A stretch of 64,000 nucleotides of DNA from the sequence record PP620640; one strand, 5' to 3'. The notes under the pieces were generated by a model. It saw nothing but the letters and a program-made list of their open reading frames with translations. It was not told the origin of the DNA and ran no database searches. Shown here in pieces: positions 1-64,000 of this stretch. The DNA comes from Escherichia phage fKMPT1. A program made the position numbers and the translations under genes. The stretch's first letter is position 1, and each line of letters begins with the position of its first letter.

Positions 1-1602
1 ATGGACTTAAATGCTATTAAGCAGAAGCGAGTGGAAGATGTTAGGAAAGTCCTAGCTGGAGAGTTGGGGCTTTCTGATGAAGTAAAAGAAATTATCAAAT
101 CATTCGGTAAAGACCCCTCTAAATTCCTTCCAACTCAAATTCTGACTTTATTAAGATACACACCAGACCAAGTTAGACTTATCTTCAAATTGATGACTGA
201 TAAGAACTATGTAGCCCCTCAGCCGGGTTCTCAAGAGGTCTTTTTAAATACTAATGCTGACTTGGTTCTCTATGGTGGTGCTGCTGGTGCTGGTAAGACT
301 GCTGCATTGTTAATGGACTCTTTAAGGTTTATTGACGACCCTAATTATAATGCTGTATATTTCCGTCGAAATACAACACAGTTACAAGGTGGTTTATGGC
401 CTGCTGCAAAGAAACTATTTGGTAAGTTTGGTGGGGTTCCTCACGAGCAGAAGATGACTATCACATTCCCTTCTGGGGCAACTATCAAGTTTACCTATCT
501 AGAACTTGAAAAGCACGCTGAAGGTCATCAGGGTATTGAATACTCAGCTATTTACTTTGACGAAGGTACACACTTCTCTGCTTCACAGATTTCATACCTA
601 CAGACTCGTCTACGTTCTGGGGCTGAAGGTGATTCATACATGAAGATTTCTATGAACCCAGACAGAGACCACTTTATTTACGATTGGGTAGAACCATTCT
701 TAGATGAAGAAGGTTACCCAGACCCTGAGAAATGTGGTCGTATTCGTTGGTATGTTATGAATGATGGTGTGATGGTTTCTGATTGGGAGAGAGACAAGAT
801 TCTTGAAATGTTCCCTCTTGAGATTCCTCAGACATATACATTCATCTCTGGTACGATTGATGACAACCCAATTCTTGACTTCTTAGAACCTAAATATCGT
901 GGTAAGTTGGAAAATAACACACCTGTAAACGTTGCAAGACTTCGTTTCGGTAACTGGAAGGCTCGTGCAGAAGGTTCAAACTATTGGCAAAGACAATGGT
1001 GTGAAATTGTTGATTCACTCCCAGAAGATGTATTCGATGTCAGAGCATGGGACTTAGCAGCAACTTTACCATCTGAGATTAACCCTAATCCAGACTGGAC
1101 AGCAGGTGTTAAGATGGGTAAATCTAAAAAAGACGGTTGCTATTATATCATTGATGTAGTAAGATTTAGAGATAGACCCTCTGGAGTCGAAACACAAATT
1201 AATTTGACTGCTGAAAGTGACGGTAAGCGAACTGGTATTTTTATCCCTCAAGACCCAGGCGCTGCTGGTAAATCCTACGCAACATCCCTCATCAGGAAAC
1301 TTGCCGAGAAAGGTTATCGAGCAAGAGCTAAACCAACAAATAAAGATAAAGTTACCCGATTTGCGGGGTTTTCTGCTGCTTCTGAAGCTGGACTTGTAAA
1401 AGTCTTGAGAGGTAGTTGGAATGAAGCTTACTTCCAAGAACTTGAAGGTTTTTGTGGTGATGGTAAAACTAAAGATGACCAAGTGGATGCTACCAGTGAT
1501 GCTTTCAACAGTCTTAACGAAGTTAAATTATTCAAGCCACCATCAATGGGTGCTCACACAGACTTAGTGAGAGGAAACCCATATGAGGGGCTTAGACGTT
1601 GA
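1..1602 (+). CDS. terL: Terminase large subunit (may be 5'-truncated by window edge)
   Basis: 533-aa ORF; Walker A P-loop GGAAGAGKT near N-terminus; first gene of structural module followed by portal-sized ORF. Confidence 0.8.
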   Translation: MDLNAIKQKRVEDVRKVLAGELGLSDEVKEIIKSFGKDPSKFLPTQILTLLRYTPDQVRLIFKLMTDKNYVAPQPGSQEVFLNTNADLVLYGGAAGAGKTAALLMDSLRFIDDPNYNAVYFRRNTTQLQGGLWPAAKKLFGKFGGVPHEQKMTITFPSGATIKFTYLELEKHAEGHQGIEYSAIYFDEGTHFSASQISYLQTRLRSGAEGDSYMKISMNPDRDHFIYDWVEPFLDEEGYPDPEKCGRIRWYVMNDGVMVSDWERDKILEMFPLEIPQTYTFISGTIDDNPILDFLEPKYRGKLENNTPVNVARLRFGNWKARAEGSNYWQRQWCEIVDSLPEDVFDVRAWDLAATLPSEINPNPDWTAGVKMGKSKKDGCYYIIDVVRFRDRPSGVETQINLTAESDGKRTGIFIPQDPGAAGKSYATSLIRKLAEKGYRARAKPTNKDKVTRFAGFSAASEAGLVKVLRGSWNEAYFQELEGFCGDGKTKDDQVDATSDAFNSLNEVKLFKPPSMGAHTDLVRGNPYEGLRR

Positions 1603-1609
1603 TAGCTAG

Positions 1610-3085
1610 GTGAGAAGAATGGCAGAAATTACAGAAACACAAGAAAGCTTACCACCATTTAGAATGGGTGAAGTAGGTTCTTTGGGTCTGAAGGTTAAGA
1701 ATGGAAGAATCTATGAAGAACCTCGTCAGGCACTAAGGTTCCCTGAAAGTATTAAAACTTTCCAATTAATGATGCGTGACCCTGCTGTAGCAGCATCTGT
1801 AAATATTATTAAGATGTTTGTCAGAAAAGTCAACTGGAGATTCGTACCTCCAAAGGGAAAAGAGCAAGACCCTAAAATGCTTGAAAGAGCAGACTTCTTT
1901 AATTCTTTAATGGATGACATGGAGCATGATTGGGCAGATTTTATTAACTCTGTAATGTCATTCTGCACTTATGGGTTCTGTGTTAACGAAAAGGTTTATA
2001 AGAAACGTCAGGGTAAAAAAGGAAAGTATCAGTCAAAATTTGATGATGGTCTAATTGGGTGGGCTAAATTACCAATCAGAAACCAGTCAACACTTGATAA
2101 GTGGTATTTTGACGAAGACTTTAGAAAAGTTACTGGTGTTAGACAGAATCTGAGAAATGTTTCACATATTGCTGGAGCAATTAATCTTGGAGAAAGACCA
2201 CTAACAAGAAAACTTCCACGAGCTAAATTCATGCTGTTTAAGTATGATGATGAATATGGAAATCCAGAAGGTCGTTCACCATTACTTAATGCTTATGTAC
2301 CGTGGAAATATAAAGTACAGATTGAAGAGTATGAAGCTGTTGGTGTTTCAAGAGACTTAGTAGGTATGCCAAAGATTGGTTTACCACCAGACTATCTAGA
2401 TGAAAATGCAGAACCTGAAAAGAAAGCTTTCGTACAATACTGCAAAACTGTTGTTAACGATATGATTGCTAATGACAGAGCAGGTTTAATCTGGCCTAGA
2501 TATATCGACCCAGATACTAAAGAGGATATCTTTGAGTTCTCATTGGTTTCTAGACAGGGTGCTAAAGCATACGATACAGGCTCTATTATTGACAGATATT
2601 CCAAGCAAATTATGATGGCATTTATGTCAGATGTTCTTGCTATGGGCCAGTCAAAATATGGTTCATTCTCTCTTGCAGATTCTAAGACAAGCCTATTAGC
2701 AATGTCAGTAGATATTCTGCTGAAGCAAATTAAGAACGTAATTAACCGTGATTTAGTTGCACAGACTTATGCTCTTAATATGTGGGATGATGAAGAACAT
2801 GTACAAATCACATATGATGATATCGAAACTCCAGACCTTGAAGCAATTGGTTCTTATATTCAGAAGACTGTTGCAGTAGGTGCTTTGGAAGTTGACAAAG
2901 AGCTATCTAACAAACTTAGAGAGCATATTGGTCTTCCTCCTGCTGATGAGTCTCAGCCAGTATCTGAAAAGCTTTCTCCGAATAGCCAAAGCCGTTCAGG
3001 AGATGGTTATAAGACCGCTGGAGAAGGTACTGCAAAGACACCTTCAGCGAAAGACCCAAGCACAGCAAATAAGGCAAATAAATAA
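1610..3085 (+). CDS. Portal protein (candidate)
   Basis: 491-aa ORF immediately downstream of terL, canonical position and size; no motif recognised by eye. Confidence 0.55.
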   Translation: MRRMAEITETQESLPPFRMGEVGSLGLKVKNGRIYEEPRQALRFPESIKTFQLMMRDPAVAASVNIIKMFVRKVNWRFVPPKGKEQDPKMLERADFFNSLMDDMEHDWADFINSVMSFCTYGFCVNEKVYKKRQGKKGKYQSKFDDGLIGWAKLPIRNQSTLDKWYFDEDFRKVTGVRQNLRNVSHIAGAINLGERPLTRKLPRAKFMLFKYDDEYGNPEGRSPLLNAYVPWKYKVQIEEYEAVGVSRDLVGMPKIGLPPDYLDENAEPEKKAFVQYCKTVVNDMIANDRAGLIWPRYIDPDTKEDIFEFSLVSRQGAKAYDTGSIIDRYSKQIMMAFMSDVLAMGQSKYGSFSLADSKTSLLAMSVDILLKQIKNVINRDLVAQTYALNMWDDEEHVQITYDDIETPDLEAIGSYIQKTVAVGALEVDKELSNKLREHIGLPPADESQPVSEKLSPNSQSRSGDGYKTAGEGTAKTPSAKDPSTANKANK

Positions 3086-3585
3086 TGGCTGAAGTTATCT
3101 CTATTTCAAATGCTACACGAGTGCATTCGTATAGAGGTGTCCTTATCATTACTGACAAGCTATCTGTAGAGGCTGGCTCAAGGGTCAGCCTTTCAGGTTA
3201 TGTTAGTGATGGTGGAATCTCTGACGTTTTCACTATTTGCAGGTTACTTGATGCACCAATGAGTGGAAAACCGTTTATTTCAGGAAATTGTAGTGAAATT
3301 GTTAAAATTCCATTTGACAGTTCATGCCTTTTGGGTGTAAAGTTATATAACTGCGAGAATAAACGTATCAATGTTAATAGCATTGAAGCCGCTTTCATTA
3401 CCCTCGATACTGCATTTCAATCCCCAATGACAGTTAACAAAGAAACAAACAGACTTGAATACATTTTTTCACAAAATGATTACAAAGTACTTGTCAAAGG
3501 TAAAGTATATGATATGATTGTAAATGTGGTAGATGAATCTGGTAACCATTCAACAGTCCTTAAACAAAAAGTAAGGTTTAATTAA
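3085..3585 (+). CDS. Hypothetical head-associated protein
   Basis: 166-aa ORF, start overlaps portal stop (ATGA-type coupling). Confidence 0.4.
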   Translation: MAEVISISNATRVHSYRGVLIITDKLSVEAGSRVSLSGYVSDGGISDVFTICRLLDAPMSGKPFISGNCSEIVKIPFDSSCLLGVKLYNCENKRINVNSIEAAFITLDTAFQSPMTVNKETNRLEYIFSQNDYKVLVKGKVYDMIVNVVDESGNHSTVLKQKVRFN

Positions 3586-3917
3586 TGGGAACATTAACTA
3601 TTGATGGTAAGAATAAAATCCTCGCCACGCTAACCCCAACGACTATTATTTTACACAATGTAGACCCAACGGCAGACCCTACAGCAAATAAGGTTACTCA
3701 GCCAGTGGCTATTTATTTTTCTGAACCGGATAATGGCTTAATTGCCTCAGAAGACACAGTTAACATTACTGTTCCAGCTTCTGCAACGGTCTCACACTAT
3801 AGCTTGTGGGATGCTAACGATAAATGCGTGGCAACTGGTGCTCTTAGCAAACCTCAATTCTTTGCTGAAGAAGGTATCTATGTTATCTCTTCAGTCTCTG
3901 TAGATTTAAACAAATAG
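3585..3917 (+). CDS. Hypothetical head-associated protein
   Basis: 110-aa ORF translationally coupled to upstream ORF. Confidence 0.4.
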   Translation: MGTLTIDGKNKILATLTPTTIILHNVDPTADPTANKVTQPVAIYFSEPDNGLIASEDTVNITVPASATVSHYSLWDANDKCVATGALSKPQFFAEEGIYVISSVSVDLNK

Positions 3918-3928
3918 GGTGAGTAAAA

Positions 3929-5275
3929 ATGAGTTCGAATATCTTCAGACTTGCTGATAGATTATTCAACCAACCTTTACTAGCCACTGAATCATTAGCT
4001 CACTCAGCAGCAACTTATGTGAATAACAGATTGCTGGGTGATGTCCAAGCAGCAGTAAACTTTGATAAACCCAAAGGTGAAGCAAGAAGTCTTTTAAAAG
4101 TAAAAGATGATATTGCTATTATCCCTATTATGGGTGGTTTAACCCATCGTATGACATTCATTGATGCAATGTGTACGGGTGGTTTAAGCTCTTATGAGGG
4201 TTTACGCAGAGGCTTTGACGAAGCTTTAGCAGATGAGTCAATTAAGACTATTGTTCTGCATATTGATTCTGGTGGTGGTGAAGCTTCAGGTTGCTTTGAA
4301 TTAGCACGTCACATTATGGCTTCAAGAGGCCAAAAGAAAATTATTGCTTATGTAGATGAGTTCGCTTGTTCCGCTGCATATGCTCTTGCATCTTCTGCTG
4401 AAGAAATTATTGCATCACCAGATGCAGATGTTGGTTCTATCGGTGTAATCATGGTTCATCAGGAATTAACTAAGGCATTTGAAAAGAATGGCGTAACAAT
4501 TAACGTCATCAAAGCTGGTGAGTTTAAAGGTATGGGTTCACCATTCCAAGCACTTTCAGAAGAAAGCAAAGAAAGACTTCAAAAGAGAATTAATGATACC
4601 TACGCAACCTTTACAGGTTTTGTAGCTGAATCTCGTAATCTCTCTGAAGAAGCTGTAAAGAATACTGAGGCGAATGTTTATTCTGCTCAGGAAGCTCTTG
4701 AACTTGGTTTAATTAACTCAATCATGTCTCAAGATGATTTCTTAAATTACTTACAAGGTTCTGAAGAGGCTCCTGTAAGTTTAAACGTTAACAATTCAGG
4801 TGAAGAAATGACTGAACAAGAAAAGCAAGAACTAGAAACTTTGCGTCTTCAGGTTGCTCAAATGAAAGCTAAAGAACAGGAAGCTGCTTTGTCAGATTTG
4901 ACTAATAAGATTTCTGCTTCTGCTGAAGCTTTTGGATTTGATGCAAAAGAAGCTGCAACGACTATTTTAGGTGCTGGTCTTGATAACCCTCTGAGTGTTC
5001 TGTTTATGAATGCTATGGAAGGTGCTAACCAGAAACTTAATGAAACTATCGCGTCCCACGCTTCTGCAATGGAAGAAAAAGAATCAGAAATTACCAAGCT
5101 GAAAGAAACTGCTGGTGCTGTTCTTGAACATTCCAACGCTATGGAAGAAATGGGTAATGACGGCGAAGCTGATTTGGTTGAAGAAGAAAAAGAACCAGCT
5201 AAGAATGCTTCCGAAGACACCGCTGAACAACGCAAACTGGCTCTCCAGAATGCTCTAAAATCTCTTATCAAATAA
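3929..5275 (+). CDS. Prohead protease, S49 (SppA/ClpP-fold) family with C-terminal coiled-coil scaffold-like region
   Basis: 448 aa; S49-like segments HIDSGGGEASGCFELARHI and AYVDEFACSAAYALASSAEEI, VGSIGVIM; acidic/helical C-terminus; lies between portal and capsid. Confidence 0.7.
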   Translation: MSSNIFRLADRLFNQPLLATESLAHSAATYVNNRLLGDVQAAVNFDKPKGEARSLLKVKDDIAIIPIMGGLTHRMTFIDAMCTGGLSSYEGLRRGFDEALADESIKTIVLHIDSGGGEASGCFELARHIMASRGQKKIIAYVDEFACSAAYALASSAEEIIASPDADVGSIGVIMVHQELTKAFEKNGVTINVIKAGEFKGMGSPFQALSEESKERLQKRINDTYATFTGFVAESRNLSEEAVKNTEANVYSAQEALELGLINSIMSQDDFLNYLQGSEEAPVSLNVNNSGEEMTEQEKQELETLRLQVAQMKAKEQEAALSDLTNKISASAEAFGFDAKEAATTILGAGLDNPLSVLFMNAMEGANQKLNETIASHASAMEEKESEITKLKETAGAVLEHSNAMEEMGNDGEADLVEEEKEPAKNASEDTAEQRKLALQNALKSLIK

Positions 5276-5286
5276 GGAACACAACA

Positions 5287-5664
5287 ATGGCATATCAAGG
5301 TTTTACTAAGTTAGGTAACAGAGAACCTCTGAATGATATCATTCTTTGGGAACAGATTACCCCAACAGGCCACTCTCGTAAAGAGTACACTCCAGTTGCT
5401 TCAACAGAATACCGTGTAGGTGAAGTTCTGAAAGCAGATGGTACTAAGGTTACAGCAGGGCAAGAAGCTCAGGCTGACTCTGTATGTATCGTTAACTTCT
5501 ACGCAGACTCACAACTGTCTTATCATGGTCAGTTGAAAGTGGTAGGTATCTACCGCGATGCAGAACTGAAAGACATGCTTACTCTTGAGTCTGGCGTTAA
5601 TGCTGAGAACGTCAAGAAAGCTCTGGCTGCTAAAGGTATTGATTTCGTACCAACTGGCCTGTAA
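5287..5664 (+). CDS. Hypothetical head protein (decoration protein candidate)
   Basis: 125-aa ORF between protease and major capsid gene; RBS-like AAGGAAC upstream. Confidence 0.35.
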   Translation: MAYQGFTKLGNREPLNDIILWEQITPTGHSRKEYTPVASTEYRVGEVLKADGTKVTAGQEAQADSVCIVNFYADSQLSYHGQLKVVGIYRDAELKDMLTLESGVNAENVKKALAAKGIDFVPTGL

Positions 5665-5697
5665 TAACAATAATAAGACATTCTGGAGAATTTTACA

Positions 5698-6810
5698 ATG
5701 TTGACTAATTCTGAAAAAAGCAGATTTTTCCTTGCTGACCTGACTGGTGAAGTCCAGTCTATCCCAAATACTTATGGGTATATTTCCAACTTAGGTCTGT
5801 TCCGTTCAGCACCAATCACCCAAACTACTTTCCTTATGGACTTGACTGATTGGGATGTTAGCTTGCTTGATGCGGTAGACCGTGATAGCCGTAAAGCAGA
5901 GACTAGCGCACCTGAGCGAGTTCGTCAAATCAGCTTCCCAATGATGTACTTCAAAGAAGTTGAAAGCATCACTCCTGATGAAATTCAGGGTGTACGTCAG
6001 CCAGGCACTGCAAACGAACTGACTACTGAAGCAGTAGTACGTGCTAAGAAGCTGATGAAGATTCGTACCAAGTTCGATATTACTCGTGAGTTTCTGTTTA
6101 TGCAAGCTCTGAAGGGTAAAGTTGTTGATGCTCGTGGTACTCTGTACGCTGACCTGTACAAGCAGTTCGACGTTGAGAAGAAGACTATTCACTTCGACCT
6201 AGACAACCCTAATGCTGACATCGACGCTTCTATTGAAGAACTGCGTATGCACATGGAAGACGAAGCGAAGACTGGCACTGTAATCAACGGTGAAGAAATT
6301 CACGTAGTTGTTGACCGTGTATTCTTCAGCAAACTGGTTAAGCATCCGAAGGTTCGTGACGCTTATCTTGCACAGCAGACTCCACTGGCTTGGCAGCAGA
6401 TTACTGGTTCTCTGAGAACTGGTGGTACTGACGGCGTTCAGGCTCACATGAACACTTTCTACTACGGTGGTGTTAAGTTTGTCCAGTACAACGGTAAGTT
6501 CAAAGACAAGCGTGGTAAGGTTCACACTCTGGTGAGCATTGATGGTGTTACTCAGGATGGAACTGTAGGTGTAGGACATGCTTTCCCTAACGTTTCTATG
6601 CTGGGTGAAGCAAACAACATCTTCGAAGTGGCATATGGCCCATGTCCTAAGATGGGTTACGCGAATACACTTGGTCAGGAACTATACGTATTCGAATACG
6701 AAAAAGACCGTGACGAAGGTATCGACTTTGAAGCTCACTCTTACATGCTGCCATACTGTACTCGTCCTCAGCTGCTGGTAGATGTTCGTTCTGACGCTAA
6801 AGGCGAATAA
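5698..6810 (+). CDS. Major capsid protein (candidate)
   Basis: 370-aa ORF following protease; codon usage visibly shifted toward CTG/CGT/GGT/GAA typical of highly expressed genes. Confidence 0.55.
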   Translation: MLTNSEKSRFFLADLTGEVQSIPNTYGYISNLGLFRSAPITQTTFLMDLTDWDVSLLDAVDRDSRKAETSAPERVRQISFPMMYFKEVESITPDEIQGVRQPGTANELTTEAVVRAKKLMKIRTKFDITREFLFMQALKGKVVDARGTLYADLYKQFDVEKKTIHFDLDNPNADIDASIEELRMHMEDEAKTGTVINGEEIHVVVDRVFFSKLVKHPKVRDAYLAQQTPLAWQQITGSLRTGGTDGVQAHMNTFYYGGVKFVQYNGKFKDKRGKVHTLVSIDGVTQDGTVGVGHAFPNVSMLGEANNIFEVAYGPCPKMGYANTLGQELYVFEYEKDRDEGIDFEAHSYMLPYCTRPQLLVDVRSDAKGE

Positions 6811-6831
6811 TATTCTTAAGGAGGGTTATGA

Positions 6832-7281
6832 ATGTGTTATACAGGCGACCCAGCCAATAACCCTCTTGATAGAGTAAGAATCCTCTGCACAGACACCAAT
6901 AATGATGAAATTCTTATTGAACAGTCTGTGCTAGAGTGGTTCTATCTAGAATCTGGAAAGGATGAAAAGAAAGCAGCCATCAAAGCTCTTAAATATTTAC
7001 TCTTTCAAGTAGCCAAGATGGGAGATGAGAAGGTTGGTGGTGTTTACTTGCGTAACTCTTCCAGATTCAAGTCTCTGAAAGCTGTTTATGACGACCTTGT
7101 TAAAAGCTCTGTTTCAGGACTGCCCTATGCAGGTGGTATTAGTCAGTGTGATATTGACATGCGTCGTCATAATCCTTGCTCTGTCAAGAAATACACAGAA
7201 TATGGTGATGCTGCCAGATATGAAGGCAGAGATTACTGCAACCGTGTTAATGGCGTATTTATTATCGAGCGAGATGAATAA
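6832..7281 (+). CDS. Hypothetical head-tail connector/completion protein
   Basis: 149-aa ORF with strong RBS AAGGAGGG; position in morphogenesis module. Confidence 0.4.
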   Translation: MCYTGDPANNPLDRVRILCTDTNNDEILIEQSVLEWFYLESGKDEKKAAIKALKYLLFQVAKMGDEKVGGVYLRNSSRFKSLKAVYDDLVKSSVSGLPYAGGISQCDIDMRRHNPCSVKKYTEYGDAARYEGRDYCNRVNGVFIIERDE

Positions 7282-7763
7282 TGGTTAAAAGGGTTATTCA
7301 CCCCGCTAGAGCAAAATTAGTCGGGGCTATGAAGAACTTGCAAACGGCTAATGCTCAAGTTGGGTATTTTCAAGAACAAGGTCAACATAGCTCTGGTTTT
7401 TCTTATCCTGCTTTAATGTATTTACAAGAAGTTATTGGGGTTCCCTCAGCTTCTGGTAAAGTATATCGTAGGTTGTTTGAAATCACTATGATGCTAAACA
7501 AACAGACCTTGTTAGAGCAGACTAAGAAGAGTCTATATAAGCAACTTAGCAGTCTCAACGTAGACCCTTCAAATACCTTAGAAGCATTTGCAAAGAATGC
7601 TCAGAAGGCAATTAAAAGAGGTTTTGGTAATTCTGCTATCCTCCCTCCTAACGCACCTTCCACAGTCAAGAAAAAAGGCTTTAATGCACCTCTTGTTGAG
7701 ACAGGTGACTTAAGGGATAACCTTGCTTATAAAATTTCTACTAAGAAGGGTATTAAAAAATGA
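7281..7763 (+). CDS. Hypothetical head-tail joining protein
   Basis: 160-aa ORF, coupled start (ATGA overlap). Confidence 0.4.
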   Translation: MVKRVIHPARAKLVGAMKNLQTANAQVGYFQEQGQHSSGFSYPALMYLQEVIGVPSASGKVYRRLFEITMMLNKQTLLEQTKKSLYKQLSSLNVDPSNTLEAFAKNAQKAIKRGFGNSAILPPNAPSTVKKKGFNAPLVETGDLRDNLAYKISTKKGIKK

Positions 7764-8161
7764 GGCTCTTAAACAGACACAGCTTTGTAGTAAAGCGTAA
7801 AGTCTCTGAAGACGGTTATTATAATGATGATGGTGATTGGGTAGCTTCACAAGATATTGTAGAGGTTAACTGCAAAGGTAATATCCAGCCATACATCAAA
7901 GGTTCTGTAAAGAACGGTACACAGATTGCTTTACCGGAAGGTATTAGGTTAACCGATACAAGAATCCTATATACCACATATAAACTTAGAACTTCAGATG
8001 ATGTAGAGTGGAATGAGTCTGACATTGTTATGATTGATGGTCATGAGTATGAAGTATTTATGACTATGGATTGGTCACAGCAATTAGCCCATACGTCCCA
8101 TTATGAATATATCATTATTAGAAGGGATAAAATGAATGCAGTTAGAAACAGCAGAACTTGA
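7760..8161 (+). CDS. Hypothetical head-tail joining protein
   Basis: 133-aa ORF, overlapping start. Confidence 0.4.
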   Translation: MRLLNRHSFVVKRKVSEDGYYNDDGDWVASQDIVEVNCKGNIQPYIKGSVKNGTQIALPEGIRLTDTRILYTTYKLRTSDDVEWNESDIVMIDGHEYEVFMTMDWSQQLAHTSHYEYIIIRRDKMNAVRNSRT

Positions 8162-8735
8162 AAAAGGTCTAGTCAGAACCTTAGTGGATGTTATTGGTCA
8201 CAGACTAGCTCGTGATAAAAATAATAGACCAAATGTAATTAGAGCTTACCCTTCTGATAACTCAAATGACAAAGGTTTAAAACCTGACCAGCCATTTATT
8301 ACTGTATATTGTCAAGATGCCGCAACACCTTATGGTTGGGTTCTTGATAAGTTTGTTGAGGATGATGTAGTTTGCTACAGAATTGCTTTTCAGATTCCAG
8401 TATTAATTACGGTAAATGGTAAAGGTGCTCATAGTATTATGCTTGAGCTTAAACAACGATTAGAGATGAGTTCAGTCAGAGATTTAATTCTTGAAGAGAC
8501 AGGAGCTACAGTTTTAGACACTGGAGCTATCCCAAATGACTACACTTATCTTAATACAGATTTCGAAAATTCTGCACCTCTTGTTGTAACTCTTGTAAAA
8601 AATTCAGTCCTGAAAGATGAACGTGGAGGTATTATTGAACGTGTCATTGTTGATGGTGAATTAGTTTACGAAGAAGGACAAGAGCCACCAGAATATACTA
8701 TCCATCTAGATGTAGACTCCAAAGGGGTAAAATAA
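8136..8735 (+). CDS. Hypothetical tail completion protein
   Basis: 199-aa ORF in structural operon. Confidence 0.35.
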   Translation: MQLETAELEKGLVRTLVDVIGHRLARDKNNRPNVIRAYPSDNSNDKGLKPDQPFITVYCQDAATPYGWVLDKFVEDDVVCYRIAFQIPVLITVNGKGAHSIMLELKQRLEMSSVRDLILEETGATVLDTGAIPNDYTYLNTDFENSAPLVVTLVKNSVLKDERGGIIERVIVDGELVYEEGQEPPEYTIHLDVDSKGVK

Positions 8736-10088
8736 ATGTGGAATCCAATTGTTAATGTAGATATTACATTGAACACCGCAGGAACTACAAGAGAAGGTTT
8801 TGGTTTGCCACTATTCTTAGCTTCAACAGATAACTTTGAAGAAAGAGTTCGTGGTTACACTTCCTTAACTGAAGTTGCTGAAGATTTCGATGAGAAGTCT
8901 GCTGCATATAAGGCTGCTAAACAACTTTGGAGTCAAACTCCTAAAGTAACTCAGCTTTATATTGGTAGACGTGCTATGCAGTACACTGTATCAATTCCTG
9001 ATGCCGTTACCGAAAGTACAGACTACTCAATCACTGTAGCTGCTGGCGGTGGAATTTCTCAACCATATCAGTATACAGCACAAAGCTCAGACACTGCTGA
9101 AGTAGTGTTGCAACAGTTTAAAACACAGATTGAAGCTGACCCAACAATCAAAGATAAGGTTTCTGTGAACGTAACTGGTAGTGGTGCTTCTACCACAATG
9201 ATTATTACCAAAGCTGGTGATAATGACTTTGTGAAAGTAACGACTACAGCACAAACAGTATCAATTGCAAGTACAACTGCTGATACAGCATCAACTGCTC
9301 TAGCAGCTATTGAAGCTTATTCAACTGACTGGTATTTCATTGCAGCAGAAGACAGAACTCAACAGTTTGTCTTAGCAATGGCTTCTGAGATTCAGGCTCG
9401 TAAGAAAATCTTCTTCACTGCTAACTCTGATGTAGCAGCACTACAAGGTACAGAATTAAACAGTGCAAATGATGTCCCAGCACAGCTTGCTAAGAATATG
9501 TACACTCGCACAGTTTGCTTGTGGCATCACACAGCATCAGAAGATTATCCAGAGATGGCATACATTGCTTATGGTGCTCCATATGATGCAGGTTCAATTG
9601 CTTGGGGTAATGCACAGTTAACTGGTGTAGCTGCTTCTCTACAGCCAACTAATAAGAGACCTCTGACAAGTATTCAGAAGTCAGCTTTAGATGCACGTCA
9701 CTGTAACTTTATTGACCTTGATGGTGGTGTTCCAGTGGTTCGTAGAGGGATTACTTCTGGTGGGGAATGGATTGATATCATCCGTGGTGTTGACTGGTTA
9801 GAATCAGACCTGAAAACTTCTCTGAGAGACTTGCTAATTAATCAGAAGGGTGGTAAGATTACTTATGATGATACTGGTATTACCCGTATTCGTCAAGTCA
9901 TTGAAACCTCTCTGCAAAGAGCAGTCAACAGAAACTTCCTGTCATCTTACACAGTTAATGTTCCTAAAGCCTCTCAAGTTGCTTTAGCAGACAAGAAAGC
10001 TCGTATCCTGAAAGATGTTACCTTCTCAGGTATCTTAGCAGGAGCTATCTTGGATGTTGACTTGAAAGGTACAGTGGCTTACGAATAA
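8736..10088 (+). CDS. Tail sheath protein (candidate)
   Basis: 450-aa ORF directly upstream of a ~150-aa tube-sized ORF and chaperone/tape-measure genes; baseplate genes downstream are of contractile-tail type. Confidence 0.45.
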   Translation: MWNPIVNVDITLNTAGTTREGFGLPLFLASTDNFEERVRGYTSLTEVAEDFDEKSAAYKAAKQLWSQTPKVTQLYIGRRAMQYTVSIPDAVTESTDYSITVAAGGGISQPYQYTAQSSDTAEVVLQQFKTQIEADPTIKDKVSVNVTGSGASTTMIITKAGDNDFVKVTTTAQTVSIASTTADTASTALAAIEAYSTDWYFIAAEDRTQQFVLAMASEIQARKKIFFTANSDVAALQGTELNSANDVPAQLAKNMYTRTVCLWHHTASEDYPEMAYIAYGAPYDAGSIAWGNAQLTGVAASLQPTNKRPLTSIQKSALDARHCNFIDLDGGVPVVRRGITSGGEWIDIIRGVDWLESDLKTSLRDLLINQKGGKITYDDTGITRIRQVIETSLQRAVNRNFLSSYTVNVPKASQVALADKKARILKDVTFSGILAGAILDVDLKGTVAYE

Positions 10089-10103
10089 TAGAGGTAAATT
10101 GGA

Positions 10104-10550
10104 ATGGCTATGTATCAGCAATATTCCCCTAAAGACGTTGTATGTAGCTGGAACGGCATTGCTATTGAAGGCTTTGCTCCAGATTCATTCTTACGTCTAC
10201 AGAGAACATCACCACTTATCACACCAGTTGTAGGTGCAGGTGGTCAGGTTGCTCTGACAAGAAATGCAGACAAGACAGGTACTATTGAGATTGAGCTAAT
10301 GCAGACTTCTCTCTCTAATCAGATGCTTTCTGCAATTCAAGCTAAACAAGACAATATGGAACTTGAAGAAGATATCTCTTCTAACTTCGTAATCTACGAC
10401 CCATCAGGCTCTGTTCTGGCAACTGGTATTAATGCTTGGTTGCAGGAACTACCACAGATTGAACTTGGTCGTGACCAGAACTCTAAAACTTGGATTTTTG
10501 GTTGTGAGAAGCTAGACTACACTTCTACAATTCCAGCGTCAAGTGTTTAA
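10104..10550 (+). CDS. Tail tube protein (candidate)
   Basis: 148-aa ORF after sheath candidate, followed by strong terminator. Confidence 0.45.
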   Translation: MAMYQQYSPKDVVCSWNGIAIEGFAPDSFLRLQRTSPLITPVVGAGGQVALTRNADKTGTIEIELMQTSLSNQMLSAIQAKQDNMELEEDISSNFVIYDPSGSVLATGINAWLQELPQIELGRDQNSKTWIFGCEKLDYTSTIPASSV

Positions 10551-10560
10551 TAAATCCTAT

Positions 10561-10597
10561 AAGGGGGAGACTTTAAAAGGTCTTCCCCTTTTTTGTT
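10561..10597 (+). terminator. Rho-independent terminator after tail tube gene
   Basis: aagggggagac / gtcttcccctt stem with short loop followed by TTTTTTGTTT. Confidence 0.7.
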
Positions 10598-10623
10598 TCT
10601 TTTAAAAGTATTAAGGAATCACA

Positions 10624-11022
10624 ATGAAAACAGAATCTAGAGTAATTAATGGTAAGAAAGTAAATATCATTCTGCTTGGGGCAAGAGATGGTATTAAGAT
10701 GTCTATGAAGTTGGGTAAAATTGTTGTTCCAACATTTGCACAGATGCTGTCAAGCCTGACTGATAAAGATAAGAAAGAAGTCCCAATGGTTCCATTTAAA
10801 GAACTTGTTGAGGCTTGTTTTGACAGAATTGAAGAAATTAACCTTGAAGAAATGGCTACCCTGCTATTTCAAGGGGCAACTGTTGATGACTTCCCACTTA
10901 ATATTGATACATACTTCCAAGCAAACTATGGTGAATTTATTGATTACTTAGCATTTGCGCTGGAGGCAAACTTCGGAAGTTTTTTCGAAGCAAGCATTTT
11001 CAAAAGCCTAACTTCTCAGTAA
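10624..11022 (+). CDS. Tail assembly chaperone (candidate)
   Basis: 132-aa ORF in the conserved position between tube and tape measure genes. Confidence 0.4.
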   Translation: MKTESRVINGKKVNIILLGARDGIKMSMKLGKIVVPTFAQMLSSLTDKDKKEVPMVPFKELVEACFDRIEEINLEEMATLLFQGATVDDFPLNIDTYFQANYGEFIDYLAFALEANFGSFFEASIFKSLTSQ

Positions 11023-11024
11023 AC

Positions 11025-11263
11025 ATGGGTAACACTCTACAGACACCACTAACTGATGCTGCTGTAGAGGCAACCTATGAAGAAGCAGACGAGATGAAAT
11101 TTGTGCTTGCTATTTATGGTATGGAAGGGTGTAAAGAAACACTTGACCAACTCTTTGCTATGACATTCTCTGATTTATTATCATTGAGACAATTTCTTGA
11201 AATTCAGAGGTCGTATAAAGAGGAAATTGCTTACAACGAACTTAGAAGAGCAGGAAAAATGTA

Positions 11264-11264
<1 letters not shown>
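11025..11264 (+). CDS. Tail assembly chaperone partner / small tail protein (candidate)
   Basis: 79-aa acidic ORF immediately upstream of tape measure, coupled stop-start. Confidence 0.35.
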
Positions 11265-16666
<5,402 letters not shown>

Positions 16667-16667
<1 letters not shown>

Positions 16668-18136
16668 TGGCAGGATTAACTACAACAGGATTACAAACTC
16701 TAAGATATCAGGAAATTTTTGATAATATCAAATCAAGACTTCTTAGAGATATTTCACCCAACCTTGACGTTTCTGAAGATAGCCAATTAGGACTCTTCCT
16801 AGCTTCAATTGCGAGGTCTTTAGCAGATACTCATGAGATTCTATCAGAAATCTACGATGGGGGTACAATTGATAAGGCTGAAGGCTTTAACCTTGATGAT
16901 ATTACAGCTTTAAATGCGGTATACAGATATGTTGCTCAGGCAACAAGAGGCCAAGTTGAGTTTACTGGAACGACTGGTGCTACCATTCCTTCAACAACAA
17001 GATTAAGAAGTACTGCCGGAAACATCTTTTATCCAGTTAATAATATTACCCTTACTCCATCATATTGTGTTGAAGCTATTCTTGAAGTTAACTCTTTACG
17101 AACTGATGCAGATTATGTTATTATTATTGATAACGTCATTTTCTCATATAAACCAACCTCATCAGACACAATCACCACGCTTCTAACAAAATTATCAGAA
17201 GCTATTAATGGTGGTATTGTAGCAAAAGCAGAAGTCATTAATGATGGAGCCGCACTAAGAGTCTATAAAGACGAGGGTGATATCATTGCAAGAACAAACC
17301 CTATGGTTGTCACTGCAACAACGTTTCTGACCTTTACAAAAATTACAACTATTTCAGATGTAGTAGCTGAAGAGGTTGGTGCTACCCCCGCTTTGGCTGG
17401 TACGCTTATTGAGATTGAGACAACTGTTGATGGTCTTGACAGTATTTATAACAGGTATGACTTAACAACTGGTAGAAACGAAGAAACTGACACAGAACTT
17501 AGACAGAGATATTTAGAATCTTTAGCAGTTACTGGTGTAGGGACTTTAGATGCAATTGTAGCTGCTGTTAAAAGAGTTCAAGGTGTCTCAGATGCTTCAG
17601 GTGTTGAAAATGATACTGAAGAGACAAACTCAGAAGGTCTTCCACCAAAATCTTTTAAGATTGTTGTAGTTGGTGGTCAAAATGATAATGTTGCTCAAGC
17701 AATCTGGGATACAAAACCTGCTGGTATTAGGGCTTATGGCTCAATTTTTGGTACAGCCTATGATTTAGGTGGTTTGGCACATAATATTTATTTTAGCAGA
17801 CCAACACCAAAATACGCATTTGTTAAAGTTTCTTACTCTTTATATGATGAAGAAAGCTTAACAATCCCTGAAGAGGATATCAGAGACAGTATTGTACAAG
17901 GTATTAATGCCTATGGAAGAACGCTTAAGGTTGGTAATGATGTTATCCCTAACAGAATCTACGGATATATCTATGACGCAATCAAAGGTATTGAGGTTAA
18001 TGAGGTTAAAGTAGCCTTATCAAACAGTCAATCAGTTCCACCTAGTGACGGGCAGTATACTACAGCAAGAATTACTGTTGACGGTGACCAATATACTGTT
18101 TGGGAAAGCAGCCAGTATACCATCACTAAGGAGTAA
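16667..18136 (+). CDS. Baseplate wedge protein, gpJ-like (candidate)
   Basis: 489-aa ORF in baseplate cluster. Confidence 0.4.
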
Positions 18137-18138
18137 TA

Positions 18139-18993
18139 ATGTTTGAAAAGATTGATAGTGTTTATTACAAAACACTTGATGAACGAACTGTAACACAGTT
18201 TAAAGATAAGTTTATCTACACAAGTATCTTGAAAGCAATCACTGATGAATTACAAACTCTAGAGGATGTTTGCTGGCAGATGCACACAGAGAGAAATATC
18301 AGGACGTCAGTAGGTCAACAGCTTGATAATATTGGCTCACTGATTAAAGTTCCTAGACCTTTAGGTGCAGATGATGAAACATATAGAGCCATGCTTTATA
18401 TCCAAATCTTCCTAAGACGCTCTGATACTACTCCAACATTCTTGCAAAAAGCAATTATGACACTATATGGTGCAACTTTCTCTCAGATTTTTGAGCATAT
18501 TACTCCCAAGACTGGTGGCATCGTTATCCGTGTTAACACCAGAAAAAACGTTCTTGATGCTGCATATACACTATCAAAGATTTCTGCAACAACTACTGGT
18601 TCTGCTGTTATCTTAAGAGATGTTACTTTAAATGGGACTGCTTGGACACCTGTAGAGGTTGCTGATTCAGCACTTGCTATTGTGGATGATAAAGAGAACT
18701 GGTTTGTAACTGATGCTAACAGAGGTCTTGTTACAAATAACACTGGTGGCTCTCTGGAGTTCAACTTAGTAGGTAGTCTTGCAGATGCTGGTGTTATTGA
18801 TGGTTACTTTAGGGTTGACAGAACAGCAAACTCACAGAGCGATGATTATATGACTGTAGATAGGTCTAATAATAGTGGCTATTTCATCGTTGGTAAAGAA
18901 GCTATTGCAGGTGGTGCATACGGAGTCATGGCTGAGGTTGCACAAATTGTCAAAGGCAGAAAAGATAAATCACAACAAGAAGGAAATTCTTAA
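18139..18993 (+). CDS. Baseplate protein, gpI-like (candidate)
   Basis: 284-aa ORF preceding tail fiber genes. Confidence 0.35.
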
Positions 18994-19295
18994 TGGCAGT
19001 TTTAAATTGGTCTACAAATGAAGTAGATACTGATGGTAACCAGTTAAAAGTTTTACCACCACCGGAAGTTCAAGAGACAGGTCTTTTAAAGGGTGAACCT
19101 ATGGGTAGGCAGTGGTTCAACTATATTATCAACTACCTACTGAATAAAGTAAACGGCACTGTTGGTGAAGTTCGCTCATATGCAACTCAGCAACCAGATT
19201 TAGTAGCCAATGGCTGGAAACTAATTAAGTCTGAGACAGGTACTGCAACAACAAGTACAAAGAACCTTTACACATATGAATATGTAGGAGCTTAA
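18993..19295 (+). CDS. Hypothetical tail protein
   Basis: 100-aa ORF, coupled start. Confidence 0.35.
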
Positions 19296-19297
19296 TA

Positions 19298-20473
19298 ATG
19301 GCAGTCGGTGAAATTCAAATTAGTGCCTTGCCACAAGCGGCATTACCTGTTGATTTAAGTGATATCTTCCATCTTAAGCAAGGTGTTGAGGATAAAAGAT
19401 GTACGCTTGAACAGTTGTTAGCACCTCACGCATCTTTGAGGAATAATCCTCATGGTGTAACCAAATCGCAAGTGGGTCTTGATAATGTTATTAACTCTCT
19501 TCAATTAGTTGCAGCTAATAACTTGTCAGACATTGTGAATGTTGCTGAGGCAAGAGCGAATCTGCAAATTATGTCTTCAGATGAAGTGAACAGTTTAATT
19601 AAGAGACATATCGACGACAAAAGTAACCCACACAATACAACTAAAGCACAGGTTGGGTTAAGTAATGTTCAGAACTGGACAACATCAAACCTGTACAATG
19701 AAGATGCTGATAAATATGCTACTGCGAGAGCAGTGAATAATTTATACAAAGCTATCCAAGCATCATATCCAGTAGGGACTATTCATCTATCTGTTAACTC
19801 TGCTAACCCATCTACTTACTTGCTTTGTGGTGGTACTTGGGAGTTAGTCTCTAAAGGTAAGGCACTAGTTGGTTATGATACAGATTCTAGACCTGTTGGT
19901 TCAACGTTTGGTTCTCAGACTGTAGCATTAACAAATAATAATTTACCAGCACACACCCACTCTATCTATTTAACAGGTGGTGGTCATACACACTCTGCAA
20001 GTGTATCTATCTCTAGTTTCGACTATGGTTCAAAAAGTACATCGACTTTTGACTACGGTACGAAGGCAACTAACAGTGCTGGTGCTCACACCCACACATT
20101 TAGTGGAACGACAAGTAATGCTGGTAACCACAACCATAGAGTACCTATGAGGGGTAACGACAGAAGTGGGTCAAATGCTATTACTGCATCTGCTGATGCT
20201 GGTGTTGGGTATGCTGTGTATACTGATTTGGCTGGTGCTCATACTCATAGCTTCTCAGGTACAACTGCATCATCTGGTGCTCACAGTCATACTGTCGCAA
20301 TTGGTGCTCACAGTCACACTGTTAATATTGGTTCACACAGTCATACAGGGTCTGTTACTGTTTCTAGCTCCGAGCATACACACTCAGGAACATCTGGTTC
20401 TGTTGGTGGTGGGCAGGCTTTCAGTGTTGAGCAGCCATCTTTTGTAGTATATGTGTGGCAGAGAACAGCTTAA
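19298..20473 (+). CDS. Tail fiber protein with phage-tail-fibre repeats and His-x-His repeat tip
   Basis: 391 aa; two copies of NPH(G/N)xTK(S/A)QVGLxNV motif (tail fibre repeat); C-terminal array of HTHS/HSHT/HNHR motifs (AHTHSFSGTTASSGAHSHTVAIGAHSHTVNIGSHSHTG) as in T4 gp37 metal-binding tip; ends ...VWQRTA. Confidence 0.75.
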   Translation: MAVGEIQISALPQAALPVDLSDIFHLKQGVEDKRCTLEQLLAPHASLRNNPHGVTKSQVGLDNVINSLQLVAANNLSDIVNVAEARANLQIMSSDEVNSLIKRHIDDKSNPHNTTKAQVGLSNVQNWTTSNLYNEDADKYATARAVNNLYKAIQASYPVGTIHLSVNSANPSTYLLCGGTWELVSKGKALVGYDTDSRPVGSTFGSQTVALTNNNLPAHTHSIYLTGGGHTHSASVSISSFDYGSKSTSTFDYGTKATNSAGAHTHTFSGTTSNAGNHNHRVPMRGNDRSGSNAITASADAGVGYAVYTDLAGAHTHSFSGTTASSGAHSHTVAIGAHSHTVNIGSHSHTGSVTVSSSEHTHSGTSGSVGGGQAFSVEQPSFVVYVWQRTA

Positions 20474-20482
20474 TTTCTTTAC

Positions 20483-20503
20483 AGGGGCTTTGTAGCCCCT
20501 TTT
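20483..20503 (+). terminator. Rho-independent terminator
   Basis: aggggct-ttgt-agcccct hairpin followed by TTTT. Confidence 0.6.
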
Positions 20504-20519
20504 AAGAGGAAAATTTATA

Positions 20520-22898
20520 ATGGCAGATTACAAATTGAGTCAATTAAACTCAATCGACACAATTCGTTCAGAAGACCTATTGCACATCAGAGTTAAGAAA
20601 AGACCTGAAATGTTGGGTGACGAAGACCGTAGAATGACCTATCAAGACTTCTTAGCTTCCTTCAAGCTAGAAAGGTTTGTTCAGATTGCTGGGAGTACTA
20701 TGGTTGGGGATTTAGGTATTGTCAAGTTACTTTACGGTGGTAAGGCAGTATTTGACCCAACAGGCTCTTCTGAGATTACTATTGGGGATATTTTAAAGAC
20801 TTTTAAAATTAACTCAAATGGGCTTAAACTCACTATTGCAGATGCCACAAGGTCGGCAACTGTTTATCATACTTTGAATAAACCAAGCCCTAATGAACTT
20901 GGTATGAGAACTAATGAAGAGAATGATGCAAGATATGCAAGGCTTGCTGTTACAAACACATTCTCTGGGACTCAGAACATTCAAGGTGATGCTAACTTAC
21001 TTCGCCTTAGAAACCGAAATGCAAACAATGCACAATACATTGAAGGTGTGAACCTAGATGGTTCAGCTAGATGGTGGGTTGGTATTGGTAGCAATGGTTC
21101 TGACGAAGTAAAACTGTACAATAACAAATACAACTCAGTCTTGACTGTTGCAAGTAATATCTCTGTTAATAAGTCTTTAGCAATCACTGGACAAGTCCAA
21201 CCTTCAGATTTCTCTAACTTAGATGCTAGATACTTTACTCAGACAGTTGCTAATCAGAGATTTGCACAGTTAGCTGCTAATAATAATTTTACTGGAACAA
21301 ACACGTTCAGCAGAAACCTCACCATCATCAGTGATAGTGCTGCTTTAAGGTTGAAAAATGCAACAGCTAGCTCACTATTCATTCAGGGTGTTGGCCCCCA
21401 GAACACTAACAGGTGGTATGTAGGAAACGGGGATAACACAGCCTCTGTGCTGCTACACAACTATGTACACGGTTCAAATATCAGGCTTGATAATGGTTAT
21501 ATCTCAGTCAACCAGAACTTCAGAATCACTGGACAAGTTCAACCTTCAGATTGGGCTAACATTGACTCTAGATATATTCCAGCAGCAACATTAAGTACGA
21601 TTGCAAGAACTAATGCACAAAATACTTTTAATGGTGTACAGAAAGTTGTTGCGGATAATGAAGCCCTGATTTTTAAAAACTCTACTCAGAACAGACCATT
21701 GTATATCCGTGGTGTGGACACTGCTAATGTTTCAAGATGGTGGGTAGGTGTTGGTGGTGCTGATACGAATGATGTTACCCTAAATAACAGTTATTCTGGA
21801 ACCCAATTGGTTCTCGGAAATACAACATCATACATTAACAAAACATTGGCTATTGCTGGACAAGTCCAACCTTCAGATTTCTCTAACTTAGATGCCAGAT
21901 ATTATACACAATCTGTTGCGAACTCTAGGTACATGCTTGCTGTCTCTTCTGGCACTGGTACAGAGGTAGGTGATAGTGATGGAATTGCTTGGAATGCTAA
22001 AACTGGTCTGTATAATGTTACAGGGAAATCTGGTGGTTCAACACAACTGGTCTACCATATGTATCAGGGTAGCAGTTCTACACCAGCAGCTCAGTTAAAA
22101 TTTAACTACAACAATGGCGGTTTTTGGTATAGGTCAGCAAGAGATGATTATGGTTTTGAGAGTGCTTGGTCTAAAATCTATACAGACAAAGATAAACCAA
22201 CCCCTTCAGATATCGGTGCATACACTAAAACTGAAACTGACCAGAAGATTGCACAGGCTATCAGTGACTCTACAGACCTGAATAAAATCTACCCAGTAGG
22301 TATCGTGACATGGTTTAATAGTAATGTTAACCCTAATACAGCACTTCCTGGTCTAACTTGGACGTACCTGAATAATGGTGTTGGCAGAACTATTAGAATT
22401 GCAGCAGCAAATGGTTCAGATGTTGCTACAACTGGTGGTTCAGACTCTGTAACGTTATCTGTTGGTAACTTACCTTCACACACACATAGTTTCTCTGCCA
22501 CCACTTCATCATTTGACTATGGTACTAAATCTACTAGCAACACAGGTGCGCATACCCACAGTGTCAGTGGGACAGCCGCATCGTCAGGTAATCACTACCA
22601 CACTTATATTGGCGATGACTCTCTTTATAACAGAAAATTGGCGACCAGAGATAGCCTGGTCAACTGGGATTGTGGTGATGGAACGGGGAACGGAGGAAAC
22701 TACCGCACTAGCACGTCCGGCGCACATACCCATAGTGTCAGTGGGACAGCAGCTTCTTCTGGTGCACACGCACATACTGTTGGTATTGGTGCTCACAGCC
22801 ACACAGTTAGTGGTAACACAGGTGGTACTGGTTCTGGTTCAGCATTTAGTGTTACTAACCAGTTCTACAAGTTAATGGCTTGGGTAAGAACTGCTTAA
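20520..22898 (+). CDS. Long tail fiber protein with three internal repeats and His-x-His repeat tip
   Basis: 792 aa; three ~110-aa repeats each containing ITGQVQPSD(F/W)(S/A)N(L/I)D(A/S)RY; C-terminal HTHS/HYHT/HAHT/HSHT array; C-terminus ...AWVRTA paralogous to upstream fiber. Confidence 0.75.
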   Translation: MADYKLSQLNSIDTIRSEDLLHIRVKKRPEMLGDEDRRMTYQDFLASFKLERFVQIAGSTMVGDLGIVKLLYGGKAVFDPTGSSEITIGDILKTFKINSNGLKLTIADATRSATVYHTLNKPSPNELGMRTNEENDARYARLAVTNTFSGTQNIQGDANLLRLRNRNANNAQYIEGVNLDGSARWWVGIGSNGSDEVKLYNNKYNSVLTVASNISVNKSLAITGQVQPSDFSNLDARYFTQTVANQRFAQLAANNNFTGTNTFSRNLTIISDSAALRLKNATASSLFIQGVGPQNTNRWYVGNGDNTASVLLHNYVHGSNIRLDNGYISVNQNFRITGQVQPSDWANIDSRYIPAATLSTIARTNAQNTFNGVQKVVADNEALIFKNSTQNRPLYIRGVDTANVSRWWVGVGGADTNDVTLNNSYSGTQLVLGNTTSYINKTLAIAGQVQPSDFSNLDARYYTQSVANSRYMLAVSSGTGTEVGDSDGIAWNAKTGLYNVTGKSGGSTQLVYHMYQGSSSTPAAQLKFNYNNGGFWYRSARDDYGFESAWSKIYTDKDKPTPSDIGAYTKTETDQKIAQAISDSTDLNKIYPVGIVTWFNSNVNPNTALPGLTWTYLNNGVGRTIRIAAANGSDVATTGGSDSVTLSVGNLPSHTHSFSATTSSFDYGTKSTSNTGAHTHSVSGTAASSGNHYHTYIGDDSLYNRKLATRDSLVNWDCGDGTGNGGNYRTSTSGAHTHSVSGTAASSGAHAHTVGIGAHSHTVSGNTGGTGSGSAFSVTNQFYKLMAWVRTA

Positions 22899-22905
22899 TC
22901 CCTTG

Positions 22906-22934
22906 TTGACTGATTGTTAAGATGGTGTTAATAT
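22906..22934 (+). promoter_or_regulatory. Sigma70-like promoter (TTGACT-17 bp-TAATAT) overlapped by 9-bp inverted repeat
   Basis: -35 TTGACT at 22906-22911, 17-bp spacer, -10 TAATAT at 22929-22934; inverted repeat aagatggtg (22919-22927) / caccatctt (22951-22959). Confidence 0.45.
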
Positions 22935-22977
22935 TCTTTATGGGTGTTCTCACCATCTTGGCTGATGAGGTGATTAA

Positions 22978-23175
22978 ATGCCTACAATCCTAGCAATTCT
23001 TCTAAAAAATCTAGGTAGCTTCTTCTGGAAACTCGTTTTATCCCTTCTAAGTGAATACATGATTGAGAAAGTGTTCTTTAGGCTTGCAAGATATCTTGCG
23101 AGTAAGACAGATACACCTATTGATGATGAGTTCGTAGATAACTTAGAAAAAGCTTTTAAGGGGGAGAATAAATGA
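22978..23175 (+). CDS. Small membrane protein (holin/antiholin-class candidate)
   Basis: 65 aa, N-terminal hydrophobic helix ILAILLKNLGSFFWKLVLSLL; RBS GATGAGG. Confidence 0.3.
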   Translation: MPTILAILLKNLGSFFWKLVLSLLSEYMIEKVFFRLARYLASKTDTPIDDEFVDNLEKAFKGENK

Positions 23176-23543
23176 AGTGGCTAGAGGAAGCTTTTAAAAA
23201 TAATATTGGTGCAATTGTAGTTGGTATTTTTAGTGTTATCGGAATGTATACCACGATGCAGGTTTCAAGTGGTAAACAAGAGGTGTCTGTCAAAACAAAG
23301 TTACAACAGTTGGATAATTACACAAGTAGTAACTATTCAGCTATTCGTGATTTACAGTCTGACATTAGGCTTATCCAGTTAGGGATGGAGAACCAGAAAG
23401 TCCAGTTAGAGAATGTTAAGGGTGAGAACGCAAAACTTACTAAAACCCTTGATAAATTCTCTGACAGCGTGAACAATCTGGCTCAATCAGTATCAGCCCT
23501 CCAAGCTATTACTGAAAAGAACACAAAGAATACTGAAAAGTAA
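23172..23543 (+). CDS. Membrane-anchored protein, T4 t-like holin candidate
   Basis: 123 aa; single N-terminal TM (IGAIVVGIFSVIGMYTTM) followed by helical soluble domain; located directly after tail fiber genes as holin t is in T4. Confidence 0.35.
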   Translation: MKWLEEAFKNNIGAIVVGIFSVIGMYTTMQVSSGKQEVSVKTKLQQLDNYTSSNYSAIRDLQSDIRLIQLGMENQKVQLENVKGENAKLTKTLDKFSDSVNNLAQSVSALQAITEKNTKNTEK

Positions 23544-23548
23544 AGTTT

Positions 23549-23576
23549 AAGGCTCCTTTTTACGGGAGCCTTTTTG
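23549..23576. terminator. Bidirectional intrinsic terminator between convergent genes
   Basis: ggctcc-loop-ggagcc hairpin flanked by A-run upstream and TTTTTGTTTT downstream. Confidence 0.65.
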
Positions 23577-23579
23577 TTT

Positions 23580-24479
23580 TTACTTACCTACTGACAGAGG
23601 TGCTTCAATCTTACCTGCATGTTGGTAGTTATTAATCCCACCAATAAAGTCACTTGCAGTAAGATGTTTCAGGTCACTTAAAGTATTAAGTGGTAGACCA
23701 ATCTCAAAAGTTGGTGCATGGAACTCTTCATTGTTCATCAGTTCATAAACCTGCTTCATATGGTTCTGATAAATTTGAGTATCTCCAAAGACACCTATCA
23801 AGTACCGTGGAGTGTATCCGGTCATCTTGCAAAGAACTTCCAGAATAAAACCATAAGAGGCAATATTAAATGGAAGTCCTAAGAAGGTGTCTACTGAACG
23901 CTGATACCATTGTAAGTCAACTTCACCCTCGTTAGTGATATAAATCTGAAACAGTACATGACAAGGTGCTAAAGCCATTGAGTTCGCTGCAATATCTGCT
24001 GCATTCCAAGCATTAACAAGCATGTAACGGTCTGTGATATCACCCTTCATCTTCGTTACTAAGGTCTCTAGCTGGTCTACAACACAACCGTTATGACCTT
24101 CGAAGTTTCTCCACTGAACCCCATAGATTCTCCCACCTGCATCCTCTAACCAATCTTGTTCAGAAGAATAATTAGAGCTTAACCAGCGTTTAAAATCATC
24201 TGACCAGATAGTCCAGCGTTCTCCGTCATTTTCACCCCAAGTACGGTAACGAAGTTCACCAAGCTTATTCTCACCATTCAGGAACCATAAAGCTTCCCCA
24301 ATAACTTGCCGTGTAAACACCTGTTTAGATGTTAATAGCGGGAAACCAGTTCGCATATCAAAACGAAACTGAGGTGGAGCAAATGCAGAGATAACATCTC
24401 CAGTTCGTGTAGTACGCAGTTCACCAACGGATAAAACATGGTTCAGGATATTTTTGTAACTTGTATCTGCTTGTGACAT
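23580..24479 (-). CDS. thyA: Thymidylate synthase (ThyA/Td family)
   Basis: 299 aa; near-collinear with E. coli ThyA: RTGDV, FPLLTSK, WFLNG, YGVQWR, MALAPCH catalytic Cys, YQRSVDTFLGLPFNIASY, GDTQIYQNH. Confidence 0.85.
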   Translation of the reverse strand: MSQADTSYKNILNHVLSVGELRTTRTGDVISAFAPPQFRFDMRTGFPLLTSKQVFTRQVIGEALWFLNGENKLGELRYRTWGENDGERWTIWSDDFKRWLSSNYSSEQDWLEDAGGRIYGVQWRNFEGHNGCVVDQLETLVTKMKGDITDRYMLVNAWNAADIAANSMALAPCHVLFQIYITNEGEVDLQWYQRSVDTFLGLPFNIASYGFILEVLCKMTGYTPRYLIGVFGDTQIYQNHMKQVYELMNNEEFHAPTFEIGLPLNTLSDLKHLTASDFIGGINNYQHAGKIEAPLSVGK

Positions 24480-24480
24480 A

Positions 24481-25026
24481 TCAAAAGTGTCCTTTTACTT
24501 GTGGAACATAAATTTCAAAGGTTGCTTTACCATCCTCTGATGGTTTTGACTGTACCTTTGTAAATACACGGTTATCATACAGCTTCTCGAAGAAGTTTTC
24601 AAAAGGTAAATGCACAGTGGTCTCTTCAGTAACTTTATGGAAAACTGTATGGAAAACTACACCAGCATACGGTAAAGCATTGACAAGGACACCTGCACCA
24701 CCAATTACAAAGACATCTTCATCAATAGAGCTATCAAGATAGTTCAAGAATGCTCCAAAGGATTCTTTGCTGGCCTTAGCATACATTACATCATCTTTGC
24801 CAAAATCTATGCCTAAATATGGTACAGAATTTGTTAAGATTAGGTTTGCACGTTCTGGTAAAGGTTTACTCCCCAGAGTCTTGAAAGTTTCATTACCCAT
24901 CACTACTAAGTTGTTTTTAGTGAGTCTCTTAAACTCTTGCATGTCCTGTTTATGTCGAGGCCACGGCATACCAGTTGGAGTACCAAACTCACCATTTTCA
25001 CCACTTGCAAAGATTAATTTAATCAT
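24481..25026 (-). CDS. frd: Dihydrofolate reductase
   Basis: 181 aa; N-terminal MIKLIFA...GMPWPRHKQDMQEFKRLT and VVMGNETFKTL resemble phage/bacterial DHFR; adjacent to thyA. Confidence 0.7.
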   Translation of the reverse strand: MIKLIFASGENGEFGTPTGMPWPRHKQDMQEFKRLTKNNLVVMGNETFKTLGSKPLPERANLILTNSVPYLGIDFGKDDVMYAKASKESFGAFLNYLDSSIDEDVFVIGGAGVLVNALPYAGVVFHTVFHKVTEETTVHLPFENFFEKLYDNRVFTKVQSKPSEDGKATFEIYVPQVKGHF

Positions 25027-25283
25027 TTTGTAAATCCTTTCTTAATGAACCAGTTGACAACATTCTTCACAGCTTTATTGCTATGATAGATTAAGTGTGG
25101 TGTAGGTTGGTATGAACCATAGGCCCAGAAAGCAATAATTTCACTACACCCTGTACACCTTGTACTCTCTTCAGCAATATGACCGTTGACTATTTCACTC
25201 ACCTCACCTTGTAAGTCTGTACATCCACAATGTGGGCAACGGATAGGTGCTCCGTCAGACTCATAGCAGTGTTCAATTTTCAT
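25023..25283 (-). CDS. Small zinc-ribbon protein
   Basis: 86 aa with CPHCGC ... CTGC cysteine pairs. Confidence 0.4.
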   Translation of the reverse strand: MKIEHCYESDGAPIRCPHCGCTDLQGEVSEIVNGHIAEESTRCTGCSEIIAFWAYGSYQPTPHLIYHSNKAVKNVVNWFIKKGFTK

Positions 25284-25799
25284 TTATTTAACCTCAAAAA
25301 CTGGTTCAAGAACCAATATAAAGTCTACACAGTCATCTTCTTCATCCAGAATACCATCAAAGTTCTTAGGAACGAAGTCGAAGAGACTCATCACAAAGCA
25401 GTCAGAAGTAACCCTGATAGTTCCTCCGATGTTCTCTACAGTTAACACTGTACGACTTTCTTTTACCTCTCGCAAAAGATTACTCACAAAGTCATCTAAG
25501 AAGTACTTCATCAGTGATTTAAAGCCTTTAGGGTAATCTGTACCAGAGTATGTTTCAATCTGAGGTACAAGCTTAACATTTATACTAGTCTTTGTTAAGA
25601 ATGTGTTAGAGAACATACTATCAGGTAACTTACAAACAATCTTTCCAGTACCTTCATGTTCAATCTCAACAAAACCAGCTTCATCGCCACATGTAACTAT
25701 TTTAAAAGATGCTTCATTCTCACACTGTGAAGCCATAAACTTTTTAAGCATAATTTTAAGGAAATCTGCATGAGCATCTTGTAAGTAGACATCAATCAT
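25284..25799 (-). CDS. Hypothetical protein
   Basis: 171-aa ORF in tightly packed minus-strand operon. Confidence 0.4.
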   Translation of the reverse strand: MIDVYLQDAHADFLKIMLKKFMASQCENEASFKIVTCGDEAGFVEIEHEGTGKIVCKLPDSMFSNTFLTKTSINVKLVPQIETYSGTDYPKGFKSLMKYFLDDFVSNLLREVKESRTVLTVENIGGTIRVTSDCFVMSLFDFVPKNFDGILDEEDDCVDFILVLEPVFEVK

Positions 25800-25812
25800 A
25801 GTTAATCACCTA

Positions 25813-26172
25813 TTATGGGAACAGACACTTAATGTCATCATTTTTGAAAACGAAGCTTGTGTAATTGTGACCATCAACATCCAGCCAAACAGCCTGAACA
25901 TCTACACCATCAAGATTGTGGTAAATCTCTTTGATGAAGTGGTCTTTTACAATCTGGCTACTAGTTGTTTCCAGCTTAATGTTTGAGATTGCTGAACCTA
26001 CAGCCATATAACCCATGACACGTTTCTTCTCAGTATGCTTAATCTTACCATCTTTATAAGCCATAATGAGATTGGAAAGAATCTTCACACCATAATACTT
26101 TTCAAGGTGAGTAGGTACACCATAAAAGCCTAATGCGAAGTTTTCAGAGTGGATAATGTTTTCACGTTTCAT
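25813..26172 (-). CDS. Hypothetical protein
   Basis: 119-aa ORF. Confidence 0.4.
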   Translation of the reverse strand: MKRENIIHSENFALGFYGVPTHLEKYYGVKILSNLIMAYKDGKIKHTEKKRVMGYMAVGSAISNIKLETTSSQIVKDHFIKEIYHNLDGVDVQAVWLDVDGHNYTSFVFKNDDIKCLFP

Positions 26173-26173
26173 A

Positions 26174-26503
26174 TTAATCTGCCAGCCTTAAATTAAAATT
26201 AACACCAAATTTTTCGCATACTTCCAACATATACTCAAGCGAGACATTACCAGTGAGGTGGATTATGTTGGATACGCGAGCCTGAGAGATACCACAAATT
26301 TTAGCAACTTGCTCTTGAGAAAGACCTCTGGATTTAATCTCTCTCTTAAAACGATGTGCAACGAAGTCTCTCATTTCGTCTACATCCATTGGACAAATAT
26401 AACTCTCCATTTCAGCCTCTCTGTCAACCTCCCAATCATCTTGTGGAGCATAAGGGTCAAAAGTCTCATTCATCTTTCTTCTTCCGTTTGCGTGAAGTGT
26501 CAA
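26174..26503 (-). CDS. Helix-turn-helix (XRE-like) DNA-binding protein
   Basis: 109 aa; C-terminal region LSQEQVAKICGISQARVSNIIH typical HTH. Confidence 0.55.
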   Translation of the reverse strand: MTLHANGRRKMNETFDPYAPQDDWEVDREAEMESYICPMDVDEMRDFVAHRFKREIKSRGLSQEQVAKICGISQARVSNIIHLTGNVSLEYMLEVCEKFGVNFNLRLAD

Positions 26504-26678
26504 TCAATGAATCTATGTTTGTAGCCCTAACCTTTTCACGTTCATCGTTAAGATAATCATCAAGAGCCTTTTCAATCTGTGAATCATCTTGACAGATAAC
26601 TGTAAAGACTGTAAAGCCGTCTGTATCGTCAATTATCTTACCATAACCGCTTCTGGGGTGTAACTTTTTAAGAGCCAT
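26466..26678 (-). CDS. Hypothetical small protein
   Basis: 70-aa ORF with basic C-terminus. Confidence 0.35.
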   Translation of the reverse strand: MALKKLHPRSGYGKIIDDTDGFTVFTVICQDDSQIEKALDDYLNDEREKVRATNIDSLIDTSRKRKKKDE

Positions 26679-26679
26679 A

Positions 26680-27063
26680 TCAAATACCTGTGCAGCTTCT
26701 GTTTTCTAAGAAATACTCAACACCATACATAGCTTTTTGCATCAAATCTTCTTTAAACTGGATGCGATGGTTGAGCATAGCCTGTACATCAATATCATCA
26801 TGGTGCTTTTCTTTAATATTTGCAGATTGCAGGAAATACTCTCCAAGAACACGATACTGGTAGTCAGTTACCTTATCAGTCATCTCTGTCAAAGACTCTT
26901 CAGAGATTGGTTTAAGTAGCTCACCTTTAGATAGCGCAACACCTTTTACAATCTGGCAAGTGTCTTCTGGAACACCTGATAAGTCCACATTTGGAAGTTC
27001 TGTTGCATTGACTGGTAAATTCATTGCCATAACCATTGCAGCAGCTAATAAAATCTTTTTCAT
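26680..27063 (-). CDS. Secreted/periplasmic small protein
   Basis: 127 aa; N-terminal signal peptide MKKILLAAAMVMAMNLPVNA. Confidence 0.5.
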   Translation of the reverse strand: MKKILLAAAMVMAMNLPVNATELPNVDLSGVPEDTCQIVKGVALSKGELLKPISEESLTEMTDKVTDYQYRVLGEYFLQSANIKEKHHDDIDVQAMLNHRIQFKEDLMQKAMYGVEYFLENRSCTGI

Positions 27064-27169
27064 AATGACCTCAAAGTTATATTAAATTTTGTATTACATT
27101 GAGTATAAAAATAAGCTATAACACCTGACTTGTCAACAGATTTTATAGCTTATTTGGCAGATTTTTTAT

Positions 27170-27430
27170 AAGGCTACTGCCATCCTTCCATACCACACCA
27201 AACCACACCTTACCTCACACCACCACACCCAACCGAGCCTGACCTTATTAAAAGACCCTCTTAAAGACCTTTTAAAAAGGTAAGTCTCATTTTAATGTAG
27301 TTGAGACTAACTACCCATACTTTACCGGACCTTACTGGACCATACCTAACACCACCGAACCAAACCATACACCACCGAACCGTACCATACCAGACATCAC
27401 TTAAAAACCCTCTTAGAAAGACTCTTAAGT
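27170..27430. repeat. Duplicated G-depleted CA-rich module with conserved TTAAAA(G)ACCCTCTTA box
   Basis: Two ~100-130-bp units (27170-27270 and 27300-27430): plus strand runs of CCA/CAC/ACC almost devoid of G (e.g. ccataccacaccaaaccacaccttacctcacaccaccacaccc; accaccgaacc twice), each ending in ttaaaagaccctcttaaagacc / ttaaaaaccctcttagaaagac. Confidence 0.6.
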
Positions 27431-27648
27431 GATGCTGGTGAGTACCCGTTGGTTTATGCTGCTCAGTATACTCACCAAATTTTCTATGTCAACAACTTTT
27501 ATAAAAAAGTTCTGATAGCTATATGCGTCACGAAACAAAAGATTGTAAACAAGACACCCATTGCAAAAGATGTGTCCAAAAGCTTACTTGCAACGTATGA
27601 CAATACAAAGACAACCAGTATAAACAAAATGACTGTACTGAACATAGT

Positions 27649-28749
27649 TTACTCATAATCCCTAATAACTAGCCCAACAGGAAACTGTAAAGACCCCTTA
27701 CGAGTCATCTTCTGGAACTGAACCGTTAAAGGTTTCCCGATAAACTCTTCAGGATGCTCAGCAAGATACTGTTTCTTCTCATGAGTAGTCTTCCATGAGA
27801 CATCTACAAAGACGTTAGGAAGCGTCTCTACAACGAACTTGCCATGACCACGTTTATCGGTCTTTACACCAGTTACTTTAAACTCTTCAGTGTGCATCTT
27901 CTTGTGCTTAATCAAGAAGTATGAACGGTGACAACACTCATAGAAGGAGTCTTCAGAAATTGAACGGTACATTGCACCTTCAAACTTAGCTTCAACCCAC
28001 TTATCATGGGCTTCATCAAACTCTTCCCAAGAGTTAACACGACGAGATTTAACAGGGACAACTTTACAGCCATCTCTAAAGTCATTCAATGGTGAAGTCT
28101 CAATAATATCTCTACGCTCAGGCCACGTCTTAGTACTGTCACAGATATCATACCAGTAGAACTGGAGTAGATGTCGGTCTGGATTGTCAGCATTCTTAAT
28201 CATAGACACAATGTCTTCTAAGTCCCAACCATGAGCATAAATCTCGCCATCAAAGTCTTTAACTTGCGGATGTAATTTAAGCAACAAAAGTAAATCTGGG
28301 ATTAGTTCTGCTGGAACGTTGTAAACAGTATTCTCACGAGAATAAGCCGTGAAGCTAACTGAATCAGCATCTCTTGAAATTCTACAACGAACACCATCAA
28401 GTTTTGGTTGAGCATCAGCAGGGAATATCAAATACTTTGCATGACTAACCTTTGCAGCATCATGCGCAAGCTGTACACCTACCTTCTCAGTATTCTGTGC
28501 AGACTCTTTTGTGTAAGCATAACCTTTGCGGTCAACCTGCTTTTTATACTTAGCAGCAACTTCAAAGAGAGCTTGCTGTTCAGCGTTACGCTCATTCTTT
28601 TTACCGATGTTTTTAGGTTCTGCTGTATACTCTTCAAACATCATCTTGCCATTCTCTTTACCGTAGGTTGTAATAACTTTGTCGCCTACAGCAACACATG
28701 ACCAGACGTTGAAGGAGCCATCTTTATTTTGTTTGTATAGAATTGTCAT
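27649..28749 (-). CDS. ATP-dependent DNA ligase
   Basis: 366 aa; adenylation motif I KLDGVRC (KxDG); size as T7-type ligases. Confidence 0.8.
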   Translation of the reverse strand: MTILYKQNKDGSFNVWSCVAVGDKVITTYGKENGKMMFEEYTAEPKNIGKKNERNAEQQALFEVAAKYKKQVDRKGYAYTKESAQNTEKVGVQLAHDAAKVSHAKYLIFPADAQPKLDGVRCRISRDADSVSFTAYSRENTVYNVPAELIPDLLLLLKLHPQVKDFDGEIYAHGWDLEDIVSMIKNADNPDRHLLQFYWYDICDSTKTWPERRDIIETSPLNDFRDGCKVVPVKSRRVNSWEEFDEAHDKWVEAKFEGAMYRSISEDSFYECCHRSYFLIKHKKMHTEEFKVTGVKTDKRGHGKFVVETLPNVFVDVSWKTTHEKKQYLAEHPEEFIGKPLTVQFQKMTRKGSLQFPVGLVIRDYE

Positions 28750-28952
28750 TTTCTCTTACCACCAATTTCTACGTCAATAACTTGAATATCACCAGCATCA
28801 TCAAACTTGTGAATGATGCTTTTCACAGTGTAAGTCCAACCCTCGATGCGAACCAATTCACCTTCTCGTGGAACTATTGGGTTACGTTGAGCTACCGTTG
28901 TAGTGGAGTGAACAACATCATAACAATAGATATAGTTTACTAGGACTTCCAT
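28746..28952 (-). CDS. Hypothetical small protein
   Basis: 68-aa ORF coupled to ligase start. Confidence 0.35.
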   Translation of the reverse strand: MEVLVNYIYCYDVVHSTTTVAQRNPIVPREGELVRIEGWTYTVKSIIHKFDDAGDIQVIDVEIGGKRK

Positions 28953-28961
28953 GCCTTTTCC

Positions 28962-29195
28962 TTAAAATGATAAGTCAATATTGATACGTTCACCCTTAAG
29001 GACTCCTGTACGGTCCCTTGCAATCTTACCGTCAACAATAAGGATATGCGCAGACCTTAAAGATTCACTATTAAAACCTTTTACGAACTTACTAGGCATA
29101 ACTACAATAAGCATCTCTTGAATCAACTCTGGAGTGTAGCAGTTGTCGTGAAGTTGCTGAATAACGTCTGCAAGTGTCATTTTTGATGTCTCCAA
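28962..29195 (-). CDS. Small protein, paralog 1 of a two-member family
   Basis: 77 aa; alignable over full length with 29383..29601 product (shared ...DGKIA(R/K)D(R/K)TG.LKGER(I/V)NI...). Confidence 0.45.
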   Translation of the reverse strand: METSKMTLADVIQQLHDNCYTPELIQEMLIVVMPSKFVKGFNSESLRSAHILIVDGKIARDRTGVLKGERINIDLSF

Positions 29196-29386
29196 TACTC
29201 AATGTCAATAAGTTCTTGTGCAATGCTTTTCAGATTACCTTTCAAGAAAACCTTCTCAGAATCTGAAAGAGATGAATTGTCAATTAACCTGTTCATTCTC
29301 TCAAACAACTTCTGCTTACGATTCTTGATAGTTTCCTTTGAAGCACCTTTCATCATCGCTGCATGGGTTCTTCCACGGTGGCTCAT
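29177..29386 (-). CDS. Small basic protein
   Basis: 69 aa, Lys/Arg-rich. Confidence 0.35.
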   Translation of the reverse strand: MSHRGRTHAAMMKGASKETIKNRKQKLFERMNRLIDNSSLSDSEKVFLKGNLKSIAQELIDIEYWRHQK

Positions 29387-29601
29387 AGTAAAGTCTCAAT
29401 GTTTACACGCTCACCTTTTAAGTAGCCTGTCTTGTCTTTTGCGATTTTGCCTCCAGCAATAAAGATATCAACTCTACGTAGAACTTCAGGGTTTACCTTC
29501 AAATTCCTACAGCTACTGCAAAGAACAATAAACATCCCTTCAATCTCTTTTTGAGAGTAACCTGCACATTGCAACTGAACTTCAATCTCTGAAAGCGTCA
29601 T
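29383..29601 (-). CDS. Small protein, paralog 2 of a two-member family
   Basis: 72 aa; paralogous to 28962..29195 product. Confidence 0.45.
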   Translation of the reverse strand: MTLSEIEVQLQCAGYSQKEIEGMFIVLCSSCRNLKVNPEVLRRVDIFIAGGKIAKDKTGYLKGERVNIETLL

Positions 29602-29652
29602 GTGACCTCCTATATAAGATATTGTATATGGTACTCTTCCATGAGCACCTTG

Positions 29653-30156
29653 TCAAGATAGTTTTGCAAACTCTCCGTGGAGTTTTATAGCAGCTTCACA
29701 GTAAGCTTTATGGGCTTCTTCAGGTGTATCAAATAGACCAAGTGATGACCTTTTACCTCTGCATGTTATAGTCGCCCTCCACTTATTGCAGTCTTTAAAG
29801 TAATGAACACCCTTGTAACCTGATTTGTTAGTCGTCTGCTTTACCCTGTTTTGAGCGTTTCCATATTTATCGGTCTCCCTAAGATTAGAAATGTGATTAT
29901 TACTCCTGTTGCCATCAATGTGGTCTATCATCTTAGTAGGTTTGTAACCATGCTCAAACCACCAAACAAGGTGATGCACTTTTATTACAACATCTTTGAA
30001 TTTAAGCACTTTGTAACCATAAGCATCACTTCCTCCGGCAACCTGACCAGCTTTAGCTTGTCTATTCCTATCATACCTGTTGTAGAAGACCCCTTTATCG
30101 GGGTCGTAAATAAAGTTGTCCTTGTAATCTTGAAGTGTTAGTGAACGGCGTACCAT
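29653..30156 (-). CDS. HNH homing endonuclease with AP2-type DNA-binding domain
   Basis: 167 aa; HNH_3-like motif MIDHIDGNRSNNHISNLRETDKYGNAQNR and AP2-like SGYKGVHYFKDCNKWRATI...LGLFDTPEEAHKAY; immediately downstream of intron-containing polymerase gene. Confidence 0.75.
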   Translation of the reverse strand: MVRRSLTLQDYKDNFIYDPDKGVFYNRYDRNRQAKAGQVAGGSDAYGYKVLKFKDVVIKVHHLVWWFEHGYKPTKMIDHIDGNRSNNHISNLRETDKYGNAQNRVKQTTNKSGYKGVHYFKDCNKWRATITCRGKRSSLGLFDTPEEAHKAYCEAAIKLHGEFAKLS

Positions 30157-30689
30157 GTTTTACCTACCTTACCAGTACCCGTGACAAGTGTCTTACTCTT
30201 TAATCCAAGATTTTTTGATGCTTGACCATACATTCTATCAATAATCTCCTTAACATCTGGTACAGCTTTTGTTGGAACCTCTAAAGAAACTTCGTCGTGG
30301 TAACTACAGACCCATCTAGCACCAATAGCTGGTTTCCTACCATTTAGAACTGTAAGTTTTCGCTCTGTTAACTCTCTATTAGCCAAGTTAATCCCCTCAT
30401 TCTGTACCTGCGCCTCACTACCCATGAGTGTGAAATTCAATAACTTATGTGGAGATTTACACCATAACCACGCTCCAGCGACTTTGATATAACCACCTTT
30501 GGCAATTGCAGAAGTTTTTCCAAAAACCTCTTCAAGTGCTTTCTTAGTTGCTTTGAAGTCTTCCTCTAACCTATCAAGCAGCTTTTTAATCTTAGGTAGA
30601 CGTACAAAGTAAGTTTGTTTAGTCAATGCACCTTCTTCCGTAGATGATGCCTTGATAGTTTTTGCAAACTTCTCGTCTCCAGCACCGAA
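30138..30689 (-). CDS. DNA polymerase, family A (T7-like), exon 2 (5' boundary approximate)
   Basis: Contains FGAGDEKFA (second half of motif B, cf. T7 YGAGDEK) and motif C YHDEV; no in-frame ATG or RBS at its 5' end, stop codon 4 codons upstream. Confidence 0.65.
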   Translation of the reverse strand, partial: FGAGDEKFAKTIKASSTEEGALTKQTYFVRLPKIKKLLDRLEEDFKATKKALEEVFGKTSAIAKGGYIKVAGAWLWCKSPHKLLNFTLMGSEAQVQNEGINLANRELTERKLTVLNGRKPAIGARWVCSYHDEVSLEVPTKAVPDVKEIIDRMYGQASKNLGLKSKTLVTGTGKVGKTWYAVH

Positions 30690-30965
30690 CAATACATCTG
30701 GTCAATACACTCGCAAGGTGTACCAGTTCTCTTATGAACTTCTCCGCATTTCTACGGAGTGTCGGACTATATCACGTAGCAGGATGCTACCGTTGCACTT
30801 GGGAATGGTCATTAGCTTACCACCCTACTCTACTCAGTTCATACGTTAAGTATGCTTTTCGATAGTCTCTGAACGTTCCTCTCAAGAGGCTTCGCTGCTG
30901 ATTACCGTATCTTCTCAGACTTAGGCTTCCAGCAATTCACAACGTTTTACATGCGCCACTGACGC
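30690..30965 (-). mobile_element. Group I self-splicing intron (ORF-less) in DNA polymerase gene; boundaries approximate
   Basis: On minus strand, in order: P-like gaattgctggaagcc (~30924-30938), Q-like aatcagcagcg (~30893-30903), R-like gttcagagactat (~30862-30874), S-like gatatagtccgac (~30761-30773) giving P7 GACTAT/ATAGTC; P9-like hairpin ctccgtagaaatgcggag; possible P1 pairing exon tttaT with intron Gtaaa; interrupts motif B of polymerase. Confidence 0.75.
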
Positions 30966-33104
30966 ATAAATGCCATTTTTGGCTTTCTTACGACCTTTTG
31001 TAATCTCGTGGAGAAGTTCCTCATCCTGTGTATACCTACAACGAACAATATCTTCTTCCTTGTTCAGACCAAAGTAAATACTGTTCAGTGTATGTGCATC
31101 AGTACCTGTGTATACTTCATAGAGGTCATTCTCAGCATCATAACGAAGGTACTTGTCAGTTTCTGGATTGAGGTACTTATCAAGATGCTTGCAATAGTAT
31201 CTTCCATCCTCTTGCTTGGTAAATTCTACTGACTCTTTACCTTGTGTTACCGCTTTAGTGAACTCTTCATCACCCATAAAGTTACAAAGAAGAACTAGCT
31301 GTGCTGAGTTTTGGTCTACAGAGATGATATCTGTCCCCTCTTCACAAGTCCACACCTCCCTCATAGGTGCTCCATAGACAGCAGCACCAGACGGTACGTT
31401 TACAATACCATATTGTGTCATACGTCCAGTTGAAGTACCAAATACCATTGCACCAGCACTAAGGCGACCATCAGGACGAATCTGGTTCAACCAACCTTTT
31501 TCATCATCCTTTGAGTTCTCAATAGTTCTGCGTCGGTGCATCAAAGTATAGTACTTAGCAATCTTCTGTCCAAGCTCACCTTCAATCGTATCATAAGATG
31601 ATTCAGTAAGTTTTGGTGAAGTACGGATTAAGCAAGGTTCAAGCAAATCTGTGTATTTCTTCACAGACCAGTTATGTTCAATGTACTGGACACCTTCATG
31701 TTCAACATAACTCAAACCACACCTTTCAACCATCTCATCCCACTTAGGATGCTTTGTAATCATCTTTTTGTTGTCTTTGAAACGACAAACTTTGACAGGA
31801 CGACCATCTGAGTCTTTCTTGTAGTTCCAGTCATCTGGAATCCAACCAACTGATTTCAAATAGTCTTTCACAACTGCTACCTGAGTCATACGAGAAACTT
31901 CGAACTCAATTGGTGTATATGGTGCATCAATCAAACCTGTGTAGCGACTTGACTCAAGCTCAAAGTGGTTAACAACATGGCTGTTATAGTACTTCACAGT
32001 TTTAACTGTTTTTACTGGCTTCCAATCTTTGCACTTCTTACCAATCTTTGCATTCAACTCATTGCAAATTGCACGAGCATCCTTCATTGCTACAAAACCT
32101 TCCTTGTACTCTTCACCAGTTACAGAGTTGGTTGGTGTATAGCAATTCCGCTTTTCAATGTTAAAAATCTTTGTAGTTGGCTTACCAAATGGCTTGATTT
32201 CATATGTCTGCATCTCACCGTTACGTACCTGCTGACGATACTTTGTCTTAGGGTACTTGGTAATTCTCTTCAGTCCATCTGCGTGACCAAATGCTTCAAC
32301 ATACTCATTCCAAGCTTTTGCAAACTCTTCTCCAGTGACTTTAACTTTGGTCTTGATAGTTGGAGGAAGATGTGGTTCAACTTCTGAAGCAAGCTCATTA
32401 GTCAACTTGTCAAGTTCCTTTACATGGAACTCCATAAGCTCTTTATCAGCTTTCCAACCATTGATAGCTTGTTGACTCATCCAGAAAGATGTTTCTTTAG
32501 CTCGCATGTAGGTTTCATAAGTATCTACGCCACACTTCTTCAGCTTGAGATATTCATTATCCAGTGCACGTTTAGTTTTGGCGTTAATACGGATATCTTC
32601 TACAACACGAGTGAAGATTTCTGCATTCCACACACCCCAATGTTCAATCTCTGGTTTACGTACACCGACACGAGCACCCCATGCAGCCAAGCCATGAGCA
32701 CCTTTATAGCCTTTTGGAGTTGGTCTATCCATCCATTGAACACGAGATTGGATAAGAGAATCCTGAAAGAAATTACTCCACGGCTTACACTTTGGATTAT
32801 CAAAGTTCCACAAATCAGGTGCAATGTGATTGAAAACCCACCAGTCATACCCCAGACCATTATGGATGCAAAGTCGTTTTGCCTTTAACGCAAACTCAAC
32901 ACCTTCACGCAAGCCACCCTTAATGTACTTGGTATACTTGTGACCGAGGATAGGCTCATCTGTAAAGACCCATACAGGTGGCTCTTCATCGTCAGATTTA
33001 TAGTCTGCGAAAGCCATTACGTGTACTTTAGTGAACTCAAGGAGTAAACCATCAGTTTCTGTATCGCCAACTAAATGTAAGTTTTTAAAATCTACGTTTT
33101 CCAT
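30966..33104 (-). CDS. DNA polymerase, family A (T7-like), exon 1 (3' boundary approximate)
   Basis: 3'-5' exonuclease Exo I motif VGDTETDGL; motif A-like DQNSAQLVL; ends in RKKAKNGIY (first half of motif B); likely true start at second in-frame ATG (MENVD) preceded by GAGGGAG RBS. Confidence 0.75.
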
Positions 33105-33361
33105 TTTTACTCCCTCTAAAATCATTAACCACATACATTACTGCAAAAAATTATAAAAAGCAAGTTGACAATGTACTTGACAAGGTGTTAATCTTTGCGA
33201 AGTGGGTTTTTACTTAAAAGGTTACTTAACAGTTTAACTATACAGATACTTTAAAACTCTTAAAAGATTATTTAATAGTTTTTAAAAAGCTTTAAAGTAT
33301 AACGTATAGAATACGTTAAGATAAAAGATTAAAACTTAATAGTTACTTAAAAGAGGCTTAC

Positions 33362-33784
33362 ATGCAGAAAATGTTTGTTCACCCAGACATAGCTGACTTT
33401 GTTAGAGCTTTGCAGAAGTTGGAAGAACTTGACATTGCTGCTCAACGGGAATATGCTCACCATCACAGGAGAATGGTTGATATACAACATGAAATAGAGT
33501 TGTCTGAAAACTATGAAGATGACTTAAAATGCTCTGTATTTGAGCATATGAAAGATGTTGCTACAGCGAGACGTAAAGCTAAAGACACAGTTGCTTTACT
33601 AGATTCTCTTAAAAAGAGATTGCAAAGTGGTACAGACCTGTGTAATCTAGCGTCACTGATTAACGATGTTGAAACTTCTTGGGATAGACATTACTATCCA
33701 CGTTCTGAAAAGACACTTGACTTTTCTTCATCCGAAAACTTAAAATGTTCTAGAAAGAAACTTAACCAACTGAGAGAGAAATAA
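33362..33784 (+). CDS. Hypothetical early protein
   Basis: 140-aa ORF, first gene after AT-rich divergent control region. Confidence 0.4.
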   Translation: MQKMFVHPDIADFVRALQKLEELDIAAQREYAHHHRRMVDIQHEIELSENYEDDLKCSVFEHMKDVATARRKAKDTVALLDSLKKRLQSGTDLCNLASLINDVETSWDRHYYPRSEKTLDFSSSENLKCSRKKLNQLREK

Positions 33785-33785
33785 T

Positions 33786-34598
33786 ATGAACACTACTGTA
33801 GACCAGATGCTTAAAGAAAAAGGTGTTGACGAAGCATTCTTAATCAATGCCGTAGAAAGCATGGCTATGATTCTTCGTGGAAACAACTATACAGAACAGT
33901 TTATGCCTGCAAGCTATAACTTACCTAAAGACAAGTCTGATAACGGTGCTTTTGCAGAACAGGTTAATATGATGCTGTGTGACAAAAAACTTGCTTTAGC
34001 ATCTATCGTTGTAGGTGTTGATGCTCTTGCAGAGTTCATTTTTTATGAGATGCAGAAAAATGACTATATTGCCATGACCTCTGAAGAAAAAGACTCGCTA
34101 CTACTCTTAGATAATAATGAGTTAGTTGACCTGTTAATTTCGTCAACGAGTGCTGTTATGGCTGCTCTTGAGAAGCGCATGGAAGAGAAGCTGTCACGAT
34201 ATGAAAAGCTTGATTGGGGTGTAGAAGAGTTAAACCCACGAATCAAAGAGATTATCCAGCAAACTAAAGAGTCTTTAGAAGAGGCTGTGAAAGATGATTC
34301 CGTAGCTGATGTAGAACCACTACAGGTGAAGGTTGCTCTGATGATTCCAGCTATCTCTACAATGATGAATATCGTTGCACTAATCCAACTTTCACAGATG
34401 TTGGGTGTAACCATTGAGTTCGTTGAGGAGATGACTGGTGGTGTCAGCATGCAAGCAATCAATGATGTTTTGGTAAACATTGGCGCTTCAATCATTGAAG
34501 AGAAGCTGCGTATTAACTTTGGCGATGATTTTGTGAAGCAAGTATCAGCTATGGCTGAAAAAGAGTATTCACAGATTAATACCGACCAACTGCACTAA
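33786..34598 (+). CDS. Hypothetical acidic protein
   Basis: 270-aa ORF, coupled to upstream gene, followed by terminator. Confidence 0.4.
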   Translation: MNTTVDQMLKEKGVDEAFLINAVESMAMILRGNNYTEQFMPASYNLPKDKSDNGAFAEQVNMMLCDKKLALASIVVGVDALAEFIFYEMQKNDYIAMTSEEKDSLLLLDNNELVDLLISSTSAVMAALEKRMEEKLSRYEKLDWGVEELNPRIKEIIQQTKESLEEAVKDDSVADVEPLQVKVALMIPAISTMMNIVALIQLSQMLGVTIEFVEEMTGGVSMQAINDVLVNIGASIIEEKLRINFGDDFVKQVSAMAEKEYSQINTDQLH

Positions 34599-34615
34599 GT
34601 CTTTATAAACCTTAC

Positions 34616-34640
34616 AAGCCTCCTTAGTTGGGGGCTTTTT
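34616..34640 (+). terminator. Rho-independent terminator
   Basis: aagcctcc-ttagtt-gggggctt hairpin followed by TTTTT. Confidence 0.6.
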
Positions 34641-34659
34641 AGTAATTAAGGGAGATAGA

Positions 34660-35403
34660 ATGAGTAGTATTATTGCATTTACTGGAAAGGCACGTTCTGG
34701 AAAAGACACCTCATGTTCTATTGTTAAGAATATTCTAGAAGATGAGTATGGCTACAATGTTGCAGTAATGGCCTATGCAGACAATCTTAAACTTTCTGCA
34801 TCAAAGATATTTGACTTGACTTGGAATGACCTGTACGGTGAAACTAAAGAAACTCCACAGGTTTTTGATTTATCATACTCTGAACTTATGCCTAAAGTTA
34901 CAGAAGCTATTGAGTTCACCTTCAAAGATGAACGTTACCATATGGACTTCAAGCTTATGTCAGAGTTAACCGGACGATTAATCATGGAGCTTAAGAAGGT
35001 TGCTAAACCAACTCTATTGACACGTCTGGGATTTAGCAAAAAGTATAAATTCTCATCAAGACAAATTCAACAGATTTGGGGAACTGAAGTTATCCGTAAA
35101 GTTATGGGTGACAAATTCTGGGCTAAAGACCTTGAAAAACGAATGGCTCGCTTCTTTGAATCTTGTTCACTTATGAGTCAAGAGGGTGTTGTTTTAATCA
35201 GTGACTTAAGGTTTGACTCTGAAGCTGAGTGGCTGAGTAGATTTGCACACCAGATTATTGAAGTAAAAAGAGACAATGTGGACAAGGTTTCATCACATGT
35301 TTCAGAAAATGGAATTTCTACCAAATATGCGCGTGACATTATCCATAATAATGGTACTCTTGCAGACCTTGAAAACAAGCTAAGAGCTATCCTGAAAATT
35401 TAA
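34660..35403 (+). CDS. Deoxynucleoside monophosphate kinase (T4 gp1-like)
   Basis: 247 aa; N-terminal P-loop IIAFTGKARSGKDT matching T4 dNMP kinase LIFLSGVKRSGKDT. Confidence 0.7.
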   Translation: MSSIIAFTGKARSGKDTSCSIVKNILEDEYGYNVAVMAYADNLKLSASKIFDLTWNDLYGETKETPQVFDLSYSELMPKVTEAIEFTFKDERYHMDFKLMSELTGRLIMELKKVAKPTLLTRLGFSKKYKFSSRQIQQIWGTEVIRKVMGDKFWAKDLEKRMARFFESCSLMSQEGVVLISDLRFDSEAEWLSRFAHQIIEVKRDNVDKVSSHVSENGISTKYARDIIHNNGTLADLENKLRAILKI

Positions 35404-35411
35404 AAGAGAGA

Positions 35412-35612
35412 ATGAAGATGAGAGTAAAAGATAATTTCAAAGTTATTGACCATCGTTTAGTGGAACTCTCATCTCTTTCCAATGAGGTAATGATTGAACG
35501 TCTTAAGAGAGTTGAATCACGAAGGAAAGAGATTGCAGATGAAGTCCATGAACTTGACAAGATTGAAAATGGATTGAAGGCAGAACTACAACGAAGAGGT
35601 GCTAATGTCTAA
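35412..35612 (+). CDS. Hypothetical small protein
   Basis: 66-aa ORF with coiled-coil character. Confidence 0.3.
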   Translation: MKMRVKDNFKVIDHRLVELSSLSNEVMIERLKRVESRRKEIADEVHELDKIENGLKAELQRRGANV

Positions 35613-37590
35613 AGGTCGTAAATTGAAAGAGGCTGGTCAGTTTATTGGTCATTGTGCGTGTCCACGTTGTGGTTCATCAGATGCTGGTTCAATCTATCAT
35701 CATGACGATGATTCTTATTCGATGACTTGCTTTAGTTGTAACAAAGGTTTCCCAGAGTGGGATTTTGATAAAGGACAAATCGTGAGCACTTATTCTACTG
35801 GTTCAGATAATAAAAACCGTACTTTCCGTGGAATGGATTTAGACGATGTAAAAGAAAACCTTGAAGCAATGGACTTGAAAGACAGGAAGATTCCTGCAAA
35901 AGTTCTTGAACGCTTAGGTATCAAGGTTGACATTGACAGTGATGGTGAAATTGATGCACATTTCTATCCGACTTACAAACGTAATGAAGATGGCAAGCTA
36001 GAACATGTTGGCTACCGTGTTCGTCACCGTTACCCAGAAGACCATCCAAAAGAACACCTACGTGGTAAACTAAAAGACTTTTCAGGTGGTGTTGGAGACA
36101 TTAAAGGCGAACTGGCAATGTTCGGTTCATGGATTGCTCCAGAAGGTGGCAATCGTCTATTCATCTGGGAAGGTGAGATGGAATGTGCTACAGCAATCTA
36201 CATGACTTCTCTGGCAATTAAAGATAAGTCTCGTCGTAAGAATTACTGTCACGTATCTGTTCCATCAGGTGCAAACATTAAGTCTATCAAAGACAACTAT
36301 CAGTATATCACATCATTTGATGAGATTTACTTGTGCTTTGATAACGATGAAGCAGGTGCTAAAGCTACCAAAGAGGCTGCTGGTATCCTGCCTATTGAGA
36401 AGGTTCGTTTATTCCAGTATCCAGAAGGTGTAAAAGACCTTAATGAATGGTGGACAAAGTTCTATAAAGAGAAAGACACAGTTCTGGAAGGATTTAAGCA
36501 GCGTATCTACAACGCACCTCGTTATTGCCCTGCTGGTATCAAGAACTTTGCAGATGGTTTTGAGGCAATGAAGAATCGTGGTCAGATTCCATTGATTCCT
36601 TTCCCAGAGTCTTTCGGGGATTTGAACAGACTGACTTATGGTGGTTACGGTTTAGGTGAGATTACAACTCTGGCAGCACCATCTTCAGTAGGTAAATCAG
36701 CGTACACCCGTGAAATGATTTACACTGCTTGGAAGGAAACCGATTATAATATTGGTGTAATTCCTGTAGAAGATACCTACGAAGAGTTGATGGAAATGCT
36801 CTGTGCAATTCACCTGAGCAAGCAGATTTCTGAGATTCCTTATGACGAACGTGATTGGGATGAATTGAAGGAAGCACACGCAGAGCTATCTAAAGGTCGT
36901 CGTATCCATATCGTTGACCATCAAGGGGCAATTGACCAAGATAACCTGCTGGAGTTTGTTGACTATCTTGTTAATAGTTTAGACTGTAAGATTATTATTC
37001 TTGACCCTATTACGTTGGCTCTGTCACGTTCTGATACGGATGAAGAGGAAGTATTGTCTGAACTATTGCGTCGTTGCAAACGCTACCAGTATGCGCAGGT
37101 AAACGTGTGTCACGTTCGTAAGAGTGCAGGTGGTCAGAAAGCCAACTCTGAAGGTGGAGATATCTCTGAAGAGGACATTAAAGGTTCTGGTGCGTATTTC
37201 CAGATTTCTATGAACAACATTCTGTTAATGCGTAACAAGGTTGACCCAGACCCTGTTAAGAAAAACTTGACAAAAATCAAGTTAACTAAGTGTCGTCGTC
37301 ATGGTAAGTCAACAGGTATTGCTGGTCACACTTGGTACAATCCAGACACAGGACGTCTTATCAAAGCTTCTGGATGTGGTGTTGATATTGATGGTGCAGC
37401 AGAAAATATTCGTCAACAGTTTGGTATTGGTGAAGCTGAAGACCATTACGATGACTCTTTACCTCATTATGAGGATGAAGTGTTTGACCGTGAGACTGGT
37501 GAAGTCTATACTGAAGAACAGCGTCAAAGCTCAACGATTCCACCTGTATTAAGTGAGGATGCAGATGACTGCCCGTTTGAAACTGAGTGA
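35599..37590 (+). CDS. Bifunctional DNA primase/helicase (T7 gp4-like)
   Basis: 663 aa; N-terminal Cys4 zinc ribbon CPRCGSSD...CFSCN, TOPRIM-like acidic segment (FDNDEAG), C-terminal DnaB-type helicase with Walker A AAPSSVGKS and Walker B IIILDP. Confidence 0.8.
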   Translation: MLMSKGRKLKEAGQFIGHCACPRCGSSDAGSIYHHDDDSYSMTCFSCNKGFPEWDFDKGQIVSTYSTGSDNKNRTFRGMDLDDVKENLEAMDLKDRKIPAKVLERLGIKVDIDSDGEIDAHFYPTYKRNEDGKLEHVGYRVRHRYPEDHPKEHLRGKLKDFSGGVGDIKGELAMFGSWIAPEGGNRLFIWEGEMECATAIYMTSLAIKDKSRRKNYCHVSVPSGANIKSIKDNYQYITSFDEIYLCFDNDEAGAKATKEAAGILPIEKVRLFQYPEGVKDLNEWWTKFYKEKDTVLEGFKQRIYNAPRYCPAGIKNFADGFEAMKNRGQIPLIPFPESFGDLNRLTYGGYGLGEITTLAAPSSVGKSAYTREMIYTAWKETDYNIGVIPVEDTYEELMEMLCAIHLSKQISEIPYDERDWDELKEAHAELSKGRRIHIVDHQGAIDQDNLLEFVDYLVNSLDCKIIILDPITLALSRSDTDEEEVLSELLRRCKRYQYAQVNVCHVRKSAGGQKANSEGGDISEEDIKGSGAYFQISMNNILLMRNKVDPDPVKKNLTKIKLTKCRRHGKSTGIAGHTWYNPDTGRLIKASGCGVDIDGAAENIRQQFGIGEAEDHYDDSLPHYEDEVFDRETGEVYTEEQRQSSTIPPVLSEDADDCPFETE

Positions 37591-37657
37591 TAGTTATAAA
37601 AGAGAGGGGTTTATACCCTTCTTTGAAGAAAAAAGTTTAAATAAATTTCAGGAAGAG

Positions 37658-37689
37658 TGTTTGACAAAGGTTGATAGGTTCTATAGAAT
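37658..37689 (+). promoter_or_regulatory. Promoter, TGTTTGACA-N17-TAGAAT
   Basis: -35 TTGACA 37661-37666 with upstream TGT, 17-bp spacer, -10 TAGAAT 37684-37689. Confidence 0.55.
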
Positions 37690-37842
37690 GCTCTACATGA
37701 AATGTGATGGAGGAGTTGAGGTTGAACAAAAGTCCCATCACAGTATAATAACAGTCACTATTACTATACCTCAACATAATATTGGTTGGCTGTTTATAAT
37801 TAAAGAAAATGTGTTTGAATATCAAGTATATCGGAGAATATC

Positions 37843-37992
37843 ATGAAACACTCTAAAGCATTTGAAAAAGTTTTTGGGGATTCCTTAAAAGCCACTGCTG
37901 GTAAACCAGCAAAATACTATGAAGAGAAGCGTGTAAGAACTGGAAAAACTGCACGTAAAGCAGCTTCTAAAGATAAGCACAACTTCCAGTAA
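37843..37992 (+). CDS. Small basic protein (49 aa), candidate
   Basis: ATG at 37843 preceded by GGAG; encodes MKHSKAFEKVFGDSLKATAGKPAKYYEEKRVRTGKTARKAASKDKHNFQ; below the ORF-track length cut-off. Confidence 0.3.
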   Translation: MKHSKAFEKVFGDSLKATAGKPAKYYEEKRVRTGKTARKAASKDKHNFQ

Positions 37993-37996
37993 TTAA

Positions 37997-38028
37997 TGTT
38001 TGACAATAGAGTATCAACAAATTAGAAT
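37997..38028 (+). promoter_or_regulatory. Promoter, TGTTTGACA-N17-TAGAAT, upstream of SSB gene
   Basis: -35 TTGACA 38000-38005, 17-bp spacer, -10 TAGAAT 38023-38028. Confidence 0.55.
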
Positions 38029-38064
38029 TGGTACTCTTCATAAATTGAGATAGAGGTTTAAATA

Positions 38065-38922
38065 ATGTCTAAAGTTGTTAAAATGAAAGCTCCGGTAGAG
38101 AAGTACAATGGTACTGAACGTCAAACTCTGCGTTACCTGCTGAAAGATGTTTGGTTTTATTACCTGAACACTTCACCACGTCCGGGAAAAGGTAAATCCA
38201 TTGATAAGAAATTCCCAGGCAAAGACTGTAACTACAGTGTTTCAATTCTGGCAGAAGATGGTAATAAACTATTTAAAGAGTTTACTAAGTCTAAGAAAAA
38301 CCCAGAAGGTTGGGATAAAGTTACTACTGAAGCAGTTGATGCAGATGACTTCGAAGAGAAGTTTGGTTGCAAACCACCATTTGAAGCAGACACTTACTAC
38401 ATCTTGAAAGTAAGTCGTGCAGCAGCTTATAAAGACGGTGCTGTGTGGACAGCTAAACAGTCATTCCCTGTAATGCTGATTGAAGAAGTAAATGGTAAGC
38501 GTGTAGCTGTTAAACAGCCGATGAAGAAAATCAAAGCTCAAGCATCTGACAAACATGAAGATGACAAGAACTATGATGTAATTCATCCAGATATTGCAGT
38601 TGGTAACGGTTCTTTTGGTAGTGTGATTCTGTCTACTCACTTCTACACTTTTGAGAACAATGTTCTGACAAAACCTATTCAGGAACAGTTTATCATTGAC
38701 ACTCTTGTACCTTACACTGGTGGTAACGGTGCTAACGGTGAACCTGAACTGGATGAAGACGAACTGGCTATGCTTGGTCTTGATGGTGTTGAAGATAACG
38801 GTGAAATCACTGAAGAAGACGCAAAAGACCACAAACCTTCTAATGATTCTGATGATGGTGACGATGAAGACTTGCCAGACCCAGATGACGAAGAAGATGA
38901 AGACTTCGATACAGAAGACTAA
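38065..38922 (+). CDS. Single-stranded DNA-binding protein (T7 gp2.5-like) candidate
   Basis: 285 aa with strongly acidic C-terminal tail DDGDDEDLPDPDDEEDEDFDTED; located in replication module after primase-helicase. Confidence 0.5.
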   Translation: MSKVVKMKAPVEKYNGTERQTLRYLLKDVWFYYLNTSPRPGKGKSIDKKFPGKDCNYSVSILAEDGNKLFKEFTKSKKNPEGWDKVTTEAVDADDFEEKFGCKPPFEADTYYILKVSRAAAYKDGAVWTAKQSFPVMLIEEVNGKRVAVKQPMKKIKAQASDKHEDDKNYDVIHPDIAVGNGSFGSVILSTHFYTFENNVLTKPIQEQFIIDTLVPYTGGNGANGEPELDEDELAMLGLDGVEDNGEITEEDAKDHKPSNDSDDGDDEDLPDPDDEEDEDFDTED

Positions 38923-38940
38923 TCTTTAAAAGTTACTTTA

Positions 38941-38968
38941 AAGCCCTGTACTTAGTATGGGGCTTTTT
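38941..38968 (+). terminator. Rho-independent terminator
   Basis: aagccct-loop-ggggctt hairpin followed by TTTTT. Confidence 0.55.
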
Positions 38969-38984
38969 CATATGGAGAGCCACA

Positions 38985-40025
38985 ATGGAGAAGTATACAC
39001 TAACAAAACTTCCCGATTCAGTTACACATGTCTTTATCGACTCTGACAGTATTGCCTATAAAGGTGCTTGTGTAGTTGAGAAAGCAAAATATAAGTATGT
39101 CAATAAACTCACAGCAGAAGAATCTGAACCATTTGATAATGCAAAAGATGCTGCAAGATGGTTAGCAGACCAGAGAATCCTTGTGGAAGAACTTGGCCTG
39201 ACATTTGATGAAGATGAATGGGAAAGACAGACTTGGAAAGAGGCTAAGAGTGAAAAAGAAGCTATCATGGCTACTCAGCAGGTTCTTCAGGAATGGCTTA
39301 AGGTTGTTGGTAAAGAAAGAACTTGGGTAGGTTATTTAACAGAGAAGGGTGTACATAAACATAAAGACATTAAAGGTCTTGAGCACCAATATCAAGGTAA
39401 CCGTAAAGATGCTGTCACACCAACACACTTAGTTGCTTGCCGTGAATATCTTCTGTCAAGACCAGAGTTTAAGCTTCTCCGTGGAGGATTTGAAGCCGAT
39501 TCCATCGTAATTGCTAAAGCTGAAAAGATGGGTAAGAAGGCCGCTCTTATGAGTATTGACAAAGACCTTCGACAAGCTGAAGGGACTTATTGTATTGATA
39601 TGACTTATGAAAAATCACCACTAATTTTTATCGCTGATAATAATGTTGGTAACATCTGGGATTGCCCTATCAAATCAAAACCAAAAGCTGCAAAAACAGT
39701 TGGTGTAGGTTTTAAATTCTTGTGTTATCAGGCTGTTGCTGGAGATAATGCAGATAACTACTTCGGTCTTAAAGGTGCTGGAAAAGTAGCTGTGATGAAT
39801 GCTTTAGATGGTAAAGAGACCTATAAAGAGTGCCTTGACGCTATCTATGAACTCTATGCTAAAAAAGAGTCTTACACCTATGTATCATGGGATGGGCAGA
39901 CTGTTACAAAAACACCATTAGAGTTAATGGAGCAGCATTTCTGGGTGGCATATCAAGAGAGAAATCCAAAAGATAATTTCTCTTTTAAGAAATATAATTG
40001 GGAGCCGTGTATGAATGAAGATTAA
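38985..40025 (+). CDS. 5'-3' exonuclease / flap endonuclease (FEN family)
   Basis: 346 aa; N-terminal FIDSDSIAYKG and helix-hairpin-helix-like GDNADNYFGLKGAGKVA resembling FEN/Pol I 5'-nuclease motifs. Confidence 0.6.
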   Translation: MEKYTLTKLPDSVTHVFIDSDSIAYKGACVVEKAKYKYVNKLTAEESEPFDNAKDAARWLADQRILVEELGLTFDEDEWERQTWKEAKSEKEAIMATQQVLQEWLKVVGKERTWVGYLTEKGVHKHKDIKGLEHQYQGNRKDAVTPTHLVACREYLLSRPEFKLLRGGFEADSIVIAKAEKMGKKAALMSIDKDLRQAEGTYCIDMTYEKSPLIFIADNNVGNIWDCPIKSKPKAAKTVGVGFKFLCYQAVAGDNADNYFGLKGAGKVAVMNALDGKETYKECLDAIYELYAKKESYTYVSWDGQTVTKTPLELMEQHFWVAYQERNPKDNFSFKKYNWEPCMNED

Positions 40026-40512
40026 AGGATTTGGCAATTGTCCCACCTATGGTCATTGGGTATCTTTGTGTGGGGAAGTTGACCCCACTAAACATTTTGG
40101 TTTTGTCTATTTAGTATACTGTAAGAAAACCGGACAATATTATATCGGAAAGAAACAGCTTAATAGTGTGACCAAAAGAAAAGTTGCTGGCAAGACTCGG
40201 AAGAAGGTAGTCACTAAGGAAAGTGATTGGATGACTTATGAGACTTCTTCTGAGTATGTTAAAAAAGATATTGAGAGCTTTGGAAAAGAATTTTTTGACT
40301 TTTACATTATTCAAACCTACTACACAAAAGGTGGTCTAGTTTATGGTGAAGCAAACCTTCAACATAAATTCGATGTAATGACAAAAAGGATTGACTCTAA
40401 GCTCAGACTCTTCTACAATGCCAACATTGCAGCAATTAAGTTTATCACTAAAGAAACTTATGAAGATGCTGAAAAAAGAATCCATAAGGTAATGAAAGCA
40501 AATTGTGCTTGA
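40015..40512 (+). CDS. GIY-YIG-like endonuclease (candidate free-standing homing endonuclease)
   Basis: 165 aa; GFVYLVYCKKTGQYYIGKK resembles the GIY-(10 aa)-YIG module; basic region follows. Confidence 0.35.
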   Translation: MKIKGFGNCPTYGHWVSLCGEVDPTKHFGFVYLVYCKKTGQYYIGKKQLNSVTKRKVAGKTRKKVVTKESDWMTYETSSEYVKKDIESFGKEFFDFYIIQTYYTKGGLVYGEANLQHKFDVMTKRIDSKLRLFYNANIAAIKFITKETYEDAEKRIHKVMKANCA

Positions 40513-40518
40513 TAACTA

Positions 40519-40782
40519 TTGAGAGAGAATAAAATGTTTAACAAAAGTAAAGCTGTGAGTCATGTAGCAAAAGTTGACAGCAAGATTGAAGAACTTGAGC
40601 GCATTCTTGCAAATGTCAGAGAGTCAATAATTAAAGAAGTTGAAGCTGTTGAATCTCAAATGCAGCACCTAATGCTTAAACGTCAAGAGCTACGTGAGCA
40701 TCTGGAATATATTGAAACACGAGAGCTAAAGGTTAACAGATATTTTAAGGAGTCCGAATGTTTAACTCAAGAGAATCAGTAA
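40519..40782 (+). CDS. Hypothetical coiled-coil protein
   Basis: 87-aa ORF. Confidence 0.35.
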   Translation: MRENKMFNKSKAVSHVAKVDSKIEELERILANVRESIIKEVEAVESQMQHLMLKRQELREHLEYIETRELKVNRYFKESECLTQENQ

Positions 40783-41513
40783 AAAACTGGAATCTTCGTT
40801 GTGGAAACACCCAAAAGCATCCTTACAGTGACGAGTATTGGGAATCTTTAAAGTCTCAATCTTTATGTATGCTTGAAGAAGCAAAAGAGCTTGTGAAGGC
40901 AATTGAAGAGAAAGACCCCATTGAGACACTGGATGCTCAGGCAGATTTGCAATATGTTCTTGATGGTTTGATTTACCTGTCACAACATGACCATAACGGT
41001 GCTATGAAAGCTGTTTGCCATAACAATGACCTGAAGTACACAGACGACTATGAAGAAGCTTTAAAACGTCTTGCAGATATTGAGAAGCGTACTGGTCAAG
41101 AGTGTATCATCAGAATGTCAGTAGTTGATGGCAAAGAATGGTATGCAATTGCTCGTGCAGCCGATGGGAAGATTATGAAGCAATCTAATCTCCCTAAAGT
41201 TCAGCTTGGTGAATACATTGTAGAACTTGAAAGCCAAGAACTTTTTGTGGTAGTATCTGACACATGCGTTATCTGCAAAGGTATTGTATGTAGCTTAAAG
41301 GATTTGGGTGTAGATGGTTTTGTAGAAGTTAATCCAATTACCTCTAAAGCAGATAAAGATTTCTGTAAAGAGAATGGACTATGGATTGCAGATATTGTCT
41401 ACTATGATGGTGAGCAGTTCCATGTAACCTCATACCCGAAACTTAATTATGATGCTAATAACCTGAAGTGCTGGTTAAAAGGGGTTGGTTATAATGGATT
41501 CACAGAACATTAA
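40758..41513 (+). CDS. MazG-like nucleotide pyrophosphohydrolase domain protein (candidate) with unknown C-terminal domain
   Basis: 251 aa; N-terminal EEAKELVKAIEEKDPIETLDAQADLQYVLDGL resembles the MazG EExxE...D helical motif. Confidence 0.35.
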   Translation: MFNSRESVKNWNLRCGNTQKHPYSDEYWESLKSQSLCMLEEAKELVKAIEEKDPIETLDAQADLQYVLDGLIYLSQHDHNGAMKAVCHNNDLKYTDDYEEALKRLADIEKRTGQECIIRMSVVDGKEWYAIARAADGKIMKQSNLPKVQLGEYIVELESQELFVVVSDTCVICKGIVCSLKDLGVDGFVEVNPITSKADKDFCKENGLWIADIVYYDGEQFHVTSYPKLNYDANNLKCWLKGVGYNGFTEH

Positions 41514-41817
41514 TAAAGAAGGTGTGGCTCAGAAGAGCCACTTCTCAAACTACAATATCTCTATGACGGTGTTTATGAATGACCCGTTACTTGAGAAGTA
41601 TGGTGAGACTCCAGATACACTTCTGGATAATGAACAAGTTTTAAAAGCAGTTCTGTACAAATACGGGATTGATATTGAGAAAGAGTATTCTTTTGAAATC
41701 TGTCAACACAGGAATACTTTTGGTAAAGTTGTAATGGCTCCACTCTTCATGGGTGTAGAAAGAACTGACTATGGTTGGTTATATCTAAAAAGAAACTTGG
41801 AGAAATACCGTGTCTAA
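41485..41817 (+). CDS. Hypothetical protein
   Basis: 110-aa ORF. Confidence 0.35.
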   Translation: MVIMDSQNINKEGVAQKSHFSNYNISMTVFMNDPLLEKYGETPDTLLDNEQVLKAVLYKYGIDIEKEYSFEICQHRNTFGKVVMAPLFMGVERTDYGWLYLKRNLEKYRV

Positions 41818-42148
41818 AGCAAAAAAGCTATCTTATGATGACATTATCTCAGGTGCTAAATTAGGTGTTGATAGTATCGGACAAGATGTTAAGCACGGAG
41901 ACACAGTTATGTACTGTGATGACCGAAGAGGGAGAAGTGCAATCTTGTTTGGAAGAATTGTTTGCAAGATGCGAGGTAATTACGTTGTTGCAGACATGGA
42001 TGTGAACGTTACACAAAAACTTGAAACACTTATGGATGATAATACATCATCATGGTTCTCCCTGAATTGTATGCACACTTCTTCAGTCACAAAAGTAAGT
42101 GATAAGTTTTACGATATGTGGCAGAATGAGCAAATTTTCAAGATTTAA
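41810..42148 (+). CDS. Hypothetical protein
   Basis: 112-aa ORF followed by terminator. Confidence 0.35.
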   Translation: MSKAKKLSYDDIISGAKLGVDSIGQDVKHGDTVMYCDDRRGRSAILFGRIVCKMRGNYVVADMDVNVTQKLETLMDDNTSSWFSLNCMHTSSVTKVSDKFYDMWQNEQIFKI

Positions 42149-42154
42149 ACTAGG

Positions 42155-42176
42155 GAGCCTCTTCGGAGGCTCTTTT
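42155..42176 (+). terminator. Rho-independent terminator (UUCG loop)
   Basis: gagcctc-ttcg-gaggctc hairpin followed by TTTT. Confidence 0.7.
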
Positions 42177-42194
42177 CATCTGTAGGATTTAAAA

Positions 42195-44429
42195 ATGATT
42201 AAGACAATTAAAAAATCAAACGGTACAGTAGTAAGCTTTGACCCAGAAAGACTGAATAAGTGGGCATCATGGGCAGATAAGCGTGGAATTATCTGGTCAG
42301 AAGTCACTATGGAAGCCATGAAGCGTGTCTATGAGGGTTGCACTACAAAAGAGATGCACCAAGCCATGATTGATGTTTGTGTTGATAAGCAAACTCAAGA
42401 GTACTCAGATATGGCTGGGCGGCTACTTCTGGGGATTATCTACAAAGAAGCCTTTGGAGGTTTTACTAAGGTTCCTACGCTGGTTACCTTCGTTAAAAAT
42501 ATGGAGAGAGCAGGACTTTGGGAGAAAATGGACTATTCTCAGGAAGAGCTTGAATATCTGCAAGGGTACATTGTGCACTCAAAAGATATCTCTTACGGTT
42601 ATGCAGTATTGAAACAGTTTAGAGACAAGTATGGTATCCGTGATATTAAAACGGGAAGACTTTTTGAGTCACCACAATTTATGTTTATGGGTATGGCTAT
42701 GAAAGCCTTCGAGAAGCAACCAAAGCACCGTAGGCTGCAAGATGTTATCAAGCTGTACACTTACCTATCTGACCTGAAGATTAACGCTCCTACGCCTTAT
42801 CTGAATGGTTTAAGAGCTACTAAATCAGGTTATGCGTCATGCTGTTTGATTAAGGCAAATGATACTGCCGAATCACTTGGTATTGCTGCAAAGGTTGCTT
42901 ATGATATGACTACAAAGCAAGCTGGTATTGGTATGCTTATGGAGACTCGCACTATTGGTGATGGTATCCGTCAAAACACGATTGAGCACATGGGTAAGCT
43001 GCCTTATTACAAGCTTGTACGTTCATCTGTAGAGGCAAATAAACAGAAGAGTCGTGGTGGTTCAGCTAACAACTTCTACACCGCTCTAGACCCGCAGATT
43101 GAAGATTTACTGCGTTTGAAGCACCCTACAACAGTTCCTTCGAAACGTATTAACGAGATGGACTACTCATTCGGTACAAATGATTATTTCTGGCAGTGTG
43201 TTCAGTATGATACAGATTGGTTGCTATTCTCTTACAAGGATGCACCAAAACTTTATGATATGTTCTACACCGCATCTGCTGATGAGTTTGCTATGGCAGT
43301 TGGTCACGCAGTACATTCTGGTGTTAAACACAGACGAGTAAAGGCTCGTGAAATTGCTAAACTGTTTATCCAGCAGCGTTACGCAACAGGTCGTGTGTAT
43401 CCATTCTTCACAAACAATGCAAACACACATACACCATTTAAAGAGCCTTTGAAGATGTCAAATCTGTGTATGGAAATTGTGTTGCCAGTATACGGCTTTG
43501 AGAAAGAGACAGACCTTTACAGAGATGATGCTGTGAAAGAGGATGGTGAGGTAGCTCTTTGCTTCCTAGCTAGTTTGGTTGCAGGGAGAATTTCAGAAGA
43601 TGAATACGCTGACGTTGCTTATTATGCTCTTGCAATGGTTGACTCCGTTATTGACCTTATGGATTATCCGTATCCGTCGATGCGCAACCATGTTCAGAAG
43701 CGTCGCTCTGTTGGTATTGGCCTTACAAATGTGGCTCATTACCTTGCGAAAAACTATGTGAACTATTCTTCAAGAGCAGGTAAGACAAAGCTTCATGAGC
43801 TTGCAGAGATGCACTCTTACTACTTACACGAAGCTTCTTTAAGACTTGCTAAAGAACGTGGTGTACCTGAGTATATGCAGTTCACTAAATATCCTGAAGG
43901 TTGGGTTCCTCCGAAGACAGCTAACAGGAAGATTGATGAAAAGCATGATGCAAAACTACGATATGATTGGGATGACTTAGCACAACGTATCAAAGAAAAT
44001 GGTGGAATCCGAAACTCTGTATTAGAAGCTTACATGCCTAATGAAAGTTCTTCACTAGCAACTAATACGACAAATGGCTTGTACCCAATTCGTGACTTTA
44101 TTTTAACTAAAAAGTCTGCAACTGGTAACGTACTGTTTATTGTTCCAGATTACGAAGAGTTGAAGTATGTCTATGAAATTGCTTGGGATATTGACACCTT
44201 TGACCTGATAGATTGTTATGCAATTGTTCAAAAGTTCACTGGTCAAGCTATCTCTTCAGATTTCTATGTTGACTATGCAAAGTCTAAGAAGGTATCATTG
44301 GCTCAAGCTCTGAAGTACATGATTTATGCCAACTCGGTAGGTATGAAAACCATGTACTACCTTAACAGTCGCATCGGTGTAGGTAAATCTGCACTGCAAG
44401 ATGCTTATTGCGAGGGTTGTGGTGTTTAG
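42195..44429 (+). CDS. nrdA: Ribonucleotide reductase class I large subunit
   Basis: 744 aa; N-terminal ATP-cone (IKTIKKSNGTVVSFDPERL), active-site region NLCMEIVLP, C-terminal Cys pair CEGCGV. Confidence 0.85.
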   Translation: MIKTIKKSNGTVVSFDPERLNKWASWADKRGIIWSEVTMEAMKRVYEGCTTKEMHQAMIDVCVDKQTQEYSDMAGRLLLGIIYKEAFGGFTKVPTLVTFVKNMERAGLWEKMDYSQEELEYLQGYIVHSKDISYGYAVLKQFRDKYGIRDIKTGRLFESPQFMFMGMAMKAFEKQPKHRRLQDVIKLYTYLSDLKINAPTPYLNGLRATKSGYASCCLIKANDTAESLGIAAKVAYDMTTKQAGIGMLMETRTIGDGIRQNTIEHMGKLPYYKLVRSSVEANKQKSRGGSANNFYTALDPQIEDLLRLKHPTTVPSKRINEMDYSFGTNDYFWQCVQYDTDWLLFSYKDAPKLYDMFYTASADEFAMAVGHAVHSGVKHRRVKAREIAKLFIQQRYATGRVYPFFTNNANTHTPFKEPLKMSNLCMEIVLPVYGFEKETDLYRDDAVKEDGEVALCFLASLVAGRISEDEYADVAYYALAMVDSVIDLMDYPYPSMRNHVQKRRSVGIGLTNVAHYLAKNYVNYSSRAGKTKLHELAEMHSYYLHEASLRLAKERGVPEYMQFTKYPEGWVPPKTANRKIDEKHDAKLRYDWDDLAQRIKENGGIRNSVLEAYMPNESSSLATNTTNGLYPIRDFILTKKSATGNVLFIVPDYEELKYVYEIAWDIDTFDLIDCYAIVQKFTGQAISSDFYVDYAKSKKVSLAQALKYMIYANSVGMKTMYYLNSRIGVGKSALQDAYCEGCGV

Positions 44430-44442
44430 TTTTAATAACTAT

Positions 44443-44462
44443 GAGGGTCGTAAAAGACCCTC
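44443..44462 (+). other. Perfect 7-bp hairpin downstream of nrdA without T-tract
   Basis: gagggtc-gtaaaa-gaccctc; followed by TAAAATT rather than a U-run. Confidence 0.3.
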
Positions 44463-44484
44463 TAAAATTAACTTTGGAGAAACT

Positions 44485-44742
44485 ATGAAAGATTTGATAG
44501 CGAATCACGAATGGCCCATATACTTGCTCCACAAACCTCGGAAAACGATGTACTATGTGAGTAGCACAGACATGATGATAAAACAAAATGATGACTCATG
44601 GGTCGAGGGTGTCTCTTACATCTCTACAGCAGATGGTAAAATCTATGCAAGACCTTATGACATGTTTAACAAAGAAAATTGGGAAGTTTTAGACAGAAAA
44701 CAAGCCTTAGAGATGATAAAGAAAGGAGAAATCACACTATGA
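44485..44742 (+). CDS. Hypothetical protein
   Basis: ORF re-started at internal ATG 44485 preceded by GGAG; track start 44401 overlaps nrdA. Confidence 0.35.
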   Translation: MKDLIANHEWPIYLLHKPRKTMYYVSSTDMMIKQNDDSWVEGVSYISTADGKIYARPYDMFNKENWEVLDRKQALEMIKKGEITL

Positions 44743-45812
44743 TTAACCAACACCCAATCTTTTTAGGTGGTGAGAGAAAGACATTTGACTCACTTAACAA
44801 GCACTACCCAAAAATCTTTGAACTCTATAAACAACAAAAAGCACAAGACTGGTCAGAAGATGAGTTCCCTTTTGAACAATCACGTCTTGATTTTGAGAGT
44901 GTGCCAGCATCAATGTCAGGTGTAATGCTTGAGATTCTTAAGTGGCAGTGGGAAGCAGATACCCAAGTTGCTAAGAGTTTAGCGTTTGCTTTTGCACCAT
45001 TCATCTCTGATGACATTTATGCAACTGCAATTATGAAGCAGTCTGAGATTGAAAACCTACATGCTCTTACTTACTCAGAGATTGTAAGGCAATGTATTAA
45101 AAATCCTGAGACAATCTTAGATGAGATTAACCAGAACGTTGCTGTACAAGACCGATTAAAAACTGTGAATCGTGTTCTTGAAGAATTACTGGATGAAGGT
45201 ATAAACTATCGGCTGAGTTATGTCCGTGACTCACTTCTGGACAAAGACCCTTTACACTTCCATAAAGTGATTCTAAAAGGTCTATTTGCAGTGACTGCAC
45301 TTGAAGGTATTTCTTTTATGGCATCCTTTGCATGTACTTTTGCACTTGATGCTCAAGATAAATTTCAGGGTATTGCTCAAGCTGTCCAGAAAATTATGCT
45401 TGATGAAATTCTTCACACTAAAATTGATATTGAAGTTTTAAAAGAAACTTTAAGAGATGATGAGTGGCAAAAAGCTTTCCAACAAATTCTTCCAGAGATT
45501 AAAGTAATCTTAGATGAAGTAGTTGAAAGTGAAGAAAAATGGTCGTATTATATCTTCTCCGAAGGACGTGCTGTAGTTGGTTTAAATACAAAGCTTCTTC
45601 ATGAGTGGGTTTACTATAATGCTGCCCCACTGTATGATATGTTTGGCATTCCCAGAGATTTTGTAGCTCCTAAAGAACCACCTTTGAAGTATATGATTAA
45701 GAAGATGGAAATTGATAAAGAGCAGAATGCTAATCAGGAGCAACAGAACGGTGCGTACTTATTGAATACTGTTGTAGATGATTTGAATAGTGGATTTTTA
45801 GAGGTTCCTTAA
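44739..45812 (+). CDS. nrdB: Ribonucleotide reductase class I small subunit
   Basis: Start taken at ATG 44739 (MINQHPIF) preceded by AAGGAG; ferritin-like helical protein with ExxH-type segments (MLDEILHTKID); adjacent to nrdA. Confidence 0.7.
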   Translation: MINQHPIFLGGERKTFDSLNKHYPKIFELYKQQKAQDWSEDEFPFEQSRLDFESVPASMSGVMLEILKWQWEADTQVAKSLAFAFAPFISDDIYATAIMKQSEIENLHALTYSEIVRQCIKNPETILDEINQNVAVQDRLKTVNRVLEELLDEGINYRLSYVRDSLLDKDPLHFHKVILKGLFAVTALEGISFMASFACTFALDAQDKFQGIAQAVQKIMLDEILHTKIDIEVLKETLRDDEWQKAFQQILPEIKVILDEVVESEEKWSYYIFSEGRAVVGLNTKLLHEWVYYNAAPLYDMFGIPRDFVAPKEPPLKYMIKKMEIDKEQNANQEQQNGAYLLNTVVDDLNSGFLEVP

Positions 45813-46054
45813 TGACTTATGTAATTTACTCCAAAACTGGATGCCCTCAGTGTGAGACTGCAAAGAATTTTGCAAAAGCTCGTGGTATTGACCATGTTGT
45901 GAGAATGTTAGGGCAGGATTATGAACTGTCAGACCTGATGGATATTGCACAGATGCCAGTTCGTCAGATGCCATTCATCATGAAGACTGATGGTCAAAAT
46001 CTAAAACCTGTTGGGACGCTACAGAATTTTATGGCAGAGGTGAATAATGCTTAA
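45812..46054 (+). CDS. Glutaredoxin-like protein (NrdC/NrdH-type RNR reductant)
   Basis: 80 aa; N-terminal CPQC redox motif (KTGCPQCETAK); follows nrdB. Confidence 0.65.
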   Translation: MTYVIYSKTGCPQCETAKNFAKARGIDHVVRMLGQDYELSDLMDIAQMPVRQMPFIMKTDGQNLKPVGTLQNFMAEVNNA

Positions 46055-46253
46055 ACGCCTTTGGGAAGGTTTGGTTGTTGATGCACCAGCCATTGTGATT
46101 GGTATGCTTGTTGTTAACCTATTTACTGATTTTGAACAAGGTTCATTGTTTGGAGCCATGCTATTATGGGTTATCTTTGAAATATTAGAGATACAGCTAG
46201 GCATCACTGAAAAACTAAGAAAACTCGTTTCAAAGTTTTCTAAAAAGATTTAA
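46047..46253 (+). CDS. Small membrane protein
   Basis: 68 aa with two hydrophobic helices. Confidence 0.35.
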   Translation: MLKRLWEGLVVDAPAIVIGMLVVNLFTDFEQGSLFGAMLLWVIFEILEIQLGITEKLRKLVSKFSKKI

Positions 46254-46258
46254 AATGA

Positions 46259-46282
46259 AAGGGTCTCTTCGGAGACCTTTTT
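46259..46282 (+). terminator. Rho-independent terminator (UUCG loop)
   Basis: ggtctc-ttcg-gagacc hairpin followed by TTTTT. Confidence 0.7.
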
Positions 46283-46301
46283 AGCATGTAAAGGGGCAAT
46301 A

Positions 46302-48446
46302 ATGAACAAAGTACAGATTATTAAAAAGAATGGCTCACTTGAAGAACCTGATATCAAAAAAGTTTTAGCAGCAGTAACTAAGTCAGCTAATAGGGTTGGG
46401 TATAAAGAACTCCCACCAGATGTTACCCAAGCTCTTGAGTCAGCATTCATGAGGATTCTGGTGAAGTCCACTAAGCAGAATAATTTGCTCATCTCGGTAA
46501 ATGACATTCACAGTATTGTTGAGGGTGCTTTGGCAGAAGTCAATCACGAGATTTACGAGTCTTACTCAACATATAGAAATTACCGTAAAGAGGTTGCTCA
46601 AAATTGGGATGAGCTTTACCAAAAGACTAGAGACACACTCTTCTTAGGTGACCGTGAAAATGCTAACTTTGACAGCAGTTTAATCTCTACAAAAGGCTCA
46701 ATTATTCGTGGTTATCTGACTAAAGAAATCTTTAAACAGTACCATTTAACACCAGAAGAACTCGAAGCCATTGAACAAGGGTTTATCTACATCCATGACT
46801 TAAGAGACCTAATTTTTGGTGGTATTAACTGTTGCTTGTTTGACATTGGTAAAGTACTGAAAGGTGGCTTTGAAATGTCTGGCATCGAATACTGTGAACC
46901 GAAGTCTGTACTGTCAGCCTTACAAGTCATCGGTGATGTAGTTCTTTCAGCAACTGCACAGCAATTTGGTGGCTTTACTTTAGCAGAGATTGATAAGGTA
47001 CTTGTACCGTATGCTAAGAAGTCTCTACGCTATCATGCTGAGAAAGCAGCATCTTACGGTATTCCTAAAGAACATTACCATAACTATGTCATGGAGCAGC
47101 TACAGATTGAATTAACTCAAGGCTTCCAGTCACTAGAGATGAAGCTAAATACTGTACCTTGTAGCCGTGGTGATTTCGCATTCACAACTTTAACATTTGG
47201 GTTGCTCGACTCAGATATGTCTAATGAAGACAACAGACTGCAATACATGATTGCAAGTACTCTCCTAGATGTTCGTATGAATGGGCAAGGTAAGAGCAAA
47301 AAACCTGTTGTATTCCCTAAACTGGTTTATATCTACGACCAGAAGAGACATGATGAAAATATCTGTCAAGGTCACCTGTACAGTAAAGCTATCGAGTGTT
47401 GCTCTAAAGCAATGTATCCAGATTTCTTAAGTGTATCTGGTCACGGTGCTGTAGCAGAGGCTTTTGAGCGTTCTGGTAAGGTAATTTCACCGATGGGTTG
47501 CAGAGCTTTCTTGTCTCCATATCTTAACGATGATGGGGAAGAGTTCTACGTTGGTCGTGCTAACATTGGTGCTGTGTCTTTGAACTTGCCAATGATTTAC
47601 CAGTATTCTAAAGAGAATGGTTTAGATTTCTGGAAAGAGCTTGATAAGTACCTAGAGATGATTCGCAGCTTCCACAAGAAACGCTACGAAATGATTGCTA
47701 ATATGCCAGCAAGTTCTAACCCTCTTGCATTCACACAAGGTGGTCTGTACAAAGGTACTAAGAAATCTACTGACAAGGTTGGCTGGGATATCGTGAAGTC
47801 CTTCACAGCTTCTTTTGGGGTTACTGCACTTGATGAGTTATCTGTTCTTGCTGAAGGTAAACGACTTCATGAAGTTGGAAGCTATAGTTTCGCATACGAT
47901 GTTCTGGCATACATCAACATGAAAACTGAAGAGTTTAAAAATGAAGATGGCTTCTTATATGCTGTCTATGGTACTCCAGCAGAATCACTTTGTGGAACTC
48001 AGCTAAAACAGTTCAGAGATATGTTTGGCGTTATTAAAGGCGTTTCTGACAAGGAATACTTCACAAACAGTTTTCATATGAATGTTGCAGCAGACATCTC
48101 ACCATTTGAGAAGCAGGACTTAGAAGAGCCATTCTTCCATATCTGTAGAGGCGGTAGAATCCAGTATGTAAGGGTAGCTAACCCAGAAAACTTAACAGCA
48201 CTTAAAAGTTGTATTACAAGAGGGATGTTGAAGGGTTTTTATCAGGGACTTAACTTTGACTTAGCAATCTGTGAACATTGTGGTAGCAGACCAAAGGCTG
48301 ATGTTGAAGAATGTGAGGTTTGCCATTCACATGATATCTCTGTGATTAACAGGGTGTGCGGGTACTTGGGGTGGACTAAGATTAAAGGTGAATCCCGAAT
48401 GAATGATGCAAAAATTGCTGAGATTCGTGATAGAGTATCTATGTAA
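46302..48446 (+). CDS. nrdD: Anaerobic ribonucleoside-triphosphate reductase
   Basis: 714 aa; N-terminal ATP-cone, C-terminal zinc ribbon CEHCGS...CEVC and glycyl-radical motif RVCGYLG. Confidence 0.85.
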   Translation: MNKVQIIKKNGSLEEPDIKKVLAAVTKSANRVGYKELPPDVTQALESAFMRILVKSTKQNNLLISVNDIHSIVEGALAEVNHEIYESYSTYRNYRKEVAQNWDELYQKTRDTLFLGDRENANFDSSLISTKGSIIRGYLTKEIFKQYHLTPEELEAIEQGFIYIHDLRDLIFGGINCCLFDIGKVLKGGFEMSGIEYCEPKSVLSALQVIGDVVLSATAQQFGGFTLAEIDKVLVPYAKKSLRYHAEKAASYGIPKEHYHNYVMEQLQIELTQGFQSLEMKLNTVPCSRGDFAFTTLTFGLLDSDMSNEDNRLQYMIASTLLDVRMNGQGKSKKPVVFPKLVYIYDQKRHDENICQGHLYSKAIECCSKAMYPDFLSVSGHGAVAEAFERSGKVISPMGCRAFLSPYLNDDGEEFYVGRANIGAVSLNLPMIYQYSKENGLDFWKELDKYLEMIRSFHKKRYEMIANMPASSNPLAFTQGGLYKGTKKSTDKVGWDIVKSFTASFGVTALDELSVLAEGKRLHEVGSYSFAYDVLAYINMKTEEFKNEDGFLYAVYGTPAESLCGTQLKQFRDMFGVIKGVSDKEYFTNSFHMNVAADISPFEKQDLEEPFFHICRGGRIQYVRVANPENLTALKSCITRGMLKGFYQGLNFDLAICEHCGSRPKADVEECEVCHSHDISVINRVCGYLGWTKIKGESRMNDAKIAEIRDRVSM

Positions 48447-48454
48447 AACTTGAC

Positions 48455-48494
48455 AAGGTGGTGTGGGTCTTGGTAGGCTTACATCACCTTTTTT
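48455..48494 (+). terminator. Rho-independent terminator
   Basis: aaggtggtgt / acatcacctt 10-bp stem (one G-U) with 16-nt loop followed by TTTTTT. Confidence 0.55.
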
Positions 48495-48508
48495 ATTGGA
48501 GTTGCATT

Positions 48509-48853
48509 ATGGGCTTATGGCTTTATGTAGCAGTTGGTGGACTTGCATGTGTTATAATCTTAGTTGTTCTTGGAGTAATGCGATTCAAAGACATCATACG
48601 GTCAGATTTTTGGCCTGATTTTATTTTAAAATCTGTAGCAGTTGTGGTCATTATACTTTGTGTTTTTGTTGTGTACTACGCATATAAAACTATAATATGG
48701 ATGGACACAAGCAACTGTGTAAAAACCTCTCAACATCGTGAAGTTACCTACTTTGTAAGTGTGTTAAGTGGGAGCACCACTATACTTGTTCCACAAACTT
48801 CTGTAGAGTATCTTTACACATGTGATAATGGTAAAACTATATGGTGGAATTAA
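48509..48853 (+). CDS. Membrane protein
   Basis: Start moved to ATG 48509 after GGAG; multiple hydrophobic helices. Confidence 0.35.
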   Translation: MGLWLYVAVGGLACVIILVVLGVMRFKDIIRSDFWPDFILKSVAVVVIILCVFVVYYAYKTIIWMDTSNCVKTSQHREVTYFVSVLSGSTTILVPQTSVEYLYTCDNGKTIWWN

Positions 48854-49056
48854 CAATGACAACACTCTTAAAGGTATTGACACCCATACTACACATAGCA
48901 ATCTTCTTCTTTGGTGTTAGTGTTATGGTGTGGGGTTTTTCAGACCCACAATGGGGTTTCTCATATCATGGTCAGATGGATTTATGGTCATGCTTCAAAC
49001 CATTCTTAGGGTTAGCTATAGCATTCAGTGCATTACCAACTAAGGTGAAATTATGA
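48841..49056 (+). CDS. Small membrane protein
   Basis: 71-aa hydrophobic ORF. Confidence 0.3.
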   Translation: MVELTMTTLLKVLTPILHIAIFFFGVSVMVWGFSDPQWGFSYHGQMDLWSCFKPFLGLAIAFSALPTKVKL

Positions 49057-49448
49057 TTAAGTTGAACAAAAAACAGCTAGAGTGGATTAAAGATTACGCC
49101 TCAGAGTGTGGCTCTTGCGAAAAGAATCACGTAAGATATTCAGCATTCCATACGACCTTCACATTGTACATCAGTGACAACGTTCTAAGTGATTCCGTAG
49201 AAGATGGTGTAGCGTTGCCTAATGAATTACTTGATAAATTAGCTATAGTCACTGGAACTTGGTCTGAAGAAGACGGTCATGAATTATTTGACAATGTTGT
49301 CTTCTACAGTCTTGAAAACATTATGAATCCAGAGTACATTATGCTAATGACTTGTGCACAAGACTGTGTGCCATTACAAAACTTCATTAAAGAGCACTGT
49401 GAAGAGTTTATTACTAAACAGGTTCCTTGTCAGGTGGTGTTTGAATGA
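49053..49448 (+). CDS. Hypothetical protein
   Basis: 131-aa ORF. Confidence 0.35.
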   Translation: MIKLNKKQLEWIKDYASECGSCEKNHVRYSAFHTTFTLYISDNVLSDSVEDGVALPNELLDKLAIVTGTWSEEDGHELFDNVVFYSLENIMNPEYIMLMTCAQDCVPLQNFIKEHCEEFITKQVPCQVVFE

Positions 49449-49744
49449 GTAAAACAATTCGAAGAAAAGGTTTAAAGAACGTTCATGGACTTTATGAGTG
49501 GAGAAATGAGGTACGTAACAGAGAAAATGCTTCAGAGGTCTACTACCACTCTGATATGATGTCCAGAAAAGGTGGCTCTTACGACTTCACAAGTCAGCCT
49601 TGTAGAGAGATTAAGAAGGCTACTAAACGTCTTACAAGAACACAAATAAGGCAGCTTTCTAAGACATCCTACTTAGATGAAGACTTTGACATTGATAGTA
49701 AGTCTCCAAAGAAAGCTGCTCAGAGCACTTATATGTATTGGTGA
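49445..49744 (+). CDS. Hypothetical protein
   Basis: 99-aa ORF. Confidence 0.35.
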   Translation: MSKTIRRKGLKNVHGLYEWRNEVRNRENASEVYYHSDMMSRKGGSYDFTSQPCREIKKATKRLTRTQIRQLSKTSYLDEDFDIDSKSPKKAAQSTYMYW

Positions 49745-49753
49745 GGTAACTAG

Positions 49754-50239
49754 ATGAATTACATGGAGATTCGGCCATTTGACACAGCTAATGGTGAAGG
49801 GGTTCGTGTAAGCCTCTTTGTAGCTGGTTGTAAGCACCACTGTGAAGGCTGCTTTAACAGGGAATCTTGGAAGTTTAATGCTGGTAAAGAGTTTACTTAT
49901 GCAAACCTCTACGGCATCATTAAGTTAATGGATGATGAGGCCATCAGTGGTTTGTCAATACTTGGTGGAGAACCTCTGGATGATAGAAATATTCAAGAGG
50001 TTACCAACATATGCAAACGTATTAAAACTGTTTATCCAGAAAAGTCTATATGGCTTTGGACTGGTTTTCAACTGCACGAAAAAATCCACTTAGATGTAAT
50101 GAAATATGTTGACGTGGTGATTGATGGTAAGTATGATTCATCTAAACCAACAGTTAAACCATATCGTGGTTCTGATAACCAAAACCTCTGGAGAAAAGAG
50201 TATGGGTGGCAAGGTGATTGTCAATGGCGAGCAGAATGA
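49754..50239 (+). CDS. nrdG: Anaerobic ribonucleotide reductase activating protein (radical SAM)
   Basis: 161 aa; radical-SAM Cys triad CKHHCEGC; in same block as nrdD. Confidence 0.75.
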   Translation: MNYMEIRPFDTANGEGVRVSLFVAGCKHHCEGCFNRESWKFNAGKEFTYANLYGIIKLMDDEAISGLSILGGEPLDDRNIQEVTNICKRIKTVYPEKSIWLWTGFQLHEKIHLDVMKYVDVVIDGKYDSSKPTVKPYRGSDNQNLWRKEYGWQGDCQWRAE

Positions 50240-50477
50240 TTATTCTGGCAAGTGGACTTACGACATCAACAAGTTAGATGCTTGGATGATTTACACAAGA
50301 GAAAAATTTGGCGAACGTTCATTATGTGCTCTTGCAACGATGGTGAAGAACGTTACCTTTGTCATTCATGAATCAGATAAGTTTGGAGACTTCTACAGGA
50401 TTCAAAACATCAGAGAAGGTATAACTCCAATCGGTATCACTGAAGAAGAACTTCATAAGTTCTGTATTAAACTTTAA
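50202..50477 (+). CDS. Hypothetical protein
   Basis: ORF re-started at ATG 50202 after GGAG, overlapping nrdG end. Confidence 0.3.
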   Translation: MGGKVIVNGEQNDYSGKWTYDINKLDAWMIYTREKFGERSLCALATMVKNVTFVIHESDKFGDFYRIQNIREGITPIGITEEELHKFCIKL

Positions 50478-50492
50478 TGAGAGAGACTAAAA

Positions 50493-50759
50493 ATGGGAAT
50501 TTTAGGTAATATGAAAGCTGGCTTCTTGAAGGCACTGGCAAAAGCAGCAGCAATCATTTCTATGACTGGGAAGCAGGTTGGTGTAGATGCTTCAGCAATT
50601 GCACAGGTTCTTGCAAGCCAAATTGAACAGCAGCCTTACATCCACGTTGGACGTGGTAAAGGTGGTAAGAAGCAGGCTCATCGTAAATCTGGTGCAGCAG
50701 CTATTAAACGAGCAGCTAAAAAAGCTCGTAACCGTAAACGTAACAAGAAGGTTAAATAA
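50493..50759 (+). CDS. Small protein with highly basic C-terminus
   Basis: 88 aa; C-terminal KKQAHRKSGAAAIKRAAKKARNRKRNKKVK. Confidence 0.4.
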   Translation: MGILGNMKAGFLKALAKAAAIISMTGKQVGVDASAIAQVLASQIEQQPYIHVGRGKGGKKQAHRKSGAAAIKRAAKKARNRKRNKKVK

Positions 50760-50761
50760 TC

Positions 50762-51073
50762 ATGAGCAAAGTTTATAACACTCGCAAGATTCAGATTTTA
50801 GCACTTTGTCAGTTCATGCTTGACAAACATAATGCTCACTATTGTGGGACTGGCTTCTTGTGTTTTGACCGAAAGTATATACCTTTCAAAGAGGCTGTAA
50901 AGCTCTACAATGAGCATGATGAAAGTGACAAAGAGTTAAAACAACTTAAGCTGACTTATGACAAGAAGCATAAGAAGATTGTTTGCCTGAACAATTATAT
51001 CAAGCCAACTGAAGTACTGAAGTCAACGCTTGGTGAAGGTGAATTTGAAAAAGTCTTGAAGGCTATCCAATAA
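50762..51073 (+). CDS. Hypothetical protein
   Basis: 103-aa ORF followed by terminator. Confidence 0.35.
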   Translation: MSKVYNTRKIQILALCQFMLDKHNAHYCGTGFLCFDRKYIPFKEAVKLYNEHDESDKELKQLKLTYDKKHKKIVCLNNYIKPTEVLKSTLGEGEFEKVLKAIQ

Positions 51074-51086
51074 GCTTGTATGATTA

Positions 51087-51111
51087 GGGAACTGTAAAAG
51101 GTTCCCTTTTT
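51087..51111 (+). terminator. Rho-independent terminator
   Basis: gggaac-tgtaaaa-ggttccc hairpin followed by TTTTT. Confidence 0.65.
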
Positions 51112-51125
51112 ATTTTGGAGAAAAT

Positions 51126-51659
51126 ATGTATCTGGCAAACCTTAAGCGCTCTGCTGCAATGTCTGTCCTTCGTCTTGACTTTGATGAGCGTCAAGAATTT
51201 ATAGACTCCCACAAGTATGACCCTTCAAATTCTAATCACATGGTTCTTTGGAATCGTGGAAGCTTCCGTGATAAATCCCTCTTCAGATACTACCCACATT
51301 ACACCATTGATAACCTGTATGAGTACTGCGTTGTCAAAAACACTATTACAGTACTTAATAAACTATGCAAATACTCTGACAAGAGAGCCTTCACATTAGG
51401 TCACCACACACCTGTTACAAAAGGTGGCGAGCATCACTGTACAAACTGGTTTATCCAAACTAAAGCTGATAATCAGAAGCAAGGGGATAACCTACTAAGT
51501 ACTCCTAAGATGACCTATGAAGAGCAAGAGAAATATATCAAAAATAATATGCCAGATGTGCTTGACAACAACTATACAGATTTGGCAATATCTCTCCTGT
51601 TGAAGTTCGAGACAGTTTATAGGGCAACTTACAATGGCAGTAACAAACGTAACTTTTGA
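51126..51659 (+). CDS. HNH endonuclease-like protein (candidate)
   Basis: 177 aa; LGHHTPVTKGGEHHCTNWFIQTKADNQKQGD fits the HNH pattern HH..P..KGG....N.......N.K.GD. Confidence 0.45.
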   Translation: MYLANLKRSAAMSVLRLDFDERQEFIDSHKYDPSNSNHMVLWNRGSFRDKSLFRYYPHYTIDNLYEYCVVKNTITVLNKLCKYSDKRAFTLGHHTPVTKGGEHHCTNWFIQTKADNQKQGDNLLSTPKMTYEEQEKYIKNNMPDVLDNNYTDLAISLLLKFETVYRATYNGSNKRNF

Positions 51660-51674
51660 TTGAGAGAGAAAACT

Positions 51675-52130
51675 ATGATTTTTTGCAGCTTCCAAAAAAG
51701 AATTATTGAGATTCTATACAATAAGTTTGGGACAGATAACACATTTGACTCAAATGAAGCTATTGAAGCCCTACAAGAAGGAAGTGATTACATCAAAAAA
51801 CAGCCAATAGCAAACATCAGGTACTACTTGACTCAGATGAGAAAGTGGGGTGTGCTCATCGTGGTAGGACAGATTAAGCAACAAGGGAGGATGCTCATCA
51901 ACCAATTAAATAGGGGTTTTATTGAGAAGCACATTCAGCTAGAATATTTACTTAAAGAGCCACGAAACCAACGTGAAGAACAGCAAAAAGACTTAAGTGA
52001 TGGTGTAGGTGTGTCTCCAGACATAAAATTCTTTATTGGTGAGTTGATGTTTGATACACTCCAAGACGCTGTCGAACACTGCAAAAAGTATATTATCAAA
52101 GTAAAACGTGCAAAAATTATTTGGGAGTAA
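51675..52130 (+). CDS. Paralog family member A1 (unknown function)
   Basis: Start at ATG 51675 (MIFCSFQ); shares N-terminal MIFCxxQK..IEILY..FGT.NTFDSNEAI and C-terminal AVEHCKK.(I/L)IKVK.AK(I/V)IWE with 52552..53016. Confidence 0.5.
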   Translation: MIFCSFQKRIIEILYNKFGTDNTFDSNEAIEALQEGSDYIKKQPIANIRYYLTQMRKWGVLIVVGQIKQQGRMLINQLNRGFIEKHIQLEYLLKEPRNQREEQQKDLSDGVGVSPDIKFFIGELMFDTLQDAVEHCKKYIIKVKRAKIIWE

Positions 52131-52134
52131 TAAC

Positions 52135-52530
52135 ATGTTTGAGCTTCTGAAGGTTCTGTATATAACTTTTGGCTATGATAAAACATTTTCTGGCTCACAG
52201 CTAACTAAGGTTTTTAATAAATATCTACCACATGCTTCAATCAGGGATAAAGCTAATTGGTCTCACAGATTACGTAAAAGTGGGTATATTAGCGTTGTTG
52301 GAGCGACAGGCTTTAATAATGAGTATCTTATGAGAATCAATGAAAGCAAAGCTAAAAAGGTGCTTTTAAATTGTAATGACCATCAACAAAAGTATGAAGA
52401 GGCTAGTGTAGGTGAAGTAGGGTACTTCATAGGTGACATACACTTTACCAGTATGGAGGCAGCAGTTGAGCATTGTAAGAAAACGGTTATCCAAACAAAA
52501 AGAAAGCGTATTGTTTGGGAAGAAGTTTAA
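52135..52530 (+). CDS. Paralog family member B1 (unknown function)
   Basis: Start at ATG 52135 (MFELLKVLY) with GGGAG 7 nt upstream inside previous gene; C-terminal AAVEHCKKTVIQTKRKRIVWE. Confidence 0.5.
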   Translation: MFELLKVLYITFGYDKTFSGSQLTKVFNKYLPHASIRDKANWSHRLRKSGYISVVGATGFNNEYLMRINESKAKKVLLNCNDHQQKYEEASVGEVGYFIGDIHFTSMEAAVEHCKKTVIQTKRKRIVWEEV

Positions 52531-52551
52531 ACATTTGATTAGGAATACACT

Positions 52552-53016
52552 ATGATTTTTTGCAATTTACAGAAGCACGTAATAGAGATTTTATACAAAA
52601 CCTTCGGGACAGAAAACACTTTTGACTCTAATGAAGCAATTGACGCATTAAGAGAGAATAGTCTTTTTATACGAGGCCAGTCAATCAGTAATACCCGTGG
52701 GTATCTAACAATGTTAAGACAGTCTGGTGTACTGCTGACTGTAGGGCAGGTAAAAAGCAAAGGTAGGCTAAGTATTAATCAATTAAATCGAGCCTTTATG
52801 GAGAAGCACATACAACTGTCAAGGATGCTAGATAATACGCGTGAAGAGTTGGGGAGTTCACAAAAAGCAAGTTCATCTGATGTTAAAGATGTGGATGTAC
52901 AACCTGACGTAAGATACTTTATCGCAGATGTTATGTTTAAAACACTTGATGAAGCTGTTGAGCACTGCAAAAAGCATCTTATTAAAGTTAAACATGCAAA
53001 AGTTATTTGGGAGTGA
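52552..53016 (+). CDS. Paralog family member A2 (unknown function)
   Basis: 154 aa; full-length alignable with A1. Confidence 0.5.
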   Translation: MIFCNLQKHVIEILYKTFGTENTFDSNEAIDALRENSLFIRGQSISNTRGYLTMLRQSGVLLTVGQVKSKGRLSINQLNRAFMEKHIQLSRMLDNTREELGSSQKASSSDVKDVDVQPDVRYFIADVMFKTLDEAVEHCKKHLIKVKHAKVIWE

Positions 53017-53020
53017 TGTT

Positions 53021-53401
53021 ATGATTGAACTGTTAAAAGTCCTATATAATAAGTTTGGTTATGATGAAACTTTTACTTGTTCACAGATACGTAGTATCCA
53101 TGATAAGGAATTTCCAAATGTATCCAAGACAAACAAGTCAACTCGGTTCAATCGTCTTCGCCAGAGGGGTTACATTAAAATAGTTGGATACAAGAATAAC
53201 TCTTTTGAGTATGTAATGCAGATTAACAGAGAAGTATCAAGTAAAATACTTGAAGAGCCAACAGCCGAAGAACAAAAGATACAAGATGGTGAAGTTCGCT
53301 TCTTTGTGGAGAAGGAAAGTTTTGGGTCAATAGACGAAGCTATCGAATATTGCAAAAAGAACATTATCCAGATAAAGCGTAGAAAGGTTATTTGGGAATA
53401 A
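53021..53401 (+). CDS. Paralog family member B2 (unknown function)
   Basis: Start at ATG 53021 (MIELLKVLY) with GGGAG 7 nt upstream; C-terminal EAIEYCKKNIIQIKRRKVIWE. Confidence 0.5.
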   Translation: MIELLKVLYNKFGYDETFTCSQIRSIHDKEFPNVSKTNKSTRFNRLRQRGYIKIVGYKNNSFEYVMQINREVSSKILEEPTAEEQKIQDGEVRFFVEKESFGSIDEAIEYCKKNIIQIKRRKVIWE

Positions 53402-53420
53402 AGAGAAAGAGAGAGAAACT

Positions 53421-54302
53421 ATGAAAACATCTATCCGCGTTACAGTTCATTCACCAACTAAAGGAACTTATGAAGAAGAGTTTAACATCATCCAATTCCC
53501 TTCTGGTGAGATTGGTGGACACTTTTCACCAGAGTTTGTTGACTTCACTACTTATGCAGCATCATCTATCAACAATGTGATTATGATTGTAAAAGGTTAT
53601 GATAAAGATACATTGTTTGCTGTGGCACTTGCTAAAGAGGCGGTGGACAACTTAGTACCTCATAAGTTTGCTATGAAGACCATTATCTTTTACTATTTGC
53701 CAAATGCACGTTATGACCGTCACATGTTTAAAGGTGATGCAGCAGCTTTGAAAGTGTTTGCACAACAGGTTAATGCAATGGGTTTTGATGCAGTCTGTGC
53801 AGTTGACCCTCACAGCTATGTACCAGATAACCTGTTTAACTGCTTCCAAAGTATCCCTCAAAATGAAGTTGCAGTTCACTATGCAAATGACCCTCTGGTT
53901 GATTACTTAGTAGCCCCAGATGCAGGTGCTTCTAAGAAGATTGCAGAGACTGCTAAAGAGGTGGATAAACCATATATCACAATGTCTAAGGTGCGTAACC
54001 TTAAGACTGGTGAAATTACTGGTATGCGAATCCTTGATGATGTTGATTTGACAGATAAAACCGTCATGATTCTGGATGATATTTGTGATGGAGGACGAAC
54101 CTTCATAGAAGCAGCTAAACATCTTCGTGAAGCAGGTGCAAAACGTGTGGAACTCTATGTAACTCATGGTATTTTCTCTAAAGGGGTTGAAAACTTGCTT
54201 GACAATGGTATTGACCATATCTACACTACAAACTCTTTAGGGGAAGCTAAAGACCGTGGCTTAACACATTATGCTCAAGTTACTGTAGCAAACCTTGATT
54301 AA
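53421..54302 (+). CDS. Ribose-phosphate pyrophosphokinase (Prs) family protein; Prs or ADPR-PP synthetase-like
   Basis: 293 aa; collinear with Prs motifs: IFYYLPNARYDRH (cf. VIPYFGYARQDR), VAPDAGASKK (cf. VSPDIGGVVRA), PRPP-binding loop VMILDDICDGGRTF...AGAKRVELYVTHGIFS. Confidence 0.7.
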   Translation: MKTSIRVTVHSPTKGTYEEEFNIIQFPSGEIGGHFSPEFVDFTTYAASSINNVIMIVKGYDKDTLFAVALAKEAVDNLVPHKFAMKTIIFYYLPNARYDRHMFKGDAAALKVFAQQVNAMGFDAVCAVDPHSYVPDNLFNCFQSIPQNEVAVHYANDPLVDYLVAPDAGASKKIAETAKEVDKPYITMSKVRNLKTGEITGMRILDDVDLTDKTVMILDDICDGGRTFIEAAKHLREAGAKRVELYVTHGIFSKGVENLLDNGIDHIYTTNSLGEAKDRGLTHYAQVTVANLD

Positions 54303-54311
54303 AACTTTATA

Positions 54312-54332
54312 GGGGCTTACAAGCCCCATTTT
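54312..54332 (+). terminator. Weak terminator-like hairpin
   Basis: ggggc-ttacaa-gcccc followed by ATTTT. Confidence 0.4.
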
Positions 54333-54347
54333 GAGAGAGATTAAAAG

Positions 54348-56129
54348 ATGACTAAATCACTTTATGCAGTACCAGCAGGTTTAAACGCAGACGCTTACAA
54401 ATCTGGTCACATCTACCAGTATCCTAGTGCAATAGAGTACTTGATGTTCAACCTGACACCACGTAGTGATAAATGGTTTAACAGCCCCTTAGCAATTGAC
54501 GGTGTAGTGGCTTTTGGTATTCAACGTTTTGTTAAAGATTACCTGATAGACCACTGGAACGCCACCTTCTTCGAACGTGACAAAAAAGAAGCAATTGACG
54601 AAATCTTAGAAGTCATGAACGGTGTTCTGGGTAAAGATGCTATTGGTCGAGAACATTGGGAAGCACTCCACGACTTAGGTTATCTACCAGTTGAAGTATA
54701 CGCTGTAGAAGAAGGCACAGTTGTCCCTATGCGTGTACCAATGATTGTCTTCCAGAACACTGTTTCAGGTTTCCATTGGGTAGCGGGGTATCTGGAAGAT
54801 GCTTTCTCTGCTGAGATTTGGAAGGCTTGTACCATTGCAACTATTGCATTGCACTACAAACGTATCTGTAAGAAGTGGTCTGACCTTACTTGTGACAATG
54901 ACTTGCATTTACCTTATCAGTGCCATGACTTTGCTATGCGTGGTATGTCTGGCTTTACTGATGACGCATTTAATGCTGTAGGCCACTTAACCAGCTTTAA
55001 AGGGACTGATAGCTTCCCTGCTGTATACACGGCTAAACGCATCTATGGACAGCCCTACCCAATCTCTGATATTGGTAGTTCTGTACCAGCCACTGAACAC
55101 TCTGTAATGTGTGCAAACATTGCTTGGGAAGGTGGTAATGAGTTGATTGAAGAAGAAAGACGCTTTAAAGGTGAGTTACAAACCTTCCGTCGTTTCTTAA
55201 CAGAAACTTACCCAACTGGTATTGCAAGTGTTGTTTCAGACACTTATAATTTCTGGAAAACTGTATCAGAAATCTTACCAGCACTTCGCAAAGAGATTAT
55301 GGAACGTGACGGAAAACTGGTAATTCGTCCTGACTCTGGCGACCCTGTACATATTGTCACAGGTTATAAAGCAATCCACTTAGAGTGCGCTAAAAAAGCT
55401 TATTACGAACACCTAAGCAAGCTGGAAGCCAGCGACACAAAGTTGAATGCTGTTCTGAACATGAATCTTGAAGACATTCACTATATTATGGCTGGGTGGT
55501 TACGTACAGAAGGCTATGAAATGGTGGTTGACAGAGAAGACTTTGAAGTAGCTGATACAGTGCTTCTGAAAGATGCCTACATCAACGGCTCTGCAAACGT
55601 TGTAACACGTCCTGTAGCAGAGATTGATGGAGCTATTAAGACCCTGTATAACATCTTTGGAGGGACTATCAACGCTAAAGGTTTTAAAGTACTGGATGAG
55701 CACATTGGACTTATTTATGGTGACTCTATCACGTTGGAACGTGCAAACGAAATCCTTAAGCGTTTGTATGAAATGGGTTTTGCAAGCTCTAACGTAGTGT
55801 TTGGTGTAGGTTCTTACACTTACCAGTACATGACTCGTGACACCTTTGCATTTGCTGTTAAAGCAACTCTGGCAAGCATTGGTGGCAAAGAGATTATGCT
55901 TGCAAAAGACCCTAAAACAGATAGTGGTGTTAAGAAGTCTGCTTTTGGTGGTGTAGCACCTATGTGGGATGGTGATAAGCTGAAAGCTGTAGATGGCTAT
56001 GGGTTCCAGAGCTTTGCAGATGTGCTTGAACATCCAGCTTGTGCTTTACGTTTAGTCTTTAGTGACTCTGAGCAGTTTGGTTACACAAATCTTGGTGATA
56101 TTCGAAATAATATTGACAAGCAGCTTTAA
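54348..56129 (+). CDS. Nicotinamide phosphoribosyltransferase family protein (NadV/NAMPT-like or Namat-like)
   Basis: 593 aa; N-terminal LNADAYKSGHIYQYPS matches NAMPT LATDSYKVTHYKQYP; immediately downstream of Prs-like gene. Confidence 0.7.
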   Translation: MTKSLYAVPAGLNADAYKSGHIYQYPSAIEYLMFNLTPRSDKWFNSPLAIDGVVAFGIQRFVKDYLIDHWNATFFERDKKEAIDEILEVMNGVLGKDAIGREHWEALHDLGYLPVEVYAVEEGTVVPMRVPMIVFQNTVSGFHWVAGYLEDAFSAEIWKACTIATIALHYKRICKKWSDLTCDNDLHLPYQCHDFAMRGMSGFTDDAFNAVGHLTSFKGTDSFPAVYTAKRIYGQPYPISDIGSSVPATEHSVMCANIAWEGGNELIEEERRFKGELQTFRRFLTETYPTGIASVVSDTYNFWKTVSEILPALRKEIMERDGKLVIRPDSGDPVHIVTGYKAIHLECAKKAYYEHLSKLEASDTKLNAVLNMNLEDIHYIMAGWLRTEGYEMVVDREDFEVADTVLLKDAYINGSANVVTRPVAEIDGAIKTLYNIFGGTINAKGFKVLDEHIGLIYGDSITLERANEILKRLYEMGFASSNVVFGVGSYTYQYMTRDTFAFAVKATLASIGGKEIMLAKDPKTDSGVKKSAFGGVAPMWDGDKLKAVDGYGFQSFADVLEHPACALRLVFSDSEQFGYTNLGDIRNNIDKQL

Positions 56130-56142
56130 AAGTATATGATAA

Positions 56143-56165
56143 GAGGCTCCTACGGGAGCCTTTTT
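56143..56165 (+). terminator. Rho-independent terminator
   Basis: ggctcc-tacg-ggagcc hairpin followed by TTTTT. Confidence 0.7.
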
Positions 56166-56182
56166 AATTTCTGGAGAAGATT

Positions 56183-56518
56183 ATGAAAATCAAAGAAATG
56201 AATATCAATATTGTCTTAGAAGAACGTTGGGAGAACATCAAGAAGCCTGAAAATGGTCATAAGTTCCTCAACAAAATCTTAGTAGCAGCTAAAGAAGAAC
56301 TGACTGGCAAGGTTGCAGCAGCAATTACAATAAAGGTGTGTGTAAAAGGTCTTCCAGACAATCACCAATTTGCACTTGACGAGTTTAAAGAAAGCTTCTA
56401 CAATCCAAACAAACAGATGCTTGAAAGTAATTTTGCAGTATCTACAAGTATCGTCCATGACAGAAGCTTTATCCTTTACAAGAATATGAGAGGTGAGTCA
56501 TGCAAGCATATTGGATAG
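56183..56518 (+). CDS. Hypothetical protein
   Basis: 111-aa ORF. Confidence 0.35.
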   Translation: MKIKEMNINIVLEERWENIKKPENGHKFLNKILVAAKEELTGKVAAAITIKVCVKGLPDNHQFALDEFKESFYNPNKQMLESNFAVSTSIVHDRSFILYKNMRGESCKHIG

Positions 56519-56676
56519 AAATTTTACTGTCACTTGGTAGTGTAGCAGTATTTGTTTACCTTCTTTGCAAGTACTATGCAGAACACAAAAAATGTGACTT
56601 CTGTAACGGAGAGGGTTATACAAGAGCAGGTTGTTGCCCTATGTGTGGTGGTTCTGGTAAAATGTTTAATAAGTAA
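56500..56676 (+). CDS. Small membrane-anchored protein with two CxxCxGxG (DnaJ-type) zinc-finger motifs
   Basis: 58-aa ORF missed by track length cut-off; MQAYWIEILLSLGSVAVFVYLLCKYYAEHKKCDFCNGEGYTRAGCCPMCGGSGKMFNK; RBS GAGAGGTGAG. Confidence 0.45.
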   Translation: MQAYWIEILLSLGSVAVFVYLLCKYYAEHKKCDFCNGEGYTRAGCCPMCGGSGKMFNK

Positions 56677-56704
56677 TTTAACAGTAAACTAAGAGGAAAG
56701 TATT

Positions 56705-59071
56705 ATGCGCATGGTAAACGACCACGCAGAAGTGATTAAGAGTTCAACTTCTTTAGAGACGTCGCAAGCACAGATTACAATGACACCTGAAATGTTCAGC
56801 CTTTTGAGTTCTGGTGTATATACCTTTAAAGAAAGGGCAGTGATTCGTGAACTGTCATGTAACGCAGTAGATGCTCAGAAAGAAGCTGGAAAAGAGAATA
56901 TCCCGTTCCATGTGCATTTACCTACTCGTTTTGAGCCTTACTTTGAAGTTCGTGATTTTGGAACTGGATTAACTCATGATAAAGTTATGAGTTTGTACCT
57001 AAACTATGGGGCTTCTACGAAGAATGACTCTAATGACTACATTGGTGCAATGGGTATCGGCTCAAAATCACCATTTGCAATTGCTCAGTCATTCACAGTG
57101 TCTAGCTATGTTGACGGTGTTGTTAATAAGTACTCTGTTTATCTTGAGAATGGTATCCCTCAAGTAACTAAACTGACCACTAACCCAACAAAAGAACCTA
57201 ATGGTTTAGCTGTACGTGTGGCAGTTGCTGACCACCGTATTTCAAAGTTCTTTGAAGAGGCTGGTAATGTATACTCATACTTTGCTGTAAAACCAGAAAG
57301 TAACATCGAGTATGACGATGTACTAGCAGATATGAATGTCATTGCCCGTGAAGAAGGTGTCTATGATGCCATGATTCATAAGCAAAGCTGGCGTTCTAGT
57401 GGTAACAGGACAGAGTTTAATGTGGTGATGGGTAATATCGCCTATCCAGTTAACATGGAAGCATTACTTGGAGATGATTTCTTCAAAGTCTTGCCAGAAT
57501 TTTTCCGTAGGAGCGTAGACCTTGTAAACATCTACATGCCTATTGGTTCAGTCGCTATTGCAGCTTCTCGTGAAGCATTGCAGATGAATGATACGACAAA
57601 AAATGTTATCATTGAGGCTACTAAAAAGATAACTGAAGCAATTACAAAGGATGTTATCAAGAAAGTTAATAGCCAACCTACACTCATGGATGCTGCACAG
57701 GCTTATGCTGAGTTACGTTTGAACTCACGAGAGATGTTCAATGCTGTGTGTCCAAAGCTAGAGTGGGGTGGTGTTAAGCTTGATTCTCTGGAAGAAGAAT
57801 TACTAAACATTCGTCGTGGAATTATCTACGCAGAAGACGGCTCAGTCATTTACGAACGTGACGGCAAAGGCAATATTAAGGTTGATAGGAACGGGAACAA
57901 TATCCCTAAAGTAGATTATCTTTATGACCCAGTTGCTTACGTCAAGTTCAACTCTTTAGAGAGTAAGATTCGTGCAACATCGCTTTCCTACACTCAAGAG
58001 GCAAGTATGTTCAATATCTTTGGCGCAATGCGTAAAAGCCAAATTGAACAGTTTTTGTTTGTTATAAATGACCGTCGCAATAAAAATGGTACTGAGAAGA
58101 CTGTAGGACGCAATCAAATTTTGCGTGGTGCATGTCGAGACTATGCCAATGAGTCAAGTCTGTTTCACAGATACAATGGTATTGTCTTTGTATTCTCTAC
58201 AGAGAAAGAGCTAGACGACTTAATCAATTTGCACAAACTTGATAAAAGCTTGTTAAAGATTGTGAAGATGTCTGATAAGGAACACCATTATCAGCGTAAA
58301 GAAGCTGTAAGAGGTGTTGTAAAACTTTGGAAAGCTGTTCCAGCAGAAGGTGTAGCTTCCTATAAAGAGGTTTCAGAGGACTTTGATACAATTGAAGAAC
58401 CTCAGCTTTACATTAAGGCAGTCGGCGACACAGTTGACGGTGAATGTTTTTGCTCATCTCCAGAAGATGTAGCTAAGTCAGTTGCAAATGTCATTGGGAA
58501 GACAGTCTATGTTTTCCGAAAAGCAAATTGGAAAAAGATACCAGAAGACTGGATTGAAGTAGATGAGAAGCTCTTGAACGACAGCTTAACTGATGTTCAC
58601 TGGATTAACCATAATAGGTATATGACACGCATCTATATGAATGGTGTCCTTGACCTCACAAGCAGTTGGATTATTGCCAGAAACTTTACGTTCAATAACA
58701 GGAAGATTTCTCGTGGCTATTGTTATTCACGGGATACAAACAAAACTATCTTCCTAGAAGGCAATGAGGATGCTGTTGAGGCAATGTTTGGTAAAATCCA
58801 ATACGTTGCTGCACCGTTTGCATACACTTACACTATTAGTAGACTGCAAACTTTGAAAGAATGCCTTGATAACGATACAAAGCTGTACAAGAAAATCAAG
58901 AAAGCTGGTGACCGTATGGTCATTAAGGTGACAAACTACCTTTCAAAAAGGAAACAAGAAAACTTCTTGCTTTCTCATTTAGATTGGGATAAAGTGTCAC
59001 CCATCGAAGTGAGTAAGTTCTTAGGCTTTGATGTGAAGTGTGTTCCAGAAGGGACTACAATTTACGATTAA
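56705..59071 (+). CDS. rIIA: rIIA-like protein with GHKL (HATPase_c) ATPase domain
   Basis: 788 aa; Bergerat-fold boxes: N-box ELSCNAVDA, G1 DFGTGL, G2 GAMGIGSKSPFA; size as T4 rIIA. Confidence 0.6.
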   Translation: MRMVNDHAEVIKSSTSLETSQAQITMTPEMFSLLSSGVYTFKERAVIRELSCNAVDAQKEAGKENIPFHVHLPTRFEPYFEVRDFGTGLTHDKVMSLYLNYGASTKNDSNDYIGAMGIGSKSPFAIAQSFTVSSYVDGVVNKYSVYLENGIPQVTKLTTNPTKEPNGLAVRVAVADHRISKFFEEAGNVYSYFAVKPESNIEYDDVLADMNVIAREEGVYDAMIHKQSWRSSGNRTEFNVVMGNIAYPVNMEALLGDDFFKVLPEFFRRSVDLVNIYMPIGSVAIAASREALQMNDTTKNVIIEATKKITEAITKDVIKKVNSQPTLMDAAQAYAELRLNSREMFNAVCPKLEWGGVKLDSLEEELLNIRRGIIYAEDGSVIYERDGKGNIKVDRNGNNIPKVDYLYDPVAYVKFNSLESKIRATSLSYTQEASMFNIFGAMRKSQIEQFLFVINDRRNKNGTEKTVGRNQILRGACRDYANESSLFHRYNGIVFVFSTEKELDDLINLHKLDKSLLKIVKMSDKEHHYQRKEAVRGVVKLWKAVPAEGVASYKEVSEDFDTIEEPQLYIKAVGDTVDGECFCSSPEDVAKSVANVIGKTVYVFRKANWKKIPEDWIEVDEKLLNDSLTDVHWINHNRYMTRIYMNGVLDLTSSWIIARNFTFNNRKISRGYCYSRDTNKTIFLEGNEDAVEAMFGKIQYVAAPFAYTYTISRLQTLKECLDNDTKLYKKIKKAGDRMVIKVTNYLSKRKQENFLLSHLDWDKVSPIEVSKFLGFDVKCVPEGTTIYD

Positions 59072-59073
59072 AG

Positions 59074-59106
59074 TGTTTGACAAGGGGCTTCAAAGCCCCT
59101 TAGAAT
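59074..59106 (+). promoter_or_regulatory. Promoter, TGTTTGACA-N18-TAGAAT with GC hairpin in spacer
   Basis: -35 TTGACA 59077-59082; spacer aggggcttcaaagcccct (palindromic); -10 TAGAAT 59101-59106. Confidence 0.5.
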
Positions 59107-59150
59107 AGTCTTACAAAATGATTTATTAACTAACAAGAGAGAGTAATAAG

Positions 59151-60260
59151 ATGACTACTAAAACTAAAGCACAGATTGACGCAGAAATTTACGAACTGGT
59201 TAAAGAAGGTAAGCTGACTAAAACAGCTATTGCACAGAAGTTCAATACTTCAACCCGTTCAGTTGGTCGTGCTGTAGAGCGTCATGAAGCAACCTTAAAA
59301 GGTAAGAAGAAGACGACTTCTAATCCAGCTAAGAAGACCCTAAAGCAAGTTGCTAAGTCAGTTAAAAAGAAAGCTGGAAAACCAGTTGAAAAGGTTGTTA
59401 AAAAGGCTGTACAAAAAGCTCCGGTAAATAAACTACACGAAGCTATGCAGAAAGATGACAAGATTGAGTACATGATTACTGGTGACTCTGTAATTATGAC
59501 TTACGGTTCAGAATCTGAAATTGTTGAGTCTACTCATCCGAACTATCAAGAGATTGTAGTTCATGTTGTGAAAGGTGAGTTCAAGAAAGCCTTTGAACTG
59601 ATGAACATTCGTAAGTCTATCGAAAACTTCACTCAGGGTGCTATCACAATCAAAGGTGACAAGTTATTCTACGGTGCTGTTGAGATGCGTTCTACTCTGG
59701 TTGACCGTATTCTTCACATGATGAAGACTGGTGATAAAGGTTTTGAACGACTTGTAATGTTCTTCGAAAAACTGATGGAAAACCCATCTAAAGACTCTGT
59801 AGAACAACTTTGGGGATTTGTATCTCACCTTGATGTTGAGATTGATGAAGAAGGCTTCATCATTGGTTGGAAGAAAGTCTCTACTCGTGAAGGTAAGCTG
59901 GTTGACTCCCACACCTACAAAGTACCTAATGATTTGGGTAACATTGTAGAAATGCCACGTTGGATGGTTGATAACAACCGTAACGTAACTTGTTCTCAAG
60001 GTCTTCATGTTGGTGCTTGGGATTATGTTCGTTACTTCTCAGGTGATACCATCCTGAAGGTTCGTGTCCATCCACGAGATGTTGTATCTGTTCCAACTGA
60101 TTACAACGATATGAAGATGCGTTCATCCCGTTATGAAGTTGCAGCAATCGTTGATAATCAGCGTAAAGTACTGAAAGCGTGGGATGGTAAGACTGAGGCT
60201 TTGCATGTCATCGTTGGCACTGCTGGTGAACTCATCTCCCAACGTAAACGTGAAATCTAA
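59151..60260 (+). CDS. rIIB-like protein (candidate, by synteny)
   Basis: 369-aa ORF directly after rIIA-like gene; N-terminal HTH-like segment and Lys-rich linker; no diagnostic motif recognised. Confidence 0.35.
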   Translation: MTTKTKAQIDAEIYELVKEGKLTKTAIAQKFNTSTRSVGRAVERHEATLKGKKKTTSNPAKKTLKQVAKSVKKKAGKPVEKVVKKAVQKAPVNKLHEAMQKDDKIEYMITGDSVIMTYGSESEIVESTHPNYQEIVVHVVKGEFKKAFELMNIRKSIENFTQGAITIKGDKLFYGAVEMRSTLVDRILHMMKTGDKGFERLVMFFEKLMENPSKDSVEQLWGFVSHLDVEIDEEGFIIGWKKVSTREGKLVDSHTYKVPNDLGNIVEMPRWMVDNNRNVTCSQGLHVGAWDYVRYFSGDTILKVRVHPRDVVSVPTDYNDMKMRSSRYEVAAIVDNQRKVLKAWDGKTEALHVIVGTAGELISQRKREI

Positions 60261-60276
60261 TAAGTAATTTCTTAAA

Positions 60277-60300
60277 AGGCTGCTTCGGCGGCCTTTTTTA
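60277..60300 (+). terminator. Rho-independent terminator (UUCG loop)
   Basis: aggctgc-ttcg-gcggcct hairpin followed by TTTTTTATTT. Confidence 0.65.
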
Positions 60301-60301
60301 T

Positions 60302-60329
60302 TTGTATTTTGTGCAGAGTGCTGTATAAT
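60302..60329 (+). promoter_or_regulatory. Sigma70-like promoter candidate
   Basis: TTGTAT -35-like at 60302-60307, TATAAT at 60324-60329 preceded by TG; RBS AGGAG before ATG 60361. Confidence 0.4.
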
Positions 60330-60360
60330 TGTTGTCACGATAAACTAAACAGGAGAACCA

Positions 60361-60909
60361 ATGAAGAATTTGATTCTAGGTTTGTGCTTAATGTTTACAG
60401 CACACTTATCTTATGCAGTTGACTGCCCAGAGCTATCAATTAGCCAAAAAGTAAACATGTTAAAAGCTTACCAGTATGGTGAGAACAACATGGGTAAAGG
60501 TTGGGGTATCACTCTAGCAGCTATAGCCTTACAAGAGTCAGAGTTAGGTCTGAAGGTAGAGAATAAAAAGACCCATGACTATGGTATTTTCCAGAATCAC
60601 TTGAAGACTGTTGTAAAGCGTAACAAAATCAGTCCTAATGTGGCTAAAAAGAAACTCTTAAAAGATTTTGACTATGCTGCAAAAGAGACACATAAAGAGC
60701 TTGAGTTTTGGACTAAGGTACATGGTCACCCGAAGTCAAAGAAGACTTTACAAAAAGTTTTGGCATCATATAATGCTGGGTATTCGTACAAAATCCCTAA
60801 AGCTAAGAAATACTCTCAAGATGTCTATAACAATATGAAAGTTATTGCTCAATGTGAATTTGCAACAAACATTTCTAAGGTAAATCATGAAAAAATTAAG
60901 AAAGTCTGA
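60361..60909 (+). CDS. Secreted lytic transglycosylase (SLT domain), endolysin candidate
   Basis: 182 aa; signal peptide MKNLILGLCLMFTAHLSYA; SLT motifs LQESELG, DYGIFQ, SYNAGYSY. Confidence 0.55.
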   Translation: MKNLILGLCLMFTAHLSYAVDCPELSISQKVNMLKAYQYGENNMGKGWGITLAAIALQESELGLKVENKKTHDYGIFQNHLKTVVKRNKISPNVAKKKLLKDFDYAAKETHKELEFWTKVHGHPKSKKTLQKVLASYNAGYSYKIPKAKKYSQDVYNNMKVIAQCEFATNISKVNHEKIKKV

Positions 60910-61582
60910 TGAAGTCCTGTGCCACGCTTATGACTTGCATCCTCATGAGTTAGGTCTTGATTCCTGTGTATGGACTCCAGAACAGTGCAGGGATTTTGAA
61001 GACACTGCAAGAGAAGTTGTATGTTCACTTGAAGAGTTCCACACATCAGAACCAATTGTGAACGTTGTGGATAAAGAAACTGGACAAGCTATAGGTGTAA
61101 GTCGTGATAGTTTAGTCATAGTCAATGAAGACCTTGTAGAAAAAGGTAACCTCATCTTAGCAGATATTGATGGTGTTCTTACAAATTTTAATCACGAAGA
61201 TTGCTCAACGGAATTGACTGACGGGTCATTTTCACAGTACACTAATCTTCTTGACTCTGTAAGAGCAAAACCAACATATATTTTCAGTATCATTGATGCA
61301 ATTGCTAATCATGCTGCCATTGGCCTCTTAACAGCAAGAGGTGAAACTCAGAGAATACCTACTGAGATGTTCTTGAGGCACAATATAGAGCATGATTACA
61401 TGCTTTTTATGCGTGGTTTTGGAACTAACTCTCTAAGTGCAGAAAGTTTAAAAGTGAGGATGATTCAGTCTTGCATTCTTCCTTACTTTAATATAGTATG
61501 TTTTATAGAAGATACAGAGAAGAATGTTCAGAAGGTTAACAGAATCCTTCCACACATCAAAACCATGCTAGTTAAACATTGA
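60887..61582 (+). CDS. HAD-like phosphatase domain protein (candidate)
   Basis: 231 aa; ILADIDGVLTNF resembles HAD motif I DxDG(T/V)L. Confidence 0.35.
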   Translation: MKKLRKSDEVLCHAYDLHPHELGLDSCVWTPEQCRDFEDTAREVVCSLEEFHTSEPIVNVVDKETGQAIGVSRDSLVIVNEDLVEKGNLILADIDGVLTNFNHEDCSTELTDGSFSQYTNLLDSVRAKPTYIFSIIDAIANHAAIGLLTARGETQRIPTEMFLRHNIEHDYMLFMRGFGTNSLSAESLKVRMIQSCILPYFNIVCFIEDTEKNVQKVNRILPHIKTMLVKH

Positions 61583-61592
61583 GAGAAAACTT

Positions 61593-62057
61593 ATGAACAA
61601 TATCATTACGGTAGCACTGGACGTTACGGAAAACAAATCTGCAGTAGTTCGTAACATTATCAAGAGCAACTTTGAGGGTAAAATCTTCCGTGCTGTCAAT
61701 GTAAAAGCAGACGGGAACATTCGGGAGTATCGTGCTCTTCTGAATGTTAAGAAACATGTCAAAGGTGCTGGTTCAACGACTGCACACAAAGAAAACCTGA
61801 TGACTATCTATGATATGGGTATGGCTTCAGAGTTAGGTGCTGAAGGTATCGTTAAAGAAGGTGCTCCGTATCGCTCTTTCAATCTGGAAACTGCTCTTAT
61901 GCTTTCCTTTACAAGTGGTTCTAAAACAACTACTTATCTCTTTACTGATGCTGCAACGGTATCTGCTATTAAGGATAGCACTGTCAAAGCTGGGGTAGCT
62001 GCTGCTGCAAAAGCTTCTTCGATGGCTGCAAATGTCCTTGCTAAAGTCCTCAGTTAA
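61593..62057 (+). CDS. Hypothetical protein
   Basis: 154-aa ORF followed by terminator. Confidence 0.35.
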   Translation: MNNIITVALDVTENKSAVVRNIIKSNFEGKIFRAVNVKADGNIREYRALLNVKKHVKGAGSTTAHKENLMTIYDMGMASELGAEGIVKEGAPYRSFNLETALMLSFTSGSKTTTYLFTDAATVSAIKDSTVKAGVAAAAKASSMAANVLAKVLS

Positions 62058-62068
62058 GGTTAAGATAC

Positions 62069-62090
62069 AGGCTCCTTCGGGAGCCTTTTT
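62069..62090 (+). terminator. Rho-independent terminator (UUCG loop)
   Basis: ggctcc-ttcg-ggagcc hairpin followed by TTTTT. Confidence 0.7.
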
Positions 62091-62109
62091 CATTTCAGGA
62101 GATTGTTAA

Positions 62110-62457
62110 ATGACATTTAAAGAGTTTTGTCAAGCTACTTTCATAATTGTTTTCTTAGTTGGGGCAGGTGTCTGGGGAGGATACTCTTACAGAGACTACC
62201 AAGTTGCTGAAGCTGAGCTAAATAATGAGAAACTAATAAGTGTCGCTAAAGATGCTTATCAGGAAGGTTTAGTCACACTCAGCACCAATTACAAAAATGA
62301 TTTGAAAGACGTGCTTGCTAAGAATAAGCATACAAAAGAGGTACTAACATATGAAAAAACTAAGCCAGAGTTTTATAATGTTTGTGTTACTGATAATTAT
62401 GTCAGGGTGTTCAACGAACAAAGTGAACAGTACATTCAAAAACTCCCAAGTAAGTGA
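62110..62457 (+). CDS. i-spanin (Rz-like) candidate
   Basis: 115 aa; N-terminal TM FIIVFLVGAGVWGGYSY then helical periplasmic domain; overlapped out of frame by lipoprotein gene. Confidence 0.5.
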   Translation: MTFKEFCQATFIIVFLVGAGVWGGYSYRDYQVAEAELNNEKLISVAKDAYQEGLVTLSTNYKNDLKDVLAKNKHTKEVLTYEKTKPEFYNVCVTDNYVRVFNEQSEQYIQKLPSK

Positions 62458-62620
62458 GAGTGACAAGTACACTCAAGAAGAATCAAGATTCACTGTCAAA
62501 GGCAACACTGGTAGTGATGTGGCAGCAGCCCTTGAGTTTTATCGTGATGGTTTTTACCAGTGCACAATCAAAGCTAATAACCTTATTGATATGATTTTAT
62601 TAGGAAACAAACAGCAATGA
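62351..62620 (+). CDS. o-spanin (Rz1-like) lipoprotein candidate
   Basis: 89 aa; signal peptide with lipobox-like IIMSGC; start embedded in 3' end of i-spanin ORF in another frame. Confidence 0.5.
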   Translation: MKKLSQSFIMFVLLIIMSGCSTNKVNSTFKNSQVSESDKYTQEESRFTVKGNTGSDVAAALEFYRDGFYQCTIKANNLIDMILLGNKQQ

Positions 62621-62886
62621 CAGAGAATGAAGACACTTTCTATGTAGAAGGGTACTTACTACTACCACGACCAAAAGAAACTTATATACGGGTTGATTTC
62701 TCACCAACCATTATGGATAACGTGATGTGTCATATCTTTATGCAAGGTGTCACAGCACAACTTAAGCATGTTGGTAAAGAGTGCAAAATAAAGGTTGACA
62801 CTCATCCAGAAATCAAAGAGAATCACTACACATGGTTCTTGCCAGACTCTAAAGAAATCTTAGCAGTTCTTAAAACGAGGAAATGA
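62617..62886 (+). CDS. Hypothetical protein
   Basis: 89-aa ORF, coupled start. Confidence 0.35.
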   Translation: MTENEDTFYVEGYLLLPRPKETYIRVDFSPTIMDNVMCHIFMQGVTAQLKHVGKECKIKVDTHPEIKENHYTWFLPDSKEILAVLKTRK

Positions 62887-63197
62887 TTATGCAATTCCAG
62901 CCAACAAATCGTGGATTTTCTTATGCAGAATTTAAAGATGCTAAAGGAGAGATTTGTACTTTACAAGAAAGTTCATCATATGAACCATGTATCTGGTTAG
63001 GTGCTAAAGAGGTCTCTGTTCAGTACCTAGATGGTGGCTGGAAAACACTTGATATCCAAGCGTTAGTAGGCAAAGATTTTGTAGGTAACCAAAGAATGAA
63101 ACTCAACCAAGAACAGGTGAAAGAGTTATTGCCATACCTTCAGTACTTTGCTGAAAATGGTGAATTACCAACAGAGGAACTTACAAATGCAGATTAA
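62883..63197 (+). CDS. Hypothetical protein
   Basis: 104-aa ORF. Confidence 0.35.
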   Translation: MIMQFQPTNRGFSYAEFKDAKGEICTLQESSSYEPCIWLGAKEVSVQYLDGGWKTLDIQALVGKDFVGNQRMKLNQEQVKELLPYLQYFAENGELPTEELTNAD

Positions 63198-63513
63198 TGG
63201 AAGAGACTTTGTAGCCGTTTACTACGAGAAAGATAAAGAAGTTGGCGTAGCACAAGTATCTTATGGTAATGGTAAGTGGTTATATGGCACAATCGCAGTA
63301 GTAGGAACAAGAAGTGATACAAAAACTTTTAAAGACTGTGTTGACCTTCTTGAAGAATCCATCCACAATCATTGGTGTCTGATATGGATGACTGACAACG
63401 AAGTGATAGAACGCTTCAAAAAGATTGGTATCAACATTGATAGCATTGAGCATGTTGACTTGTATGAGCTAACTGAGAAGGTAAATTATGAAAGTAATAC
63501 TAGCCAGAGATAA
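63187..63513 (+). CDS. Hypothetical protein
   Basis: Start moved to ATG 63187 (MQINGRDF) preceded by GAGG. Confidence 0.3.
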   Translation: MQINGRDFVAVYYEKDKEVGVAQVSYGNGKWLYGTIAVVGTRSDTKTFKDCVDLLEESIHNHWCLIWMTDNEVIERFKKIGINIDSIEHVDLYELTEKVNYESNTSQR

Positions 63514-63715
63514 AAAGACACGGAAAATTATCCGGTCAGCAGTATTCATTGGAAGAAATAAAGTGATTCCATTTACAGCAAATGATGTAATAGCCTACAG
63601 GGAAAAATTAGCATTTAGTTATTGCTTGCGTGGCTTCATCTCACAACCATTGGAAGACTTCAAAAGTCGTTGTGGCAAAGGTATCATCATTCAAGAGGCA
63701 ATTATTCATGGCTGA
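63488..63715 (+). CDS. Hypothetical protein
   Basis: 75-aa ORF. Confidence 0.3.
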   Translation: MKVILARDKKTRKIIRSAVFIGRNKVIPFTANDVIAYREKLAFSYCLRGFISQPLEDFKSRCGKGIIIQEAIIHG

Positions 63716-63908
63716 CTTCTGCAAAGATTGTGCTATCGAAATGTTCGGGCGGGATACAGGAGACTTAAAAGGTCTTATCACTGAAGATGACTTTAAAGCT
63801 GGCTATGCAATGCCAGTAATCTGTGAAGGCTGTGGATGTATCTGGGTAGACCACGAAGGACAACGTGTAAAACCTTCAGAAGATAAAGAATCTTGGGAGA
63901 GATGTTAA
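63708..63908 (+). CDS. Small zinc-binding protein (candidate)
   Basis: Start at ATG 63708 (MADFCKDCAIEMF...ICEGCGC); paired CxxC / CxGC motifs. Confidence 0.35.
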   Translation: MADFCKDCAIEMFGRDTGDLKGLITEDDFKAGYAMPVICEGCGCIWVDHEGQRVKPSEDKESWERC

Positions 63909-64000
63909 ATGGGTATTGTAAAAATCATCAATGGTGATATCTTTGCAGCATTTGATAAAGGTAAGTTTGACATCATCGGTCACGGTTGCAACTGTATGAA
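63909..64000 (+). CDS. Macro-domain-like protein, N-terminal fragment (continues beyond window)
   Basis: MGIVKIINGDIFAAFDKGKFDIIGHGCNCM resembles macro-domain N-terminus (GDI(T/F)...D.I(V/I)N.AN pattern). Confidence 0.25.
   Translation, partial: MGIVKIINGDIFAAFDKGKFDIIGHGCNCM

Follow-up and report, generated by a model that had tools for sequence, protein, structure and literature searches.

Positions 60361–62620 of the window, by which we mean the whole 64,000-nt stretch of phage DNA analysed here, very probably belong to a T4-style scattered set of lysis and envelope genes in a Felix O1-like myophage. In this set a putative exported SLT-type transglycosylase of the Vs.1 family would be an accessory enzyme, a GH24 lysozyme would be the endolysin, and the genes at 62110–62620 form a spanin pair. 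The window (positions 1–64000) is 100% identical, at the same coordinates, to the Felix O1-like Salmonella phage fBSPA4. All the open reading frames used in a preliminary description of this DNA are present where it placed them (Table 1), and its view that the lysis functions are dispersed held up, the endolysin, the holin candidate and the spanins being unlinked. Scattering of lysis genes in Felix O1-like phages is already known; published accounts of Moogle and Meda state that the lysis genes are scattered and that the endolysin is a soluble lysozyme (PMC4319497, PMC6486253). The main value of the present analysis is a tidier annotation: the spanin call is correct, and the 'lysin' adjoining rIIB would not be the endolysin.

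The same scatter is found in T4, in which the endolysin (e), the holin (t) and the spanins (pseT.3/pseT.2) are unlinked and which also carries rI and rIIA/B; rIIA/rIIB are common to T4 and the Felix O1-like window. T4 t follows genes 37/38, and the holin candidate here likewise follows the tail-fibre genes. The T4 genes pseT.3/pseT.2 lie beside pseT, and the spanin genes here lie near a polynucleotide kinase gene. The two systems differ in that the T4 spanin genes are separate whereas those of the window overlap, and in that the holin candidate, unlike the product of T4 t, is not a homologue of Phage_holin_T.

Table 1. Coordinates of the features considered in this study (window positions unless another record is given)
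Feature	Position	Strand	Basis and remarks
Small hydrophobic/amphipathic protein, 65 aa, phrog_402	22978–23175	+	Directly 3' of tail-fibre gene; link to lysis by position only
Holin candidate, 123 aa	23172–23543	+	TMD at residues 11–31; C-terminal coiled-coil-like domain of ~90 aa
Intrinsic terminator-like hairpin	60274–60297	+	3' of rIIB; 10-bp stem with 5 GC pairs, T-run
Putative sigma-70-type (early/middle) promoter	60324–60329	+	Perfect TATAAT -10 hexamer 31 nt 5' of the SLT start; weak -35; inference only
Vs.1-family periplasmic SLT/GH23 lytic-transglycosylase-like gene, 182 aa	60361–60909	+	3' end overlaps PNK start by 23 nt
Polynucleotide kinase/phosphatase-like (PNK) gene, intervening, non-lysis	60887–61582	+	phrog_3970, 6e-133; annotated PNK in relatives
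Conserved hypothetical gene, 154 aa, no TMD, intervening	61593–62057	+	phrog_2267; hydropathy
Terminator-like hairpin GGCTCC-TTCG-GGAGCC and T-run	62069–62086	+	Directly 5' of i-spanin; terminator at equivalent place in Mijalis
i-spanin, 115 aa; TMD at residues 6–24, periplasmic domain, conserved Cys92	62110–62457	+	phrog_1152 'Rz-like spanin', 1.1e-41
o-spanin, 89-aa precursor, 70 aa mature	62351–62620	+	phrog_4180, 5e-51; phrog_456 'Rz-like spanin', 8e-5
GH24 lysozyme, no export signal	OR711204 76745–77209, 13 kb past window end	-	PF00959 (Phage_lysozyme), 1.5e-40; phrog_7, 3e-56

The Vs.1-family gene and its product

A fold comparison gave the 182-aa protein the SLT/GH23 lysozyme-like fold; G-type lysozymes have the same fold. 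Its catalytic glutamate, Glu59 (codon 60535–60537), lies within ALQESEL, where E59-S60 forms the E-S motif, and further SLT motifs are present at Y74-G-I-F-Q78 and S136-Y-N-A-G140. E59, Y137 and G140 are invariant across 69 family sequences. When the protein was scored alone against the Pfam SLT family (PF01464), it reached 18.8 bits against a gathering cutoff of 21.3; T2 Vs.1 scored above that cutoff (24.7 bits), and 11 of 12 family members matched, the best at 8e-12. A match to phrog_600 covered residues 1–170 (4.4e-57) and placed the protein in the same PHROG as T2 Vs.1 (2.8e-68), with which BLASTP found 32% identity over 144 residues (1e-15). T4/T2 Vs.1 (UniProt P13311) has 181 residues compared with 182 here, both proteins are full-length phrog_600 members, and Vs.1 likewise carries a signal peptide and the ES, G-x-F-Q and S-Y-N-x-G motifs. 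These comparisons establish that 60361–60909 encodes the predicted Vs.1-family enzyme of the phage, which is probably a small SLT/GH23 muramidase or lytic transglycosylase.

Searches with the family profile picked up 869 cluster representatives, and a match is carried by 2,142 phage records, with wide conservation across Straboviridae, Ounavirinae and Ackermannviridae. Neither the sequence nor the family profile found anything meaningful among PDB chains, where fold comparison alone worked; matches to PRP4 kinase chains obtained in the profile search were dismissed as chance. Ten family members gave no match in NCBIfam. A Cys22/Cys165 pair is conserved in the Felix O1 clade, and the enzyme of this clade is probably stabilised by a disulfide between them, whereas T2 Vs.1 has no cysteine at all. 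Among characterised enzymes, EtgA is likewise a small, secreted, single-domain lytic transglycosylase; unlike EtgA, MltE, MltC and Slt70, the 182-aa enzyme is encoded by a phage and has no secretion-system context.

The cleavable-looking signal peptide that had been noted at the N-terminus could be delimited to residues 1–19 (60361–60417). It consists of an n-region (MK, with K2 as the basic residue), an 11-residue core (LILGLCLMFTA, Kyte–Doolittle 2.5) and a cleavage site, S-Y-A↓VD, which on inspection by hand obeys the -3/-1 rule; cleavage was judged from manual rules together with conservation. Despite drift in the sequence, an N-terminal hydrophobic core is present in 68 of the 69 family representatives and a K/R n-region in 65 of the 69. 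Export-signal features are likewise found in the T2, Ackermannviridae, Acinetobacter and Vibrio homologues, and the record of Acinetobacter phage Berthold annotates its protein as 'Vs.1; putative lytic murein transglycosylase, putative periplasmic secretion signal'. As far as sequence can tell, Sec-dependent export of the 182-aa protein by means of a cleavable signal is almost certain; the protein would be cut after Ala19 and freed into the periplasm.

It is extremely improbable that the N-terminus is instead a SAR domain and the protein a tethered endolysin freed on depolarisation, like P1 Lyz or phage 21 R. The hydrophobic N-terminus does lie directly upstream of the muralytic domain, and the position of Cys9 inside the hydrophobic stretch, with Cys22 just beyond it, recalls the disulfide caging of P1 Lyz. 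However, the core of 11–13 residues is too short for a bilayer and is strongly hydrophobic where a SAR domain would have about 20 residues and be weakly hydrophobic and Gly/Ala-rich, so that the protein fell outside the SAR class; moreover, a small-x-small site (AxA in relatives) follows the core, and T2 Vs.1 is devoid of cysteines.

The gene for the signal-peptide enzyme stands between two terminator-like hairpins. The hairpin on its 5' side divides rIIB from the SLT–PNK unit, and Citrobacter phage Mijalis has a terminator annotated at the equivalent place. A GGAG Shine–Dalgarno sequence precedes the start codon at 60361. The putative TATAAT promoter is absent from the promoter-scan list because its -35 element matches at only three of six positions; the T4 late-promoter motif TATAAATA gave one match compared with 3.8 expected, which is uninformative. 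We suggest that the SLT gene is co-transcribed with the polynucleotide kinase gene in a unit of early or middle type; as part of such a unit, its product would act on the sacculus well before lysis. The setting differs from that of the T-even phages, in which vs.1 has regB and vs as neighbours in place of rIIB and PNK.

The endolysin and the role of the exported enzyme

A cytoplasmic GH24 lysozyme without an export signal is encoded in the genome (Table 1); it has no hydrophobic N-terminus, and its highest 19-residue Kyte–Doolittle value is 0.81. This lysozyme would destroy the murein at lysis and would require a hole-forming holin.

For the exported enzyme, T4 offers the closest guide. In the classical literature, T4 requires e and t for lysis despite the presence of vs.1, and e mutants do not lyse. 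The RNA of T4 vs.1 is early and its protein belongs to the middle phase (PMC9697503 supplement). Because of the genetics and the timing in T4, we infer by analogy that the Vs.1-type enzyme is an exported accessory enzyme and not the lysis endolysin, and that it may remodel or sensitise murein. The preliminary description had taken the signal peptide to imply Sec-dependent export instead of release by a holin. The export part of this proposal stands; the implied idea that the transglycosylase is the endolysin and replaces holin-dependent release is not supported, in view of the soluble GH24 lysozyme and the timing of T4 vs.1.

The transglycosylase has a genuine signal peptide and keeps its catalytic site, as one would expect if it were itself the endolysin, sent out early through Sec and activated once a holin or pinholin encoded far away dissipates the membrane potential; the secreted endolysin Lys44 of Oenococcus phage fOg44 is an example. 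The gene also lies 1.2 kb from the spanin genes, and in one metagenomic T4-like contig a homologue has a T4-type spanin gene and pseT as its immediate neighbours on either side. This reading nevertheless seems highly improbable, since a canonical soluble GH24 endolysin is encoded in the same genome, the homologous T4 vs.1 is expressed early/middle, T4 e mutants fail to lyse with vs.1 present, and vs.1 of T4/T2 is unlinked to e, t and the spanin genes. The direct juxtaposition of SLT and spanin genes in some lineages does leave room for a lysis-linked role. A general linkage of the two was considered and rejected: it was seen here and in the T4-like contig and was absent in T2/T4 and in most other contexts, of which nine were sampled by hand. 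A locus search by close alignment returned almost entirely near-identical Felixounavirus loci.

Alternatively, the Vs.1-type enzyme may have a job unrelated to lysis, as an early periplasmic factor that excludes superinfecting phage through altered murein, conditions the envelope for lysis inhibition or spanin threading, or releases anhydromuropeptides. The early/middle expression of the T4 homologue, the export of the protein, the location of the gene beside rIIA/rIIB (and within a few kb of rI in T2 and Berthold) and the wide conservation in Straboviridae, Ounavirinae and Ackermannviridae all speak for such a job, whereas the neighbourhood of the gene varies among lineages; on the whole we regard it as possible but rather unlikely. 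This alternative overlaps with the accessory role preferred here.

Among the papers searched, there was no functional work on Vs.1-family proteins, nor on a second Felix O1 lysin. The family can be described as a conserved, Sec-exported, predicted murein-cleaving enzyme, catalytically intact by sequence, of T-even, Felix O1-like and Vi1-like phages. We tentatively put forward, as a speculation rather than an expectation, that the Vs.1-type enzyme is no lysis enzyme but a very widespread early-to-middle periplasmic factor of more than 2,000 sequenced phages in at least three families, which remodels the sacculus in the latent period. Such remodelling may permit the periplasmic assembly of spanin or holin–antiholin complexes, or may block superinfecting phage. 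If true, this would be a class of phage–host envelope manipulation never before characterised.

The overlapping spanin genes

A spanin pair had been proposed 1.2 kb downstream of the transglycosylase gene, with a lipoprotein gene overlapping out of frame, and both the protein features and the gene arrangement agree with this proposal. In the i-spanin, a single 19-residue window (residues 6–24) has a Kyte–Doolittle value of at least 1.6 and none does elsewhere; homologues of this protein were found in 402 phage records. The o-spanin gene lies in the +1 frame relative to that of the i-spanin and shares 107 nt with it, the overlap in relatives being 107–191 nt. Its product begins with a lipoprotein signal, MKKLSQSFIMFVLLIIMSG↓C, ending in the lipobox IIMSG↓C (Cys20, codon 62408–62410), and the +2 residue is Ser21 and not Asp, consistent with sorting to the outer membrane. 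C20, S21 and C71 are invariant in nine of nine sequences, and the mature protein contains no proline.

Conservation was assessed in eight relatives, drawn from Felixounavirus-related genera, Kuravirus and one P2-like phage, whose i-spanins are 26–83% identical. The lipoprotein frame, with the lipobox Cys and Ser, is kept in all eight (8/8), an in-frame conservation that, judged on these alignments, is far in excess of chance. The preliminary description had named lack of in-frame conservation in relatives as a result that would speak against it; since the lipobox Cys–Ser is invariant in all eight, the opposite was found. The start at 62351 agrees with the one that the Center for Phage Technology gives for Mijalis. 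Later starts used in some relatives (window positions 62399 and 62423) were rejected, as they would delete the signal peptide and lack a Shine–Dalgarno sequence; they are also at odds with the conserved MK(K/R)L N-terminus. In many GenBank relatives, the o-spanin start is placed too late and the lipoprotein signal is lost.

The genes at 62110–62620 specify an overlapped-class, two-component spanin of the JH2 family, made up of an inner-membrane type II protein and an outer-membrane lipoprotein. The pair is already catalogued: Felix O1, FO1a, UAB_Phi87, wV8, Moogle and phiEco32 are listed in the JH2 family, which belongs to the overlapped class (Kongari 2018, PMC6139136). The two subunits would bridge the periplasm and, after the murein has been destroyed, fuse the inner and outer membranes as the last step of lysis. 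What had been called a classic Rz/Rz1 architecture is an overlapping two-gene spanin, but not one of the lambda type: in lambda the Rz1 gene is embedded in Rz, whereas here the o-spanin gene overlaps only in part. Lambda Rz1 is also proline-rich, unlike the proline-free mature o-spanin here, and each subunit here differs from Rz/Rz1 in having a single conserved periplasmic Cys. The arrangement is that of P2 LysB/LysC (lysB/lysC), which fall in the same overlapped class; the JH2 i-spanin has an N-terminal TMD, and its o-spanin gene runs in the +1 frame over the i-spanin 3' end. In the P2-like phage SI7, a homologous spanin pair lies 3' of the holin and endolysin genes.

Holin candidates

The preliminary description had correctly located holin-like genes after the tail fibres. 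Its statement that 22978–23543 holds the only ones proved wrong, as the 68-aa product of 46047–46253, which has two TMDs and ends in a basic C-terminus, is holin-like too. The best candidate holin for the GH24 lysozyme is the 123-aa single-TMD protein of 23172–23543, whose gene is followed by a terminator at 23549–23572 and whose counterparts in many relatives carry the label '(putative) holin'.

Searches of Pfam and PHROGs gave no match of this protein to Phage_holin_T or any other holin family, raising the possibility that it is not a holin and that the real holin lies elsewhere, for instance in the 68-aa two-TMD protein or in a gene outside the window. The topology of the 123-aa protein is like that of an i-spanin, with a weak match to phrog_739, further small TMD proteins are encoded in the genome, and the genome announcement for Meda reports no identifiable holin (PMC6486253). 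However, the gene stands where t does in T4, behind the tail fibres, several curated annotations call the product a putative holin, and in Krischvirus Phi1 the counterpart of the adjacent phrog_402 gene neighbours a genuine T holin. We therefore consider it doubtful that the holin lies elsewhere and retain the 123-aa protein as the candidate. In Phi1 the phrog_402 homologue is located between tail-fibre gene 37 and the T holin gene, and in a Vibrio phage another phrog_402 homologue lies 3' of an M15-type peptidase gene.

Gene layout of the 60-kb region

In megablast searches, positions 60300–62900 matched Salmonella phage fBSPA4 (OR711204.1, 87,179 bp) at 100% and at identical coordinates, and ~250 further Felixounavirus genomes at 90–97%. 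The window therefore corresponds to bases 1–64000 of a Felix O1-like myophage, and the 23 kb of genome beyond it was examined from OR711204.1. All ORFs named in the preliminary description were recovered in the ORF list.

Coordinates of the genes and sequence elements discussed
Feature	Coordinates	Strand	Length (aa)	Remarks
Small ORF (phrog_402)	22978-23175		65	Directly 3' of 792-aa tail-fibre gene, with the next
Holin candidate	23172-23543	+	123
Shared-stem hairpin	23551-23570	+		After holin-like gene
Small membrane protein (phrog_4532)	46047-46253	+	68	Inside nucleotide-reductase gene cluster
Shared-stem hairpin	56145-56160	+		Before rIIA
Small ORF	56500-56676	+	58	Just upstream of rIIA
Terminator hairpin	60274-60297			Strong; flanks SLT gene
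TATAAT (perfect)	60324-60329			Upstream of SLT gene
SLT gene	60361-60909	+	182
Polynucleotide kinase (PNK) gene	60887-61582			Between SLT gene and spanins; 23-nt overlap with SLT gene
Conserved hypothetical gene	61593-62057			Between SLT gene and spanins
Terminator hairpin	62069-62086			Strong; flanks SLT gene
Shared-stem hairpin	62070-62085	+		Before i-spanin
i-spanin gene	62110-62457	+	115
o-spanin gene	62351-62620	+	89	+1 frame relative to i-spanin
GH24 lysozyme	76745-77209	-	154	Outside window; annotated 'lysin (lysozyme)'

The SLT gene, encoding the transglycosylase-like protein, lies immediately downstream of rIIA and rIIB. Because of its two flanking terminators, the TATAAT and the overlap with the PNK gene, it looks like part of a putative early or middle transcription unit. 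Three terminator hairpins in the window share the stem GGCTCC…GGAGCC, a motif with three matches against none in 100 shuffles. The product of the 58-aa ORF has one N-terminal transmembrane domain (TMD) and, after it, a zinc-ribbon-like CxxC…CxxC tail; it gave only a weak DUF5351 match.

A Vs.1-family transglycosylase-like protein with a predicted signal peptide

Searched alone, the SLT protein falls below the Pfam SLT threshold (18.8 versus 21.3 bits, E 0.0012); the assignment is rescued by its homologues, as 11 of 12 aligned relatives match Pfam SLT (best 8e-12). Residues E59 (QES), G75/Q78 (Y-G-x-F-Q) and Y137-N138-x-G140 (S-Y-N-A-G) are invariant in this alignment; these three motifs are the hallmarks of family-1 lytic transglycosylases. 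An AlphaFold model, with a pLDDT of 81.5 and low values confined to the signal peptide and the C-terminal tail, has an SLT/GH23 fold by structure comparison, and Foldseek agrees.

The cleavable-looking signal peptide of the preliminary description is borne out by the N-terminus, in which K2 and an 11-residue core (LILGLCLMFTA) precede S-Y-A|V-D; relatives have A-x-A in place of S-Y-A. A family profile search returned 869 cluster representatives, of which 521 reached E <= 1e-10; almost all are 150–200 aa long and align from residue 1. Among 69 representatives only 26–48% identical to the query, the hydrophobic core is kept in 68 and a basic n-region in 65, while the sequence itself is not conserved. 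Features that persist though the sequence drifts mark a functional signal peptide, which we predict for this family. A signal-anchor-release (SAR) domain is unlikely at this N-terminus, since the core is short and strongly hydrophobic and a cleavage motif is present. In a distant relative (metagenomic contig ERZ21849166 contig_2694), a lipoprotein ORF of 103 aa (6567–6878 of the locus; LLVSG|CST…) begins within the 3' end of the SLT gene or otherwise overlaps it, and may encode a partner of spanin-like or immunity-like type.

Searching cultured phages by tblastn gave matches to the SLT protein in 2,142 records, and the matching gene is annotated vs.1 in T2, RB32 and RB69. T2 Vs.1 (181 aa; start MRKALLAGLLAISMMAHS|SE) carries WQESSGG, YGMFQN and SYNSGW, exceeds the Pfam SLT cutoff, and matches the SLT protein by BLASTP at 1e-15; both belong to phrog_600 (T2 Vs.1, 2.8e-68; SLT protein, 4.4e-57). 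In T2, vs.1 adjoins regB, which explains why some Felix O1-like records misannotate the SLT gene as 'endoribonuclease'. In Acinetobacter phage Berthold the annotation reads 'Vs.1; putative lytic murein transglycosylase, putative periplasmic secretion signal', and our literature search found no functional study of the Vs.1 family. In T4 multi-omics data, vs.1 is a 'conserved hypothetical protein' of the early-RNA/middle-protein class, and both spanin genes, pseT.3 and pseT.2, likewise fall among the early-RNA genes (PMC9697503 supplement).

Suspvirus, Mooglevirus, Hafnia and Erwinia phages share the gene order rIIA-rIIB-(small ORF)-SLT-PNK...macro-domain phosphatase, which is also found in metagenomic contigs with an SLT of only 38–40% identity. 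In one T4-like contig the SLT homologue has a T4-type spanin on one side and a pseT-like kinase on the other. Its neighbours differ in T2, Ackermannviridae and Vibrio phages; the SLT gene is therefore without universal linkage to lysis genes. Window positions 60361–64000 and T2 59–62 kb (the regB-tk region) share gene families: the Vs.1 homologue, a macro-domain 'phosphatase' (tk.4-like) and nearby rII genes are common to the Felix O1-type early region and the T-even regB-tk region. These shared families suggest an old module common to Ounavirinae and Straboviridae.

An overlapped spanin pair

The i-spanin matches phrog_1152 'Rz-like spanin' (1.1e-41) and has a single hydrophobic segment at residues 6–24 by hydropathy. 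The o-spanin precursor (MKKLSQSFIMFVLLIIMSG|CS) begins with a basic n-region, a strong hydrophobic core (Kyte-Doolittle 3.1) and a lipobox with Ser at +2, and its ATG at 62351 is preceded by a GAGG-type Shine-Dalgarno sequence. Eight relatives with i-spanins 26–83% identical were compared (a Suspvirus, two Mooglevirus, a Hafnia phage, two Kolesnikvirus, a Kuravirus podophage and the P2-like Salmonella phage SI7). Each of the eight has a +1-frame ORF that shares 107–191 nt with the 3' end of the i-spanin gene, and its product carries a signal peptide and a lipobox that leads into C-S-T; the lipobox Cys, the next Ser and a second Cys within a Y-x-C motif are invariant. The lipoprotein ORF is thus conserved in frame and the overlapping spanin pair is real. 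The 'classic Rz/Rz1 architecture' ascribed to it holds as to the pair but not as to its class, since the genes are overlapped, as in P2, and not embedded, as in lambda. Kongari et al. (2018) list the Felix O1 spanins as overlapped and place Felix O1, FO1a, UAB_Phi87, wV8, Moogle and phiEco32 in one spanin family, 'JH2' (PMC6139136). In SI7, the pair lies directly 3' of holin and endolysin genes.

Several GenBank Felix O1-like records misplace the o-spanin start at the equivalents of window position 62399 or 62423, an internal Met or Val (L001 5100–5321, L002 5124–5321 and L008 2814–3008, three loci from relatives, = window 62399/62423–62620), so that signal peptide and lipobox are lost; Citrobacter phage Mijalis has the correct start. 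Campylobacter phage A126 (MG065668.1), Listeria phage LPML1 (UCR92222.1) and Staphylococcus phage SA1 have genes identical or nearly so to Felix O1-like or Hafnia-phage genes, and in A126 the i-spanin is 100% identical. Probably their hosts were assigned wrongly or the samples were contaminated.

Endolysin and holin candidates

The GH24 lysozyme matches Pfam Phage_lysozyme (1.5e-40) and phrog_7 'endolysin' (3e-56), and hydropathy revealed no hydrophobic segment in it; these properties make it a predicted endolysin of the standard kind, cytoplasmic and dependent on a holin. T4 e and t mutants do not lyse although vs.1 is intact, which argues that a Vs.1-type enzyme would be insufficient for lysis. 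The preliminary description had taken the signal peptide to imply Sec-dependent export rather than holin release. Export is almost certain given the predicted Sec signal, but replacement of a holin-released endolysin is not supported, as a soluble lysozyme is encoded elsewhere in the genome; the SLT protein is very probably not the phage's endolysin. The lysis genes are indeed dispersed, with spanins, holin candidate and lysozyme at separate loci. Likewise, the genome announcements of the Felix O1-like phages Moogle and Meda describe lysis genes 'scattered around the genome' with no cassette and give a soluble lysozyme or glycoside hydrolase as the endolysin; one calls the holin 'putative', the other 'not identified' (PMC4319497, PMC6486253). 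All elements described here are already in the literature or database annotation.

The 123-aa holin candidate has one TMD (residues 11–31) and a ~90-aa C-terminal domain with weak coiled-coil-type matches. It matched no holin family, and many relatives, curated Center for Phage Technology genomes included, annotate it '(putative) holin'. In Krischvirus Phi1, a homologue of the adjacent phrog_402 protein lies exactly between tail-fibre gene 37 and the genuine T holin (PF11031, 4.5e-61); in a Vibrio phage another homologue follows an M15-type peptidase gene. In T4, t follows genes 37/38 and the spanins lie beside pseT; likewise, the candidate here follows the tail fibre and the spanins lie near the kinase gene. 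The T4 multi-omics data (PMC9697503 supplement) show pseT and pseT.3 as neighbours. The 123-aa protein is thus a holin candidate by position, unproven because other small membrane proteins exist. One of these, the 68-aa protein, combines two predicted TMDs with a C-terminus that is highly basic (…KLRKLVSKFSKKI) and is thus class-II-holin-like in shape, so that the two genes after the tail fibre are not, as had been proposed, the only holin-like genes in the window.
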